Positions 1 to 64,000 of a stretch of DNA of 64,000 nt are shown here, one piece after another (the first letter of the stretch is position 1; every line of letters begins with the position of its first letter). The DNA is from Escherichia phage DCP548: the sequence record PQ671645.1. One strand, written 5' to 3'. The translations under genes were made by a program, and so were the position numbers. Below the pieces are notes generated by a model. The model was not told the DNA's origin. It saw only the letters and a list, made by a program, of their open reading frames with translations, and did not search any database.

Positions 1-1065
1 AAAATGGCCGCACTTATTCTTGGTATTGTTATCGGTATTGATTTATTGATAGTCCATTTCAAATATTGGACAGACAAGTTCACTTCTGCCTGGGATTTAT
101 TTGACGAAAACTTTACTAAATTCTCCGATGAAGCTAAAGAGTGGGGTAAATTCTTAAGTGATATATTCACTTCTATTGACTCGATAAAACAATTGTGGGA
201 AGCTGGAGACTGGGGCGGTTTAACCGTTGCTATTGTCAAAGGTGTAGGAACAGCATTAATGAACTTAGGTGAACTAATTCAATTAGGAATGGCTAAACTC
301 TCTGCGTCTATATTGCGTGCTATAGGTTTTGGCGATACCGCGGACGAAATAGAAGGACGTGCTTTAGAAGGATTCCAAGAAACTACTGGGAACAAATTAA
401 AGAAAGAAGACCAAGAGAAAGTCGCTAAATATCAAATGAAACGTGACGATGGGGAATTAGGAACCGTTTCTAAAGGTCTTGATATGTTACAACGCGGCAA
501 AACATTCGTTACTAACTGGGTTCGTGGTAATGACAATAAAGAAGAGTTTAGTACAAGCGATGAGCGTGCTGCGGAATCAGCAAAATTAAAAGAGTTGCCT
601 GAAGAGGAGCGTAAAGAGGCGTATATAAAAGCTAATGAAACTCGTGCGGCACTGGTTAGATTTGAGGATTATATCGATAAAATCGATATGACTAATCCGG
701 AAAATGCTAAAAACGTCGAGAAGTCTTATGCTGATTTAAGTAAACTTATTAAAGACCCTGAACTTAATAAAACTCCTGTTGTTAAAAAGGAAATAGATGC
801 TAGATTTGAAAAGCTAAATAATAAAATGGCTGAAGCCAAAAAGGCCCAGACAACAGTTAAGCCTGAATCTTCGTCTAAATCTCCAGAAGCAAAACAAGTT
901 CAGTCAATAGAGAAAGGACGTGCTTCTGAATCTAAACAACAGCAACCGGTAGCGGCGATTAGTAACACAAATAATGTCGTCAAAAAGAATACCGTAGTCC
1001 AGAATATGACCCCTGTAACAAGTACAACGGCTCCTGGAATTTTCCATGCCACCGGTGTTAATTAA
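1..1065 (+). CDS. 29: Tail tube length determinator / baseplate hub protein gp29, C-terminal part (5' end lies outside the window)
   Basis: Reading frame is open to the window edge; sits immediately upstream of gp48 and gp54 as in T4; Lys/Glu-rich coiled-coil-like sequence. Positional call. Confidence 0.6.
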   Translation, partial: KMAALILGIVIGIDLLIVHFKYWTDKFTSAWDLFDENFTKFSDEAKEWGKFLSDIFTSIDSIKQLWEAGDWGGLTVAIVKGVGTALMNLGELIQLGMAKLSASILRAIGFGDTADEIEGRALEGFQETTGNKLKKEDQEKVAKYQMKRDDGELGTVSKGLDMLQRGKTFVTNWVRGNDNKEEFSTSDERAAESAKLKELPEEERKEAYIKANETRAALVRFEDYIDKIDMTNPENAKNVEKSYADLSKLIKDPELNKTPVVKKEIDARFEKLNNKMAEAKKAQTTVKPESSSKSPEAKQVQSIEKGRASESKQQQPVAAISNTNNVVKKNTVVQNMTPVTSTTAPGIFHATGVN

Positions 1066-1073
1066 GGATTATT

Positions 1074-2183
1074 ATGATTAGTGTAAAAGAAATAGTAGTA
1101 GATGCAAAGGATTTAAATAAAGCAATCCCAGTCTCAGAAAGTGCCGGGCAAAGCACTAAAACAGAAACAACTACTAAAACTTATGTTGCTCAATTTCCTA
1201 CAGGAAGAGCAGCCGGAAATGACTCCACAGGAGACTTCCAGGTAACAGACCTTTATAAGAATGGATTATTATTTACCGCGTACAATATGTCTGCACGCGA
1301 TTCAGGATCCCTCAGGAATTTACGTCCGGCGTATGCCGGGACTTCATCTAATGGTATCATATCAGATTTAACTGATAATGTGAAAGATGCAGTGACTAAA
1401 TTCTCAAATGGATTGCTTCCTGCCGGAGCTAATAAGTCTACTATAAACAAAACTCCTGTTGCTAATATACTTTTGCCACGTTCCAAATCCGACGTTGATA
1501 CAACTTCGCATCGTTTTAATGATGTCGGTGATAGCCTTATTACTAAAGGTGGAGGTACTGCTACGGGTGTTTTAAGTAACATTGCTTCTACCGCAGTTTT
1601 TGGTGCATTAGATTCTATTACTCAAGGGCTTATGGCTGATAATAACGAGCAGATTTATACGACTTCTCGTAGTATGTATGGTGGTGCTGAGAACCGTACT
1701 AAAGTCTTTACATGGGATTTAACTCCACGTTCAACTGAAGACCTTATGGCTATTATAAACATTTACCAGTATTTTAACTATTTCTCATACGGTGAGACCG
1801 GTAAATCACAGTACGCCCAAGAGATTAAAAGTTATTTAGACGAGTGGTACCGTTCAACGTTTATTGAGCCTATGACACCAGACGATGCAGTAAAAAATAA
1901 GACATTGTTTGAAAAGATTACTGCGTCATTAACAAATGTATTAGTTGTAAGCAACCCTACAATTTGGATGGTTAAAAACTTTGGTTATACATCTAAATTT
2001 GATGGATTAACTGACGTATTTGGCCCATGTCAAATTCAAAGCGTACGTTTTGATAAAACTCCAAATGGACAATTTAATGGTCTTGCTGTTGCTCCTAACT
2101 TACCATCAACATTTACGTTAGAGATAACAATGCGAGAAATTATTACATTAAACCGTTCTTCACTTTATGCGGGGACTTTCTAA
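1074..2183 (+). CDS. 48: Baseplate-tail tube junction protein gp48
   Basis: 369 aa (T4 gp48 about 364 aa); position between 29 and 54; start 9 nt after the gp29 stop. Confidence 0.7.
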   Translation: MISVKEIVVDAKDLNKAIPVSESAGQSTKTETTTKTYVAQFPTGRAAGNDSTGDFQVTDLYKNGLLFTAYNMSARDSGSLRNLRPAYAGTSSNGIISDLTDNVKDAVTKFSNGLLPAGANKSTINKTPVANILLPRSKSDVDTTSHRFNDVGDSLITKGGGTATGVLSNIASTAVFGALDSITQGLMADNNEQIYTTSRSMYGGAENRTKVFTWDLTPRSTEDLMAIINIYQYFNYFSYGETGKSQYAQEIKSYLDEWYRSTFIEPMTPDDAVKNKTLFEKITASLTNVLVVSNPTIWMVKNFGYTSKFDGLTDVFGPCQIQSVRFDKTPNGQFNGLAVAPNLPSTFTLEITMREIITLNRSSLYAGTF

Positions 2184-3145
2184 TGTACTCTTTAGAAGAA
2201 TTTAATAACCAAGCTATAAATGCAGATTTCCAACGAAACAATATGTTTAGTTGTGTATTTGCTACTACACCATCAACCAAATCGTCTTCACTAATTTCGT
2301 CAATTGGTAGTTTTGCTTATAATAACTTAGGGTTGGATTCAGATTGGCTAGGATTGTCTCAAGGTGATATCAATCAGGGCGTAACAACCCTGATTACAGC
2401 AGGAACACAGAAATTAATTCGAAAATCAGGTATAAGTAAATATCTGATTGGAGCAATGAGTCAACGTACGGTACAAAGCTTGTTAGGTGAGTTCACAGTA
2501 GGAGCTTATCTGATAGACTTCTTCAATATGGCATATAATAATACAGGTTTAATGATTTATTCTGTAAAAATGCCTGAGAACCGATTATCGTATGAAACGG
2601 ATTTCAACTATAACTCCCCGAACATCCGAATTACCGGTCGTGAAATGGACCCGTTAGTAATAAGCTTTAGAATGGATTCTGAAGCATCTAACTTTAGAGC
2701 AATGCAAGACTGGGTAAACTCAGTCCAAGACCCTGTAACAGGTCTTCGTGCTTTACCACAAGACGTCGAAGCAGATATTCAGGTTAATTTACATGCACGA
2801 AATGGTTTACCACATACCGCTGTCATGTTCACTGGATGTATTCCTGTTAGTGTCTCTTCTCCTGAGTTAACGTATGATGGTGATAATCAGATAACAGTTT
2901 TTGACGTAACATTTGCTTATCGCGTTATGCAATCAGGTGCTGTAAATAGACAGGCTGCTTTAGAATGGCTGGAATCAGGACTTATTAGTAGTGTTTCAGG
3001 AATGTTTGGAAATAATCAGAATGATTCTGGACTAGGAAGTGCAGTATCAAGACTTTCTAGATTAGGTGGGACTGCTGGTGGTGTGTCTAATATAAACACA
3101 TTGACAGGTGTTGTGAATTCTGCGTCAAGAGTTTTAGGACTATAA
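2183..3145 (+). CDS. 54: Baseplate tail tube initiator gp54
   Basis: 320 aa, same length as T4 gp54; start overlaps the gp48 stop; followed by a hairpin at 3151-3169. Confidence 0.7.
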   Translation: MYSLEEFNNQAINADFQRNNMFSCVFATTPSTKSSSLISSIGSFAYNNLGLDSDWLGLSQGDINQGVTTLITAGTQKLIRKSGISKYLIGAMSQRTVQSLLGEFTVGAYLIDFFNMAYNNTGLMIYSVKMPENRLSYETDFNYNSPNIRITGREMDPLVISFRMDSEASNFRAMQDWVNSVQDPVTGLRALPQDVEADIQVNLHARNGLPHTAVMFTGCIPVSVSSPELTYDGDNQITVFDVTFAYRVMQSGAVNRQAALEWLESGLISSVSGMFGNNQNDSGLGSAVSRLSRLGGTAGGVSNINTLTGVVNSASRVLGL

Positions 3146-3149
3146 GAAA

Positions 3150-3170
3150 AAGGGAGACAACGTCTCCCTT
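3150..3170. terminator. Hairpin between convergent genes 54 (+) and the alt-downstream ORF (-)
   Basis: agggagac / gtctccct stem (3151-3158 / 3162-3169); T-run on the minus strand; placed between two convergent stops. Confidence 0.4.
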
Positions 3171-3177
3171 TAGGGGT

Positions 3178-3471
3178 TTATTTACGGAATGAAAGGAATG
3201 CTGGTGCTCTGAATGGAGTATCATCTTTAGAGTATTTAACTAATACGACCATTGGTACCTCTGTTTCTAAATGACCTGTCACTACACCGACAAAAATTTG
3301 ATCAGTGTGCTCAGGGTCACGAAAGTTTTTAAGAGGTTCCATAGCAATATGGAATGCACCTGGGAATACTCGATTCAATTCATCAATCACAGCTTCGTTA
3401 AAAACATCATCCGCTGGGATAGCATCTTCAACTACTAGTTCTTGACCATTAAAGCGAAGCATAGATTTCAT
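3178..3471 (-). CDS. Hypothetical protein downstream of alt
   Basis: Track ORF 3178..3543 trimmed to the internal Met (MKSMLRF) that has a GAGGA Shine-Dalgarno and avoids overlap with alt. Confidence 0.4.
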   Translation of the reverse strand: MKSMLRFNGQELVVEDAIPADDVFNEAVIDELNRVFPGAFHIAMEPLKNFRDPEHTDQIFVGVVTGHLETEVPMVVLVKYSKDDTPFRAPAFLSFRK

Positions 3472-3529
3472 AACGTTTTCCTCATGTTGTTGATGGGATG
3501 ATAGTATCACACATCCATGTGTTTGTAAA

Positions 3530-5617
3530 CTATCCTTGGACAAATTTAAACGGAACTGATTCTAAATCCATTAAAGATGCTAACAATTTCAAACCTTTAG
3601 GTGCACTAGTTTTTTCTACAAATGAGGCAAAAGATACCGGCTCATCTGATTCGATTTCACCTGTCATAGCAACTACCTCGCCTGTTTCCATGAGAACATC
3701 ACCATCATAAATGACAGCTTCATCTAACTGGTCTGAGGACATGACTTCAGCTTGAATAAATTTAAGGTTGGATTCTAAACCTGCACCAGTATCAGATGAC
3801 GCATCTGTAATTTTATTTATCTGCAAGAGAATGCCTCTAGGCAAAATAATTTCTTGCTCATTAGGGTGATTACTCAACTGTCCTGGATAAATCACGTTAA
3901 CTTTATGGGCGCCATCAATAGCCCATCCAACGTTAACACGGATTTGTTCTGGTGCATGCATAGCTGTTCTTACTTGACTAGGAGAAATAGTAACACCTTC
4001 GTCATTATTATCAATGTTAAGCTCTTTGCGAACTTCTTCAGGAGCAAGTCCAAGGGCAACGTTCTCTTTAAACCCGCCGAAAATAATAGGAGCTAGTGAA
4101 GTGGAAACATAGTTTCTGAAGTAGAATACCTTATTTTTAACCATTGCTTCGTAAATAGGCATTCTGATAGACTGAGCTCTATATAACGTTAGTCCTTCAG
4201 GTAAACGGTCTCCATTTAAAAACGCCGAATCAAGACCATCAATAGCGCGTTTAACTTCATCTTCATCTGCAACATCGTAAAAATCTGGTTTATAACGACC
4301 TAACAACATATTATTGATATCGATATACGCAGAAGAGGCATATTCACGAATAGCTCGTTTTTCAGCAACAGAGTATTGTTTAGGGTCCCGATTCATTGTT
4401 ATATTAAAGGTGCCTCTAGCCGATTCCCGTGCATAAGTATACATCACATTAGACAAGAACGCTGATTTACGTTGTTTCCAAGTTCTTTCAGATACTTCAG
4501 CTAAAACGTCGTCGGGCAGTTGGAAATTATCACGTCTAAAATCTTCAAACCATTCGTCTTTAATAGAGTCTGCAATTTCATTTGCAGCTTCAACAAAAGC
4601 AGCTAATGCTTTAACAGATGTTGTTTTTTCAGTTTTAATTTTCTTAGCAAACTTTTCTAAAGTTGGCTTAATAACACTACCATAAGAAACTTCATCGGCA
4701 AATTTAAAGGATTCATCAATACGATTATAAATCTTATTTTCGATATCAGCAACTAAAGTGCCTTTTGCTGTGGACGATGCTTGGGCTAGTACGATTTCAT
4801 ATGCTTCAGGAAGTAATTCGGCTGTAGCCGGGCCACTAACTTCTTTAGCAGAATTTTCGTATTTCTGGAATAACTCACCTTCTTGACGGTCAGCTTCTAA
4901 AGATTGACTTGCTGCAATAGCACGACGAGAAATTTTGGTGCGAGCAATAACAGGTTTATCTTTACGTTTTTCTTCTACCGCGGCAATAGAACCGGCGATA
5001 GCCGTTTCTTTGGTGACCTTTTCACCGGTCTTTTTACTCACATAAACTTCGCCAACATCAGAATCTACTTTCGTGTACAACTCTGTGTTAATGTTAGGGA
5101 TGCCTTTAATATCCTCAATGTTGGCATTTTTACGAACCATCATCACATAGGTGTGTTTACCTGTGAATTGATACATTGCCGACAATACTTTAAAACGACC
5201 ACCGGTTTTAGTAGAAACTAAACGAGCAAGAAGAGTTTGAAGCTGCTGTCCACGTCCTTTCAATTTCTTGGTAGGGAACCGGAACAGAACTGCATCCATA
5301 CGAAGAGCTTTAACCTGTTCATATACTGTATTGAAAATGGTGTTGATTGCATCAATAGGAGCAGGACCAAGGCCATTTTTCAATTCAGCGAGATTACCCT
5401 TTTCAGACAGACTCATAATAACAACATGAGCGTATTTGTCGCCAAGTTTAACTTGTTTTACAGCATCGCCTTCAGAAAGGTAAGAGAATAAGCGAACTAC
5501 GATGTTTGTATCGATATCACCAATTTTCCAGACTTGTGGAACTTTAGCTTTAGGGTTCAAATTGACGACAGGAAGACTGCCTTCAGATTCAAACACTTCA
5601 TTTAATTGTTCAGACAT
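3530..5617 (-). CDS. alt: Alt ADP-ribosyltransferase (virion-packaged; modifies host RNA polymerase)
   Basis: 695 aa (T4 Alt about 682 aa); directly downstream of DNA ligase as in T4; C-terminal region carries YRAQ and Ser-rich ART-like motifs; TATAAAT-like late promoter upstream. Confidence 0.8.
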   Translation of the reverse strand: MSEQLNEVFESEGSLPVVNLNPKAKVPQVWKIGDIDTNIVVRLFSYLSEGDAVKQVKLGDKYAHVVIMSLSEKGNLAELKNGLGPAPIDAINTIFNTVYEQVKALRMDAVLFRFPTKKLKGRGQQLQTLLARLVSTKTGGRFKVLSAMYQFTGKHTYVMMVRKNANIEDIKGIPNINTELYTKVDSDVGEVYVSKKTGEKVTKETAIAGSIAAVEEKRKDKPVIARTKISRRAIAASQSLEADRQEGELFQKYENSAKEVSGPATAELLPEAYEIVLAQASSTAKGTLVADIENKIYNRIDESFKFADEVSYGSVIKPTLEKFAKKIKTEKTTSVKALAAFVEAANEIADSIKDEWFEDFRRDNFQLPDDVLAEVSERTWKQRKSAFLSNVMYTYARESARGTFNITMNRDPKQYSVAEKRAIREYASSAYIDINNMLLGRYKPDFYDVADEDEVKRAIDGLDSAFLNGDRLPEGLTLYRAQSIRMPIYEAMVKNKVFYFRNYVSTSLAPIIFGGFKENVALGLAPEEVRKELNIDNNDEGVTISPSQVRTAMHAPEQIRVNVGWAIDGAHKVNVIYPGQLSNHPNEQEIILPRGILLQINKITDASSDTGAGLESNLKFIQAEVMSSDQLDEAVIYDGDVLMETGEVVAMTGEIESDEPVSFASFVEKTSAPKGLKLLASLMDLESVPFKFVQG

Positions 5618-5636
5618 AGTGTTTTCCTTTTAGTAA

Positions 5637-5644
5637 TAATTTAT
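5637..5644 (-). promoter_or_regulatory. Probable late promoter (TATAAATT, 7/8 of TATAAATA) for alt
   Basis: Plus-strand aatttata reads TATAAATT on the minus strand, about 20 nt upstream of the alt ATG (5617). Confidence 0.4.
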
Positions 5645-5653
5645 ATTTATGCC

Positions 5654-5673
5654 AAAAAGAGCCCGAAGGCTCT
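5654..5673 (-). terminator. Intrinsic terminator-like hairpin (UUCG loop on the transcript)
   Basis: agagcc-cgaa-ggctct with aaaa on the plus side (U-run on the minus transcript), just upstream of alt. Confidence 0.45.
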
Positions 5674-5882
5674 TAATCCACAATCGGGAGCAAAGTACGA
5701 TAAACTTCAAAATTAGGGCCTTTTTCGTACCCATTAACGTTATCTACGAAAACCCGATACGAATTTTCATTAGGAAAATCTAATATAATCTGAGAGCAAG
5801 AGGTGGAAACATCTCCACCATCCTTCTTAGCTACAATAACTGTTTCTAAATAAGCTTTCATTATAAACCTGTCTGGGACCAC
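5673..5882 (-). CDS. Hypothetical small protein
   Basis: 69-aa ORF between ligase and alt; start overlaps the ligase stop. Confidence 0.4.
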   Translation of the reverse strand: MVPDRFIMKAYLETVIVAKKDGGDVSTSCSQIILDFPNENSYRVFVDNVNGYEKGPNFEVYRTLLPIVD

Positions 5883-7354
5883 GGTCCAAATACGTCTTCA
5901 AACGAATCCGCTTCTGTTTTATCAAAACGGAACCCTTTAATAATTGGAAGGAAAATACCTACAGTGCCTTCACGTCCTTTAGAATGAACCCAACCATTGC
6001 ATTCACAATCAGCAATACGTCCAATCAATTTACCTTCACGAGCTTCGGTCATTAATCGTTCACGGTCCAAATCATGACGCTCATCTAAAGGAATAAGAAC
6101 CTTTACACCATCAACTGTTTTATGAGTTGTATCTTTAAACCCTGAACCACAATCGGTTGTAATACGACGACAACGTGATACGAGTTCGACACCACCTAAT
6201 TTGTTAGGGTCTTTAGAGTGTTCATAGTATCCTACAACTTCTAAAGCGATATCAATAACTTCTTTAAATTTAATTAGGTTCTTAGAGCGTTTGTTTTCCC
6301 AGTATGAATCACGGTTTTTAAGGATAATACCTTCAAGACCTTGGTCAACATATTTTTTATAAACCACTTTAGCTTCGTCAAGATTACGAACTAACTGATT
6401 TTCAATTGGCTCAATTCGCTTAAAGCCTTCAGCCATATTTTCAAGAGCAGCAAAACGAACATCGTATTTCTGGCCTTTAATTTTGCCATCAGAATAGACT
6501 TCATCTAAAGGAACATAGTCCCAGGCTTGAAGAACCATACCTTCCGCTTCTTTAGGAGAAATAGTCCCTTGAAGAGATTTATTTGCTAAACCATTTGAAG
6601 TGCTACGGTCTGCAACTTGTACTTCTTCGGATTCTTCATTATCACCAAATAAGAACGACAGGTCATTTCCTGAGCTCACAGCCTTTTTAATATCAAATGA
6701 ATGATAAACTAATTCACCGTCGATTAAAACCCCATTAGGGTGTCTTTCACGAGCTTCTTTAGTCATTTCCATTAGTTCATCCGCTAATAGAGTAAGACCA
6801 TGGTATTCGTTACCGGCACGAGAAAAGAATTGAACACCATCATCGCGAACTTCAGCGAAACAACGAGCACCGTCTGCTTTTAATTGGGCAAATGCTGGCC
6901 ATTTAATATTTTTAGTAATCAATTTCTCATCATATGCAGATGCTAACATCTGTGGTTGCAATTGAATAAGTCCAGGCCACACCTTATTCGCGATAGACAC
7001 TGAAGCACCTACTTCAAGGTCTCGCATCATTACACGACGAAGGACTTCTACATCATCAGGTTTACCGTCAGCGATATAACCCATGAGCTCTTTAATTGCA
7101 GCATTACCAGTGAGTTTACGAGTGGCTAATGTGAACTCAATAAAATCCAACATGTCATCTAATTCAAGAAGACCATACGCTTGAGACCTTTCACCTGGTC
7201 CTGGCCATTTCTTAATATAATACTGGATACCACGTGCATATGTTAAACGATACACACGTTCAAGTAATTTGTTGTCCTTATTTTTCTTAAGGATTTCTTG
7301 TTTTGTTTTAGTAGAACCGATCGCAGCTATTTGGTTTAAAATATCTAAAATCAT
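5861..7354 (-). CDS. 30: ATP-dependent DNA ligase gp30
   Basis: 497 aa; N-terminus MILDILNQIAAIGSTKTKQEI and C-terminal FEDVFG motif closely match T4 DNA ligase (487 aa). Confidence 0.95.
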   Translation of the reverse strand: MILDILNQIAAIGSTKTKQEILKKNKDNKLLERVYRLTYARGIQYYIKKWPGPGERSQAYGLLELDDMLDFIEFTLATRKLTGNAAIKELMGYIADGKPDDVEVLRRVMMRDLEVGASVSIANKVWPGLIQLQPQMLASAYDEKLITKNIKWPAFAQLKADGARCFAEVRDDGVQFFSRAGNEYHGLTLLADELMEMTKEARERHPNGVLIDGELVYHSFDIKKAVSSGNDLSFLFGDNEESEEVQVADRSTSNGLANKSLQGTISPKEAEGMVLQAWDYVPLDEVYSDGKIKGQKYDVRFAALENMAEGFKRIEPIENQLVRNLDEAKVVYKKYVDQGLEGIILKNRDSYWENKRSKNLIKFKEVIDIALEVVGYYEHSKDPNKLGGVELVSRCRRITTDCGSGFKDTTHKTVDGVKVLIPLDERHDLDRERLMTEAREGKLIGRIADCECNGWVHSKGREGTVGIFLPIIKGFRFDKTEADSFEDVFGPWSQTGL

Positions 7355-7620
7355 TTGATGTCCTCGATTTTGGTTACGGTTCTATTATAAGCCACTTCAT
7401 CTAGAAGCGATTTCAGCGTTTTCTGATAAGTGGTAATCCATTTACCGAGTCCTTCAACATAGTATTCTGAAATGTAGATGAACCCTTGTTCAACACACTC
7501 TTTAAATATTTCTGCGTCTTTTACTGAACGAAACAATGGCCAGTCTCGAAAGAACATGTTAACGTGACCGTAGTCACGTGTGGTGTTTTTGCCATCTGTA
7601 ATATCATGAACTACAAACAT
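7351..7620 (-). CDS. Hypothetical protein (30.1 position)
   Basis: 89-aa ORF immediately downstream of ligase with overlapping start/stop. Confidence 0.5.
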   Translation of the reverse strand: MFVVHDITDGKNTTRDYGHVNMFFRDWPLFRSVKDAEIFKECVEQGFIYISEYYVEGLGKWITTYQKTLKSLLDEVAYNRTVTKIEDIK

Positions 7621-7622
7621 AA

Positions 7623-8459
7623 TTAACCCTTAGTTGTGCCGTAACCTTGTGGAACTGCCCAATACGGAGGAACAGGATGTTCGCCTACATTAGTGTATCG
7701 CCAATGAGGCAGCATATCGGTTGGTCCTGGAGTTCGCCAGGTGTACGGATTCGACGGAGCGCCAATTTGATTAGGCCATGCACCTGGACTTGTTGCACCA
7801 GATTCTTTAAGCAAATCCGCCAATCGTTTTAAAAGGTCTTCACGATCTGAATCTGAATTATGCTCGGGTGAAACCAAACGAGATTCAATATCATCCCACG
7901 TGTGTACACGTTGTGCAGTGCGAGGAATATCATCACGTTCACCACGAGCCAACCAATAAATCGGTACATTAAGAATTTCTGCCGCATGGTCACAGTGATG
8001 AGCTAAATCGTCAACGTAACAAATCACGTTATATTTTGTTTTAGCTAGTTCAAATAATTGTTCCTTTGACGAATCATGACCACACATCATTACTTCAGAA
8101 AAAGCGCCTGGGAACAAAGCATTCAAATTAAATTGTCTATTCAATCGAGCATCAATTGAATCACCTAGCGCCGTCACGGCTACAAAATTATAGTCTTCTT
8201 TTAGTTTATTGATAACTCGAAGAGCATCCGAATAAGGCGCTAAGTAACGAATAAAATCAGAGCGATTATATTTTTCTATTAATTGTTTACCGAGGTTATC
8301 ATCGGTATTGAATAGTTTACCAGGAGAAATAAATTTTTCGTCCTGAATCATTTTTAAAATATGTTCTAATGGAAGATTATATTTTTGGGCAAAATAAGGA
8401 AGTCCAGATTGCCAGCTTAAACATACACCATCAATGTCAGTCAAAATAGTAGGCTTCAT
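7623..8459 (-). CDS. HAD-superfamily-like hydrolase with Pro/aromatic-rich C-terminal tail (30.2 position)
   Basis: N-terminal TILTDIDGV matches HAD motif I (DxDG[TV]); later ICYVDDLAHH resembles motif IV; last about 55 aa are low-complexity P/W/Y/G rich. Confidence 0.5.
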   Translation of the reverse strand: MKPTILTDIDGVCLSWQSGLPYFAQKYNLPLEHILKMIQDEKFISPGKLFNTDDNLGKQLIEKYNRSDFIRYLAPYSDALRVINKLKEDYNFVAVTALGDSIDARLNRQFNLNALFPGAFSEVMMCGHDSSKEQLFELAKTKYNVICYVDDLAHHCDHAAEILNVPIYWLARGERDDIPRTAQRVHTWDDIESRLVSPEHNSDSDREDLLKRLADLLKESGATSPGAWPNQIGAPSNPYTWRTPGPTDMLPHWRYTNVGEHPVPPYWAVPQGYGTTKG

Positions 8460-8923
8460 AAAGAGTCTCTTAATAGGTTTAACACATCAATAAATTCAGC
8501 TTCAGTTAATATTGTATCATCTTTTGTTAGGTGGCTGGCCATGCTGTGCTTCAAAATTTTTCCTTTAGAGGCTTGTAAGGCATCGCGAAACCCCTTGTTT
8601 TGGATCGCTGCTTCAAAATATGCATTTGTATATAATTCTTTCCATGCTTCAGAGTATCTTGAAAATGGAACTCCTAACCAGAAGAGAGTCCCATGGTCCT
8701 GAGCTCTTGCATAAGACCTTCCAGCTTGCTGTGCGGCCAGTCCTGACAGCCTAAATATACGTCTTTGTTGTTCAACATTTTTCACCTTACATCCTTGGAG
8801 AAATCCTTCAAGACCTCCGAATTGAATACCATCCATAACGAAAGGCCACTGGGCAAAATTACTTAATGCACATGATGGCCATCTAAAATTGCTTCTAATC
8901 TCTAACTCAGACATCTTTAACAC
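8456..8923 (-). CDS. YbiA/NADAR-like (DUF1768) protein (30.3 position)
   Basis: LSNFAQWPF...DGIQFGGLEGFLQGCK resembles the FSNFAAWP...EHYFQAQK core of E. coli YbiA; second conserved block AYFEAAIQNKGFRDAL. Confidence 0.45.
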   Translation of the reverse strand: MLKMSELEIRSNFRWPSCALSNFAQWPFVMDGIQFGGLEGFLQGCKVKNVEQQRRIFRLSGLAAQQAGRSYARAQDHGTLFWLGVPFSRYSEAWKELYTNAYFEAAIQNKGFRDALQASKGKILKHSMASHLTKDDTILTEAEFIDVLNLLRDSL

Positions 8924-9119
8924 TTATAATTTCAACATCAGCCCAATGACCATAAGCCGGTAGACGGTCTTTGATAGATAATCCACCGTCATATTTCAGC
9001 ATTTTAATTGTTTTAGTATATGGTTCAACTTTTCGGACCCATGGGCTTACATCAGTCACACGATACGTAACTTCAACCATTTCTGTACCTAACAATTTCT
9101 GGATTAATTTATTCAACAT
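8907..9119 (-). CDS. Hypothetical small protein
   Basis: 70-aa ORF in the 30.x block, overlapping neighbours by a few nt. Confidence 0.4.
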   Translation of the reverse strand: MLNKLIQKLLGTEMVEVTYRVTDVSPWVRKVEPYTKTIKMLKYDGGLSIKDRLPAYGHWADVEIISVKDV

Positions 9120-9306
9120 GTTTCAACCCTTTAATAGGAGATAACTCTTTACCCATACGTATGTCAGAAGTCCAATCAACCCATTGAACAGCATACGCTT
9201 CATTGATAATTCCAGCGGCGGTTTTAAATTCAGGGAGAACTTTAAAAATCACCCCAGGAATTCCAACACCTTTTAATTGGACTGTTTGTGCTATTAAAAA
9301 TTTCAT
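9109..9306 (-). CDS. Hypothetical small protein
   Basis: 65-aa ORF preceded by an early-promoter-like cassette at 9331-9361. Confidence 0.4.
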   Translation of the reverse strand: MKFLIAQTVQLKGVGIPGVIFKVLPEFKTAAGIINEAYAVQWVDWTSDIRMGKELSPIKGLKHVE

Positions 9307-9360
9307 ATTTTTCCACTTACTAAAGAAATCATTATACTCTAATCCGTCCTTGGATGTAAA

Positions 9361-9975
9361 CTACTTAATGAAATTAATTTCTACAGGATGAACAACAGGT
9401 TGAGCAGTGATATATTGAGTAATTGCTTTCATGACTAGAGCTTCAGAACCAGGATTTTTCTCAACGAATTCACGTGCTTGGTTATGAGCTTCAAGTTCAC
9501 TTAGTAAACCACTTCGTTGACATCCACGGTCTTGAGTACCCTGTTCAGATAAAAAGGCGACGATGTATTTTTCATCGTCATACGGTTTAGGCAGTTGAGC
9601 AAATGTTCCTTTACTTCCGAAAGGAGAGTTATGTCGCCACATAACGCCGTGAGGAGTTTCAACCTTCGTATATTCATGCGGGCCATTTTTCTTAGTTTCT
9701 TGTTGTGGAACTTCATGGACCTTAGGGTTAGGACATTCAATAAAATGCTCATCTAAATCAGTCGAGAATATTAAAGTAAAACAATTACTGAATTTACCAA
9801 CACCAGCCTGATAAATTTTACCTTCAGAAGTTCTAATTTCACAAACTGAGCCAGCATCAGTAACTTCTAAAACTTCAAAAGGCTCGATAAGGTCATATGA
9901 GAACATGTTTTTAAGGCGTGGAGTAATATCCCCATTTTTAAAATTCATTTTATAAAAAGTATTAACTTTAAACAT
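9361..9975 (-). CDS. Hypothetical protein
   Basis: Track ORF 9361..10005 trimmed to Met MFKVNTF (start codon 9973-9975), which has a GAGGAAA Shine-Dalgarno; the extension would run through the hairpin at 9988-10003. Confidence 0.5.
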   Translation of the reverse strand: MFKVNTFYKMNFKNGDITPRLKNMFSYDLIEPFEVLEVTDAGSVCEIRTSEGKIYQAGVGKFSNCFTLIFSTDLDEHFIECPNPKVHEVPQQETKKNGPHEYTKVETPHGVMWRHNSPFGSKGTFAQLPKPYDDEKYIVAFLSEQGTQDRGCQRSGLLSELEAHNQAREFVEKNPGSEALVMKAITQYITAQPVVHPVEINFIK

Positions 9976-10010
9976 AATTTCCTCAGTGGGAGCCGAAGCT
10001 CCCAATTAAA

Positions 10011-10376
10011 TTAGATATCGAATTCGTTCAGAACTACATCAAAGATTGCTTCCAGGTGTTCAGGTTTAGCTCGGTTACTCAGGATATGACGAATCCAAGT
10101 TTTAACCAGAAGTTTACGATTAACACCGTTCCAGCAAGGATGAGTACCTAAATCACGTTGACGGAAATCGTCATCTAATGCAATTTTGAAGTTGGAACCT
10201 TCCATCGTGATTGAAACCGTGATGCCATTTTCAAATCGCATATAAACGTAATTAGGAGTCATATACTGCTCAATTTCACATACTGAACCGTTTTCGTGTT
10301 TCCACAGGCAAATAACTTCAGAAGAACCAGCGATACCGTTAGAAACATATTTACGTTCGAAGTTGATGTAGTTCAT
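10011..10376 (-). CDS. Hypothetical protein
   Basis: 121-aa ORF; GGAGAA Shine-Dalgarno; early promoter cassette at 10418-10446 immediately upstream. Confidence 0.5.
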   Translation of the reverse strand: MNYINFERKYVSNGIAGSSEVICLWKHENGSVCEIEQYMTPNYVYMRFENGITVSITMEGSNFKIALDDDFRQRDLGTHPCWNGVNRKLLVKTWIRHILSNRAKPEHLEAIFDVVLNEFDI

Positions 10377-10417
10377 TTTATTCTCCAGATGTTTAAGTTG
10401 TTTGTTGGTACAGGTCT

Positions 10418-10446
10418 ATAATAACATAACCTGTACCAAAGTAAAC
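10418..10446 (-). promoter_or_regulatory. T4-type early promoter upstream of ORF 10011..10376
   Basis: Minus-strand -35 GTTTAC (plus 10441-10446), 17-bp spacer, -10 TATTAT; flanked by an 8-bp inverted repeat ggtacagg/cctgtacc. Confidence 0.5.
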
Positions 10447-10450
10447 ATTT

Positions 10451-10822
10451 TTATTTGATTTTTGTCCACTTAGCTGAATCAATAACACCTTTTGCTTTAA
10501 TCTTCTCGATTAATGACTCTGCACGATTTCTAGCATTTTCGTACCATACAACATCTTCAGAGTAACCAGTCTCTTCATCTTCGTAAGTTTTAGAACGAAT
10601 ACAACCATAAACTGTAGAATTCAGACGGTAAATTTCACCAGTGAAAAAGTTTTCGATTTCGATATGATAACAAAAATCGTCTGAAGGGCCATCAGGAGTT
10701 GTACAATAAACCACATCACCTTGAACTGAACGAACCATCCATTGTAACTCGTTAACAACTTGAGATTTATATCCATCATGGTCACGGCATTTAATTGTAG
10801 CATTTAAATTGATAGTGTTCAT
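10451..10822 (-). CDS. Hypothetical protein
   Basis: 123-aa ORF with the same 5' architecture as 10011..10376 (duplicated promoter/SD region). Confidence 0.5.
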   Translation of the reverse strand: MNTINLNATIKCRDHDGYKSQVVNELQWMVRSVQGDVVYCTTPDGPSDDFCYHIEIENFFTGEIYRLNSTVYGCIRSKTYEDEETGYSEDVVWYENARNRAESLIEKIKAKGVIDSAKWTKIK

Positions 10823-10863
10823 TTTATTCTCCGGTTGTTTTATTGATTAGGTGGTACAAGTCT

Positions 10864-10892
10864 ATAGTAACACATCCTACAGGAGAGTAAAC
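10864..10892 (-). promoter_or_regulatory. T4-type early promoter upstream of ORF 10451..10822
   Basis: -35 GTTTAC (plus 10887-10892), 17-bp spacer, -10 TACTAT; surrounding about 70 bp resemble the 10377-10450 cassette. Confidence 0.45.
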
Positions 10893-10925
10893 ATCCTTTT
10901 TAAACTTTTTCTGCCCTAAACGCAC

Positions 10926-10947
10926 AAAAGGGAGACCGAAGTCTCCC
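10926..10947 (-). terminator. Intrinsic terminator after the small basic ORF
   Basis: gggagac-cgaa-gtctccc (10930-10947) followed on the minus strand by UUUUG. Confidence 0.5.
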
Positions 10948-10952
10948 TAAAA

Positions 10953-11132
10953 TTATGCAACAACCTTTCCAAAACGAGAAGCATCATCTCGAAGAACTGC
11001 ACGTGCTCTGCGCATGATCTTCTCAACGGTTTGATTAATACGAGAGTTCGACCCACGCTTGTATCCAGCGCGTTTAGAGGTACCATCAACTTTCTTTTCT
11101 ACTGCTTTCTTTGCTTTAGCTTGTTTTGCCAT
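10953..11132 (-). CDS. Small basic protein (59 aa), not in the ORF track
   Basis: ATG at 11130-11132, stop at 10953-10955; hand translation MAKQAKAKKAVEKKVDGTSKRAGYKRGSNSRINQTVEKIMRRARAVLRDDASRFGKVVA; followed by terminator hairpin 10930-10947. Confidence 0.4.
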   Translation of the reverse strand: MAKQAKAKKAVEKKVDGTSKRAGYKRGSNSRINQTVEKIMRRARAVLRDDASRFGKVVA

Positions 11133-11399
11133 TATAAATTCTCTTTAAATGAAAATGCAGGACTTATTGACATTGCCTGCTCAAGCCCTCAAGGGGAACA
11201 TAGGTTTTGGATATTTAACGTCAGGATAACCATAAACCCGTCATCATACCGACCACGACTTAGACAGATAACCTTTTTCTGACGCGTGATAGTACAAAAT
11301 ACATTCAAGAGGTACACCGTAAAATTGTCGGGGCGGTACTTCAAAACATACCGATTCGCAAATCGATAATCAGACAATTCGACGGCTCCTCGATTTAAC

Positions 11400-11648
11400 T
11401 TACTTCAGGGTAATAACAAAATGACGAACTGCTTTACGTGCTGCAGAAGCCAGAGGCTTAGCATATTTCAATTCATCTTTCTGGACCAGGATATCGCGAA
11501 GATCGGCTTGTGCTGGATTCAGATGTTTGAAATACTGTAAGATTTCAAGAGCTTCAGCTTCAACATCAATAGATGCGCCGTAATTGTCATGGCCATTATT
11601 CCATGCATGGCGTTGCAGTTCAAGAGCGTGTTGTAATTGTTTAGTCAT
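11400..11648 (-). CDS. rIII: rIII lysis-inhibition accessory protein
   Basis: 82 aa, same length and position (just upstream of gene 31 on the map) as T4 rIII. Confidence 0.8.
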   Translation of the reverse strand: MTKQLQHALELQRHAWNNGHDNYGASIDVEAEALEILQYFKHLNPAQADLRDILVQKDELKYAKPLASAARKAVRHFVITLK

Positions 11649-11772
11649 TTTAAATTCTCAATTCGAGATAATATTTAGTAGCCACGTTCTTCTGAATTTC
11701 ACCTTCTTTCGACAAGTCTCTCAGTTGTAGGCTACCGCTTAGAAGAGTGTTCTCTTCATATAGTTATTTATA

Positions 11773-12105
11773 TCACTTATAAAGACATGGAATAGCTTTA
11801 TAGTGGCATGTTACGAATTTCTGTTTAATTTCTTTAGGTTGTTTAAGTCCTAAAGCCACAAATGGATGTGGAACATTTCGAATTTGTCCAACTGGTAGTG
11901 GAGTCAAATCACCGACTTCAACAAAACCTTCAGGAACATCAGGACCTACAGAATGAACTACACATAGTTCAGGAACTTCACCTTGAACACGTTTACCAAT
12001 CACAAGTCCTGATTCGGTAACTTCTTCATCACCTGCTTGAGCGGGTTCAGAAACCAGAATGACATATTCACCAACAGCACGAATTGGGAGTTGTACTTCA
12101 GACAT
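11773..12105 (-). CDS. 31: gp31 co-chaperonin (GroES analogue for capsid protein folding)
   Basis: 110 aa; near-identical to T4 gp31 along its length ([28 protein letters not shown]...[11 protein letters not shown]). Confidence 0.95.
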
Positions 12106-12162
12106 CTTATTTCCTTGTTGTTTGACGATAGATTAATAATACCATACTATTCGTAAAGCATA

Positions 12163-12471
12163 TTACATAAGAAGCAAACGTTCTACCGGAGTGCCATCAA
12201 CCGAAATTACTTTATCAAGGCGGAAAGAACGCCACTGACCTAACTTGGTGTCGAATGCTCGAACTGATTCACGAGGTTCATAACGAACTTCTGTTGCTGG
12301 ATTGTTATTTTCATATTTGACTTCAAGTTCATCTCGCGAAGCAAACATAGTGCGTACCTCGCCGTTAGCCTTTTCAAATACAACACAATGAACGCCTACA
12401 GACAGAATAGTTTTAATACGTTCACGAAGAACCATAGTTTCTTGTTCAGTTAAAATCATATTATTCACCAC
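12163..12471 (-). CDS. Hypothetical protein (31.x position)
   Basis: 102-aa ORF between cd and 31; start overlaps the cd stop. Confidence 0.5.
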   Translation of the reverse strand: MVNNMILTEQETMVLRERIKTILSVGVHCVVFEKANGEVRTMFASRDELEVKYENNNPATEVRYEPRESVRAFDTKLGQWRSFRLDKVISVDGTPVERLLLM

Positions 12472-13042
12472 AAAAGTTTCGGATTTGTTCCCAATTCAGA
12501 GAACGAAGATTATTACGAGAGTACTGAATTACTTCAATACCTGCTTGTTTTAGAATGTCTGCCCAATTTTCAGGAGATCGATCGTATAATTCTGCGTATA
12601 CAACCTTTTTAATACCTGACTGCGTAATAGCTTTAGTGCAATCAGGACATGGAGAAAGCGTCGTATATAACGTAGCACCTTCAATAGAATTACCTTTACG
12701 TGCTGCAAACAAAATTGCATTCAATTCTGCATGGATTTCATTATTAGCAGACCATGCACTATGAGCGGCCCGATGTTCTTTAGCTAAAACAAAATTATCT
12801 GCCCGTCCAAATGCTGTAGTGCCTTCTTTATGTCCAGCAACGATGACCGGGCTTGGTTTATTCTTCAACCAACCATTTTCGGATGCATGTTCACAACAGT
12901 TAACGCCACCTGCTGGTGAGCCATTATATCCAGTAGAGATAATGCGTCCATCTTTTTCAATGACGGCGCCAACTTTCCATGAACAACATTTTGATTCTTG
13001 AGAAATCAAATAAGCAATTTGAAGATATGTGCTAGCTTTCAT
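12461..13042 (-). CDS. cd: dCMP deaminase
   Basis: 193 aa (T4 Cd is 193 aa); zinc-binding deaminase motifs HAELNAI and PCPDC; T4 map position. Confidence 0.9.
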   Translation of the reverse strand: MKASTYLQIAYLISQESKCCSWKVGAVIEKDGRIISTGYNGSPAGGVNCCEHASENGWLKNKPSPVIVAGHKEGTTAFGRADNFVLAKEHRAAHSAWSANNEIHAELNAILFAARKGNSIEGATLYTTLSPCPDCTKAITQSGIKKVVYAELYDRSPENWADILKQAGIEVIQYSRNNLRSLNWEQIRNFCGE

Positions 13043-14034
13043 TATTGAACCTTATTAATATAAGTTAACAGCTCTTTAGTTTGTTCCCAACTGATGCACG
13101 CATCGGTAACGGAAACGCCATAGGACATATTATCAGAAATTTTTTGATTTCCTTCATGTAGGAATGATTCTATCATAATTCCTTTGACCAAATCATTAGC
13201 TGCTAAATTTTTACCAATACCAATTTGATTGATATAATACCCATCAGCGTTTGCATGGCTACAGTCAACCATTACATAATGATTCAGACCTACTGCACTT
13301 GCTTTGTTAGAAGCTTCTTGAATATCAGAAGAATGATAGTTCGGGCCGTTAGTCCCGCCACGCAATACGATATGCGTATTCTGATTACCTTCAGCTTCAA
13401 CAATGCCTACAGTACCATCGACGTCCATACCCATATACCGATGAGGCCAGGCGGCACTATACATCGCGTCTGTAGCTACTTTAATAGAACCATTTGTTGC
13501 GTTCTTGAAGCCTACGCACATCGGTAGACCTGAAGCAATTTCACGATGTGTCTGACTTTCAGTCGTACGGGCGCCAATAGCAACCCATGAGAAAATACCA
13601 GAAAGATACTTAATCGTGAATGGGTCTAATACTTCAGTTGCTAATGGAAGTCCCATACGTAGAAGTTTACGACACAATGTTCGTGCAACTATAAGACCGT
13701 GGTTCATATCAAAACTTCCGTCAAGATATGGATCATTTACAAGACCTTTCCAACCTACGGTAGTTCGAGGCTTTTCAAAATAAACGCGCATCACTAACAG
13801 AACATTAGGAAGACGAGTTTGAAGTTCAGCCAGACGTTTGCCGTATTCAACAGCAGCAATAGGGTCATGAATTGAACAAGGACCTACAACAATAAGTTTG
13901 CGTGGGTCTTCACCATTCATAATCGAATTAACTTGTTCGCGATGAGAAGCCACTTGTGATGCGTAAGCTTCCGACAAAGGAATAATCTCAGCCAGTTCTT
14001 TTGGAGAAATAAGTTTTCTGACGACAGGTAACAT
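13042..14034 (-). CDS. 3-deoxy-D-arabino-heptulosonate-7-phosphate (DAHP) synthase, class I-alpha (AroG/AroF/AroH-like)
   Basis: 330 aa; collinear match to E. coli AroG including VVGPCSIHDP, VMRVYFEKPRTTVGWKGL, IGARTTESQTHRE, GFKN, IVLRGG, CSHAN, ESFLHEGNQ and TDACI blocks; stop shares one nt with the cd ATG (TAATG). Confidence 0.9.
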   Translation of the reverse strand: MLPVVRKLISPKELAEIIPLSEAYASQVASHREQVNSIMNGEDPRKLIVVGPCSIHDPIAAVEYGKRLAELQTRLPNVLLVMRVYFEKPRTTVGWKGLVNDPYLDGSFDMNHGLIVARTLCRKLLRMGLPLATEVLDPFTIKYLSGIFSWVAIGARTTESQTHREIASGLPMCVGFKNATNGSIKVATDAMYSAAWPHRYMGMDVDGTVGIVEAEGNQNTHIVLRGGTNGPNYHSSDIQEASNKASAVGLNHYVMVDCSHANADGYYINQIGIGKNLAANDLVKGIMIESFLHEGNQKISDNMSYGVSVTDACISWEQTKELLTYINKVQ

Positions 14035-14154
14035 AACAATCCTTAGGAGATATAAACAGATTCTGATTCAACAATACCTTTAACCGGATTAGACAGGCTA
14101 AGTTGGTAGTGCTCAGATTTATGACCATTCACGATAGTAATGAGATAGCTCTCA

Positions 14155-14391
14155 TTATAGTGTTCCATATACTCGAGTTGCTTCAACAAGACCATCACTG
14201 CCTAATTTAAGATTAGTAATTTGGTCACCATCTTTAGGATTAACGATTATGAGAAAAGAACGTGGAGATTCTTGAATAACTCGTAATGTTGCATCTTGGA
14301 AACGTTCAGACACTTTATTGATGAGTGCTTGAGCAAATTCTTTTACTTTAATCTGAAATTCGTGTACTGTAATTGGGTTTTCACTTAGCAT
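14155..14391 (-). CDS. Hypothetical small protein
   Basis: 78-aa ORF with early promoter at 14420-14449 upstream. Confidence 0.45.
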   Translation of the reverse strand: MLSENPITVHEFQIKVKEFAQALINKVSERFQDATLRVIQESPRSFLIIVNPKDGDQITNLKLGSDGLVEATRVYGTL

Positions 14392-14419
14392 TTCTATTTC
14401 CTCATTTGTTGGTAGAGTT

Positions 14420-14449
14420 ATAGTAACACAACTCCACCATGTTGTAAAC
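14420..14449 (-). promoter_or_regulatory. T4-type early promoter upstream of ORF 14155..14391
   Basis: -35 GTTTAC (plus 14444-14449), 18-bp spacer, -10 TACTAT. Confidence 0.45.
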
Positions 14450-14451
14450 CA

Positions 14452-14727
14452 TTAAATTGCTTTGCATTCAATTTTTTGTGTACCGAAATTGATATCACAT
14501 TGGATAACTAAATCACCGTCAAGATCAAATACCACTATGACGTGTGCAGACCCAGGGAGAAGAGTAATAGCAATAGAATCTACTTGGTCTGGGAGCAAAG
14601 CATTGAGTACATGAGTTAGTTGAGCATGAACTCTGAGTTCGGCTGCATTATCAAGCACTTCAAACATATTATTGGCAATAATCTGACTGAAGACTACCTT
14701 TACAATTTCAGAATAAGTTGGGAACAT
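14452..14727 (-). CDS. Hypothetical small protein
   Basis: 91-aa ORF in the cd-pseT interval. Confidence 0.45.
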   Translation of the reverse strand: MFPTYSEIVKVVFSQIIANNMFEVLDNAAELRVHAQLTHVLNALLPDQVDSIAITLLPGSAHVIVVFDLDGDLVIQCDINFGTQKIECKAI

Positions 14728-14734
14728 AATTACC

Positions 14735-14959
14735 TCAGTGTACAGTATTTACTTTAACTCGAACAACAAATCGCTCGGTCGGTTCACCTACAGGAACAAA
14801 CTCTACATGATATTCGCCTTTGTAACGAGTATTCAGATCATTACGAATTCCTGTGAGTTTGTTTATTAATGTAGGACTCATATTAAGTCCCACTAGTTTA
14901 CGAAGCATTTTGTATGCTTCATCTTCGATTTCATGATGTTTATCGTACATAGTTTTCAT
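14735..14959 (-). CDS. Hypothetical small protein
   Basis: 74-aa ORF in the cd-pseT interval. Confidence 0.45.
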   Translation of the reverse strand: MKTMYDKHHEIEDEAYKMLRKLVGLNMSPTLINKLTGIRNDLNTRYKGEYHVEFVPVGEPTERFVVRVKVNTVH

Positions 14960-15130
14960 TTAACCATTCAATTGCCTGGTCGACGTTATCAAATATACCG
15001 CCGTCCAAACGTTCTTCATGCTCATAGTCCAGCACATCAATACCGAACCGTCCATTTACTAAAGGCCAGGCTACAAACAAATATTCTTTATGCTGTTCGA
15101 TGGCCTCAACCACTTCATATAATCGTTTCA

Positions 15131-15131
<1 letters not shown>
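14940..15131 (-). CDS. Hypothetical small protein
   Basis: 63-aa ORF whose start overlaps the pseT stop. Confidence 0.4.
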
Positions 15132-16217
<1,086 letters not shown>

Positions 16218-16218
<1 letters not shown>

Positions 16219-16517
16219 TATTTTATTCCTAAGAAAATTTCAAGAATACGAATGTTATGCTCGCGCCGGTCTTTATTAATTTCAACAACGTTTTTATTAA
16301 TTGACGTACTTCTAACGTTTGAAGAAATAAATTTAATCATATGACTTTTGAGTTGTTGCAAATCCAACCCTTTTTCTTTAGCAGCTTTACGAAGAGCTTT
16401 ACCTGCTTCATCTAGTGCCTTTGCTGCATCTTTGTCATAATTGCCGAGTGACATTCCACGACAGATATCAATATACTCATCAGACCGTTTGATGTAATTC
16501 TCTAGTAATGTTTTCAT
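16218..16517 (-). CDS. Hypothetical protein
   Basis: 99-aa ORF with early promoter cassette 16546-16575 upstream. Confidence 0.45.
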
Positions 16518-16545
16518 TTAGATTTCCTCAATTATCCATAGGAGC

Positions 16546-16575
16546 ATTATACTCTGCTCCTGAGAGTTTGTAAAC
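16546..16575 (-). promoter_or_regulatory. T4-type early promoter in a stem-loop cassette upstream of ORF 16218..16517
   Basis: -35 GTTTAC (plus 16570-16575), 18-bp spacer, -10 TATAAT; inverted repeat ggagca/tgctcc around the -10; near-identical copy at 44697-44732. Confidence 0.5.
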
Positions 16576-16799
16576 TATTTTACTAAAGATTCAATATACT
16601 CGTGAAGAGCTTTAGTCGCTACTGCCCACTTATTCTGATATTCATTTTTCAGATTAGCACGAGACTGAACTAACAATCGGTCATTAGTCGGAGGCAAAGA
16701 TTCTAATCGTTGAATCTGGCGCCCATAAATCATAGCCGCCATTTCAGATTCATAGATAAGCCCTTTAATGTATTCATGTTGTTCTTTAGTCATTGGCAT
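16575..16799 (-). CDS. Hypothetical small protein
   Basis: 74-aa ORF downstream of the spanin pair. Confidence 0.4.
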   Translation of the reverse strand: MPMTKEQHEYIKGLIYESEMAAMIYGRQIQRLESLPPTNDRLLVQSRANLKNEYQNKWAVATKALHEYIESLVK

Positions 16800-17080
16800 T
16801 TTTCCTCTTTTAAACCACTACGATAATAACATATCATAGTCTTCTGGTCATGTACATATCTTTTTACATCGTTTAACCAGATACGAAATTCTTGAGAGTC
16901 TTCAAATGGCATTCCAACCCACGGATTACCATCAATAACCTTTACTTGCCATTTCTGGTTATATTCAACAATAGATTCAGGCCACGGCGGATGTAAAGTT
17001 TCTTTAGGGCTTAAGGGCACATCCTGGGCACATCCGGCCAAAATGCCAATAGATAATACAACTGCGGTTAATTTAATCAT
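16790..17080 (-). CDS. o-spanin (outer-membrane lipoprotein subunit, Rz1-like)
   Basis: N-terminus MIKLTAVVLSIGILAGC has a signal peptide and lipobox (LAGC); start overlaps the upstream i-spanin stop; matches the T4 pseT.2 position. Confidence 0.65.
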   Translation of the reverse strand: MIKLTAVVLSIGILAGCAQDVPLSPKETLHPPWPESIVEYNQKWQVKVIDGNPWVGMPFEDSQEFRIWLNDVKRYVHDQKTMICYYRSGLKEEKCQ

Positions 17081-17433
17081 TCTGAGAGCTTCCTGAGGTC
17101 TTCTGCAAAGGAATCGAAGGACCTGTTGATTTGTTTTTCGACCAATCCTGGTTTACTTGCCACCACGTTCTTCTTCTTCGAATCCTTACGGAGCTTTTCA
17201 TTTTCGGCCTTAAGTTGGTCAACTAAAACACGGTTCTTATAAGTCATTTCTTCGATTGACTGATATTGAACCTTGAAGTCGTCTAATACTTTAGCATTGT
17301 TTTTAGCGGTCTCTTTGACAGAAGCTAATTCAGTATTCAACGAATCAACTTTGTTGTTTAAGACAACTATTGTTACCGTAGAAACTAGAGCAAAAGCTGC
17401 TACTATAGCATAAATCGGATTTACTTTAAGCAT
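17077..17433 (-). CDS. i-spanin (inner-membrane subunit, Rz-like)
   Basis: 118 aa; N-terminal transmembrane segment (IYAIVAAFALVSTVTIVVL) followed by a charged coiled-coil region; matches the T4 pseT.3 position. Confidence 0.65.
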   Translation of the reverse strand: MLKVNPIYAIVAAFALVSTVTIVVLNNKVDSLNTELASVKETAKNNAKVLDDFKVQYQSIEEMTYKNRVLVDQLKAENEKLRKDSKKKNVVASKPGLVEKQINRSFDSFAEDLRKLSE

Positions 17434-17921
17434 GTTTTAATAATCTCAATGATTTCATCTCGGGATAATCCATTGATAAGAACGGTTTTCGGACCATCGC
17501 ACTGGATTTTGTACGATTCAAACAATACACACAACTCTTCTGCTGTATGATACGGACTTGAGATTCCGAGACGGTTGAATTTGTCGGTAAGAGGGTCGCA
17601 AATAATGTAGAATTTTATACCTGCAATATGTACGTTTGGTTGACTAATATTAATGAACACATTAGCGTCATATTTAGTCAAATTGTTTTGAAGAAATTCT
17701 ACCATAGCATTAACTGCTTCTGGCATCGCTTCGCGTTTCTCTTCGGTGTAACGTGTTGAATATTCCTTTTGCTTTAACTTCTTTTTAGCATTTTTCGCTA
17801 GAGTAACACGTAGGTCAGTAAGATAACCAACTGGGCGTCCTTTCTTAAAGACTCGGATTCCATCTGTAGAATCACCAAATGCTGCCACAACCATATCGTT
17901 AGTAATCAATTGCATATTCAT
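17421..17921 (-). CDS. alc: Alc (host transcription elongation inhibitor), positional call
   Basis: Track ORF 17421..17984 trimmed to MNMQLI (start codon 17919-17921, GAGGAG SD), giving 167 aa, the size of T4 Alc; the extension would cover the promoter at 17952-17981; lies directly downstream of rnlA. Confidence 0.55.
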   Translation of the reverse strand: MNMQLITNDMVVAAFGDSTDGIRVFKKGRPVGYLTDLRVTLAKNAKKKLKQKEYSTRYTEEKREAMPEAVNAMVEFLQNNLTKYDANVFINISQPNVHIAGIKFYIICDPLTDKFNRLGISSPYHTAEELCVLFESYKIQCDGPKTVLINGLSRDEIIEIIKTCLK

Positions 17922-17951
17922 AATTTTCTCCTCGTGTTGTTGATAAAAACC

Positions 17952-17981
17952 ATAGTAACACCTTCCTTGGTGTTTGTAAAC
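17952..17981 (-). promoter_or_regulatory. T4-type early promoter upstream of alc
   Basis: -35 GTTTAC (plus 17976-17981), 18-bp spacer, -10 TACTAT, in the rnlA-alc gap. Confidence 0.45.
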
Positions 17982-17983
17982 CA

Positions 17984-19117
<1,134 letters not shown>

Positions 19118-19134
19118 TCAGTTAGTTTTTTTAA

Positions 19135-19164
19135 ATTGTACCACAATCCTTGTGGCATGTAAAC
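19135..19164 (-). promoter_or_regulatory. T4-type early promoter upstream of rnlA
   Basis: -35 GTTTAC (plus 19159-19164), 18-bp spacer, -10 TACAAT. Confidence 0.45.
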
Positions 19165-19574
19165 TACTTTTTCTTATGTTGGATATTCCAAGGCGGGTTG
19201 AACTTTTTGATAAAAAGCGGTTCTTCAAGGTCCATTGTTGCGATGGTCATTGAACCAAGTTCGTTGGTGACTGAAAGGTCAAAACATTGGCGGGCCCAGA
19301 ATTCAACCTTTTTGCCTTGCATTAAGGCATCCAAAATCATAAGTGATTTTCTTGAATCTGAAGTCTGGTCTTTTCGATTTATGGCTGTTCGATAATAGTT
19401 AATGCGTTTCTTTAAATTCTTGGTTTTACCAATATACACAAGTTCGTCATCTATAGCAATAGCGTATATGACATTTTTCTTATTAGGGACATCAACTGTT
19501 TTAATTGTTGCATCTTCTAATAGCTCCAATTCTGTATATTTAATAAAGGAATATTCGGCGGCAATATCTTTCAT
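19164..19574 (-). CDS. denA: Endonuclease II (GIY-YIG-like)
   Basis: 136 aa, same length as T4 DenA; VYIGKT...L..R...Y GIY-YIG-like core; T4 map position between rnlA and nrdB. Confidence 0.8.
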   Translation of the reverse strand: MKDIAAEYSFIKYTELELLEDATIKTVDVPNKKNVIYAIAIDDELVYIGKTKNLKKRINYYRTAINRKDQTSDSRKSLMILDALMQGKKVEFWARQCFDLSVTNELGSMTIATMDLEEPLFIKKFNPPWNIQHKKK

Positions 19575-19577
19575 AAT

Positions 19578-19596
19578 AAAGTGGGACCGAAGTCCC
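19578..19596 (-). terminator. Hairpin between nrdB and denA
   Basis: gggac-cgaa-gtccc (19583-19596) with a U-rich tail on the minus transcript; may be attenuating rather than fully terminating. Confidence 0.4.
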
Positions 19597-19600
19597 GTCC

Positions 19601-20740
19601 TTAGAAATATTTTTTGTATGAATTGATTACATTTTGGTCTACATCATTATCAATTTGTGCGACAAGATAAGAACTGATTTCAACTTCCTGAGGAGCTGCT
19701 TGAACTAAATCAGAGTTCAGATATTCACGAATCCAAGGATACGGATGCTTGGTCGGAGCATCAGTGATTGGGCATGGCAAACCACACTGTTTCATACGAG
19801 ACACAGTCAAGTAATCAACAAAAGCACACATACTCTGCGTATTGATACCTGGGCATGTACCGTCTTTAAAGAGGTGTGCAGCCCATTCCTTCTCTTGTCT
19901 ATTTACTTCCATAAAAATGTCAACTGCTTCTTGTTCACATTCTTTAGCAATTTGAACCCACTCATCACCATCAGTACCAGATTGAAGTTGACGGATAATG
20001 TACTGAGTACCCTTGAGGTGGAGTTGTTCGTCACGAGCAATGAACTTCATAATCTTTGCATTACCTTCCATAATTTCCATATTTTTATGGAAGTTGAAAG
20101 TACATGCAAATGATACGTAAAAACGAATAGCTTCCAGAGCGTTGATTACATGCAGACAGAGGTAAAGAGAACGCATTAGTTCGTATTTAGCCTGTTTTAC
20201 GCCTTCGCTAAACTCGTGATATTCTTCTAAAGCATTCTGGTAAAGGCGAGTCTTGACTAGAACATCATCGTAATATTTACCTATTGATTCAGCTCGTTTC
20301 ATGATTGCTTCGTCTAATACAATTTCATCAAATACCTTAGATGGGTCTGTATAAAGATTTCGCATAATATGAGTATACGAACGAGAGTGAATAGTTTCAC
20401 TGAATGTCCATGTTGCAACCCATGTATCTAATGAAGGGTCGGAAATCAGTGCCATAAGTACCGCAGATGGGGCCCTGCCTTGGATAGAATCTAATAATGA
20501 TTGATACTTAAGATTGTTTGTAAAGATGTCCTGTTGGAACTGAGGAAGCTTATTGAACTGCGCAGAGTCCAACATCAAGTTTACCTCTTCGGGACGCCAG
20601 AAAAATGACAAGGATTTTTCTATAAGTTCTTCAAAAACTTTATGACGCTGAATATCATACCGTGCGAGGCCAAGACCAGAACCAAAGAACATTGGTTCAT
20701 TCAAAACATCGACTTGTTGTGTGTTAAAAACTGTACTCAT
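19601..20740 (-). CDS. nrdB: Ribonucleotide reductase small (beta) subunit
   Basis: 379-aa uninterrupted ORF with di-iron/tyrosyl-radical R2 features; T4 position; no intron interruption. Confidence 0.9.
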   Translation of the reverse strand: MSTVFNTQQVDVLNEPMFFGSGLGLARYDIQRHKVFEELIEKSLSFFWRPEEVNLMLDSAQFNKLPQFQQDIFTNNLKYQSLLDSIQGRAPSAVLMALISDPSLDTWVATWTFSETIHSRSYTHIMRNLYTDPSKVFDEIVLDEAIMKRAESIGKYYDDVLVKTRLYQNALEEYHEFSEGVKQAKYELMRSLYLCLHVINALEAIRFYVSFACTFNFHKNMEIMEGNAKIMKFIARDEQLHLKGTQYIIRQLQSGTDGDEWVQIAKECEQEAVDIFMEVNRQEKEWAAHLFKDGTCPGINTQSMCAFVDYLTVSRMKQCGLPCPITDAPTKHPYPWIREYLNSDLVQAAPQEVEISSYLVAQIDNDVDQNVINSYKKYF

Positions 20741-20793
20741 TATATTTTCTCACTTAGTTTAACTCATCCATGAGTAAATTATAATCAAAAGTC

Positions 20794-23049
20794 TTAAAGC
20801 TTACAAGCAGAACAATCTTCAGCTTTAGGTGTTTCTAATTCATAGTCATCTGTACCTGACCCATCACGAGTGTTATGATAGTAGAGGTTTTTTCCGCCAA
20901 AGTACCAGAAGTAAAGTAGATCGTCAAGCATTACTGACATTGGTACTTTACCTTTCTCAAATACTGCAGGGTCATAGTAAGTATTAGCAGAAGCAGATTG
21001 GCACACCCATTTCAACATGATAGCAACTTGGGTCAAATAAGGTTTATTACCTTTCTTAGCAAGTTTCCACGCATAGTCGTAAAGACTCATATTATGTTCG
21101 ATATTAGGAACAACCTGTCGGAAGTTGCCTTCTTTAGATTCTTTAATACTTACTGGACCGCGTGGGGGCTCAATCCCGTTTGTAGAGTTAGATACTTGAC
21201 TGCTTGACTCACACGGCATGAGCGCGGACAACGTTGAGTTACGAATTCCATGTTCTTTGAGTTCAGCTCGAAGTTCTTCCCAGTCACAGACGTAGTTCGG
21301 GGCTGCGATTTGGTCAATCTTTTTATTGTACCAGTCGATAGGTAATTCGCCTCTAGACCATTTAGTGTCTGAATAATACTCGCAACATCCTTTTTCTTTG
21401 GCGAGTTTGATTGATGCTTTGATAAGGCCATATTGCAATCTCTCAAACAATTCATGAGTCAAATCGTTAGCGTCTTCATATGAAGCAAAGTTAGAAGCTA
21501 ACCATGCAGCGTAGTTCGTAACACCAACACCAAGATTACGACGCTTTTTAGCTTTTAAAGCTTCTGGAACCGGATAATCTTGATAGTCTAACAGGTTATC
21601 AAGTGCACGTACTTGTACTTCGGCAAGTTCATTAATTTTATCTTGGTCTTGCCAATCAAATTTATCTAATACAAAAGCAGATAATGTGCATAAACCAATT
21701 TCAGCATCAGGACCATTCACATCATTAGTTGGAATAGCGATTTCACAACATAAGTTACTCTGACGAATTGGAGCTTTTTCACGAATAAACGGAGTGTAGT
21801 TATTCGTGTTATCAACAAACTGTGGATAAATTCGAGCAGTGCCAGAACGTTCAGTCATGAACAATTCAAAGAGTTCTAGTGCTTTGATTCTTTTCTTTCT
21901 GATTGTTGGGTCTTTTTCAGCTTTCTCATAAAGCTCACGGAATTTATCTTGATCTTCAAAGAACGAGTAGTATAGTTCGCCTGACATTTCGTGAGGGCTA
22001 AATAAAGTAATATAATCATTTTTACCAAGGCGTTCCATCATAAGGTCATTAATCTGAATTCCGTAGTCCATATGTCGAATACGGTTTTCATCCACACCTT
22101 TATTATTTTTCAGAACTAATAGGTTCTCTACTTCTAAGTGCCACATCGGATAATACGCTGTAGCAGCACCACCACGAATACCACCTTGAGAACAAGATTT
22201 TACTGCAGTTTGGAAATGTTTCCAGAATGGAATAACACCCGTATGTCGAACTTCACCCATACCGATCTTAGAACCTTCTGCACGAAGCATACCAACGTTG
22301 ATACCTATACCAGCTCGTTTAGAAATATATTCAATAATTGATGCTGAAGTTTTGTTAATAGATTTTAACGAATCACCGGCTTCAATAACTACACAACTAG
22401 AGAACTGGCGAGTTGGAGTACGAGCACCTGCCATAATTGGAGTAGGCAATGAAACTTGATGAGTAGAAACGGCATCATAAAAACTAATAATATGTTTCAA
22501 ACGGTCATGAGTTTCGTCTTGATGTAAGGCCATACCAATAGCCATGATAGCAAACTGGGGAGTTTCATAAATCTTACCAGTTGTTTTATCTTTAACCAGG
22601 TATTTTTCTTTAAGCTGCATAGCACCAGCATAAGTCAGGTCGAAATCTCGCTCGTGTTTAATCTGAGAATCAAGATAAATGATTTCTTCTGCAGAATATC
22701 TAGACAACAACTCGGGATCGTATTTGCCTTCATTAACACAGTAAGAAATATGGTCGATAAAAGCAGGAGGTTCAAACTGTCCATATACATCTTTACGAAG
22801 TGCAAACATTAATCCTTTAGCGGCAACATATTGATAATCGGGTTCTTCGACAGAAATCGAGTTAGCTGCAACTTTAATACAAATCTTCTGAATATCTTTG
22901 GTGCTCATCCCATCGACAAGATGGGTCTTAATTTCTTCGTACAATTCATATGGGTCAATTTGTGTTCCTTCACATTGCCAAGTTAAGACTTGAATAATTT
23001 TCTGTACATCAAAATTTTGGGATACACCACTGCTCTTAGTTACTTGCAT
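20794..23049 (-). CDS. nrdA: Ribonucleotide reductase large (alpha) subunit
   Basis: 751 aa (T4 NrdA 754 aa); class Ia R1 features including the C-terminal redox cysteines (CSACKL). Confidence 0.9.
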   Translation of the reverse strand: MQVTKSSGVSQNFDVQKIIQVLTWQCEGTQIDPYELYEEIKTHLVDGMSTKDIQKICIKVAANSISVEEPDYQYVAAKGLMFALRKDVYGQFEPPAFIDHISYCVNEGKYDPELLSRYSAEEIIYLDSQIKHERDFDLTYAGAMQLKEKYLVKDKTTGKIYETPQFAIMAIGMALHQDETHDRLKHIISFYDAVSTHQVSLPTPIMAGARTPTRQFSSCVVIEAGDSLKSINKTSASIIEYISKRAGIGINVGMLRAEGSKIGMGEVRHTGVIPFWKHFQTAVKSCSQGGIRGGAATAYYPMWHLEVENLLVLKNNKGVDENRIRHMDYGIQINDLMMERLGKNDYITLFSPHEMSGELYYSFFEDQDKFRELYEKAEKDPTIRKKRIKALELFELFMTERSGTARIYPQFVDNTNNYTPFIREKAPIRQSNLCCEIAIPTNDVNGPDAEIGLCTLSAFVLDKFDWQDQDKINELAEVQVRALDNLLDYQDYPVPEALKAKKRRNLGVGVTNYAAWLASNFASYEDANDLTHELFERLQYGLIKASIKLAKEKGCCEYYSDTKWSRGELPIDWYNKKIDQIAAPNYVCDWEELRAELKEHGIRNSTLSALMPCESSSQVSNSTNGIEPPRGPVSIKESKEGNFRQVVPNIEHNMSLYDYAWKLAKKGNKPYLTQVAIMLKWVCQSASANTYYDPAVFEKGKVPMSVMLDDLLYFWYFGGKNLYYHNTRDGSGTDDYELETPKAEDCSACKL

Positions 23050-23136
23050 ATATTCCTCAGTATAGGTTGATAGACATTACTCCAAACGGGATAGTATTTA
23101 TCCCGTTAATTTATTATACACTTTTAAACTGAAGCG

Positions 23137-23391
23137 TTAATTATTCTTAGCAATAATTTCTTTGTATTCTTTAGGAGTCAAAACTGTGATATCGAAATAA
23201 ACCAATGGTTCTTTTTCCATACCGTAACCACCACAAAATTCACGATATTCATAAATTCGTTCATGTGAATAGCAAATGAATCGTTCACCTTTAACTGTGA
23301 TTTCACTATTTGGCGAAGGGATATCTAGTTCTGTAGGATTTTTCATTTCAAAAATTGTGGTGCCATATGAATTAATAAAACGTAAAATCAT
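23137..23391 (-). CDS. Hypothetical protein (nrdA.1 position)
   Basis: 84-aa ORF between td and nrdA. Confidence 0.45.
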   Translation of the reverse strand: MILRFINSYGTTIFEMKNPTELDIPSPNSEITVKGERFICYSHERIYEYREFCGGYGMEKEPLVYFDITVLTPKEYKEIIAKNN

Positions 23392-23392
23392 T

Positions 23393-25078
<1,686 letters not shown>

Positions 25079-25080
25079 AA

Positions 25081-25329
25081 TTATTTCCTCAGATTTTTCT
25101 TAACAACTTTCCAATCAGCTTTAAACTGATCGACGTCAGAATGATAAATCCAGAATCCTGCACTTTCACCATCTTCGTAGAGTGGACATCCATCACATTC
25201 TTCGTTCCAACCCATTTCTCGTAAAGCTTCTTCAGCTTGTTCAAGGAGTTCAGCGTCTTTACCGACGATGTTGAAGTACCATTTACCTCTAACTTCCGAA
25301 TCTTTGATGCTCTGGCGTTGCAATCTCAT
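25081..25329 (-). CDS. Hypothetical small protein (frd.x position)
   Basis: 82-aa ORF with early promoter at 25365-25394 upstream. Confidence 0.45.
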   Translation of the reverse strand: MRLQRQSIKDSEVRGKWYFNIVGKDAELLEQAEEALREMGWNEECDGCPLYEDGESAGFWIYHSDVDQFKADWKVVKKNLRK

Positions 25330-25364
25330 TTTATTCTCCGCTTCACTTTTGATTTGATAGGGCT

Positions 25365-25394
25365 ACTATAACATAACCCTATCTGATTGTACAC
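25365..25394 (-). promoter_or_regulatory. T4-type early promoter in a stem-loop cassette upstream of ORF 25081..25329
   Basis: -35 GTGTAC variant (plus 25389-25394), 18-bp spacer, -10 TATAGT; inverted repeat gataggg/ccctatc (25356-25383) brackets the -10. Confidence 0.45.
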
Positions 25395-25798
25395 TACTTT
25401 TTAAAAGTTTTTTGCAAAAGTTTGATGATTTCGTCGACGTTGGTTTCATCTACGATACAATGGATTTTTGTTACACCTAAAGTTATACCTTCGTTAGTAG
25501 GTTGAGGCTTTTCTAAAGTTACCTCAGTAAAGTACTCAATAAAGTATTTGAACTCGTCAGGATAAATCTCAAAATAAGTTTCAATTTCACCACCGGCAGA
25601 ACATACAGTACCATCTTCCATAGTTACACTTACTACGTTTGACGTATCGCTATCATAATCAGGTTCCATTCCGTTTACAACAAAACTAGGCCCGTGGAGT
25701 TCAATCAATTTTAACATCTTAGCGTTATTGTGTGGTGCTTCTTGAACAAAGTCGTCTTTAAATAAAGGGTTAATGATATAAGATTTTCCGATTTCCAT
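25394..25798 (-). CDS. Hypothetical protein
   Basis: Track ORF 25394..25897 trimmed to Met MEIGKSY (start codon 25796-25798) preceded by a GAGGAAA SD. Confidence 0.45.
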   Translation of the reverse strand: MEIGKSYIINPLFKDDFVQEAPHNNAKMLKLIELHGPSFVVNGMEPDYDSDTSNVVSVTMEDGTVCSAGGEIETYFEIYPDEFKYFIEYFTEVTLEKPQPTNEGITLGVTKIHCIVDETNVDEIIKLLQKTFKK

Positions 25799-25808
25799 TT
25801 TGATTTCC

Positions 25809-26060
25809 TCATTTGTTGATGTGTTGTAATAAAGATTCTGCAAACGTCTCATATGATTCCAGGTGTTCTTCTTTAATGCGAACTGCATGATTATCACCCG
25901 AAGAATAGAACATCTGTACGATAAGAGCTTCGTAATCAGACGAAATACATGCTACGTTTTCCGACTTCAGGCATTCATTGTATGTCGCAACTGGGTCAGT
26001 GAAAGCTGCAACGTTTTTGCTACCGCAGTAATCCATACTTCTTTGAATAATAAAAATCAT
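25809..26060 (-). CDS. Hypothetical small protein
   Basis: 83-aa ORF immediately downstream of the gene 32 terminator and the promoter at 26091-26119. Confidence 0.4.
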   Translation of the reverse strand: MIFIIQRSMDYCGSKNVAAFTDPVATYNECLKSENVACISSDYEALIVQMFYSSGDNHAVRIKEEHLESYETFAESLLQHINK

Positions 26061-26090
26061 TTTATTTTCCTCTCATTTGTCGATAAGTCT

Positions 26091-26119
26091 ATAGTATCAT
26101 GTTTAAAGGAAAAGTAAAC
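26091..26119 (-). promoter_or_regulatory. T4-type early promoter upstream of ORF 25809..26060
   Basis: -35 GTTTAC (plus 26114-26119), 17-bp spacer, -10 TACTAT; just downstream of the gene 32 terminator. Confidence 0.45.
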
Positions 26120-26146
26120 AACTTTTTCGGCAATTTACAGATACTC

Positions 26147-26168
26147 AAAAGGGAGACCGAAGTCTCCC
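26147..26168 (-). terminator. Intrinsic terminator after gene 32
   Basis: gggagac-cgaa-gtctccc (26151-26168) followed by UUUUGAG on the minus transcript, 7 nt after the gene 32 stop. Confidence 0.6.
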
Positions 26169-26174
26169 AATTTA

Positions 26175-27074
26175 TTATAGACCAGCTAACAGGTCATCGA
26201 GGTCGCCATCGTCAGAAGACGAGGAACTCATGAAGTCATCTTCAGTTTTTGCAGAACCAAAGGCTTCCATGTCTTTATCAAAATCATCAAGGTCAGAAGC
26301 AACTTTATCTGCAACAGAAGCTGCTGCGGCTGCTGCACCACCAAGAGCGGCAGTACCAAGAACTTGATTAAATTTAGTATTCAATTCTTCAAACGATTTG
26401 AACTTATCTTTAGAAGTCATTTCAGAAAGGTCGACCATTTGTTCGAACAATTCTTTCTGGAAAGATTCATCATCAATGTTTGGAATCGCAGATTGATTCA
26501 GGAATTTAGATTCATCGTAGTTACTGAAACCAGAAACCTGTTTAACTTTCAGCACAAAGTTAGCACCTTCCCATGGGCAAGTTACATCAACAGGAGTTTC
26601 ACCCATTTCAGTATCGACTGCAATCATTGCATTGATTTTGTCCCAAATCTTTTTACCGAAACGATATTTGAATACTTTACCTTCATTATCTGGAGCTTGT
26701 GGGTCTTTAACAACCAGAATATTAGCCCAATAAGAAGTTTTACGTTTCAGTTGAGAATATTCAGTTTTGTTGGTATTGTACAGGTCATTTTTACTAATGT
26801 ACTGACATACAGGACAAGAGTCATAATCGCCGTGTGTAGATGAACAGGTTTCAATATACCATTTACCATTTTTCTTGAACCCGTGGTTAACAAGAATTGT
26901 AAACGGAAGTGCGTCATCTGTTTTTGCCGGCAGGAAACGAATTACCGCTTGACCATTACCGGATGCATCGAGTTTCAGCTTCCATTCACCTTTATCTTCT
27001 GAAGAGAAACCTTTGTTACCATTCAGTTTAGCCATCTGAGCTGCGAGGTCTGCGGTACTTTTACGTTTAAACAT
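26175..27074 (-). CDS. 32: Single-stranded DNA-binding protein gp32
   Basis: 299 aa (T4 gp32 301 aa); near-identical N-terminus [23 protein letters not shown], zinc-binding Cys/His cluster, acidic C-terminal tail. Confidence 0.95.
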
Positions 27075-27191
27075 TTTATTTGCCTTTATTTAGATTATTA
27101 ATTAAATTTTACAGTTGGTTGCTACGACACTTATACCTCGTAGCTGGTATGTTTTATTTATACGGTAATTCTAACACAGATAAAATAAAGC

Positions 27192-27845
27192 TTAATACTT
27201 ACATGATTTTATTGTTTCTATGAACAATTTCTTAGCAGCATTTACATCGATTTGAAGTATTTTTCGATATGCCTTTAATTTGGTAGAATAATTTTGCCAG
27301 ACTAAATTGTCAGTGAGTTCGTCGTGCTTATCTATAATATTCAAAAATGAATCCAACAACAAGAAGGTTTCAAATGAAATTATATTGCTTTGTAGCAATT
27401 TAAATATGTAGCTCGACTGAACGTTGTTATTATAATCAAATATCTCTTGAAGCGCACTAACTTCAACTTTCTTACTGAAATAGTAGATGTTACGTACGTC
27501 TTCAGCAAACGTCTCTTTAGCTTGTTTGAGACGTCCAATATATTCCCTATAGAAAACTAATGCATCAGCGTCTGATATCTCACCAATCCATGCGTCTTGG
27601 TTAGCAACTAAGTTGCTTATGAATATCAAGGTGAGTTCCTTCAATTTATATTTCTCTGCTAGTTTTTCAAAGAAATATTTATCTCGGCGTTTTTGATACG
27701 CATTATCCGAAACACGCATGCACCAGTTATATTTGATTACGTCATACCGACCATTAAAATGTTGTTTGCACATCAAGTATAGTTTGTATACCGATTTTCC
27801 GTTAATATAACGTTCTCCATCAGGAGGCATGCGTATTTTAATCAT
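27192..27845 (-). CDS. 59: gp59 helicase-loading protein
   Basis: 217 aa, same length as T4 gp59; near-identical N-terminus MIKIRMPPDGERYINGKSVYKLYLM. Confidence 0.95.
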   Translation of the reverse strand: MIKIRMPPDGERYINGKSVYKLYLMCKQHFNGRYDVIKYNWCMRVSDNAYQKRRDKYFFEKLAEKYKLKELTLIFISNLVANQDAWIGEISDADALVFYREYIGRLKQAKETFAEDVRNIYYFSKKVEVSALQEIFDYNNNVQSSYIFKLLQSNIISFETFLLLDSFLNIIDKHDELTDNLVWQNYSTKLKAYRKILQIDVNAAKKLFIETIKSCKY

Positions 27846-28180
27846 AATAAGAAATCTAACGTATTAGTTTTTTCACCACGAGCAACTGACGGGCGAAGCA
27901 TGTTTTCGTCAATTGCTTCGCTTGTAATTTTTTCAACAATTCCTGTAGGAATAAATTTAGCAAATTGTGTTTCTGGAATAGAATTTTCTTCCAAGAAAGC
28001 AGTTGTTGCTTCTAAATAAGACATACCAAATTGTTCAACCATAGATTCGATAATGAATCCGTTTTCTTGACGGTCAAGCAATTTAGCGATATCATCTTTA
28101 TCATGTTTTACTGCTAATTCTTGTTCAGATAAACCGGCCTCATCAACCGGTTTAATATCACTTAGTGAAAACTGTGTCAT
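27842..28180 (-). CDS. 33: gp33 late-transcription co-activator
   Basis: 112 aa, same length and position as T4 gp33 (between 59 and dsbA). Confidence 0.75.
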   Translation of the reverse strand: MTQFSLSDIKPVDEAGLSEQELAVKHDKDDIAKLLDRQENGFIIESMVEQFGMSYLEATTAFLEENSIPETQFAKFIPTGIVEKITSEAIDENMLRPSVARGEKTNTLDFLL

Positions 28181-28427
28181 AAAGCTCGACTACCTCTTCA
28201 TTTTCAGCTTCAAATTGGTCACGAGCGTCTTTATGATAAAGAGCTAACAAACGATTAAACATTTTTCCATCGACGCCAAGCTCTTCTTTAGCACGAGTAC
28301 GAATGTCTTTAATCAGTTCATTATAACCAGAAATTTTAAGTTTGTTATCGGAAGCTTCCTTGACTAGTTTAGCCAGTTCTTCACCATGCACATCTTGATT
28401 AAATTCAACTGCTTCTTTCTTAGCCAT
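28158..28427 (-). CDS. dsbA: DsbA double-stranded DNA-binding protein
   Basis: 89 aa, same length and position as T4 DsbA (between 33 and rnh). Confidence 0.7.
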   Translation of the reverse strand: MAKKEAVEFNQDVHGEELAKLVKEASDNKLKISGYNELIKDIRTRAKEELGVDGKMFNRLLALYHKDARDQFEAENEEVVELYDTVFTK

Positions 28428-28434
28428 GTTTACC

Positions 28435-29352
28435 TCAGAATTCGTTAATTACACTTGTTAATTTAGAAAGACCCGATTTTACAAAGTATGAATAAATCTT
28501 GCCTTTAGGTTGTTGTTTATACGAGTTATAATACTCTATAATGGTTGAAGCAATATTATCAGGGATATAATCAAAATCAATGAGAACCAAATTTTCTTGA
28601 TACCGTTTATATTCTTCTGCACTTAATAATACTTCAGCTTGAGAACGGTCGTTAGCAATTGCTTCAATAATTGATGTTTTCATGCTTGGAGTTCGTTCAC
28701 CTTCAACTCGAGTAAACCAGAAGTCACCACGAACTCGAACAGATGCAACACCATCCTTACGGTCACCTTTAAGAATTTTAGTCATGCAATCAATTTCAGC
28801 AGAACCGTTCTTAATTTTAACCCATTTTTTCTGTGGTGGCGACCACTGTTTAACGTTAGGATATTTGTGTAATTGTGTAAAGTCACCATCTGATGCAACA
28901 ATACATACCTTATGTCCAGCTAATGACAAATATTTAGTTAATACACCAATATGGTCATCCGCTTCATACTTGTCAATATCCATTACAACGTATGGCATGT
29001 ATTTCTTAATCTCATCAACAACTTGATGGAGTGCAGTAAAATATCCTTCCCAATCCCACTTTGAAGCTTCACGATCGGTTTTACGATTTTTCTTGTAATA
29101 GTAAGCAAAGTCACGACGCCAATAACCTGAAGTAGCATTATCCATACACAATACAAATTTTGTATAGCCTTGCTTACGGAACATCACTACGTTTTTACGA
29201 ATTGAATTCAAGATTACATGTCGAACCATTGGAACAGTAATTTTATCACCGTCTTCAAAGTTGTTTAATGCGGCTGCCAACGCAATGTTACTAAAGTCGG
29301 CAAGTGCAATACCTTCTTTGTAATCTTCATCCAACATCATTTCTAAATCCAT
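28435..29352 (-). CDS. rnh: RNase H (5'-3' exonuclease / flap endonuclease)
   Basis: 305 aa; near-identical to T4 RNase H (MDLEMMLDEDYKEGI..., DIDKYEADDHI, C-terminal SYFVK.GLSKLT). Confidence 0.95.
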   Translation of the reverse strand: MDLEMMLDEDYKEGIALADFSNIALAAALNNFEDGDKITVPMVRHVILNSIRKNVVMFRKQGYTKFVLCMDNATSGYWRRDFAYYYKKNRKTDREASKWDWEGYFTALHQVVDEIKKYMPYVVMDIDKYEADDHIGVLTKYLSLAGHKVCIVASDGDFTQLHKYPNVKQWSPPQKKWVKIKNGSAEIDCMTKILKGDRKDGVASVRVRGDFWFTRVEGERTPSMKTSIIEAIANDRSQAEVLLSAEEYKRYQENLVLIDFDYIPDNIASTIIEYYNSYKQQPKGKIYSYFVKSGLSKLTSVINEF

Positions 29353-29384
29353 ATGAACCTCTTGTTCAGTTAGTCAACTTGTCT

Positions 29385-29414
29385 ATAGTAACACACTCAT
29401 TTGAAAGCGTAAAC
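29385..29414 (-). promoter_or_regulatory. T4-type early promoter for rnh
   Basis: -35 GTTTAC (plus 29409-29414), 18-bp spacer, -10 TACTAT; its -35 is 3 bp from the plus-strand late promoter of gene 34. Confidence 0.45.
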
Positions 29415-29417
29415 TGG

Positions 29418-29425
29418 TATAAATA
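29418..29425 (+). promoter_or_regulatory. Late promoter TATAAATA for gene 34
   Basis: Exact TATAAATA 31 nt upstream of the gene 34 ATG (29456). Confidence 0.7.
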
Positions 29426-29455
29426 AGTATTATTGAAACAATAAAGGAAAAACGA

Positions 29456-32400
29456 ATGGCCGACATCAAACGTAAGTTCAGAGCCGAAGACGGTCTGGAC
29501 GCCGGTGGCGACAAGATTGTTAACGTAGCATTAGCCGACCGTACAGTAGGTACTGATGGCGTAAACGTTGACTTCCTGGTACAAGAAAACACCGTTCAAG
29601 TATATGATTCTACGCGTGGATATAACAAAGGATTTGTTGTTCTTTATGACAACCGTTTATATCAAGCAATAAATGATATTGTGTCTCCTTCCGGGGCATT
29701 TAACCTTTTACAATGGCGTGCAGTTCGTACTGATGCACAATGGATAACTGTCGCTTCTGGGACTTATCAACTTTCTTCAGGTGAATCGATTTCGGTTAAC
29801 ACTGGTGCCGGCAATGATATGGTTTTCACGTTGCCAAATGCGCCGGTTGATGGTGACACTATTGTTTTGGCTGATATTGGTGGAAGAACCGGGGCAGTTA
29901 AAGTACAGATTAACGCGTCTGTGCAGAGTATTTTAAACTTTAGAGGCGAACAAGTTCGTACAGTTTTAATGACGCGTCCGCGTTCACAACTAGTGTTTGT
30001 GTTTAGTAATCGTTTGTGGCAGATGTATATCATTGATTACGGTAAAGAATCAATCACTGTTACACCTGCTACACCATATCAAGCGCAAGCAAACGATTTT
30101 ATTGTTCTTCGTTTTACTAGTGCAGCACCAATCAACATTACACTTCCACGTAATGCTAACAATGGTGATATAATCAGCCTAGTTGATTTAGATAAATTAA
30201 ACCCACTGTATCATACGATTATTAAAACATTTGATGATACAACGTCTATTGGCGAAGTCGGGACTCATATCGTCGAAGGTAGAACTTCTTCTGACGCGTT
30301 TTTTGTTTTTGATGCTGCAAATAGTTTATGGCGTATATGGGAAGGCGACCAGAAATCACGTCTTCGTATTATCCGTACAGATTCAAATATTCGCCCAAAT
30401 GAAGAAGTTCTTATTTTTGGTACAAATAACGCTACAGCAGAAACTATTAACCTTACGCTTCCTACAGGAATTTTGACCGGTGACACTGTTAAAATTTCAA
30501 TGAACTACATGCGTAAAGGCCAAACAGTAAAAATTAAAGCTGCCGAAGGTGATACAATTGCTTCTTCTGTCGCATTACTTCAGTTCCCTAAACGTTCTGA
30601 ATATCCACCTGATACTCAATGGGTCTCTGTTACTGAACTAGAATTCAATGGCACTACTTCATATGTTCCTGTATTAGAATTAGCGTATATCGAAGACACC
30701 GATTCTGACACTCATTATTGGGTTGTGCAACAGAATGTCCCTACGGTAGAACGTGTTGATGCTGGAAATGATGCTACACGAGCTCGTTTAGGTGTTATTG
30801 CTCTCGCTACTCAAGCGCAAGCAAATGTTGATTTAGAGAATACTCCGGCTAAAGAAGTGGCTATTACTCCTGAAACGTTGGCAAATCGTACAGCAACTGA
30901 ATCTCGACGTGGTATCGCCAAAATTGCTACAACAGCGCAAGTTAACCAGAATTCCACAGCATCATTTGTAGACGATACTATTGTTACGCCTAAAAAACTA
31001 AATGAGCGTACAGCAACTGAAACTCGTCGTGGTCTTGCTGAAATTGCTACTCAGGCTGAAACTGATGCCGGTCTTGATGACACAACAATTATTACACCTA
31101 AGAAATTGCAGGCACGTCAGGGTTCTGAAACACTATCTGGTATAGTTAAATATGTATCAACTACTTCTGCTACACCTGCCGCGACTCGTGGAGCTGCAGG
31201 CACTAATGTTTATAATAAAGACACATCCACGTTAACTATTTCTCCTAAAGCCCTTGACCAATATAAAGCAACTTATGCTCAACAAGGTGCAGTAATTTTA
31301 GCTGTTGATAGTGAAGTAATTGCTGGACAATCTCAAGCAGGTTATTCTCATGCTGTAGTAACTCCTGAAACACTACATAAGAAAACTTCTACTGATGGAC
31401 GTATTGGTTTAATTGAAATTGCTACGCAAGCAGAAACTAATGCTGGGACTGATTATACACGTGCAGTAACGCCTAAGACGTTAAATGATAGGAGAGCGAC
31501 GGAAGGATTATCCGGCATAGCCGAACTTGCTACGCAAGTTGAATTTGATACTGGAACTGATGATACTCGTATCTCGACTCCACTGAAAATTAAAACTCAT
31601 TTTGATTCTTCTGACCGTACCAGTGTTAATTCTGATTCCGGACTTATTGAAGAAGGAACCTTGTGGAACCATTATACTCTTGATATTTCTAAAGCAAATG
31701 AAACACAACGTGGTACACTTCGCGTAGCGACTCAGGCAGAATCTAATGCAGGAACTTTAGATGATGTTCTTATTACTCCTAAAAAGCTTTTAGGGACTAA
31801 GTCCACTGAAACGTCTGAAGGTGTAATTAAGGTTGCTACTCGGGCTGAAACTGTAACAGGAACTTCTGCTAATACTGCTGTATCGCCTAAGAATTTAAAA
31901 TGGATTGTCCAGAATGAACCAACATGGGCTGCTACTATGGCAATTCGTGGATTCGTTAAAACTTCATCCGGTTCTATTACATTCGTTGGTAATGATACAG
32001 TTGGTTCAACACAACCTTTAGAATCATATGAAAAAAATAGCTATGCTATATCTCCATATGAATTAAACCGTGTACTTGCTAACTATTTGCCATTAAAAGC
32101 AAAAGCCGCTGACGCAAATTTATTAGATGGCATAGATTCATCTCAGTTCATTCGTAGGGATATTGCACAGACGGTTAATGGTTCACTAACCTTAACGAAA
32201 CAAACTAATCTGAGTGCCCCTCTTGTATCATCTAGTACTGCTACGTTTGGTGGGTCAGTTTCGGCAAATAGTACATTAACTATTTCTAATACTGGAACGG
32301 CAACTCGTCTGATTTTTGAGAAAGGACCTCAAACTGGAACTAATCCAGCACAGACGATGACTATCAGAGTTTGGGGAAATCAGTTTGGTGGCGGATCAGA

Positions 32401-33331
32401 TACAACACGTTCTACTGTATTTGAAGTTGGTGATGAAACGTCTAATCATTTTTATTCTCAACGTAATAAAGATGGGAATATAGCGTTTAGCATTAATGGT
32501 ACTGTGATGCCAATAAACATTAATGCTTCCGGTTTGATGAATGTTAATGGCGTTGCAACATTCGGTCGTTCAGTTACTGCTAATGGCGAATTCATTAGTA
32601 AGTCTGCAAATGCTTTCAGAGCAATTAGTGGTGATTACGGATTCTTTATTCGTAATGACGCTGCTAATACCTATTTTATGCTCACTGCATCAGGCGATCA
32701 GACTGGCGGATTTAATGGATTACGTCCTTTAGCTATTAATAATGCATCCGGTCAAGTAACGATTGGTGAAGGCTTAATCATTGCCAAAGGTGCTACTATA
32801 AATTCAGATGGTTTGACTGTTAACTCTAGAATTCGTTCTCAGGGTACTAAAACATCTGACTTATATACTCGTGCGCCAACATCCGATACTGTAGGATTCT
32901 GGTCAATTGATATTAATGATTCAGCCACTTATAACCAGTTCCCTGGTTATTTTAAAATGGTTGAAAAAACTAATGAAGTGTCTGGACTTCCATACTTAGA
33001 ACGTGGCGAAGAAGTTAAATCTCCTGGTACATTGACTCAGTTTGGTAACACACTTGATTCGCTTTACCAAGATTGGATTACTTATCCAACAACTCCGGAA
33101 GCACGTACCACTCGCTGGACTCGTACATGGCAGAAAACTAAAAATTCTTGGTCAAGTTTTGTTCAAGTATTTGATGGGGGTAACCCTCCTCAGCCATCTG
33201 ATATTGGTGCTTTACCTTCTGATAATGCAACAATCGGAAACTTGACAATAAGGGATTTCTTAAGGATTGGTAATGTCCGCGTTATTCCAGACCCTGTGAA
33301 TAAATCTGTTAAATTCGAGTGGATTGAATAA
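29456..33331 (+). CDS. 34: Long tail fibre proximal subunit gp34
   Basis: 1291 aa (T4 gp34 1289 aa); TATAAATA late promoter at 29418-29425; internal repeated ATE.RRG.AEIATQAE...ITPKKL motifs. Confidence 0.9.
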   Translation: MADIKRKFRAEDGLDAGGDKIVNVALADRTVGTDGVNVDFLVQENTVQVYDSTRGYNKGFVVLYDNRLYQAINDIVSPSGAFNLLQWRAVRTDAQWITVASGTYQLSSGESISVNTGAGNDMVFTLPNAPVDGDTIVLADIGGRTGAVKVQINASVQSILNFRGEQVRTVLMTRPRSQLVFVFSNRLWQMYIIDYGKESITVTPATPYQAQANDFIVLRFTSAAPINITLPRNANNGDIISLVDLDKLNPLYHTIIKTFDDTTSIGEVGTHIVEGRTSSDAFFVFDAANSLWRIWEGDQKSRLRIIRTDSNIRPNEEVLIFGTNNATAETINLTLPTGILTGDTVKISMNYMRKGQTVKIKAAEGDTIASSVALLQFPKRSEYPPDTQWVSVTELEFNGTTSYVPVLELAYIEDTDSDTHYWVVQQNVPTVERVDAGNDATRARLGVIALATQAQANVDLENTPAKEVAITPETLANRTATESRRGIAKIATTAQVNQNSTASFVDDTIVTPKKLNERTATETRRGLAEIATQAETDAGLDDTTIITPKKLQARQGSETLSGIVKYVSTTSATPAATRGAAGTNVYNKDTSTLTISPKALDQYKATYAQQGAVILAVDSEVIAGQSQAGYSHAVVTPETLHKKTSTDGRIGLIEIATQAETNAGTDYTRAVTPKTLNDRRATEGLSGIAELATQVEFDTGTDDTRISTPLKIKTHFDSSDRTSVNSDSGLIEEGTLWNHYTLDISKANETQRGTLRVATQAESNAGTLDDVLITPKKLLGTKSTETSEGVIKVATRAETVTGTSANTAVSPKNLKWIVQNEPTWAATMAIRGFVKTSSGSITFVGNDTVGSTQPLESYEKNSYAISPYELNRVLANYLPLKAKAADANLLDGIDSSQFIRRDIAQTVNGSLTLTKQTNLSAPLVSSSTATFGGSVSANSTLTISNTGTATRLIFEKGPQTGTNPAQTMTIRVWGNQFGGGSDTTRSTVFEVGDETSNHFYSQRNKDGNIAFSINGTVMPININASGLMNVNGVATFGRSVTANGEFISKSANAFRAISGDYGFFIRNDAANTYFMLTASGDQTGGFNGLRPLAINNASGQVTIGEGLIIAKGATINSDGLTVNSRIRSQGTKTSDLYTRAPTSDTVGFWSIDINDSATYNQFPGYFKMVEKTNEVSGLPYLERGEEVKSPGTLTQFGNTLDSLYQDWITYPTTPEARTTRWTRTWQKTKNSWSSFVQVFDGGNPPQPSDIGALPSDNATIGNLTIRDFLRIGNVRVIPDPVNKSVKFEWIE

Positions 33332-33339
33332 GAGGTATT

Positions 33340-34467
33340 ATGGAAAAATTTATGGCTAAGTTTGGACAAGGATATGTCCAAACGCCATTTTTATCGGAAA
33401 GCAATTCGGTACGATTTAAATTAAGCATAGCGGGCTCTTGTCCGCTATCAACATCTCCTGCTTATATTAAGTTCCAAGATAATCCACTTGGGTCCCAGGT
33501 TTTTTCTGTTGGATTAAACGTTTGTGTAATAAATCCTACAACAGGTGCAGTAGTTGAATCTAAGTCATATAATTTCTCTACTGAAAACGACGCCACGTCA
33601 AGTGCATTTGTTACTTTCATGGACACATATGCTTCAAATTTTATATTTGCTCTTGTTACTAACGCTAAAACAAACTTTCCACCCGAAGTTCTTACATGGT
33701 TTAATAAAGCCGGAAGTTCTGCTATTCCATTAGCTCAACAAGTTTTAAATATAGTGGACATTTCTTATTCTGCGTTTTATATTTCTGGTAAGAATGCTAT
33801 AGCACTAGAACATATTAAGTATAGTAATAAGAAAACTTCAACCGACTATAGTACACCACTTGATGTTGTGTACGACACGATCGATGATATTGGTGCTACC
33901 GGCTTCCCTAGACGTACGTACGAATCGACAGACACATTTTTATCTGCTGTTGGAGGTGCTAATAATGAAATTAAAAGGATGCCTACAACATCCATTATTA
34001 CACCTCTCGCTGGGTATAAATTGAAGCCTGGAGATTTCCTTTATATGAAATTCCAACTAATGGCCGATGCCGATTTGTTAGCACAAGGGACGACACGACT
34101 TTCTATTCGTTTCTTTAAATCTCCTTCTACTTCACCTATTTCATTTAAGGATACAAACTTTGATGGGGCTGCAGGTGAATGGAAGATATATGAAGACTAC
34201 ATAGAAATTCCTGCTGGTGCTGACGGGTTCACGATTTATTGTTATCGTACAGCTCCAGTCGGGCAAGGTGGATTAAGAAACGTTATATTCACTGAAGTAT
34301 CATGTAATGGAAGCGTTTCAAAACCTGCTGAGTTTGGTGTAAATGGTATTCGTGTAAATTATGTTTCAGAATCTTTAAGTGCCCCAGACATAATGACATT
34401 ACCTACTCAATCTTCAACTGATACTGGTAAGGTATTTGGACAAGAATTTAAAGAAGCATCGGAATAA
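33340..34467 (+). CDS. 35: Long tail fibre hinge protein gp35
   Basis: 375 aa (T4 gp35 372 aa); immediately follows gene 34; terminator hairpin at 34473-34496. Confidence 0.8.
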   Translation: MEKFMAKFGQGYVQTPFLSESNSVRFKLSIAGSCPLSTSPAYIKFQDNPLGSQVFSVGLNVCVINPTTGAVVESKSYNFSTENDATSSAFVTFMDTYASNFIFALVTNAKTNFPPEVLTWFNKAGSSAIPLAQQVLNIVDISYSAFYISGKNAIALEHIKYSNKKTSTDYSTPLDVVYDTIDDIGATGFPRRTYESTDTFLSAVGGANNEIKRMPTTSIITPLAGYKLKPGDFLYMKFQLMADADLLAQGTTRLSIRFFKSPSTSPISFKDTNFDGAAGEWKIYEDYIEIPAGADGFTIYCYRTAPVGQGGLRNVIFTEVSCNGSVSKPAEFGVNGIRVNYVSESLSAPDIMTLPTQSSTDTGKVFGQEFKEASE

Positions 34468-34472
34468 ATTTA

Positions 34473-34496
34473 GGGAGACTTCGGTCTCCCATTTTT
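34473..34496 (+). terminator. Intrinsic terminator after gene 35
   Basis: gggagac-ttcg-gtctccc followed by attttt; 6 nt after the gene 35 stop and just before the gene 36 late promoter. Confidence 0.6.
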
Positions 34497-34497
34497 G

Positions 34498-34505
34498 TAT
34501 AAATA
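34498..34505 (+). promoter_or_regulatory. Late promoter TATAAATA for gene 36
   Basis: Exact TATAAATA just after the gene 35 terminator, 25 nt upstream of the gene 36 ATG (34530). Confidence 0.7.
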
Positions 34506-34529
34506 TGGTATACATATAAGGAGACAACT

Positions 34530-35195
34530 ATGGCCGATTTAAAAGCTGGTAGTACAACTGGCGGTGCTGTCATATGGCATCAAGGTAATTTCCCTTTAAT
34601 GCCAGCAGGTGATGACGTCCTGTATAAAACGTTTAAACTCTATTCAGAATATAATAAACCACAAGCGGCTGATAACGATTTCGTTTCTAAAGCTAATGGT
34701 GGTACGTATGCCGCTCGAGTAACATTTAATAATGGTGTGCAAGTACCTTATGCCGTAAATAACACAAATCAAAGTGGTATTTATCCTGGCAATGGCGATG
34801 CTGCTACTTTTGATACAGCAAATATTGATATTGTTTCATGGTATGGCATTGGTTTTAAATCATCACAAGGATCTGCAGGTAGAACTGTTGTTGTTAACAC
34901 TCGTACTGGTGATATCAGCACTAAAGGTGGTATTTATGCAACTGGTCCTGTCCGTTCTAACGCTACTGCTCCGGTTGCAGCAAATGATCTCACAAGAAAA
35001 GATTATGTTGATGGACGAATAAATATTGTTACGGATAACGCAAATTCCCGTGTATTGCGTAAAGGCGATACCATGACTGGTACTTTAACAGCACCAAACT
35101 TTTTCTCACAGAATCCGGCGTCTGAGGCTAATCATGTTCCTCGTTTCGACCAGATTGTAATTAAAGATTCTGTTCAAGATTTCGGCTATTATTAA
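34530..35195 (+). CDS. 36: Long tail fibre distal connector gp36
   Basis: 221 aa, same length as T4 gp36; TATAAATA late promoter at 34498-34505 and AAGGAG SD. Confidence 0.8.
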
Positions 35196-35203
35196 GAGGA
35201 CTT

Positions 35204-38200
35204 ATGGCTACATTAAAACAGATACAATTTAAAAGAAGCAAAGTAGCAGGAGTTAATCCTACTGCAGCACAATTAGCCGAAGGCGAATTAGCGATAAACT
35301 TAAAAGATCGAACTCTTTTTACTAAAGATGACCTCGGTAATATTATTAGCCTAGGCTTTGCTAAGGGTGGGGATATTAACGGTAATGTAACTCAAACTGG
35401 TGATTATTTACAAAACGGCACGTATAATCTCAATGGAAATCAGTTTGTTTATGCAGGAAAATACATTGAATTTTTACCTAAAACCACTGGAAATGGCGCT
35501 TGGGCTAACCAACATTCGAATAAAGCCCCTATCTTTACAGATTTAAGTTCAACTACTTCTGTTTCAGAATACCATCCGCTGATTAAACAACGCTATAAAG
35601 ATGGAACTTTTTCTGCTGGTACATTAGTAAACGAAGGTAGTTTTAAATTCCATTATATTGATGAAACCGGGACTTCAAAATACTGGACTTTTAATCGAAA
35701 CGGTAATTTTCAAGTTGATTCCGGAAGTTTATTAGTATCTAATGGATATTTAGTTACTCAAAGTAATATTGAAACTAAAGCTGGTTCTTTAATTGGTCCT
35801 AAAGTTATTACCAAAAATATCAATGTGAGCACTAAATCTTGGGACACTAATATTGATACTGCATATGATTTAGTTTCATTACCGACTTGGCAGTATACTC
35901 CAACCGAAACGGATTTGGATACTAATGGTATAAACTACCTTCGTAAATTCCGCGGACATGTTTCTTCTGCTATTTTCCATGAAGTTGCTGATGCTCGTTC
36001 AGGTAAACCACAGAATATTTCGTATTGGACGGGACGTAATGCTGAAGTTTATCAATGGTCTTATACCACAGATGGGCGTATGTCTGTTGCTAATTCGATA
36101 GGTATAGGTCTTGCTGATGTTGGTGACCAAGGACGTTATCCATTGGTTTCGTTTGGTAAAGGTATTGCAATTGGTGACAATGATACTGGTATTAAATGGG
36201 TTCGTGACGGGGTTATCGATTTAGTTGCGAATGGTATTTCTGCCGGCACTATTCTTAATAACGGTATTAACAGTACTAAAAAATTGATGGTTGGTTATAG
36301 TCGAGATTCTGGTTCTACTTGGGATTACCCAAATAACAACCAAGCAATGTTTACTGCGCGTACCGATGTTGATGGTAATAATAACGGTGACGGTCAGACT
36401 CATATCGGTTATAGCAGCAATTCTAAAATGTATCACTATTTCCGTGGTACAGGTCGTATGTCCGTTAGTATGGGCGATGGGCTTCTTGTTGAGCCGGGTA
36501 TTTTAGATATTAAAACAGGTTCAAATACATTAAGTTTGCGTGCTGATGGTACCGTCGCTTCTGTTCAAACATTAAAGCTTAATAATGGATTATATTTTAA
36601 TAGTGATGGAACTAACGCTTCTCTAATTTTTAAAGCAGCTTCAGGTATTGATGGTACTAAGCAAATTTTGTGGGAAGGCGGTACCCGAGCGGGCCAGAAT
36701 AAGAGTTATGTAACTGTTAAAGCATGGGGTAATTCATTTAACGCCACCGGCGATAAAGCTCGCGAAACGGTTTTTGAAGTAGCTGATAGTCAAGGTTATT
36801 ATTTTTATTCTCAACGCGTAGCTCCGAGCGGTTCCGAAACTACTGGTCCTGTTGTAACCCAGTTTGCGGGAGCTGTTAACGCTAGAGGAAGTATTATTAC
36901 TGATGGAAGTTTTAAAGTTAATGGATTAAGCACTTTAGTCGGTAATGTTACTATGTCTAACGGTCTGTTTGTCCAAGGCGGTTCTTCTATTCTTGGACAA
37001 GCTAAATTTGGTGGAACGGCAGATGCATTAAGAATTTGGGATGCCGAATATGGTGCTATTTTCCGTCGTTCTGAAGATAAGCTTTATATTATTCCAACTC
37101 CGCAGAATGCTGGTGAAACAGGTGGCATTTCTAATTTACGTCCGTTCTATATTACATTAAGTAATGGTAAAGTTTCCATGGATCATGATGTAGATATCGG
37201 CGGCGGTAGATTTAAAGTAGATACAACCGGTACTACGGCTGGCCAACGTATTACAGTTAATACTGCCTCCGATGCTATTAGAATAAATGCCCCAACACAA
37301 GAATCTTCTAACTTCATCCAAGGACGTAAAGCAGAGGTTCCGAAATGGTATTTAGGTATTGGCGATGGCGGTAACATCGTTCGTATGCACAGTTACACCT
37401 ACTCCCACGGTATTGCATTAAACTCTGATACGGTTGATATAGCTAAACCTCTTAAAGTCGGTAATGCTCAATTCGGTACTGACGGTAATATCACTGGTGG
37501 TTCTGGTAATTTTGCTAACTTGAATACCACAATAAATAACCTTAAGATAGATATTGTGTCGAGTTATCCAATTGGTGCTCCGATTCCTTGGCCTACTGAT
37601 ACACCTCCTGAAGGTTATGCCGTCATGGAAGGCCAGACGTTTGATACTGACTTGTATCCTAAGTTAGCTGCGGTGTATCCTTCCGGCGCTCTGCCTGATA
37701 TGCGTGGTCAAACTATCAAGGGTAAACCATCTGGGCGTGCTGTATTAAGTACAGAAGCAGACGGTGTTAAGTCACATAGCCATAGTGCAAGTGCATCAAA
37801 CACGGATTTGGGTACTAAGACCACTTCTAGTTTTGATTACGGTAGCAAAACGACTTCAAGCTTTGATTATGGTACTAAGACCAGTAATACCACTGGTAAC
37901 CATAACCATACAGTGAGCGGTAATACTAGTTCCGCCGGTGCGCACCAACACGCGCGTTCAGGCCCTCAGATACAAGCCGGCATACCCAATAACATATTCT
38001 ATGACGGATATAATAGTGTAGGTGCAAACGCCAACGCTAAATTCACTGGAACCGTGAATGGTGCTACTGCAGGGTCGAATATAGCCAAAACTTCTTCAGA
38101 TGGTGCCCACACTCATAGTTGGTCAGGAACTACTAGCGCTACGGGTAACCATGCTCATACTGTGGGTATTGGTGCTCATACGCATACTGTGGGTATTGGT

Positions 38201-38320
38201 GCTCATTCTCATACTGTTGCAATTGGTTCCCATGGACATACAATAACTGTAAATGCCACAGGAAATACAGAAAACACAGTTAAAAACGTTGCTTTTAACT
38301 ATATCGTTCGTTTAGCATAA
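35204..38320 (+). CDS. 37: Long tail fibre distal subunit gp37 (receptor-binding tip)
   Basis: 1038 aa (T4 gp37 1026 aa); C-terminal His-box repeats ([16 protein letters not shown]...) and C-terminus [11 protein letters not shown] typical of T4-type gp37. Confidence 0.9.
38171..38251 (+). repeat. 27-bp tandem repeat (3 copies) encoding the gp37 His-box motif
   Basis: ggtgctcatacgcatactgtgggtatt / ggtgctcattctcatactgttgcaatt / ggttcccatggacatacaataactgta; encodes [27 protein letters not shown]. Confidence 0.6.
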
Positions 38321-38326
38321 GGAGAA

Positions 38327-38345
38327 GGGACTTCGGTCCCTTTTT
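38327..38345 (+). terminator. Intrinsic terminator after gene 37
   Basis: gggac-ttcg-gtccc followed by ttttt; 7 nt after the gene 37 stop. Confidence 0.6.
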
Positions 38346-38350
38346 ATAAT

Positions 38351-38902
38351 ATGAAACTCTATCACTATTATTTTGACACTAAAGAATTTTACAAAGAAGA
38401 AAATTATAAACCATTAAAAGGCGTAGGATTTCCGGCTCATTCGACACCAAAAAAACCTTTAGACCCTAAAGAAGGCTATGCTGTTGTATTTGATGAACGC
38501 GAACAAGAATGGGTATATGTCGAAGACCATCGTGGAAAAACAGTATGGACTTATGATAAGCAAAAAATTGTTATTGACACTCCAGGTACTCTTCAAAATG
38601 TTACTACAGAAGAACCTGGTGAATTTGACATTTGGTCCGGTGACGGGTGGAAGGAAGATGAAGCATATAAACGCGTAGTTCAACGTGACAAGAAAATTCA
38701 TGAACTCTATAAATTATTCGGTGTTTTAAGTTCTCTTATTGACGCAGAGGTTGCTAATAGAGAAGAAAAACGAAAATTTAAAGAGCTCAAAAAATTCTTT
38801 GCCCTTTTAGAAAAACATGAACATCTTGGCGGCGAATTCCCTAAATTCCCTGACCTTGAAAACAAATCTATTTTCAAAGCGATTATAAATATCTTTAAGT
38901 AA
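38351..38902 (+). CDS. 38: gp38 tail-fibre assembly chaperone (T4 type)
   Basis: 183 aa; strong match to T4 gp38 (MKLYHYYFDTKEFYKEENYKP...FALLEKHEHLGGEFP), not the T2-type adhesin form. Confidence 0.9.
   Translation: MKLYHYYFDTKEFYKEENYKPLKGVGFPAHSTPKKPLDPKEGYAVVFDEREQEWVYVEDHRGKTVWTYDKQKIVIDTPGTLQNVTTEEPGEFDIWSGDGWKEDEAYKRVVQRDKKIHELYKLFGVLSSLIDAEVANREEKRKFKELKKFFALLEKHEHLGGEFPKFPDLENKSIFKAIINIFK
38884..38891 (+). promoter_or_regulatory. Late promoter TATAAATA for holin t
   Basis: Exact TATAAATA inside the 3' end of gene 38, 21 nt upstream of the t ATG, followed by AAGGAGG. Confidence 0.7.
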
Positions 38903-38911
38903 GGAGGTATT

Positions 38912-39571
38912 ATGGCAACACCAAAAGTGTCATTTTCACCTAGTGATATTCTATTTGGGTTGCTAGATCGTATTTTCAAAGATAACGCTACTGGAAAGGT
39001 TTTAATGTCACGAGTAGCGGTAATTATTCTTTTGTTCCTAATGGCACTAATATGGTACAAAGGAAGTATTTTGCTGGATTATTATGTAAGATCTAAGTAT
39101 GATACTTATACTGAAATAATCCAAAAAGAACGAGCTTTACGTTTTGAATCTGCGGCTCTAGAACAACTGCAAATAGTTCATATCTCATCTGGTGCAGATT
39201 TTAGTGCTGTGTATTCTTTCAGACCTAAAAACTTAAATTATTTCGTCGACCTTATAGCTTATGAAGGCAAACTGCCTAGCACAATTTCTGAAAAGTCCCT
39301 TGGCGGATTCCCAGTAGATAAAACGGCCAATGAATATATAATTCATTTAAGCGGCCGTCATTTCTCATCTAAATCAGAATTTGCATTTTTGCCTACAAAA
39401 TCTAAGACCGCCGAACTTTCTTATATGTATAGTTGCCCATACTTTAATTTGGATAACATCTATGCTGGAACTGTGACGATGTATTGGTATAAGGGGAGTA
39501 ATATACTTGAGGAAGACCGCTTAGCGGCTATATGCAACCAAGCGGTCCGAATACTAGGAAGGGCTAAATAA
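38912..39571 (+). CDS. t: Holin
   Basis: 219 aa; near-identical to T4 T holin (SFSPSDILFG..DRIFKDNATGKVL, C-terminal RILGRAK); late promoter 38884-38891 and AAGGAGG SD. Confidence 0.95.
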   Translation: MATPKVSFSPSDILFGLLDRIFKDNATGKVLMSRVAVIILLFLMALIWYKGSILLDYYVRSKYDTYTEIIQKERALRFESAALEQLQIVHISSGADFSAVYSFRPKNLNYFVDLIAYEGKLPSTISEKSLGGFPVDKTANEYIIHLSGRHFSSKSEFAFLPTKSKTAELSYMYSCPYFNLDNIYAGTVTMYWYKGSNILEEDRLAAICNQAVRILGRAK

Positions 39572-39844
39572 TTAGTTGTTAGAATACATCGCTAAATGAC
39601 GATAAATATTTTCAAAACCTTCATTGAATTCACTAATCAGTGTTTTCTTTTCTTCGGCAGTTAAATTTGTAATTAGTTTTCTGAACGAATTCTGATTTAG
39701 CTGCCGACCATCTTTTTTAATTCCAATCTCATTCAAGAATCCGATGAAACTTGCTCGGTCTTCAACAATATCTTCCCTAGAGAATTTAATCAAAATAGAA
39801 GCAATAGTAATAATTTCACGTACGATTTCAATATCTTTATTCAT
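39572..39844 (-). CDS. asiA: AsiA anti-sigma-70 factor
   Basis: 90 aa; close match to T4 AsiA (MNKDIEIVREIITIASILIKFSREDIVE...). Confidence 0.95.
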   Translation of the reverse strand: MNKDIEIVREIITIASILIKFSREDIVEDRASFIGFLNEIGIKKDGRQLNQNSFRKLITNLTAEEKKTLISEFNEGFENIYRHLAMYSNN

Positions 39845-39890
39845 AACGTTTTATTCATTCCACTTAGTTGGTATGGATATAGTACCATTA

Positions 39891-40106
39891 TCAGTGTTGA
39901 TTGTAAATGGCTTTTTCTACGCTTTTAACGTAATTGGTATAGTCTTCCTGTTCATACGAGTGTAAGGCCAAGAACTGAACTAATAGTTCATTATAGACTA
40001 AAGCCTCACGCTCACGTTCGGCCTCTACTACGTTCTGAAGATTATGACTCATATCGTTCCTTATAACTATCAATATAGTCCTGTATGTCGAAGAATGATA
40101 TTTCAT
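39891..40106 (-). CDS. Hypothetical small protein
   Basis: 71-aa ORF; overlaps the following ORF, so one of the two starts is probably wrong. Confidence 0.3.
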   Translation of the reverse strand: MKYHSSTYRTILIVIRNDMSHNLQNVVEAEREREALVYNELLVQFLALHSYEQEDYTNYVKSVEKAIYNQH

Positions 40107-40341
40107 ATTCTAGGGCATTAAGAGCCCGTTCTTCAGTATAGTCAGAACCAAAGACGATAGTGATTTCGCCAGGCTTCATGTGATTGAAATCAACACTAAA
40201 AGGAATACGAGAACATACTTCGTCTGCCATATCTGCAACAACACTACGATATACTTCTCGGTTAACCTGATAAAGCTCTGCAAGTTCTTCACAACGAATA
40301 ACAAGTTCAGTGGCAGGATTTTCTTTGATTTTAGTAAGCAT
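40042..40341 (-). CDS. Hypothetical acidic protein
   Basis: 99-aa strongly acidic ORF in the asiA-motA interval, where T4 encodes the DNA-mimic Arn; similarity to Arn not established. Confidence 0.4.
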   Translation of the reverse strand: MLTKIKENPATELVIRCEELAELYQVNREVYRSVVADMADEVCSRIPFSVDFNHMKPGEITIVFGSDYTEERALNALEYEISFFDIQDYIDSYKERYES

Positions 40342-40415
40342 AGTCTTTACCCTTATGTTTTTGTTTGCGTTTAGATTGAAGTTCTGATTTCTTCTTGTCC
40401 TTATGAACAGAAGCC

Positions 40416-40643
40416 TTATTGAAATCGTGTTTTGCTACAAGATTGTTCATAATGATTTATAACCTCATTTAAACATTTATCGGTAAAAGAAAACTTTTTA
40501 GCCACAGAACATTCGATAATGTGCTCTTTCAAATCTTTAGAGTCGGTATATCCCATCTCAGTAATAAAGTGGCGAATTAAAGCTTTATTCTTATCATTAA
40601 CAGAATTAAAATAATCTGCTTTAGAATCAATTATTCTCATCAT
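40416..40643 (-). CDS. Hypothetical small protein
   Basis: 75-aa ORF. Confidence 0.4.
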   Translation of the reverse strand: MMRIIDSKADYFNSVNDKNKALIRHFITEMGYTDSKDLKEHIIECSVAKKFSFTDKCLNEVINHYEQSCSKTRFQ

Positions 40644-40908
40644 CTAATTTCCTTAATTGATATTGCAACGAGCTAATAATTTCTTCGTTCATTTTAATAT
40701 ACATGTCACGCAAGAAAGGTTTTAACCCATCACGAATAATTGCTAATGTATCACCTTTACATAAATTAACCAAATAAGGATGGTCTAAAGCGTCCCAACC
40801 AGGCTGATTAGCATACATACCATAGTTTTCTTCCATCATATGATTAAGACGTTTGATATCTTGGATACGTGATTCAATAGCATCTTTCTGGAGTTGTTTA
40901 ATATTCAT
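40627..40908 (-). CDS. Hypothetical small protein
   Basis: 93-aa ORF; stop overlaps the next start. Confidence 0.4.
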   Translation of the reverse strand: MNIKQLQKDAIESRIQDIKRLNHMMEENYGMYANQPGWDALDHPYLVNLCKGDTLAIIRDGLKPFLRDMYIKMNEEIISSLQYQLRKLDDENN

Positions 40909-41369
40909 TAATAAAGGTCCTCTGAATAAAGTTCTTTCTCACTTCCGCCACGTTCAATACGTACCTGTCCAGCATACGTTGCAATAATCATTGCTTCTTC
41001 ACGAGTCCAGTAATTAGAGTATTGGTCGATAAAGCCTTGGTCGTCACCACAAACTTGTTGCGAGACTAATTGAGGACCAACTATATCAAGTACTTCAGCC
41101 ATATCTTTAGAGTAATGACGAACTCCAGGAATAACCAGAGTTCCACCACTCTTCAATTTAAACCTATTAGCTGCACATACTATAACACGTTGAACTTTTT
41201 GGTCATTATTCCAATAGCACGTTTGCCAACAGATTTCAGGAACTTCATTCATTATATCATCAGCAGAATAATTATAACCGTAGGACTGGAATTTTTCTGC
41301 TAGACTTTCAGGGGTCTCACGAGACAAGGCCAAATCTAATAGCTCTAAACGTTCTTTAAATGATTTCAT
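40908..41369 (-). CDS. Hypothetical protein
   Basis: 153-aa ORF; start overlaps the upstream stop. Confidence 0.45.
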
Positions 41370-41710
41370 TTAAACCATTCCTTAATACGTTGCCAAATAG
41401 ATTTTTGTGCTTGTTTATTTACACCAATCGAACGAATAACCGGTTGTGACTGCTGATATTCTTTATAATCTTCTTTATAGATTTCGTAAGCGGCATCAAC
41501 AAATGAACTGATCGCTGCCATAAAGTTTTTACGTATACCGCCAGGAGCTACTCCATTAGGGAATTCAGAATTTTCGCGAATAATTAAATATAACCCAGCT
41601 TTAACTTTAACTATAGTTCCAAGATAAGCCCCGTGGTACCAAATATCCCATCCTTCCTGAGTAGGTTCTGCACATTTACGAAGTTCGTTAATAATATTCA
41701 GCTTATTCAT
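41366..41710 (-). CDS. Hypothetical protein
   Basis: 114-aa ORF directly downstream of motA. Confidence 0.45.
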
Positions 41711-41720
41711 TATGTATTCC

Positions 41721-42353
41721 TCACAATACGTTAGTTACAAGGGTAATGATTTCTTTGGACACATTAGGGAAGTCAATGTAAGTATATTTACCACCGATCT
41801 TAATCTTAACATCATTTTCAAGAGAAGTAAACAGCTTTGATTCAGTTTCTGACATGTTGTATGCAAAGATTCTAAGAGAACCATCTCGACGAATTTCGAT
41901 CTGACGAATACCTAGAACTCGTTTTGCAAATCGAACTTCCAAGTTACTACGGTTTTCACCGATTTCTTTAACTTCAACTTTATCTTTAATATTTTCAAAA
42001 ACAAAGTTTGCTAGTTCATGCATTTCAGGAGTAACTCCACGTGCTTTTCTGGTGTTACGTTTCTGAAGAAGTTCTGGAGCATTTTCTTGGGCAAAAAGGT
42101 CTGCAGCTTTTTGGATAATATCCATTGCTTCGCCTGTTGCTATAAGTCCATCACCAGATTTTTCGACTAAACCTTTCTTAATCAATACACCAATGTTAGA
42201 GTTAACAACCGATGCATTGTATTCCGCTTCCAGAGCTTCACGGACATTGGCAGCAGTGGTGAAGTTGTTCTTAATGATATAAACCATTATTGCAGCAGTT
42301 TTTTCATTCAGAGCGTTTTCGGAAGCTTTGATGATGTAAGCAACTTTAGACAT
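41721..42353 (-). CDS. motA: MotA middle-transcription activator
   Basis: 210 aa (T4 MotA 211 aa); strong N-terminal match (MSKVAYIIKAS...VVNSNIGVLIKKGLVEKSGDGLI). Confidence 0.9.
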   Translation of the reverse strand: MSKVAYIIKASENALNEKTAAIMVYIIKNNFTTAANVREALEAEYNASVVNSNIGVLIKKGLVEKSGDGLIATGEAMDIIQKAADLFAQENAPELLQKRNTRKARGVTPEMHELANFVFENIKDKVEVKEIGENRSNLEVRFAKRVLGIRQIEIRRDGSLRIFAYNMSETESKLFTSLENDVKIKIGGKYTYIDFPNVSKEIITLVTNVL

Positions 42354-42392
42354 TTTATTTCTCCAATTTGGTTGTTTTGTTTTGATAGGTCT

Positions 42393-42421
42393 ATAATATC
42401 ATGTTTGAAGCACATGTAAAC
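42393..42421 (-). promoter_or_regulatory. T4-type early promoter for motA
   Basis: -35 GTTTAC (plus 42416-42421), 17-bp spacer, -10 TATTAT; preceded on the transcript by the terminator hairpin at 42451-42466. Confidence 0.5.
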
Positions 42422-42446
42422 TGTTTTGTGAGAAAAAAAAATGCAC

Positions 42447-42466
42447 AAAAGGGAGCTTCGGCTCCC
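42447..42466 (-). terminator. Intrinsic terminator after gene 52
   Basis: gggagc-ttcg-gctccc (42451-42466); on the minus transcript it is followed by UUUUGUGCAUUUUUUUUU. Confidence 0.5.
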
Positions 42467-42542
42467 TAATCATGTTTGTCCAACCAATACAGCCAAATCA
42501 CTAGTACAGCTATTGCACCGAGAAATCCTAAGGCTATGGCAC

Positions 42543-43868
42543 TCAAAGTGCCTCCAAGTCTTTAGTGTACTCTGTCACAACATCAGTAGACTTCCAATAC
42601 TCATTTTCTTCTTTCTTAGCTTTAGCTTCTTCCGCTAGTTTACGTGCTTCGTCAGAAGTGATATGGAAGATGTTAAGGCCTACCAGTTTATCGACATGTT
42701 CTTTATACATTTCGATTTGTGCTAGCTCTTCAGTCAAAGCTTTACGAGTCTTGCCCTGAATCACAATTTCGCCACTGATAACTTTTTTGATGAAGTGTGC
42801 CTTAGCAAAAGCCAGTTTAAATGCTTTTTCAGATTCAAGGATTTTGTTGTCAATACGTTTCTGAACGTAAGTCTTACGGACTTCAACAAAATCTTTGATT
42901 AAGTCCACTACATTATCATAGACTGCTAATTTACCCTTTTCATTAATCACTGTGATGTTTTGTGAACGACGTTCGATGAGACTAAAATCTTTCATGATTT
43001 TTTCATGACGTAGCTCTTCATCATCAGGAAGCGAGTACTCTTTACGGAACTTCACCTTAAACCCAAAGCCGTGTTCACCGCAATCATCTTCCCATGAGAT
43101 TAGACCTTTGTCTTCCAACGGGTCAAGAACCTTACTCACATACGTTTCACGGTCAAATTTATATGGGATTTCAGTTATCTGCATTTGAGTGCGAGATGTG
43201 AACTTATATGTTCCGTGAATCTCATAACGCCCATCAACTTCATGTACTTCACCACGGAATTCTGGGAATTCAACTTTTGGCTTAGTAACATTTTTACCTT
43301 GAAGAGCTTGTAATACAGCCTTTTTGACTGATTTAAAACTATGAGGCAGAATATTTGTTGCGTAACCGGTTGCAATACCAGAGACACCATTCAAAAGAAC
43401 TGTCGGAATAATAGGAAGATAGAATTTTGGTGGAATGTGTTCTTTATCTTCATGAGCTGGAGCATATTCAGTATCTTTATATACGTTATAGAAATTTTTA
43501 CTTACACGAGCAAAAATATAACGAGATGCTGCAGCTTTTTGGACTGTTCTAGAACCAAAGTTGCCTTGGCCATCTAACAGTGGATAGTTGTTGTTCCATG
43601 TGTTAGCCATCAATGCACCTGCATCTTGTGCAGAGATTTCACCATGGTGATAACCTAAATCTGCAACACCGCCTGCAATTGACGCAAGTTTATGAAATTT
43701 TTCTTTATTACCACGAGCCAAATCTAACGCACGATGAACCACAAAACGTTGAACCGGCTTAAATCCATCAATCATGTTTGGGATTGCACGGTTTTCAACG
43801 GTGTACATCGCATATGCTAAGGCTTCGTTATCAATAATACTTTTTAGATTACGAGAATTCAATTGCAT
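42543..43868 (-). CDS. 52: DNA topoisomerase II medium subunit gp52 (GyrA-like)
   Basis: 441 aa (T4 gp52 442 aa); GyrA-type features (AIPNMIDGFKPVQR) with an active-site Tyr region. Confidence 0.9.
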   Translation of the reverse strand: MQLNSRNLKSIIDNEALAYAMYTVENRAIPNMIDGFKPVQRFVVHRALDLARGNKEKFHKLASIAGGVADLGYHHGEISAQDAGALMANTWNNNYPLLDGQGNFGSRTVQKAAASRYIFARVSKNFYNVYKDTEYAPAHEDKEHIPPKFYLPIIPTVLLNGVSGIATGYATNILPHSFKSVKKAVLQALQGKNVTKPKVEFPEFRGEVHEVDGRYEIHGTYKFTSRTQMQITEIPYKFDRETYVSKVLDPLEDKGLISWEDDCGEHGFGFKVKFRKEYSLPDDEELRHEKIMKDFSLIERRSQNITVINEKGKLAVYDNVVDLIKDFVEVRKTYVQKRIDNKILESEKAFKLAFAKAHFIKKVISGEIVIQGKTRKALTEELAQIEMYKEHVDKLVGLNIFHITSDEARKLAEEAKAKKEENEYWKSTDVVTEYTKDLEAL

Positions 43869-43872
43869 ATTT

Positions 43873-44013
43873 TCACCATATTAATGAACGAATAACCATT
43901 ATAACATCTGAAATGAAAAGCACTACTTGGATTAGCCCAAACATCACACCGTAGTACAGAACCGTAAGCAAAAACAAGAGCCCGAAGGCTCCTGCTAAGA
44001 TTTTCTTAATCAT
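43873..44013 (-). CDS. Small hydrophobic membrane protein (46 aa), not in the ORF track
   Basis: Hand translation MIKKILAGAFGLLFLLTVLYYGVMFGLIQVVLFISDVIMVIRSLIW; its ATG overlaps the stop of the next small ORF (ATGA). Confidence 0.35.
   Translation of the reverse strand: MIKKILAGAFGLLFLLTVLYYGVMFGLIQVVLFISDVIMVIRSLIW
43898..43922 (-). promoter_or_regulatory. Candidate MotA-dependent middle promoter for gene 52
   Basis: Minus strand reads TGCTTTTCA (MotA-box-like), 12 nt, then TATAAT, ending about 30 nt upstream of the gene 52 ATG. Confidence 0.35.
43974..43991 (-). terminator. CGAA-loop hairpin inside the small membrane ORF 43873..44013
   Basis: gagcc-cgaa-ggctc (43978-43991) with a U-rich tail on the minus transcript; embedded in coding sequence, so function is uncertain. 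Confidence 0.25.
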
Positions 44014-44159
44014 TGCTCGCCTTTTAATACGTTAAGAAGAGCTAAGACCGCTAAGGTACCTTGTGACACAGCCTGTTGAAATACTGTTGTTTCGCCTGTA
44101 ACTAAAGTGTTAACGAATAAAAACGACCAACACAGCAATGCAATAATCCATGCTACCAT
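44010..44159 (-). CDS. Small hydrophobic membrane protein (49 aa), not in the ORF track
   Basis: Hand translation MVAWIIALLCWSFLFVNTLVTGETTVFQQAVSQGTLAVLALLNVLKGEQ; lies between ndd and 52, where T4 carries small membrane-peptide genes. Confidence 0.35.
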   Translation of the reverse strand: MVAWIIALLCWSFLFVNTLVTGETTVFQQAVSQGTLAVLALLNVLKGEQ

Positions 44160-44211
44160 TTTAATTACCTCAAAAATAAATTAAAGGCCTAACTTAATAG
44201 GCCCGTATAAA

Positions 44212-44658
44212 TTAGTAACTCTGCAGAACGAATTTGAAATTATCTGCCAGAAGACGGTTCATTTCAGTGAGTGTTTGATATTCTGATGTATGATTGCGAG
44301 TGAATGCCAGAGCCAATTGTCCTTTACCATAACCAGTAGTCAGGGGTTTCATGTTCTTAGCTGCAACAAAGATTACATCATATTCAATATTGTTAGTGCC
44401 CATAGTACGGGCTAGTTGCGAACGGCCTTGACGAATGTGAGAAAGAATTGCATCCAACCCTTGTTTAGAACGTTGACGTCCTACAAAGAATCGTGCTGCT
44501 ACTTGTCGCCAGTCAGATGAACCTTTAACAAAGAAGTAAAAACCTTCACGAGAACGAAACTCTTTAGAAACTTCAGAACCGTATTCGCCATTACGAACTA
44601 CTGCAACAACTTCACCGCCAACTGCCAGAAGGTCTTTACGAGTTAAATATTTGGACAT
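44212..44658 (-). CDS. ndd: Nucleoid disruption protein (Ndd), positional call
   Basis: 148 aa (T4 Ndd about 151 aa); position between denB and 52; basic protein. Confidence 0.5.
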
Positions 44659-44702
44659 GCTAATTTCCTCAATTGATTAATGTTTTTGTAATCCATGAGA
44701 GC

Positions 44703-44732
44703 ATTATACTCTGCTCTCAAGAGTTTGTACAA
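44703..44732 (-). promoter_or_regulatory. T4-type early promoter in a stem-loop cassette upstream of ndd
   Basis: -35 TTGTAC variant (plus 44727-44732), 18-bp spacer, -10 TATAAT; inverted repeat gagagca/tgctctc; near-identical to 16541-16575. Confidence 0.45.
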
Positions 44733-44734
44733 TT

Positions 44735-44935
44735 TTATTCGGCTATATCAGAACGTTCAAAAAGCTCTTCAATAGTTAAACATTCAGTGTCATCTTCAAT
44801 AAAGAATCGAGTCCAACACGTTGGGGCGATACAGTTATGAGTTTGTCCGGCGATAGAAGCTACACGAATAAGCTGCTGACCATTATTCAGAACAAATTTT
44901 TCACCAATTTCAACATCTTTAAAAAGCTTAGCCAT
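44735..44935 (-). CDS. Hypothetical small protein
   Basis: 66-aa ORF with early promoter cassette 44964-44993 upstream. Confidence 0.4.
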   Translation of the reverse strand: MAKLFKDVEIGEKFVLNNGQQLIRVASIAGQTHNCIAPTCWTRFFIEDDTECLTIEELFERSDIAE

Positions 44936-44963
44936 TTTGTGTTCCTCATGTTTCAGTAGGACT

Positions 44964-44993
44964 ACTATACCATAATCCTACCGTGATGTAAAC
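44964..44993 (-). promoter_or_regulatory. T4-type early promoter in a stem-loop cassette upstream of ORF 44735..44935
   Basis: -35 GTTTAC (plus 44988-44993), 18-bp spacer, -10 TATAGT; inverted repeat gtagga/tcctac brackets the -10. Confidence 0.45.
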
Positions 44994-44995
44994 AA

Positions 44996-45106
44996 TTAAA
45001 TTACATTAAAATATGTTAAAGCCAACCATGTTCCAGTGAACGAACATGCGATGTAAAACCCCGTATCACAAATTGTTCTTAGTACAATAAGAAGTGCATT
45101 TTTCAT
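44996..45106 (-). CDS. Small hydrophobic peptide (36 aa), not in the ORF track
   Basis: Hand translation MKNALLIVLRTICDTGFYIACSFTGTWLALTYFNVI; its ATG overlaps the stop of the upstream small ORF (ATGA). Confidence 0.3.
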   Translation of the reverse strand: MKNALLIVLRTICDTGFYIACSFTGTWLALTYFNVI

Positions 45107-45189
45107 AAGTACCTCAATACAATTGAAAATATTATACAAATCATAGGGATACTAAGCAACCATATTCCGATCCACATTTTAGAGCTCAT
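45103..45189 (-). CDS. Small hydrophobic peptide (28 aa), not in the ORF track
   Basis: Hand translation MSSKMWIGIWLLSIPMICIIFSIVLRYL; its ATG overlaps the stop of ORF 45186..45449 (ATGA). Confidence 0.3.
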   Translation of the reverse strand: MSSKMWIGIWLLSIPMICIIFSIVLRYL

Positions 45190-45449
45190 ATCTCAACTTC
45201 CGCGAGTTCCATATATCCTTTGTTGATAACCTCTTTAAGGTCTTTAGAAAGAATAACACTAAAATGGTCGTTCATATGTCCATTAACCAGACGAGTTATT
45301 TCGGCTTCAGATGACATATAAGGCACGTCTGAGTCCCAATGAGATAGACCCAAATGGGTATAAATCATCCCTTCGTCATCTGCAGTGTTGTACATTGAAA
45401 CAAATTCGCCTGTTACTTTATGTTTTGCGTAGAAAAATTTAAATTTCAT
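45186..45449 (-). CDS. Hypothetical protein
   Basis: 87-aa ORF with early promoter cassette 45476-45505 upstream. Confidence 0.45.
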   Translation of the reverse strand: MKFKFFYAKHKVTGEFVSMYNTADDEGMIYTHLGLSHWDSDVPYMSSEAEITRLVNGHMNDHFSVILSKDLKEVINKGYMELAEVEI

Positions 45450-45475
45450 GATGTTATCCTCTTTTAGATAGGACT

Positions 45476-45505
45476 ACTATATCATAGTCCTACTTAGTTG
45501 TAAAC
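45476..45505 (-). promoter_or_regulatory. T4-type early promoter in a stem-loop cassette upstream of ORF 45186..45449
   Basis: -35 GTTTAC (plus 45500-45505), 18-bp spacer, -10 TATAGT; inverted repeat taggact/agtccta (45469-45492). Confidence 0.45.
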
Positions 45506-45517
45506 ACTTTTATGAAA

Positions 45518-46075
45518 TTAAAGTTGAAGATACCACCCGTTGTAGTTGCTCTTGCGGACGATTTTCTTTAGGTCTTCATGGTCTCCCACGAACTTTATAG
45601 AATAAGAGAAGACGTCAGGTGAGGTTTCTTTGACATCTAATATAATAATGCAATCTGCGACTCGATGGTTCAAGAAGGGCCCTATGTTGATTCCGTTGCC
45701 GCCTGGATAATCACCACTGTATCCTGTGGTAACAGAAATCCATTTAGAATCCATCTGATGTGTCTTGACTTCTACACGAATTCCACAATATTTGGGATGG
45801 GCCAACACGTCCCATGCATACGTGTACGGGTCTTCTACATCTTCAATACCTTTATTAACATATCCGTCTAGCCAATTTGCTACTACATACTCTGCAAAGA
45901 CTGCAACCTTACAACGTCGAACTACATCTTCTTTGTTTTGGTCTGGATTTTGGCTCAACGAATATCGAGCAGTGTCAGCAATCTTCACCTTCATTTCACT
46001 AGTCAAAAACTCATTCGACAGGATAAATGTCGGAAGACTCTTCAGTCTCAACAATCCCAAGTTCGTCTTTACCAT
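45518..46075 (-). CDS. denB: Endonuclease IV-like (DenB), positional call
   Basis: Track ORF 45518..46138 trimmed to Met MVKTNLG (start codon 46073-46075), giving 185 aa, the size of T4 DenB; start choice is uncertain. Confidence 0.4.
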   Translation of the reverse strand: MVKTNLGLLRLKSLPTFILSNEFLTSEMKVKIADTARYSLSQNPDQNKEDVVRRCKVAVFAEYVVANWLDGYVNKGIEDVEDPYTYAWDVLAHPKYCGIRVEVKTHQMDSKWISVTTGYSGDYPGGNGINIGPFLNHRVADCIIILDVKETSPDVFSYSIKFVGDHEDLKKIVRKSNYNGWYLQL

Positions 46076-46349
46076 AGATACCTCTGATGTGTAGTTCGCC
46101 AAAATAAATGCGGTCACCTTCTTCAAGATATTCAGCATCTACAGGTGGAATTTCATTAACAACTTCGTCGCATTCTAACCAGCCATAGTGTGCATCACCT
46201 GGGTGTTTTACCAATTTAGCACAATAAACCGATTTACACTTATGATGACCACGAAGATTAGCAATTTTGGATTCTGATACGTCAAATGGATGAATCATAA
46301 TTACCCCTAAAGAAAAAGGGGACCGAAGTCCCCAATTATTATTCTGCAA
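46011..46349 (-). CDS. Hypothetical protein (between rIIB and denB)
   Basis: 112-aa ORF; overlaps the proposed denB start by about 65 nt, so one boundary is probably wrong. Confidence 0.3.
   Translation of the reverse strand: MQNNNWGLRSPFSLGVIMIHPFDVSESKIANLRGHHKCKSVYCAKLVKHPGDAHYGWLECDEVVNEIPPVDAEYLEEGDRIYFGELHIRGIYGKDELGIVETEESSDIYPVE
46313..46333 (-). terminator. Intrinsic terminator after rIIB
   Basis: ggggac-cgaa-gtcccc (46318-46333) followed on the minus transcript by UUUUUCUUU; 6 nt after the rIIB stop. Confidence 0.55.
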
Positions 46350-47286
46350 ATAATTCAGTAACGTCTGAAATTACTTCATAACGACAAGTACGCATCTTAG
46401 CATCGCCATAGTCAACTGGGATGGACACAACATCACGTGGATGAACTTTAACCTTAACAACTTTATCTGAGCTAGAACCAAAGTAACGAATATACGATTT
46501 AGCGCAAACATGTAGACCACGGGAGCAGGTTTGTGTATCATCATCGTTAACACGAGTACGAGGCATTGAAACAACTTTACCTGGTGAGTTATCAAATGTA
46601 CCGCTATAGCAATCTAAATAATCTTTACGAACTACTTTCCACGCGTAGAAATGCCCATCTTCAGTGATTTCAATATCATTTGCAACCAAGAAGTCGAATA
46701 AACGTTGTACAGCTTTTTCGCTTGGGTTTTCTAACAGGTTTTCAAGGAACGGTAGATAGAATTTAAAGTCTTCGCCTTTTTCCATAGAATCAATAATACG
46801 ATTAACCAGACCAGAACGAATCTCTATACCTTGATAAAATAAACTACCACCTTCAATAACAACATTACCGTCAACAAACTTACTAATAGCTTTCTTGATG
46901 TTAATAAGTTCGACAGCTTTACTAAGGTTTCCTGCGACCAGATTAGCTTTAATTTCTTCAAAATTTGCATGACTTGATGGAGTCGCATTGTATGCTACGC
47001 GTCCTTCAATAATTGAAATAAATTTAGATGACGCGTTCCATACGATTTCAGGACGATGTCCGCCGATAATAGGTTCATCATTTTCTGGAACTTCTTCGAT
47101 TACATAAGAGGCATCGTTTGCTTCAGGGACAACGCCTTCTGCTTTAAAATTCTTAACAATCTTACGAAGAGTATCTGTTGAAATGTCGAAGTAATCGGCA
47201 ATTTCTTTACGAGTCCATTTGCCTGATTCAACCAGGCCGTAAGCTTCTAACTGTTCTTCTTGGGATAAGCATTTGATATTGTACAT
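46339..47286 (-). CDS. rIIB: rIIB membrane-associated protein
   Basis: 315 aa (T4 rIIB 312 aa); near-identical N-terminus MYNIKCL and C-terminal half (DGNVVIEGGSLFYQ...VNDDDTQTCSRGLHVC...VHPRDVVSIP). Confidence 0.95.
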   Translation of the reverse strand: MYNIKCLSQEEQLEAYGLVESGKWTRKEIADYFDISTDTLRKIVKNFKAEGVVPEANDASYVIEEVPENDEPIIGGHRPEIVWNASSKFISIIEGRVAYNATPSSHANFEEIKANLVAGNLSKAVELINIKKAISKFVDGNVVIEGGSLFYQGIEIRSGLVNRIIDSMEKGEDFKFYLPFLENLLENPSEKAVQRLFDFLVANDIEITEDGHFYAWKVVRKDYLDCYSGTFDNSPGKVVSMPRTRVNDDDTQTCSRGLHVCAKSYIRYFGSSSDKVVKVKVHPRDVVSIPVDYGDAKMRTCRYEVISDVTELFAE

Positions 47287-47295
47287 AATGTTTCC

Positions 47296-49509
47296 TTATT
47301 TGGCCGCTTCCACGGCCTTCATGAATTTAACGATTTGAGCGACCTGTTCTTTGGAAAGAGTACCACGTCGTCCCATGTATTCTGACACAATATGATAATT
47401 GGTTTCGAATTCAATAACCATTTTATCATCATTATCGTAAGCATTATCTTTAAGCTTATCGAAAATTTTAGCACACAATTCTAACTTCTTATTCAGGTCT
47501 GTATTAGTAGCACCTGCGAATCGATTCCATCCCCAACGATTATTTACTGTTGAGAGTTTTGCAAAATCTTTACTGATTTCTTTGTTTTTAGAGCTAAAAT
47601 ACTTACTAAGGAAGTTAAGCTCTTCATTACGAGTAATATGATTCAAATAAGGCTGTGCTCTACGACTTGGTGATACATACTCATCATAATCCACTTTATC
47701 GATTAGCGTAATATAGTCATTAATTGATTTTTCGAACAAGCATTCTACTTCACCAAGTTTACGAACTTTCTTAGCAATCTGTGGACGAACTACAGTGAAC
47801 TCTTTAATACCTGACAAATCAGCAATACGGGTCAAGAAATTGGAGTCATAGTTCAACCAACCTTTATCTGCGTCAAGACATTCGGCATTAGAACGATTAC
47901 GAACTATAGCATAACCTTGGATTTCATCTGCTTCACTTGCCGGAATAAAGAGGTCTTCTGATACCCAAACATCGTTTTCATTCTTAAAGAATCGATGAGC
48001 ACTCGGGGATTTAGGACGAGGCTCATTAGTCCGTTTCCTGACTTCAATCCATGGCTTAACGATTTGTAAAAGCTCTGAAGTCTTGTACATGTTAATGTTG
48101 TCGCCATCAAAGATAACTTTAAGGCGTTCCAGAAGTTTCATTGCATCTTCGTCTGTAGGGTCAACGAATAGTACGCTTTTACCAAAACCGCGTGGAACTT
48201 TACCGGATAATTTAACCTCGTCTTTAGACATTTCAATTGAATTAAGAGCTCGCATTAATGGAACGCGTCCCTTAACATCGTCAATAACAATTTCAACGTT
48301 TTTAATGTTAATGCCAATCAGGCTGTTAATTGAAATGGTTGATGATGAGCTACCACTTTCACGAATACGACGAAGACGAGGGGATTCAACGATATCGTAT
48401 ACGACACCAAGATTACACCACTCAGGTCCCATTTTAAAACGTTTGTACAACTCAGAATAAGTTAGTTGTTCTTTAGAGTATTTCAGTGATTCAATATTAG
48501 ACCCGGCCTTTTCCATGTATTTACGAGCGGTATAACCAAGAGAATCAATTTCGCGGAACACATGTCGTGGGTATTTACAATCAATCCATTTCTTAGAATC
48601 TTCAGCGAACAATTTAGAATCGATTTCTGCAACGCGTTTATGGATATTTGCTACTGTACGTTTATCAAATGACAATGCTTCGCGAGACGGAGCAACATCT
48701 AGTTCACCCATTGGGAATTTAATATAAGCTGTAGTGCATCGTGTCATCATCCATGTTTGTTCTTTAATAACACTTCCGATTGGATATACAATACCGCCAT
48801 AAACAGCCATGATATTACCACGTTCACCCCATGGAGCTTCCTTGGCCAAATATACATCATCAAATTCTGGGAAGTATTTAATATCTTTAACACCACGAAC
48901 TTCTGCAATATCACCTAGAGGACGCATAACATATGCAATTTCGGATGCAAACTTTTCAAAATCTTCCGGGTTAACCGGTACAACTACTTCTACACCCGTA
49001 CGGTCATCAGGACCCATCTTATCTACAAAGGTCGGCTTAATCTGTGGACCTGTGTCATCTTGGTAGATTACGTAACCACGAACTTCACCATTATGATAAG
49101 ACGTAAGGTTAAACGTATCAGTATATGCTAATGGAGCTTTAGAGCCGAGTCCGAATCCACCAATGAAATCGTTACTCGATGTTTTAGTTGAAGCAAAATA
49201 TGAGTTATAAATTCCTGGCTCTTCGTCATTACCACGAATAGTGAAATCACTCATACCAGGTCCAAAATCACGAACTACAAAACGTGGGTCTAAACGACCT
49301 GGAGCCTGAACAATAAACTTATCAGTGCAACCATTAAGAATTTGCCCATCAATACAGTTTGTGATTAATTCACGTACACAAGCCAATTCTTTGTTTGTAT
49401 AAAGGTCATTAGACAAAATCTTATAAACTTTGCTATTGCCTTGAATAGTAAATGCTGTGCTCTTACCGCCTGAACCAATAATCGTTTCTTTAGCCGTTTC
49501 AATAATCAT
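47296..49509 (-). CDS. rIIA: rIIA membrane-associated protein
   Basis: 737 aa (T4 rIIA 725 aa); GHKL ATPase-like N-terminal region; immediately upstream of rIIB. Confidence 0.9.
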   Translation of the reverse strand: MIIETAKETIIGSGGKSTAFTIQGNSKVYKILSNDLYTNKELACVRELITNCIDGQILNGCTDKFIVQAPGRLDPRFVVRDFGPGMSDFTIRGNDEEPGIYNSYFASTKTSSNDFIGGFGLGSKAPLAYTDTFNLTSYHNGEVRGYVIYQDDTGPQIKPTFVDKMGPDDRTGVEVVVPVNPEDFEKFASEIAYVMRPLGDIAEVRGVKDIKYFPEFDDVYLAKEAPWGERGNIMAVYGGIVYPIGSVIKEQTWMMTRCTTAYIKFPMGELDVAPSREALSFDKRTVANIHKRVAEIDSKLFAEDSKKWIDCKYPRHVFREIDSLGYTARKYMEKAGSNIESLKYSKEQLTYSELYKRFKMGPEWCNLGVVYDIVESPRLRRIRESGSSSSTISINSLIGINIKNVEIVIDDVKGRVPLMRALNSIEMSKDEVKLSGKVPRGFGKSVLFVDPTDEDAMKLLERLKVIFDGDNINMYKTSELLQIVKPWIEVRKRTNEPRPKSPSAHRFFKNENDVWVSEDLFIPASEADEIQGYAIVRNRSNAECLDADKGWLNYDSNFLTRIADLSGIKEFTVVRPQIAKKVRKLGEVECLFEKSINDYITLIDKVDYDEYVSPSRRAQPYLNHITRNEELNFLSKYFSSKNKEISKDFAKLSTVNNRWGWNRFAGATNTDLNKKLELCAKIFDKLKDNAYDNDDKMVIEFETNYHIVSEYMGRRGTLSKEQVAQIVKFMKAVEAAK

Positions 49510-49521
49510 ATTTTTCTCTCA

Positions 49522-49722
49522 TCACAAGTTACGTTTAAAAATTTCTGCTACTTCAAGAAGTTCTTCTTTAGTAGCTGTATCGGTTTGTATTTTATATCGA
49601 ATTTCTTTAAAGCGTTCTTTAAAGGACTCTGCTGACTCGATATCAAAAAATCTTTGGATAAGCCGGAATTCCCGGAGTACAGCTTTATCAAAAAGTTCCA
49701 AGTCCACGTTATATGTTCTCAT
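49522..49722 (-). CDS. Hypothetical small protein (rIIA.1 position)
   Basis: 66-aa ORF directly upstream of rIIA. Confidence 0.45.
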   Translation of the reverse strand: MRTYNVDLELFDKAVLREFRLIQRFFDIESAESFKERFKEIRYKIQTDTATKEELLEVAEIFKRNL

Positions 49723-49814
49723 AATATTCTCTTCAGTAGATTCCTAGGGCACTATTACTAAAGACCATATAATCTATCATCTTATGTGTAATAGTGCCTC
49801 AGGCTATTCAGGAT

Positions 49815-50915
49815 TTACGCTGTGAAGATTTTATCCCACATCGCAACAACTGCATCTCGGTTATACTTCTTCCATACTGCTTCAGCACGTTTAACTCGAG
49901 CTTCGTATGTGTCAGTGAATTCTAATACAGCTTTTGTGTAAAGCGCAACTACTTCTTTCTTAGGAGTAGAGGAATCAATTTCTACACGCACAGTATCTGG
50001 GTCGTATTCGAATGTCGCATGAGGATAATCCTTAAAAACTAACTGGATTACAGGGACACCTTTAGAGATGGCTTCAATAGAACTATTCTCTACCGTACCT
50101 GTGTCAGGACACGTATTAATAAGTGCTTTAGCTGTTTTAAGACGTTCCATGATTTCACTGTGTGGAGCATCAATAATAACAGGATATTTAGCTGGTGGCG
50201 CCCATTTGCTTGGGCAGTATCCTGCACCATTTTCGCCTAGTGCTTTAATCGCTTCAAGAGCAACATCAGTACGACGCATTTTAGTGTCATAACGTTGTGC
50301 ACTAATAATCAGATCCGTCGCCGGAAGAACTTCAGGTTTCTCATTCAAACAAATAACCGGATAATCTTCGGCTTCAAACAACGGATTTGCTCGCCAATAA
50401 TCGTAATCAATTTTGTCAGTCAGACCTGAAGTCATATAACAATATTTGCGTTCAAATTCACGGAAGGCTTTAGTAGGAGCATAACTCTTACCACCATTCT
50501 TATGAATTTGAATAGTCTGGTCCCAAATTTGAACAATGCCACGAGATACCGGTTCAAATGGTGTTGCCATAAAATTCTTATGAACTTTAGAGAGACCTGC
50601 GTCTTTAATTGCCTGAACGGTTAGTTTAGTCGGTTCCATAGTAACAACAAAATCGTATTCATGGATGCCGGCTAGTTCAACAATCTTACGAGCCATAGTA
50701 TAACTCATACCTAGACTGAATTTAGTCAGATGACCAACAGGATGGTGTGTAACTTTCCAGTCACCAAACGTGTCGTTATCAAAGCCGATATAATCAATAT
50801 CAGCACCGATGGACACAAGATATTTCAACACGTTCAAATGAACCGCTTCAAGACCACCTTGTACACGTTCTGGGTTAAATGGGACTGCGCGAGATGGGAT
50901 AAACATAACTTTCAT
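49815..50915 (-). CDS. Putative GT-B fold glycosyltransferase (family 4-like)
   Basis: 366 aa; N-terminus MKVMFIPS...GGLEAV typical of the GT-B N-domain; C-domain has TGTVENSSIEAISKGVPVI resembling the GT4 E-x7-E / ...EAMA.G.PVI motif region; lies where T4 has gene 60 and mobA. Confidence 0.45.
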   Translation of the reverse strand: MKVMFIPSRAVPFNPERVQGGLEAVHLNVLKYLVSIGADIDYIGFDNDTFGDWKVTHHPVGHLTKFSLGMSYTMARKIVELAGIHEYDFVVTMEPTKLTVQAIKDAGLSKVHKNFMATPFEPVSRGIVQIWDQTIQIHKNGGKSYAPTKAFREFERKYCYMTSGLTDKIDYDYWRANPLFEAEDYPVICLNEKPEVLPATDLIISAQRYDTKMRRTDVALEAIKALGENGAGYCPSKWAPPAKYPVIIDAPHSEIMERLKTAKALINTCPDTGTVENSSIEAISKGVPVIQLVFKDYPHATFEYDPDTVRVEIDSSTPKKEVVALYTKAVLEFTDTYEARVKRAEAVWKKYNRDAVVAMWDKIFTA

Positions 50916-50930
50916 AATTAAGCCTTATTA

Positions 50931-50959
50931 AAATTAAAATGAAGCTCCCGAAGGAGCTT
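50931..50959 (-). terminator. Terminator-like hairpin after gene 39
   Basis: aagctcc-cgaa-ggagctt (50942-50959) overlapping the gene 39 stop, followed on the minus transcript by a U-rich tract. Confidence 0.45.
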
Positions 50960-52775
50960 AGGACATCCATTCTTTACGAAGTTCTGAATCATCACCCATC
51001 AACATTTCAAAGAGTTCTTTCCAATTTTCAGGAAGTTTAACTACGTCGTACACAGGGTTCTGAATCATTTCACGATATTCTGACTTTTCAAGGGAGCCTA
51101 ATCCCTTGATGTATCGAATACTATGCTTAGGCAGTGTATCTTTAACTTCTTCATACTCAGCTACAGTATAAAACCATTTTTGAGTTTTGCCAATTTGTGC
51201 AATAATTACAGGCGTTTTAACAAAGCGAATACGTCCTTGTTCAAACAATTCAGGCCAATTACTAAAGAAAGCAAGCAAAGCCGGATAGATACTTCCAAGA
51301 CCGTCATGATCGGCATCGGTCATAATTGCAATATTACGATAGTTCGTATTCTCTGCCTTTTCACCAAGAATAAGACCTGTGATAGCACAGATATCGAAGA
51401 GCTCTTTGTTCTTCATCATATCGGCATATGACATACCCCAGCTATTCATCACCTTACCACGTAATGGGAATCCACCGTGTAGTTCACGGTCACGAACATC
51501 AATGAGATAACCAATTGCCGAATCACCTTCTGTTAAAAACAATGTCGTATCTGCATCTTTACCACATTGGTTAGCTTTAATATGCTTATGAACCTTAGCT
51601 TTAGTTGCCTTTTTAGCTGCTTTAGTTTCTGCAGCCTTTTCTGCTGCCAATTTACGAGCTAATGCTGCTTCAACAATAGGCATAATCAAGGCTTCGTTTT
51701 TAAGAAGTGCCTGAGCAATTTTCTTAGCATCTAATTGGATATGATTACGAATATCGCCATACGTTGACGTTAAACGTTCTTTAGTCTGAGAATCAAAACG
51801 CATGTTGCTCATGTCTCTAATAAACATCAACATTGTGAGACATTCTTTAACACGAGCTTTAGTGACTTCAATACCCTTATATTTCTTTTTAATACCCGGC
51901 AAAAGATGTTCGCAGATATCATCCATTACACATTCAACATGATGACCACCATTTTTAGTATGGATGTTATTCACATAAGTTAAATGACGGAAGCCGTCCG
52001 GCGATGTTGTGAATGCTATAGAGACTTTATCATTTTCTTGAATGATGCTATCTTCGCCAAATTGTTTAGCAAATCGTTTAAAATTACCATCAACCTTTTT
52101 ACCATTAAATGTGAACTTGATATCAGGATAAACGACTGCCAATGTTTGAAGTCGGTCTAAAGTAATATCTAAATAAATTTGAGATAAATTATGCTCTTCA
52201 AATGAAGAGAAATCAGGAGTGAAGATTACTTTAGTGCCTTTACCTTTAGATTTCTTAGAAGACCATGATTTGTTTTCCATTCCGTTTGAACAGTTAACAG
52301 TGATTTCATTTTCGCCATCTGACGTGATGCCTGTAAACAACGTAGAGAAGATATTAGTTAAACTACTCCCGACGCCGTTCATACCACCAGTCTTGCGTTC
52401 AGAGTCATCACCAAAGTTACCACCGGCCTTTGGAATAGTCCAGGCCGCTACAGGCCCAGGAATTTGTTCACCTGTTTGGTCGGTAACTAAACCTTGAGGA
52501 ATACCACGCCCGTTATCTTCCACTGAAACTTGATTATTTTTAATTTGCACATCAATTTTATTTGCAAACTTAAATGATGTACGAATAGCTTCATCAACCG
52601 AGTTGTCAATAATCTCATCGATTAATTTAACCAGACCAGGAACATATTCAACTTGTTGATATTTACCAAACAAAAAACGCTCGTGGGCTTCTTTAGCCGA
52701 AGAACCAATATACATACCACTACGTTTCTTAATATGTTCTACATCTGACAATACCTTAATTTCATTTTTAATCAT
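50958..52775 (-). CDS. 39: DNA topoisomerase II large subunit (GyrB-like), uninterrupted gp39+gp60 form
   Basis: 605 aa; N-terminal GHKL ATPase; C-terminal 130 aa (IAIMTDADHDGLGSIYP...KLPENWKELFEMLMGD) match T4 gp60, so the protein is contiguous with no bypass element. Confidence 0.95.
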   Translation of the reverse strand: MIKNEIKVLSDVEHIKKRSGMYIGSSAKEAHERFLFGKYQQVEYVPGLVKLIDEIIDNSVDEAIRTSFKFANKIDVQIKNNQVSVEDNGRGIPQGLVTDQTGEQIPGPVAAWTIPKAGGNFGDDSERKTGGMNGVGSSLTNIFSTLFTGITSDGENEITVNCSNGMENKSWSSKKSKGKGTKVIFTPDFSSFEEHNLSQIYLDITLDRLQTLAVVYPDIKFTFNGKKVDGNFKRFAKQFGEDSIIQENDKVSIAFTTSPDGFRHLTYVNNIHTKNGGHHVECVMDDICEHLLPGIKKKYKGIEVTKARVKECLTMLMFIRDMSNMRFDSQTKERLTSTYGDIRNHIQLDAKKIAQALLKNEALIMPIVEAALARKLAAEKAAETKAAKKATKAKVHKHIKANQCGKDADTTLFLTEGDSAIGYLIDVRDRELHGGFPLRGKVMNSWGMSYADMMKNKELFDICAITGLILGEKAENTNYRNIAIMTDADHDGLGSIYPALLAFFSNWPELFEQGRIRFVKTPVIIAQIGKTQKWFYTVAEYEEVKDTLPKHSIRYIKGLGSLEKSEYREMIQNPVYDVVKLPENWKELFEMLMGDDSELRKEWMS

Positions 52776-52821
52776 GTTGTCTCCTCGTTATGAAGGTATT
52801 CTATCATCCGAAATCTAAAGC

Positions 52822-52838
52822 AAAAAGGGCCGAAGCCC
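52822..52838 (-). terminator. Intrinsic terminator-like hairpin after ORF 52839..53264
   Basis: gggc-cgaa-gccc with aaaaa on the plus side (U5 on the minus transcript). Confidence 0.45.
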
Positions 52839-53264
52839 TTATTTAAATTTAATTTTCTGAAGTGCATCAATTGCAGCCAAACGCCCTTGTTCACTTTTAA
52901 CTGTAATGACCACATCGCCTGATACGATCACCGAACCATCAACAAATTCTATAGAGCCTTTTTTGAAATCGACAGCTGTATCTGGTTCCGGAACTTCTTC
53001 AAAGAATTTAAATTCTGCACCATAAAGCAGAATATCACCTTGCATACTATGAATAGTTCGGCCATAATCGCCTACGGCTTCTACAGCAATAACCGAAACG
53101 CCGTAACCAATCATCTCTTCCACAATAAAATCTTTGGACAATAAAGTAGTATGCAGATTAGTATTAAGACGCTTACCAGTCGTATTAAGAATTCTCAAGA
53201 AATTATCTTCCTGTCCTTTGATAATACGATATTTCTTACCAACTTCAAAACCTTTAAAAGCCAT
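52839..53264 (-). CDS. Hypothetical protein
   Basis: 141-aa ORF followed by a CGAA-loop terminator hairpin at 52827-52838. Confidence 0.45.
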   Translation of the reverse strand: MAFKGFEVGKKYRIIKGQEDNFLRILNTTGKRLNTNLHTTLLSKDFIVEEMIGYGVSVIAVEAVGDYGRTIHSMQGDILLYGAEFKFFEEVPEPDTAVDFKKGSIEFVDGSVIVSGDVVITVKSEQGRLAAIDALQKIKFK

Positions 53265-53266
53265 AA

Positions 53267-53446
53267 TTAACCCTTCTTAAGTAAGTCGTAAAAACCACCG
53301 TTCACATGTTTAGGAGCAGAAACCCGACGAGTAGACAGACGATGACATTCAGGGCAAACATCGTTTTCTCGTTCAGAAATTCTTTTAATTTTTTCATATT
53401 CATGGCCACAATCTTCAGATTGACATTTATAGTCGTATAACGGCAT
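53267..53446 (-). CDS. FmdB-family zinc-ribbon protein (59 aa), not in the ORF track
   Basis: Hand translation MPLYDYKCQSEDCGHEYEKIKRISERENDVCPECHRLSTRRVSAPKHVNGGFYDLLKKG; MP.Y.Y.C..CGH.FE ... CP.C signature of FmdB-type regulatory zinc ribbons. Confidence 0.55.
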   Translation of the reverse strand: MPLYDYKCQSEDCGHEYEKIKRISERENDVCPECHRLSTRRVSAPKHVNGGFYDLLKKG

Positions 53447-53448
53447 TA

Positions 53449-53877
53449 TTATTCCTTAAAATGTGCTTTCAACATTTGATACAAAGACCATGCCTGGTCG
53501 TTATTTTCGATAGTAATCGTCATCACCGGAAATTCAGACAATTCGTCAAGTTCACCAGAATCTTGCTCTTCGGACGCTAGATATGGATTTTCAACTTCGT
53601 CAAAGAACTCTGCTTCATTCGTGGAGAGCCAGATAAAGTTTTCATCAAGGATATCACCGCCTGTTGCGTATCCAACCGTGCCAGTAGATGTCACAATTTT
53701 AGTAGGACGACCAAGATGGTCAACATCTAATACTTTAAATGGTTCCATGCCAAGACGTCGTGCATAAATCCCATTATCAGTGTGGTCTTTAATAAACTCT
53801 TCTTGGGCACGTTTATCTATAAATTGATACCATGAGTTAACGCGGAATTTATTAGCCATTAGTAAGTTTCCTTCCAA
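53449..53877 (-). CDS. Hypothetical protein
   Basis: 142-aa ORF; true start may be the downstream Met (MANKF). Confidence 0.45.
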
Positions 53878-54086
53878 TAAGTTGTACCATTTTCAGTGAT
53901 TTCACGGAAGATACCATAGATAGGCATTTTGTCGCCTAGTTTTTCGTAAACGTAAACCACTTCAGTGTAGCATAAAAATTCAGTCCAGTTTTTCTGTACA
54001 ACAACTAAATCAGGATTAAACAGAACATCTTCAAACTCATCGATGTTTGAATCAGTAGTTACGTTTTTAATGATTTGACGTTTCAT
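53859..54086 (-). CDS. Hypothetical small protein
   Basis: Track ORF 53859..54131 trimmed to Met MKRQI (start codon 54084-54086; AGGAGAA SD), because the extension covers the promoter at 54115-54144. Confidence 0.4.
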
Positions 54087-54114
54087 AATATTCTCCTCTT
54101 GTTTTGATAGGTCT

Positions 54115-54144
54115 ATAGTATCATAGACCATAGTTGTTGTACAT
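54115..54144 (-). promoter_or_regulatory. T4-type early promoter upstream of ORF 53859..54086
   Basis: -35 ATGTAC variant (plus 54139-54144), 18-bp spacer, -10 TACTAT; near-palindromic ggtctatagtatcatagacc. Confidence 0.4.
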
Positions 54145-54668
54145 CATTTTAGCAAAATAAAATCAACTTGTTCTGCCAATGAACGTCTGAACATTAATTG
54201 ACAACTTCCGAGGATGAAATCAGGTGCTTCATAGACCGCGATGTAGTATCCTTTAGCTTTCAAGAGTTCAACATCCACCTGGTCATCAAACCATGCATAA
54301 ACCGCGTCAACACTTTCAAATCCAAAATAGAACCCTTGAGCCCAATCTTCACTCAGTTCAAATGTGTAATCAATTCTATAGTATCTTAAGATATTTTGTT
54401 CAAGGAGTTTGTCTTCATTTACTGTAGGACGATTAGGGACATTGTAGTTGTCGCCGTGATGGTAGAAGTTACCTGAGATTATTCCATGTTTATCAAGGAA
54501 CTCCCATGTTTCTTCAGAGTTGTCGGTGCCCGACCAGCCGTACGGCGAACGAGGTTCTTTATTCCAAGAGGTTTCCCAAATTCTGACGGCTTTACCGTCT
54601 TCGATAGCAATTCCTGGTAATGATTCACGTTGAGTACAAAAACTACGTTCTACGCGGTAAACTAACAT
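54144..54668 (-). CDS. Hypothetical protein
   Basis: Track ORF trimmed to Met MLVYRVERSF (start codon 54666-54668; GAGGAGAA SD); early promoter 54695-54723 upstream. Confidence 0.45.
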   Translation of the reverse strand: MLVYRVERSFCTQRESLPGIAIEDGKAVRIWETSWNKEPRSPYGWSGTDNSEETWEFLDKHGIISGNFYHHGDNYNVPNRPTVNEDKLLEQNILRYYRIDYTFELSEDWAQGFYFGFESVDAVYAWFDDQVDVELLKAKGYYIAVYEAPDFILGSCQLMFRRSLAEQVDFILLK

Positions 54669-54694
54669 ATTATTCTCCTCTGGTTGATATGGAT

Positions 54695-54723
54695 ATAATA
54701 TCAAAACCAGAGGAGAAGTAAAC
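54695..54723 (-). promoter_or_regulatory. T4-type early promoter upstream of ORF 54144..54668
   Basis: -35 GTTTAC (plus 54718-54723), 17-bp spacer, -10 TATTAT. Confidence 0.45.
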
Positions 54724-54727
54724 AACT

Positions 54728-55147
54728 TTATGCAAAAGATGCTGGGCAATATTTTTTGATTTGGAACTCAGGAACTACCATGAACTGACCAGCGAAAACG
54801 ATGTTATAAAGCTTAACACCATCTTCTACCCAACGGTCGCTAATAAATCCGGCGATTTGCTTAGTTTTCCACGGCGTTCCATCAGTTGCCGCAGCAATAG
54901 TGAATTCATGGTCTTTTACAACTAAAACAGACCTGCACAGTTTCCATTTGAACACACGTTCTTCTGACTCAATGAATTGGCTTTTAACATAACCAATGTT
55001 ACCATCAGCGTCACGAACTTTAACTTCGTTACGTCCAAAAACCGGATCACTCACAGAAAGAACTTCAACCAACTTCCCGGCAACTTTAGAGCGAGAAGCA
55101 ACAGATACATATACGTAATCACCTGTAGAGAGATTTACAATATTCAT
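54728..55147 (-). CDS. Hypothetical protein, member A of a three-gene tandem paralogue family
   Basis: 139 aa; shares N-terminal (..VASRSKVAGKLVEV..) and C-terminal (GFISDRWVEDGVKLYNIVFAGQF.VVPE) blocks with the ORF at 55157..55654. Confidence 0.5.
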   Translation of the reverse strand: MNIVNLSTGDYVYVSVASRSKVAGKLVEVLSVSDPVFGRNEVKVRDADGNIGYVKSQFIESEERVFKWKLCRSVLVVKDHEFTIAAATDGTPWKTKQIAGFISDRWVEDGVKLYNIVFAGQFMVVPEFQIKKYCPASFA

Positions 55148-55156
55148 AATAATTCC

Positions 55157-55654
55157 TTAAGCTTTAAGAGGAGACACATAGCGAGTGATTTCAGATTCTT
55201 TAACAACTCGGAAGTCACCTAAGAATACGATATTGTATAACTTTTCACCATCTTCAACCCATTGGTCACTAATGAAGCCACACATGATATCGGTTGTGCT
55301 TGGATAACCGTATTCGTCGATGTAATCGAATTCTTTATCGGTTATAAATTCAACGCCTTTACACAAGGCCCATTTGAACTGTACATTAGGCTCAACGATA
55401 TCGCTTGAAGCAAAGTGTGCAGGTGCAACTTCTTCGCTTGAAGCAAATTGGACTCGTATATGTTTTTCCAGGAATTTAGGACTTACGTAAGCATACTGGG
55501 CATCTTGTCCGCCAAAACTGGGGATGATTCGAACTTTAACTTCTTTAACACGTCCCATGCCGTTAGTACGAAGCCCTGCTACTTCAACCAGACGACCTGC
55601 AGCTTTAGAACGAGAAGCAGGAGATACACGAAGGATTTCACCAATAGTAATCAT
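55157..55654 (-). CDS. Hypothetical protein, member B of the tandem paralogue family
   Basis: Track ORF trimmed to Met MITIGEIL (start codon 55652-55654); C-terminal block GFISDQWVEDGEKLYNIVFLGDFRVVKE; promoter 55685-55714 upstream. Confidence 0.5.
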   Translation of the reverse strand: MITIGEILRVSPASRSKAAGRLVEVAGLRTNGMGRVKEVKVRIIPSFGGQDAQYAYVSPKFLEKHIRVQFASSEEVAPAHFASSDIVEPNVQFKWALCKGVEFITDKEFDYIDEYGYPSTTDIMCGFISDQWVEDGEKLYNIVFLGDFRVVKESEITRYVSPLKA

Positions 55655-55684
55655 ATTTTTTCTCTCTTTGTTTAAGTTGAATTC

Positions 55685-55714
55685 ATTATACTCCATCCAT
55701 CCTTGGATGTACAA
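55685..55714 (-). promoter_or_regulatory. T4-type early promoter upstream of paralogue B
   Basis: -35 TTGTAC variant (plus 55709-55714), 18-bp spacer, -10 TATAAT; shares the attatactcc...ccttgg motif with cassettes at 9331 and 56243. Confidence 0.4.
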
Positions 55715-55716
55715 CA

Positions 55717-56211
55717 TTAATTTAGAATATTAACTACTGCACTACGTGGAACCACACTAAAATCACCGGCATGAACAACGTTCAGAAGTTCAACCCCATC
55801 TTCAATCCACTGGTCAGTTACCCATCCATTTACCGGACCATCGAATGGGCGTCGAATTGAAACATATTTACACAACAAATCAGTAGGCTCAATAGGCTTA
55901 ATCAGAGTACCGTACATACAAACGATATCCATATCAAAGTGGAGACCATCTTTAACAGGTGCTTCTTCAATCAACAGTTCAAAGTCGGTGCTTGGAATGG
56001 CAGTAGTAGAAATTGTACCGTATGAATTTTTAATTTCTAAGAATAACCAAGGGCCTTCAACTTGTTTGATGAAGTTAACAATAGTGAAACTATTACCTTG
56101 AGTGGCACCTAAAATTTCACAAAACTTTTCATAAGCTCGCACTGAAGCACCGTACCAGTTGATTTGTTTTTCGTCTTTCAGGATGTAAGTAGCCATAGTA
56201 TTGATATTCAT
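55717..56211 (-). CDS. Hypothetical protein, member C of the tandem paralogue family
   Basis: 164 aa; C-terminal block GWVTDQWIEDGVELLNVVHAGDFSVVP is shared with members A and B; promoter 56243-56272 upstream. Confidence 0.5.
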   Translation of the reverse strand: MNINTMATYILKDEKQINWYGASVRAYEKFCEILGATQGNSFTIVNFIKQVEGPWLFLEIKNSYGTISTTAIPSTDFELLIEEAPVKDGLHFDMDIVCMYGTLIKPIEPTDLLCKYVSIRRPFDGPVNGWVTDQWIEDGVELLNVVHAGDFSVVPRSAVVNILN

Positions 56212-56242
56212 AATGTTTTTCCTGTTTGGTTAAGATAGAAAG

Positions 56243-56272
56243 ATTATACTCCAACCGTCCTTGGTTGTAAAC
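56243..56272 (-). promoter_or_regulatory. T4-type early promoter upstream of paralogue C
   Basis: -35 GTTTAC (plus 56267-56272), 18-bp spacer, -10 TATAAT; same cassette family as 9331-9361 and 55685-55714. Confidence 0.45.
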
Positions 56273-56277
56273 TGGTT

Positions 56278-56955
56278 TTATCGCTGTTTTACACTTAACG
56301 GGTCAGGATTCTCAGGGACATCTTCAAGACCAAGCGCATAACGCTGAGCATATTTTAACATCAAAATATCTTTAGCACAATCATGAATACTATCATGGGC
56401 AACGAATCCTTTTAGCGTACCCATCGGTAATGGACACATACTTAATCCTCGTGTCAACGAGTAAGCTTCGATTGCCGTACGAATATCACGTTGAGCCCAG
56501 AATTTAACCGGTTCTAATTTATCAGTATCAATCTCTGGTTCAGGAACACCTTCATCACGATAGAGGTCACGAATCAAATCGACCAATATCGGGAAGTCAA
56601 AGCTCATACCACGGCACCACATCTGTGATTTCCATTGGTCAACTTTATTAGCTCGGCAATAGTCTAAAAAGATTTTAATGCCTTCAAGCGTAGTGACATC
56701 ATCTTCAGACGGAGCAAGGTTTTTACGTGCTTCTGCTGATTGTTCTTTCCACCATTTCATAGTGGATTTAGCGAAAACTCGCTTCCCTTTCTGAGAAGCT
56801 AAATTAAATTTAATTCGCTTACCTCGTTGAACAAGTTCTTCAAATGATTCAACAACTTCAGGGTCGGAATTATATGCAATAACCGCAAGGTCAATAACAG
56901 CCGCTTTTGATGTATTGCCGAATGTTTCAAAATCTATAATAACATCAGTGCTCAT
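56278..56955 (-). CDS. dexA: Exonuclease A (DnaQ-like 3'-5' exonuclease)
   Basis: 225 aa (T4 DexA 227 aa); N-terminal IIDFETFG exo motif I; position immediately downstream of dda. Confidence 0.8.
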   Translation of the reverse strand: MSTDVIIDFETFGNTSKAAVIDLAVIAYNSDPEVVESFEELVQRGKRIKFNLASQKGKRVFAKSTMKWWKEQSAEARKNLAPSEDDVTTLEGIKIFLDYCRANKVDQWKSQMWCRGMSFDFPILVDLIRDLYRDEGVPEPEIDTDKLEPVKFWAQRDIRTAIEAYSLTRGLSMCPLPMGTLKGFVAHDSIHDCAKDILMLKYAQRYALGLEDVPENPDPLSVKQR

Positions 56956-56964
56956 AATTTTCTC

Positions 56965-58278
56965 TCAAATAAAATGGACGTCAAACCGACCACGAGTTGT
57001 GCCAACATACAATAACTGTTTAGCTAATTCTGAATCGGCATAATGGATACACGGTGTATAAACAAAGGCTGTGTCAACAGACATACCCTGGGCCTTATGG
57101 AAGGTTGATACTGGTAGTGCCTTCACCTTAGTGAACATGCGTTTAGCATCCCAGAATTCGCTCCATGGAGCTTTACCACCTTTATTCCAGAATTTGTATG
57201 TTTCTGCGGTCTTAGCCAAAAACAAATTGAATTTATAAAGCTCTTCTTCAGAAGAAATAACCTTTATATCTTCGCGGATGTATTCTTCATCATCCCCATA
57301 TGTTTCTACTGTAAGATTCCAGTATCGTATCATATATTCGCCTGAAACGCCACGTGCTTTAACGAATGTAGACGTTTCTACAGCATCTCGAATACGAACG
57401 AATTGCCCGTTATTGAAAAGCATTTCGGTCATATTTTTACCATCTAGCTTATATGTCTTAGTAAATGGCTCTTGTAGAACAATGACTTCATCTTTAATAA
57501 ATGGTTTTTCTGTTTCAAGAAGTTTTCGGCGAATAATTGAATTTAACTTGTCCACCGACTTATTTGTGAATGCCATCATTCGATTTTCGAAAAGGTCTTC
57601 AGGAGTTTTAACAACGTTAAAATAGTTCATCATATACGATTTAAGGTCTGTATATCCATGAACACCGTGCCCATCAACTACTTTATCGTAAATCCATTTG
57701 CCATTACGAATATCAGTCGCAACATCAATAATTGGCGCATTGCTACGTTTAACTTCTGTAAGGTCGCATTGCACGAAGTCTTTGTGAGTGAAGAAAGGAC
57801 TTAGATACGCAGTTGATTCGCCTGGGTCTACCGGACGAATCTGGCATCGGTCGCCGATTCCAATTACTGTACACCATTTAGGGATACTAGCTAACATTAT
57901 TTTAAACAGAGAACGGTCGCACATTGACGCTTCATCAAATAACAGTACACGACACAAGGCTAAGTCTGGAACCTTTTTCTGTTCAAATAATACGTTTTCT
58001 TCGTATGTAGTTGGGTTGATTTTAAGAATGCTATGAATAGTCGATGCTTCTTGACCAGCAAGTTTGCTTAGAACCTTTTTAGCGGCATGTGTAGGGGCTG
58101 CTAAAATAATACCTGATTCTCCAGAAGAAATAAGGGCTTCAACGATGAATCTAGTAAGGGTTGTTTTACCTGTACCAGCAGGTCCATTAATAGTTACATG
58201 ATGTTTCTTTTCTTTAATAGCTTCCATAACAACGTTGAAGGCGTTTTTCTGGCCTTCAGTCAAATCATCAAATGTCAT
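56965..58278 (-). CDS. dda: Dda DNA helicase (SF1B)
   Basis: 437 aa (T4 Dda 439 aa); N-terminus MTFDDLTEGQKNAFNVV and Walker A GPAGTGKTT match T4 Dda. Confidence 0.9.
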   Translation of the reverse strand: MTFDDLTEGQKNAFNVVMEAIKEKKHHVTINGPAGTGKTTLTRFIVEALISSGESGIILAAPTHAAKKVLSKLAGQEASTIHSILKINPTTYEENVLFEQKKVPDLALCRVLLFDEASMCDRSLFKIMLASIPKWCTVIGIGDRCQIRPVDPGESTAYLSPFFTHKDFVQCDLTEVKRSNAPIIDVATDIRNGKWIYDKVVDGHGVHGYTDLKSYMMNYFNVVKTPEDLFENRMMAFTNKSVDKLNSIIRRKLLETEKPFIKDEVIVLQEPFTKTYKLDGKNMTEMLFNNGQFVRIRDAVETSTFVKARGVSGEYMIRYWNLTVETYGDDEEYIREDIKVISSEEELYKFNLFLAKTAETYKFWNKGGKAPWSEFWDAKRMFTKVKALPVSTFHKAQGMSVDTAFVYTPCIHYADSELAKQLLYVGTTRGRFDVHFI

Positions 58279-58586
58279 CGTAAAGTCCCTGCAATTGGAA
58301 TACTAACAATACGGCCTGTGTCCAGGATTCGTTGATACAATTTTTGCGTCTCCGCATCTAGTTTAATGTGTTTCATTTCAAGCTTATTAAACCAGAACTT
58401 ACGCGGAGTTTCGACCATTCTTAGAACTCCCATTTTTAAATCTGTTTTATACTGTGTTTTCAAAGTATCGAAAACTTTATCTGCAATATCCTTTCTAAAA
58501 AATACTGCAGGACGATGCTCATCAAGTGGAACCGGGACAGTAAATCCTTCCATATCTCGATAAACTATTGCATATACATAAACCAT
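58275..58586 (-). CDS. Hypothetical protein (dda.1 position)
   Basis: 103-aa ORF; stop overlaps the dda start. Confidence 0.45.
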   Translation of the reverse strand: MVYVYAIVYRDMEGFTVPVPLDEHRPAVFFRKDIADKVFDTLKTQYKTDLKMGVLRMVETPRKFWFNKLEMKHIKLDAETQKLYQRILDTGRIVSIPIAGTLR

Positions 58587-58588
58587 AA

Positions 58589-59335
58589 TTAACCTTTAAT
58601 CAGTTGGAATAATGATGCGCTAAGTGGTAGGCCACGTTTCAATTTTAATTTACCAATGAAACCGATCTTTTCAAAACGTTGCAGACCTTGGATAACTTTA
58701 TCATATGTATCGAAAAGCGATTCAGCATCAGTTAATTTAGTTTTAGTTTTCCAGTCAGAGCCTTTAAGAAGAACGTTGAGTTTAGTAAGTTCATGGCCTT
58801 CTGCTTGATGTGAGCCATTAATGCGTGCTTTCAAAGCAACAATTCTAAGTTTAGATTCGTTAGATAAAGGTTGATTTTTCATCATGTTCGCCATATGCTT
58901 AACACGGTTTTCACGTTTTGCTCGGATTTTTAAAATAGTACCATAAACCTTTTTAATTTGGGCCCATTTCTTCTCGTCGAGATTAAGTTTCTCTACTTTA
59001 CGGGCAGAAGGATTAGCGATACGTCTTGCAATGGCATCACGTTTCTCAATAAGTTCTTCTAATGTTAAATCAGAACGAGCCGTGTTATATTTTTTCTTAA
59101 CTGGGATAACATTACCTTTAATGTAGCCGATATCATTATTAAAACGTTCTAAGGATAATTTCTCACCTTCAACAGAGTTATTGAAAGATTCACCTGAGTA
59201 AGCGCAGACCTTTTGATCAAGAATGTTTTTAAGGTAATTAAAGTCTAAGTTAAAATCCTTAGAGCGTCTCTTCGCAGAAGCTCTGGTGTGGTCAAGACGA
59301 CGATTAATTTTGTTAATTTTATTATTTGATAACAT
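58589..59335 (-). CDS. Hypothetical basic protein at the T4 srd position (Srd-like by position only)
   Basis: 248 aa, Lys/Arg-rich; lies between dda and modA where T4 has srd; no motif-level confirmation. Confidence 0.4.
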   Translation of the reverse strand: MLSNNKINKINRRLDHTRASAKRRSKDFNLDFNYLKNILDQKVCAYSGESFNNSVEGEKLSLERFNNDIGYIKGNVIPVKKKYNTARSDLTLEELIEKRDAIARRIANPSARKVEKLNLDEKKWAQIKKVYGTILKIRAKRENRVKHMANMMKNQPLSNESKLRIVALKARINGSHQAEGHELTKLNVLLKGSDWKTKTKLTDAESLFDTYDKVIQGLQRFEKIGFIGKLKLKRGLPLSASLFQLIKG

Positions 59336-59385
59336 AATATTTTCCTCTGTCTTACGGACGTTAAGGTCATTTAGCTGATAAGCTT

Positions 59386-59414
59386 ATAATATCATGCCCT
59401 CAGGTAGTGTACAC
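59386..59414 (-). promoter_or_regulatory. T4-type early promoter upstream of the srd-position ORF
   Basis: -35 GTGTAC variant (plus 59409-59414), 17-bp spacer, -10 TATTAT. Confidence 0.4.
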
Positions 59415-59488
59415 TCTTTTTTCATAAAATGCTTTAATTTTTTATGTGTTATAATGGTTCTGAGTTCCATCCGGTTATTCCAATTCAG

Positions 59489-60097
59489 TCAGTAACTGAC
59501 AATAGACAGATTCCAGATTGTATAACGTCCATCCTGAATAATAGAATCTACACGCAGTGTAGTCCCTATAGGGAGCATAAATTCACATTCGTCAGATATA
59601 AGTCTAGCATTAGACCGTCTTGTCGCTTCAGGGAAAGCTCCATTGAACTCACAAGATGGCGCAGCCAGAATCATGTTAAGCATATGTTCACGGAAGTTGA
59701 AAGCAAATGGTGCATCTTTGATGCAGAACATATTAAATGTTCCGTAAAAATTATACGAAGCAAAGTTACGTGCTACACCGAACACTGGGCTGAAGCTCAT
59801 TACTCTGTCAAATTTAATAATACTACCAATACCTTTATCATCGAGTGTGGCCATAGTTTTCTTAGAGATTCCACGATACATTGTCTCAGGAACAGAAGAC
59901 GTCCAATTTCTACGAACGATTGAACTTAACTCCTGTTGAATACAGTCTGGCTTGTTTTCCATACACTGCCACAGTACACTTTGTTCAATGTCGCTGAATT
60001 GACTATCAATTTCGTACTGCAATACATCTTGATATTCGGGGTTTTGAGCACGACGAACCATTTCTTCAATTTCACACTCGTTATACGGCATAAACAT
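59489..60097 (-). CDS. modA: ModA-like ADP-ribosyltransferase
   Basis: 202 aa (T4 ModA about 200 aa); ART-like R / S-x-S / E-x-E elements (MYRGISK, SFSPVFG, ECEFML); tandem paralogue of the next gene. Confidence 0.6.
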   Translation of the reverse strand: MFMPYNECEIEEMVRRAQNPEYQDVLQYEIDSQFSDIEQSVLWQCMENKPDCIQQELSSIVRRNWTSSVPETMYRGISKKTMATLDDKGIGSIIKFDRVMSFSPVFGVARNFASYNFYGTFNMFCIKDAPFAFNFREHMLNMILAAPSCEFNGAFPEATRRSNARLISDECEFMLPIGTTLRVDSIIQDGRYTIWNLSIVSY

Positions 60098-60127
60098 TTA
60101 GGTTTCTCCTCACGTTTCGATAAAGTA

Positions 60128-60157
60128 ATCATAACACCGTCTGTGGTGGTTGTAAAC
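60128..60157 (-). promoter_or_regulatory. T4-type early promoter upstream of modA
   Basis: -35 GTTTAC (plus 60152-60157), 18-bp spacer, -10 TATGAT. Confidence 0.4.
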
Positions 60158-60738
60158 TAAAAATTCAACATCTTTAAGTGAATGATTTTGTATACTCGAG
60201 ACAAAGGGTCATACTCTAACTCTTCGATTTCCACAATCTCAAATCTAGAGATACTTGAAACCATGTACTCTTGTTCAGATTCAATCATATCTAGGACATC
60301 AACACGTGTTTCTTCCATAACATGCTTAGGGTTCTTTCCGGCGAGTACAATATTAACCATGTTTTGGTAGTAATCAAAAATGAATGGAGCATTCCTGAGA
60401 CTAAGAATAGTGTACGTCTGATATTCCCATCTCCCAGAGAATTGACGAGCTGTACTGAAATCAGTTGTGAACGATGTTACTCGTCCAGGAGACCAATGGC
60501 ATCCAACAGAAAGAAGGGAAAGACGTTCTACTTCTTCTGGAGTTACACCACGGTAGAGTTCTACTGGTACTGCAGAAGTCATATGCTTACGAACAAGATG
60601 GTCTAATTCATAGTGGAAATCCGGGTCTTCCTTAGAATCGGTGCAAGCCCAGAGAATGTTTTGTTCTTGGTGGGTGAATTTGCTATCAATCAGATTTGTT
60701 AGGTATTCACGTTCTTGAAGTTCAGATTGACATGTCAT
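60157..60738 (-). CDS. modB: ModB-like ADP-ribosyltransferase
   Basis: 193 aa; paralogue of the adjacent gene (LYRGVTP, SFTTDFSTARQF); T4 map position. Confidence 0.6.
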   Translation of the reverse strand: MTCQSELQEREYLTNLIDSKFTHQEQNILWACTDSKEDPDFHYELDHLVRKHMTSAVPVELYRGVTPEEVERLSLLSVGCHWSPGRVTSFTTDFSTARQFSGRWEYQTYTILSLRNAPFIFDYYQNMVNIVLAGKNPKHVMEETRVDVLDMIESEQEYMVSSISRFEIVEIEELEYDPLSRVYKIIHLKMLNF

Positions 60739-60765
60739 GATAGACCTCCATTTAAAGATAAGCCT

Positions 60766-60794
60766 ATCATAACACGAGAGGAGGGAATGTAAAC
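60766..60794 (-). promoter_or_regulatory. T4-type early promoter upstream of modB
   Basis: -35 GTTTAC (plus 60789-60794), 17-bp spacer, -10 TATGAT. Confidence 0.4.
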
Positions 60795-60954
60795 TATTTT
60801 TTAAGCTTTCCTACTAAAGGTCCATCAGGACTAGGTTGTTCTAACATGAATAAGGATGCTTTAAAAAGCAATGTCAACCCTTTCACCATTCGATACCATG
60901 TCTCAAAGTCTTTTTCCTTGATTTCTAGTAAGAATTTCTCTTTCAATTTCTCTT

Positions 60955-61146
60955 TCATTTCCAAGGACTCCATGGTGGAGGGTCGTCATAATAAGATGCA
61001 AGGTCTTTCAGGGCTTCAACAGGTAAACTAAAGCCGTGTCGTTGTATAATACTATCTAGTTCATCAACAAGTTCACTACGATGCACTTTAGGAGCCTCAA
61101 CTTCAGGCTCGTCAAACATACTCATAAGGTCCATATTATTCACCAA
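60955..61146 (-). CDS. Hypothetical small acidic protein
   Basis: 63-aa ORF in the modB-soc interval (T4 has srh/mrh here); not confirmed. Confidence 0.35.
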   Translation of the reverse strand: MVNNMDLMSMFDEPEVEAPKVHRSELVDELDSIIQRHGFSLPVEALKDLASYYDDPPPWSPWK

Positions 61147-61600
61147 GATAAAAACTAGCCGGTTCAGAGAATGTTTCTAGTGCTACACCTTTTGTCTTAA
61201 AAAATTTCCAAATAGCTCGCTGCAAATGGATTAAATCTGCTAATGATGTAATAAAGTATTTTTTGGCAAAGTACTTATGGTCTCGCTTTTCAAACAGGTC
61301 TAAACGCTTTTCAGGATTCACATAAACTGCATTTTCAGTAGATTCATAACCTAAATCCTTTATGCCTTCTTCAAGACTAAACGGAGAATTTTTAGAACGA
61401 GTAATAGCTCCAACTCGCTCTACACGAATTTTGTAACCTTTAGGAATCTGCAATTTGCAGAATTCTTCTACGATATATTGCGGATTATTTAGACTTTTGT
61501 TAATGAGAATAGCTATTTCTAGTGGAGTCTTATCTTCTACTGGTATATGTTTAAACGACTTGGCTTCAAGCAAATACATTTTAAATAACATAGCATCCAT
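61136..61600 (-). CDS. Hypothetical protein
   Basis: 154-aa ORF in the modB-soc interval, roughly the size of T4 Mrh; positional only. Confidence 0.4.
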   Translation of the reverse strand: MDAMLFKMYLLEAKSFKHIPVEDKTPLEIAILINKSLNNPQYIVEEFCKLQIPKGYKIRVERVGAITRSKNSPFSLEEGIKDLGYESTENAVYVNPEKRLDLFEKRDHKYFAKKYFITSLADLIHLQRAIWKFFKTKGVALETFSEPASFYLGE

Positions 61601-61806
61601 TATAATTTCCTCGATGGTTCACCCATATAAAGTTTTACAATACGTTCGCCTTCATCTTCGACGAGCTTTTCTTCATGTTTCTGGAATTCTTTAGCCATAT
61701 TCTCTTCAAGAACATCCAGCCAATCTTCCGGACCGACACCATCGTCCCAGCTTTTAAACCATTTAACTATCTTGTTCATTCGCAGCTCCCTGAGCTTGAA
61801 CCACAA
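61600..61806 (-). CDS. Hypothetical small protein
   Basis: 68-aa ORF; start overlaps the next ORF. Confidence 0.35.
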   Translation of the reverse strand: MWFKLRELRMNKIVKWFKSWDDGVGPEDWLDVLEENMAKEFQKHEEKLVEDEGERIVKLYMGEPSRKL

Positions 61807-61964
61807 TCAGAATAACTTGACCCGGAATCGCCGGACCAGGATGATACGTAAGAATGATTATAACTTGAAGAGCTTGAAGCAGACTTAGGACGAATAACTT
61901 CTTCCATCATGCCGTCACCGATATATTCCCAACTTTTTTCGTGTGTATCAGGAATAGGCATCAT
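61776..61964 (-). CDS. Hypothetical small protein with Ser-rich C-terminal tail
   Basis: Track ORF 61776..62087 trimmed to MMPIPD (start codon 61962-61964) to avoid a 110-nt same-strand overlap; C-terminus SASSSSSYNHSYVSSWSGDSGSSYSDCGSSSGSCE. Confidence 0.3.
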   Translation of the reverse strand: MMPIPDTHEKSWEYIGDGMMEEVIRPKSASSSSSYNHSYVSSWSGDSGSSYSDCGSSSGSCE

Positions 61965-61977
61965 ACCTTCGCCTGGT

Positions 61978-62205
61978 TTAACAGCAAACAACTTCTTCAG
62001 TATCGTAAGCATTAATTGTTCCTCGAACAAAACGAACACCACCGTCATCCCAACGGATTTCGGCATTAAATTTGACGTCTTCACCATCCATCATGAATGA
62101 GTGTACGACTACATCATCGTAATATCCAAGACCGTATTTCAACGAAACTTCTTGAGCAATCAAAGCACCTAATGTGTTATTAGGTTTAATCCAACGATTT
62201 AACAT
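61978..62205 (-). CDS. Hypothetical small protein
   Basis: Track ORF trimmed to Met MLNRW (start codon 62203-62205) preceded by a strong AGGAGA SD. Confidence 0.4.
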   Translation of the reverse strand: MLNRWIKPNNTLGALIAQEVSLKYGLGYYDDVVVHSFMMDGEDVKFNAEIRWDDGGVRFVRGTINAYDTEEVVCC

Positions 62206-62272
62206 ATTATTCTCCTCTTGAGTAAGTAAGAATATCTTAACACAGTTTTTAGTGGTTGTAAACTGTAGAAAC

Positions 62273-62303
62273 AAAAAAAAAAAGGAATCCCGAAGGATTC
62301 CTT
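62273..62303 (-). terminator. Strong intrinsic terminator after soc
   Basis: aaggaatcc-cgaa-ggattcctt (62282-62303) followed on the minus transcript by U11 (plus-strand A-run 62273-62283). Confidence 0.65.
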
Positions 62304-62310
62304 AAATTAT

Positions 62311-62547
62311 TTAACCGCTTACTGGTGTAGGGGTAAACATTGCAGCGTTCTTAGTTTTCCAATCAGCTGCATCAGAAACTACAGTAGAATATGCTGCCTT
62401 TTCTGACGGAAAGATTTGATAATGAGAATCAGCAATCCGATGTTCGTTTGAATAAATCTCAAACGGCACAGAAACTTCCATACCTTTAACTTCTTTACCT
62501 TCACCAGCAGGATGCGTAAAGGTTTTGATGTTTACATAACCACCCAT
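62311..62547 (-). CDS. soc: Small outer capsid protein
   Basis: 78 aa; matches T4 Soc (GYVNIKTF..., HYQIFPSEKAAYSTV); TATAAATA late promoter at 62579-62586; strong terminator downstream. Confidence 0.9.
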   Translation of the reverse strand: MGGYVNIKTFTHPAGEGKEVKGMEVSVPFEIYSNEHRIADSHYQIFPSEKAAYSTVVSDAADWKTKNAAMFTPTPVSG

Positions 62548-62549
62548 AA

Positions 62550-62774
62550 TTAACTCCTTTGTTGTTTAATTACAGGTGTATTTATAATGAATTTCTTCGG
62601 GACAATAAAATATCCGAATTTAGCTAATATAACAACATCACCGTTAATTATTACCGGAGAATAATCATCTGGAGTATTAAATTTCCAGTGGAGTCTAGTA
62701 TTATATCCATCAGAGCCGAATGCTTTATTAGCCGGTCTCCCGGCTTTTTGCCATGCATAAAAATCAAGTTTCAT
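62550..62774 (-). CDS. Hypothetical small protein
   Basis: Track ORF 62550..62870 trimmed to Met MKLDFYAW (start codon 62772-62774); contains the soc late promoter. Confidence 0.35.
   Translation of the reverse strand: MKLDFYAWQKAGRPANKAFGSDGYNTRLHWKFNTPDDYSPVIINGDVVILAKFGYFIVPKKFIINTPVIKQQRS
62579..62586 (-). promoter_or_regulatory. Late promoter TATAAATA for soc
   Basis: Plus-strand tatttata is TATAAATA on the minus strand, about 32 nt upstream of the soc ATG (62547). Confidence 0.65.
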
Positions 62775-62937
62775 TTGCAACCCAATCAACCATATGTAGA
62801 TGGTCTGATAATTGACTAACATGCTGAAGCTGATTAGATAGGAGCTTACAAATAAGCTCACTGTTATCATTTTTAAATAGCTGGTCGATACGTTTCTTGT
62901 GGGCTTTCTTAAGCTGTCGTTTATTTAAACGAGCCAT
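62764..62937 (-). CDS. Small basic protein (57 aa), not in the ORF track
   Basis: ATG shares one nt with the gene 56 stop (TAATG); hand translation MARLNKRQLKKAHKKRIDQLFKNDNSELICKLLSNQLQHVSQLSDHLHMVDWVANET; its stop overlaps the next ATG. Confidence 0.3.
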   Translation of the reverse strand: MARLNKRQLKKAHKKRIDQLFKNDNSELICKLLSNQLQHVSQLSDHLHMVDWVANET

Positions 62938-63473
62938 TAGTAACCTCGGTCTTGGCGGGAGAAGTTTTCAGCATTCTTCAAGTAATACAGTTTAAAGATT
63001 TCTTCAGCAGAAAGACCCAGACCTTGGAACATGTTCAGGACAAAGTGGAGGATATCAATCATCTCGAATTTAATTTCAAGCTGGTCTTCAGGAGACAGTT
63101 CATCGATACGACGATTTCGATATTCAGCATGTTGCGCCTTCCACGGCTTCCATACAGAGCTAGCTGCTTTTTCACCATTGCTCATACCACCAAGTGAAGT
63201 CAACAGTTCACGGAATTCATCATCAATATAATCTTTCTGATTACGCAGCCAGTCAACAACATCACCAGCAGTAGCCAATTCATCAGGATGTTTGTTATGT
63301 TCAGGCTTGTCATTTGCCAGACGAACCTGTAAAGATTTCTGCATATCAAGCATTACCTGCAGAGGGTCTTTATCTTCGTGAATCAGAGCATTAAAATAAG
63401 CTTCTTCTGCTTTATCAACACCAGAAATAAGTTGTGAACATTCGTTAAAGTGCGCCATTATTTTTCCTTTCAA
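62937..63473 (-). CDS. 56: dCTPase/dUTPase gp56
   Basis: 178 aa (T4 gp56 171 aa); close match (MAHFNEC...LQVMLDMQ...ETAGDVV.W...IDDEFRELLTSLG, C-terminal FKLYYLKN.ENF.RQDRGY). Confidence 0.9.
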   Translation of the reverse strand: MKGKIMAHFNECSQLISGVDKAEEAYFNALIHEDKDPLQVMLDMQKSLQVRLANDKPEHNKHPDELATAGDVVDWLRNQKDYIDDEFRELLTSLGGMSNGEKAASSVWKPWKAQHAEYRNRRIDELSPEDQLEIKFEMIDILHFVLNMFQGLGLSAEEIFKLYYLKNAENFSRQDRGY

Positions 63474-63547
63474 TTCAGTATAAGAGAAGTTAATTCTAAC
63501 ATTAATTTTATAAAGCGTAATAAATAATAGGTAACTAAGGAGATATT

Positions 63548-63745
63548 ATGTTTAAACTTCCATCGTTAATCAACGCTATTAAAGGCAATAAAAAGAAAAC
63601 TGCTATCGCTGCAATAGTTGTAGGTGGCATTATTTCATGGAACTTCGGGATTGCACCATTGTTAGTTGCTAATGGTATTATAGTTCCTTCTGTTCCATTG
63701 GATACTGTAGTTGATTTGGCCTTTGCTATTATAGGGCTTGTTTAA
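63548..63745 (+). CDS. Small membrane protein (plus strand)
   Basis: 65-aa ORF with AAGGAG SD 8 nt before the ATG; two predicted hydrophobic segments; divergent from gene 56. Confidence 0.45.
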   Translation: MFKLPSLINAIKGNKKKTAIAAIVVGGIISWNFGIAPLLVANGIIVPSVPLDTVVDLAFAIIGLV

Positions 63746-64000
63746 ATCTTCGAATAACGAGATAATCTCATTTTAGCATGCAACCCACTTGAAATATTCT
63801 GTTTCATATATTCTAAAATTTCTTGTGGTGTTGCATTTTCTTTCATTACCATATCATTCACATCCTTTGATCTCCATGGAGCTCGGTCCCAGAACATGAC
63901 ACGTTCGCCTGCATCAACTAATCGCTTCATGCGAGCTATAGTATCCGGATGCCTAGGTTCATTATCCATTACCCATACCCGACGTTCTTTAAATGGTACC
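63742..64000 (-). CDS. Hypothetical protein, 5' end beyond the window
   Basis: Reading frame stays open upstream of the track's Met through the window edge; identity unknown. Confidence 0.35.
   Translation of the reverse strand, partial: VPFKERRVWVMDNEPRHPDTIARMKRLVDAGERVMFWDRAPWRSKDVNDMVMKENATPQEILEYMKQNISSGLHAKMRLSRYSKI

Follow-up and report, generated by a model that had tools for sequence, protein, structure and literature searches.

Three minus-strand open reading frames lie head to tail between gene 39 and dexA in the 64,000-nucleotide stretch of Escherichia phage DCP548 that we analyzed (PQ671645.1; hereafter the window), and they raise the question of whether such an array is one gene recently copied in place or a set of related genes with a longer history. 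The original prediction, made from the sequence, favored the former: three tandem paralogs, each behind a near-identical early promoter, that had been amplified locally and were diversifying in the manner of host-takeover or anti-defence families. Here we examine the identity, domain architecture, promoters and evolution of these genes, and weigh that reading against others.

Three MotB-family genes downstream of dexA

The three frames were found exactly where they had been predicted, and their location between gene 39 and dexA, in an early and variable region, was confirmed. ORF2 (55157..55654, minus strand, 165 aa) is the ortholog of T4 MotB: BLASTP aligned the two over their full length (45.5% identity, E 1e-42), and ORF2 also matched the Pfam motB model PF17613 over its full length (1.2e-37) and phrog_1671 (2e-62). 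ORF1 (54728..55147, minus strand, 139 aa), which is shorter and has no linker, is a second MotB copy; it is 39% identical to T4 MotB by BLASTP and matched PF17613 (E 3.4e-22) and phrog_1671 (3e-51). ORF3 (55717..56211, minus strand, 164 aa) is a homolog of T4 MotB.1 (38% identity, E 6e-26 by BLASTP) that matched phrog_2333 (6e-81), and its best structural matches in BFVD are MotB.1-family proteins, including T4 P39415. The guess that the genes belong to a host-takeover family was thus borne out, the family being MotB; as to an anti-defence role, our analysis turned up no evidence other than the effect on H-NS already published for MotB.

The next gene in the direction of transcription, ORF0 (54144..54668, minus strand, 174 aa), which we considered as context, is a homolog of T4 MotB.2 (34% identity, E 1e-16 by BLASTP) that matched phrog_1106, and PF26820 (Phage_T4_Y00F) was found in a relative's product. 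ORF0 is no paralog of ORF1–3, with none of which it gave a significant BLASTP match. The transcription order in the window is dexA, motB.1 homolog (ORF3), motB (ORF2), second motB (ORF1), motB.2 homolog (ORF0), cef; in T4 it is dexA, motB.2, motB.1, motB, cef. The Mosigvirus genomes ST0, HX01, and NBG1 are 93–97% identical to the window at the DNA level with the same gene order, and in such genomes the annotation calls the counterparts of ORF1–3 MotB-like regulators or hypothetical proteins. We are confident that the source of the window is a Mosigvirus-type, T4-like phage and that ORF1–3 are its MotB-family early genes. An Rfam scan of positions 52000–59500 returned no RNA families.

A longer, 186-aa reading of ORF2, starting with the ATG at 55717, stays open in some relatives only and spans the promoter; since its N-terminus is unlike that of T4 MotB, 55654 is the likely start of ORF2. 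A terminator-like match within ORF2 (55369-55355) was treated as spurious.

Nature of the paralogy

In pairwise BLASTP comparisons ORF1 and ORF2 are 40% identical over 159 columns (E 4e-29), ORF1 and ORF3 are 55% identical over 29 aa (E 1e-9), and ORF2 and ORF3 are 44% identical over 36 aa (E 5e-9). All three proteins score above the 25-bit gathering threshold of PF17613 (79.5, 129.7, and 34.7 bits for ORF1, ORF2, and ORF3, respectively), with the match in ORF3 limited to the C-terminal part of the model. A C-terminal core, DxW[VI]E[DE]GxxLxN[IV]V, was found in each of them, and multiple alignment bore out the previously noticed blocks (DRWVEDGVKLYNIVFAGQFMVV in ORF1, DQWVEDGEKLYNIVFLGDFRVV in ORF2, and DQWIEDGVELLNVVHAGDFSVV in ORF3). 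Profile-profile comparison of the MotB and MotB.1 C-terminal domains with hhalign gave a probability of 98.9% (E 3e-17). The shared C-terminal block therefore reflects true homology, not chance.

The N-terminal domains told a different story. Compared by hhalign, those of MotB and MotB.1 are unrelated (0.4% probability). A first comparison had suggested that they are related (89%), which proved to be an artefact of the KOW-type sequences P0179 and P0181 in the MotB.1 alignment; the lower value was obtained once these and two other divergent sequences, P0139 and P0157, had been removed. The ASRSKxAGxLVEV block was, as predicted, confined by the alignment to ORF1 and ORF2, both of which have a KOW-like N-terminal domain with the SRSKAAGKLVEV motif. 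A sequence match to the Pfam KOW model (PF00467) was not obtained. Because ORF3 lacks this domain, we assigned it to MotB.1 and not to MotB proper (PHROG 1671; Category 1 of PMC7827196); its homology to the MotB.1 subfamily (PHROG 2333) is full-length and includes an LSm/SH3-like N-terminal barrel. Judged by sequence, ORF1 and ORF2 are whole-gene paralogs, and ORF3 shares with them only the C-terminal domain of about 55 aa. The claim of three tandem paralogs thus holds as far as paralogy goes, but the genes are not three copies of one gene. A common C-terminal domain and differing N-terminal domains of MotB and MotB.1 have been described before, and a possible duplication was proposed (Patterson-West et al., 2021, PMC7827196, section 3.2 and Discussion); the N-terminal domain of MotB.1 has been grouped with GoF and Frd.2 into a family of LSm-like barrels (Kim et al., 2025, PMC12152347).

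The two MotB copies differ in how charge is distributed. In ORF2, the KOW-like N-terminal domain is basic (aa 1-66, net charge +5.6), whereas both the linker (aa 67-91) and the C-terminal domain (aa 92-165, net charge -6.2) are acidic. In ORF1 the pattern is reversed: a KOW-like N-terminal domain of net charge -1.5 (aa 1-64) is followed by a basic C-terminal domain of net charge +2.8 (aa 65-139). T4 MotB is basic (pI 9.2), its charge being located in the N-terminal domain, whereas ORF2 is acidic overall (pI 5.5) and basic in its N-terminal domain only, so it may bind DNA more or less strongly than T4 MotB does. The ORF2 linker contains a tandem duplication of 33 nt (55388..55450, minus strand; repeat D5, 77% identity) that encodes FASSEEVAPAH and FASSDIVEPNV; the HX01 counterpart has one 33-nt unit fewer and is 154 aa long. 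In ORF3, the LSm/SH3-like barrel (aa 1-85; 55957-56211, minus strand) and the MotB-type C-terminal domain (aa 109-164; 55720-55887, minus strand) are separated by a linker that was modeled with low confidence. ORF3 is acidic throughout (pI 4.6), and DNA binding on its own is therefore unlikely.

Comparison with T4 also drew attention to the reference sequence of motB.1. In AF158101.6/NC_000866.4 this gene has one extra G (GGATTGGAAGATGG in place of GGATTGAAGATGG), as a result of which the reference MotB.1 is 119 aa long and ends before its C-terminal domain is complete; past the extra G, the +1 frame carries on with the conserved C-terminus. Alignments of 13 other T4 records and of RB55 and RB59 have a one-base gap in the motB.1 region, which corresponds to the extra G in the two T4 records that were compared directly, both annotated with a 143-aa MotB.1. 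A mass of 13.8 kDa is given in the published experiments on MotB.1, with reference to NC_000866.4 (PMC12152347). Studies on the 119-aa form may thus concern a protein without the end of the conserved domain.

Predicted structures

AlphaFold2 was run with family alignments, giving a mean pLDDT of 83.1 for ORF1 and 76.8 for ORF3. Each protein was modeled as two small beta-barrels, every barrel ending in a strand, a 3-10 turn, and another strand, although the shallow alignments (31 and 21 sequences) and pTM values of 0.47–0.60 make the relative orientation of the domains unreliable. A search of PDB sequences with the MotB profile gave nothing meaningful (best E 0.81), hence no solved structure of a relative. 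The fold assignment that had been proposed as a check on the array yielded two SH3/Tudor/KOW-like barrels per model, which suggests a tandem architecture of this type for the whole family. ORF1 and ORF2 would each combine a KOW-like N-terminal barrel (SRSKxAGxLVEV) with the family C-terminal barrel (DxW[VI]EDGxxLxN[IV]V), and ORF3 would carry the same C-terminal barrel behind an unrelated LSm/SH3-like one. The C-terminal domain was previously assigned to the OB fold by HHpred (Patterson-West et al., 2021), whereas in our models it looks SH3/Tudor-like.

Promoter-like sites and leaders

Two T4-type early promoter-like sites accompany the three genes. P3 (56243..56271, minus strand), on the 5′ side of ORF3 and just after the dexA stop codon, consists of TTTACA, 17 nt, and TATAAT and agrees with 11 of 12 consensus positions; it is kept in five related loci. 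P2 (55685..55713, minus strand), on the 5′ side of ORF2, consists of TGTACA, 17 nt, and TATAAT and agrees with 10 of 12; it is kept in six loci, in some of them with TATAGT or TATAGC as the -10 element, and at the homologous site in T4, in front of motB, there is likewise an early-type promoter. The consensus matches point to promoter function for both. The 22-mer CCAAGGAyGGwTGGAGTATAAT occurs exactly twice in the window, on the 5′ side of ORF3 and of ORF2, against an expectation of 0.01, and promoter plus leader of the two genes are 75% identical over 57 nt (repeat D2). The near-identical promoter predicted for every gene is thus present before ORF3 and ORF2 but not before ORF1, on whose 5′ side we found no promoter. 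Instead, 9 nt containing an AAGGA ribosome-binding site separate the ORF2 stop from the ORF1 start, a junction that is kept in six related loci. Given this conserved junction and the lack of a promoter of its own, ORF1 is probably co-transcribed with ORF2. The same CCAAGGACGG spacer recurs in a promoter in front of an unrelated gene of 65 aa near window position 9361, so promoter similarity is no proof that promoter and gene were duplicated together.

A further promoter-like site lies downstream of ORF1 and belongs to ORF0 (54722-54695, minus strand; TTTACT, 16 nt, TATTAT). It is not near-identical to P3 and P2, and its -10 element is bracketed by a perfect inverted repeat of 11 bp (54705-54715/54675-54685, minus strand) whose downstream arm includes a GAGGAG ribosome-binding site. 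The same layout of promoter and inverted repeat precedes T4 motB.2.

Age, selection, and exchange of modules

Synonymous divergence between the paralogs is saturated (dS 1.3 and 2.7, the third value not being computable). Among five to six Mosigvirus-type orthologs, dN/dS is 0.17 for ORF1, 0.28 for ORF2, and 0.14 for ORF3, compared with 0.05 for dexA, 0.05 for cef, and 0.08 for ORF0; ORF1–3 are under purifying selection that is weaker than that on these neighbors. Their dS (0.18–0.35) is two to four times that of dexA, cef, and ORF0 (about 0.08–0.09), part of which is due to mosaicism. One mosaic relative, locus L006, joins a T4-type N-terminal domain to an ORF2-type C-terminal domain; it inflates the mean dN/dS of ORF2, which is thus no sign of relaxed selection. 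In another, P0028 (Logan contig L029), which lies in a T4-like gene order, the N-terminal domain is of the ORF2 type and the C-terminal domain of the ORF1 type.

We surveyed copy number in 29 loci (28 plus the window) by counting genes with the C-terminal domain. There is one such gene in loci L021-L024, two in nearly all the others, most Tequatrovirus loci included, and three in loci of the Mosigvirus type and in Tequatrovirus Sf24; owing to the frameshift in motB.1, the T4 reference locus counts only one. In KFS-EC3, motB.2 and motB.1 have been lost, whereas motB and the 139-aa copy remain. The C-terminal domain is present in 912 phage records, 214 of which have an ORF1-type copy (at least 60% identity). 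When a profile built from the three C-terminal domains was run against 1.84 billion representative proteins, only 28 clusters matched, which indicates a module confined to a narrow group of phages and attached to several alternative N-terminal domains. Leaving out the weakest matches (one fragment of 43 aa and two long proteins close to the E-value limit), the matching proteins are 101-251 aa long and carry the domain at their C-terminus or close to it. The array is an old family, shuffled as modules among T4-like phages that carry one to three of its genes each: the three-gene block is held by purifying selection and moves between genera as promoter, N-terminal, and C-terminal modules.

Alternative explanations

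The original prediction implied a recent local amplification, a genomic accordion that raised the dosage of an anti-defence or takeover gene whose copies are now diversifying. We give this almost no credence, even though the genes stand head to tail, the segments in front of ORF3 and ORF2 are alike over promoter and leader, and ORF1–3 evolve faster than their neighbors. The paralogs are just 40% identical or have a single domain in common, and the dS between them is saturated, from 1.3 to more than 2.7. These genes are also found in T4, which has motB.1 and motB at this place, and across genera, the block being conserved in Mosigvirus-type loci and Sf24; the similar promoters mark no co-duplicated unit, as the 65-aa gene near 9361 attests. 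The divergence estimates already contradict recent amplification. A second alternative concerns ORF1, which could be a redundant duplicate heading for loss, its function not distinct from that of ORF2. It is shorter than ORF2, has neither linker nor promoter of its own, and is missing from T4 and most Tequatrovirus loci, and in the natural fusion P0028 an ORF2-type N-terminal domain has collapsed onto an ORF1-type C-terminal domain. We nevertheless consider this improbable, as ORF1 is intact in all six loci of the Mosigvirus type and also in the Tequatrovirus phages Sf24 and KFS-EC3, its dN/dS is low (0.17), the ORF1-type C-terminal domain recurs in 214 records, and the charges of the two copies are complementary, basic in the C-terminal domain of ORF1 and in the N-terminal domain of ORF2.

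[quoted passage not shown] It also changes the footprints of H-NS and lifts repression from part of the H-NS regulon, its association with H-NS being through DNA only (PMC7827196). Deletion of T4 motB.1 has no phenotype in laboratory conditions (PMC12152347). Database names bear the label "modifier of transcription" or "MotB-like transcriptional regulator," and KOW-like folds are known in the transcription factors NusG and Spt5; one could accordingly read ORF1–3 as sequence-specific regulators of transcription. This is more improbable still than redundancy of ORF1, since sequence specificity is not detectable for T4 MotB and motB knockdown barely affects T4 transcripts (PMC6070864; PMC7827196, Discussion), and the name is historical.

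A modular family of early, probably DNA-associated proteins

The reading we prefer is that of an old modular family that would act on H-NS-bound host DNA early in infection. In the first minutes, two sigma-70 early promoters would be used, P3 for ORF3 and P2 for ORF2 and, probably, ORF1. By homology with T4 MotB, ORF2 and probably ORF1 would be abundant DNA-binding proteins without sequence specificity that coat host and phage DNA and change the placement of H-NS and StpA, leading to a better phage yield; MotB.1, an acidic protein, carries the same C-terminal module. More speculatively, and as a proposal that we ourselves hold to be rather unlikely as a whole, the C-terminal barrel, of SH3/Tudor-like and not OB fold, might be a common docking or oligomerization module that brings the different N-terminal nucleic-acid-binding barrels of co-expressed early proteins (basic and KOW-like in MotB, acidic and LSm-like in MotB.1) to the same target, for example H-NS/StpA-DNA filaments. 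On that proposal, Mosigvirus-type MotB may have split into a charge-complementary pair between which labor could be divided, ORF2 with a basic N-terminal and ORF1 with a basic C-terminal domain.

As a finding, the array is real but ordinary: motB.1, motB, and a second motB in a T4-like phage form an already described family. It matters little in itself, as it rediscovers the published motB/motB.1 family, its shared C-terminal domain, and its multiple copies in RB69-type phages. The truncation in the T4 reference, the modular spread, and the AlphaFold2 architecture could be a modest aid to work on T4 takeover proteins.

Comparison with known systems

The closest known system is T4 MotB (PF17613, PHROG 1671). 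ORF1 and ORF2 have its two-domain layout and its SRSK and DQWVEDG motifs, and, as in T4, they are located downstream of dexA, with an early-type promoter at the homologous site. In contrast to T4, the window has two copies, of which ORF2 is acidic overall and ORF1 has no linker; DNA binding, toxicity, and copurification with H-NS and StpA are known for the T4 protein alone (PMC6070864, PMC7827196). ORF3 has the same N-terminal barrel and MotB-type C-terminal domain as T4 MotB.1 (PHROG 2333, P39415) but differs by a 24-aa insertion in the linker and by a promoter-like site of its own, whereas T4 motB.1 follows motB.2 without a promoter. T7 gp5.5 and T4 Arn (discussed in PMC7827196) resemble these proteins in their presumed target process, the relief or remodeling of H-NS silencing; they bind H-NS directly, however, and have no relation to MotB in sequence or fold.

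The promoters invite comparison with the promoter-early stem-loop (PeSL) cassettes of T4-type phages (PMC2839356, PMC4122927), in which variable early genes each have a TTTACW-N17-TAYWAT promoter. P3 has both hexamers and P2 has them with one mismatch, while the ORF0 promoter-like site has a spacer of 16 nt, not 17. A clear 11-bp stem is found at the ORF0 site only; P3 and P2 have inverted repeats of 4–5 bp in the spacer and no clear stem-loop. In further likeness to such cassettes, the motB.2 homolog stands elsewhere in the cluster than in T4, yet it has retained its own promoter and the inverted repeat that brackets the -10 element.

In gene content, the window agrees with the motB loci of RB69 and other Mosigvirus phages, RB69 having two motB genes and one motB.1 (Patterson-West et al., 2021, PMC7827196, section 3.2). 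To that account, which does not include them, the present analysis adds the promoter layout, the selection data, and the exchange of modules between genera.

Putative promoter of the motB.2 homolog and sequence variation across the motB cluster

The motB.2 homolog (ORF0, 54144-54668), the gene after ORF1, has a promoter-like site of its own, situated within an 11-bp perfect inverted repeat at 54675-54722 (CTCCTCTGGTT ... AACCAGAGGAG). The downstream arm of this repeat contains the ribosome-binding site of the gene, which therefore could be hidden in transcripts that read through from P2, the early promoter-like site upstream of ORF2, but could not be hidden in transcripts begun at the motB.2-homolog promoter itself. 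The layout of promoter and inverted repeat is the same for T4 motB.2, even though that gene occupies a different position in its cluster.

Within ORF2, the MotB ortholog, the linker contains a 33-nt tandem duplication (55388-55450) encoding FASSEEVAPAH / FASSDIVEPNV. The HX01 counterpart, at 154 aa, has a linker repeat one unit shorter, and thus linker length in ORF2 varies with repeat copy number. Natural mosaics are also present in the MotB family (Logan contig L029, 1373-1894; locus L006, 5443-5991; loci L027 and L028). The family protein P0028 combines an ORF2-type N-terminal domain with a C-terminal domain of the type found in ORF1, the second MotB copy, while L006 joins a T4-type N-terminal domain to an ORF2-type C-terminal domain. 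At the level of the cluster, the whole Mosigvirus-type three-gene block is present in Tequatrovirus Sf24, and KFS-EC3 has lost motB.2 and motB.1.

In T4 reference NC_000866.4, motB.1 (record 7291-7650) carries a single surplus G (GGATTGGAAGATGG; ~4305 of the T4 locus L003), which makes MotB.1 end prematurely, after 119 aa. When aligned to the T4 reference, thirteen further T4 records, along with RB55 and RB59, show a one-base gap at this site. In the two T4 records compared directly, T4T and MT984581, the absent base is this extra G, and the motB.1 product (425-856 in comparison loci L025 and L026) is 143 aa long with a complete MotB-type C-terminal domain. Experiments published on MotB.1 give a size of 13.8 kDa and cite NC_000866.4 (PMC12152347).

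Neighboring GoF-like genes and other early promoters

Gene 39.2 (53267-53446), encoding a small zinc-ribbon protein, is flanked by two minus-strand GoF-like paralogs of 141 and 142 aa (52839-53264 and 53449-53877), both of which match phrog_622. [quoted passage not shown] Whereas T4 has one goF copy at this locus, several Tequatrovirus loci have a second. In HX01, a gene for an HNH endonuclease (509-1192 of locus L001) separates gene 39 from the first goF-like gene; this gene is absent from the window, where the place compared is 52776-52838.

A third early promoter (GTTTACAtccaaggacggattagagTATAAT; 9333-9361, minus strand) has the CCAAGGACGG spacer of P2 and P3, the latter being the site upstream of ORF3. 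The downstream gene (9109-9306, 65 aa) is unrelated, and the promoter comes directly after a 214-aa ORF (9361-10005). In many early-type promoters of the window, an inverted repeat brackets the -10 hexamer (e.g., aggactatgaTATAGTagtcct), with minus-strand examples at 45505, 44993, 25394, 16575, and 10446. In this they resemble the promoter-early stem-loop (PeSL) cassettes of T4-type phages (PMC4122927).
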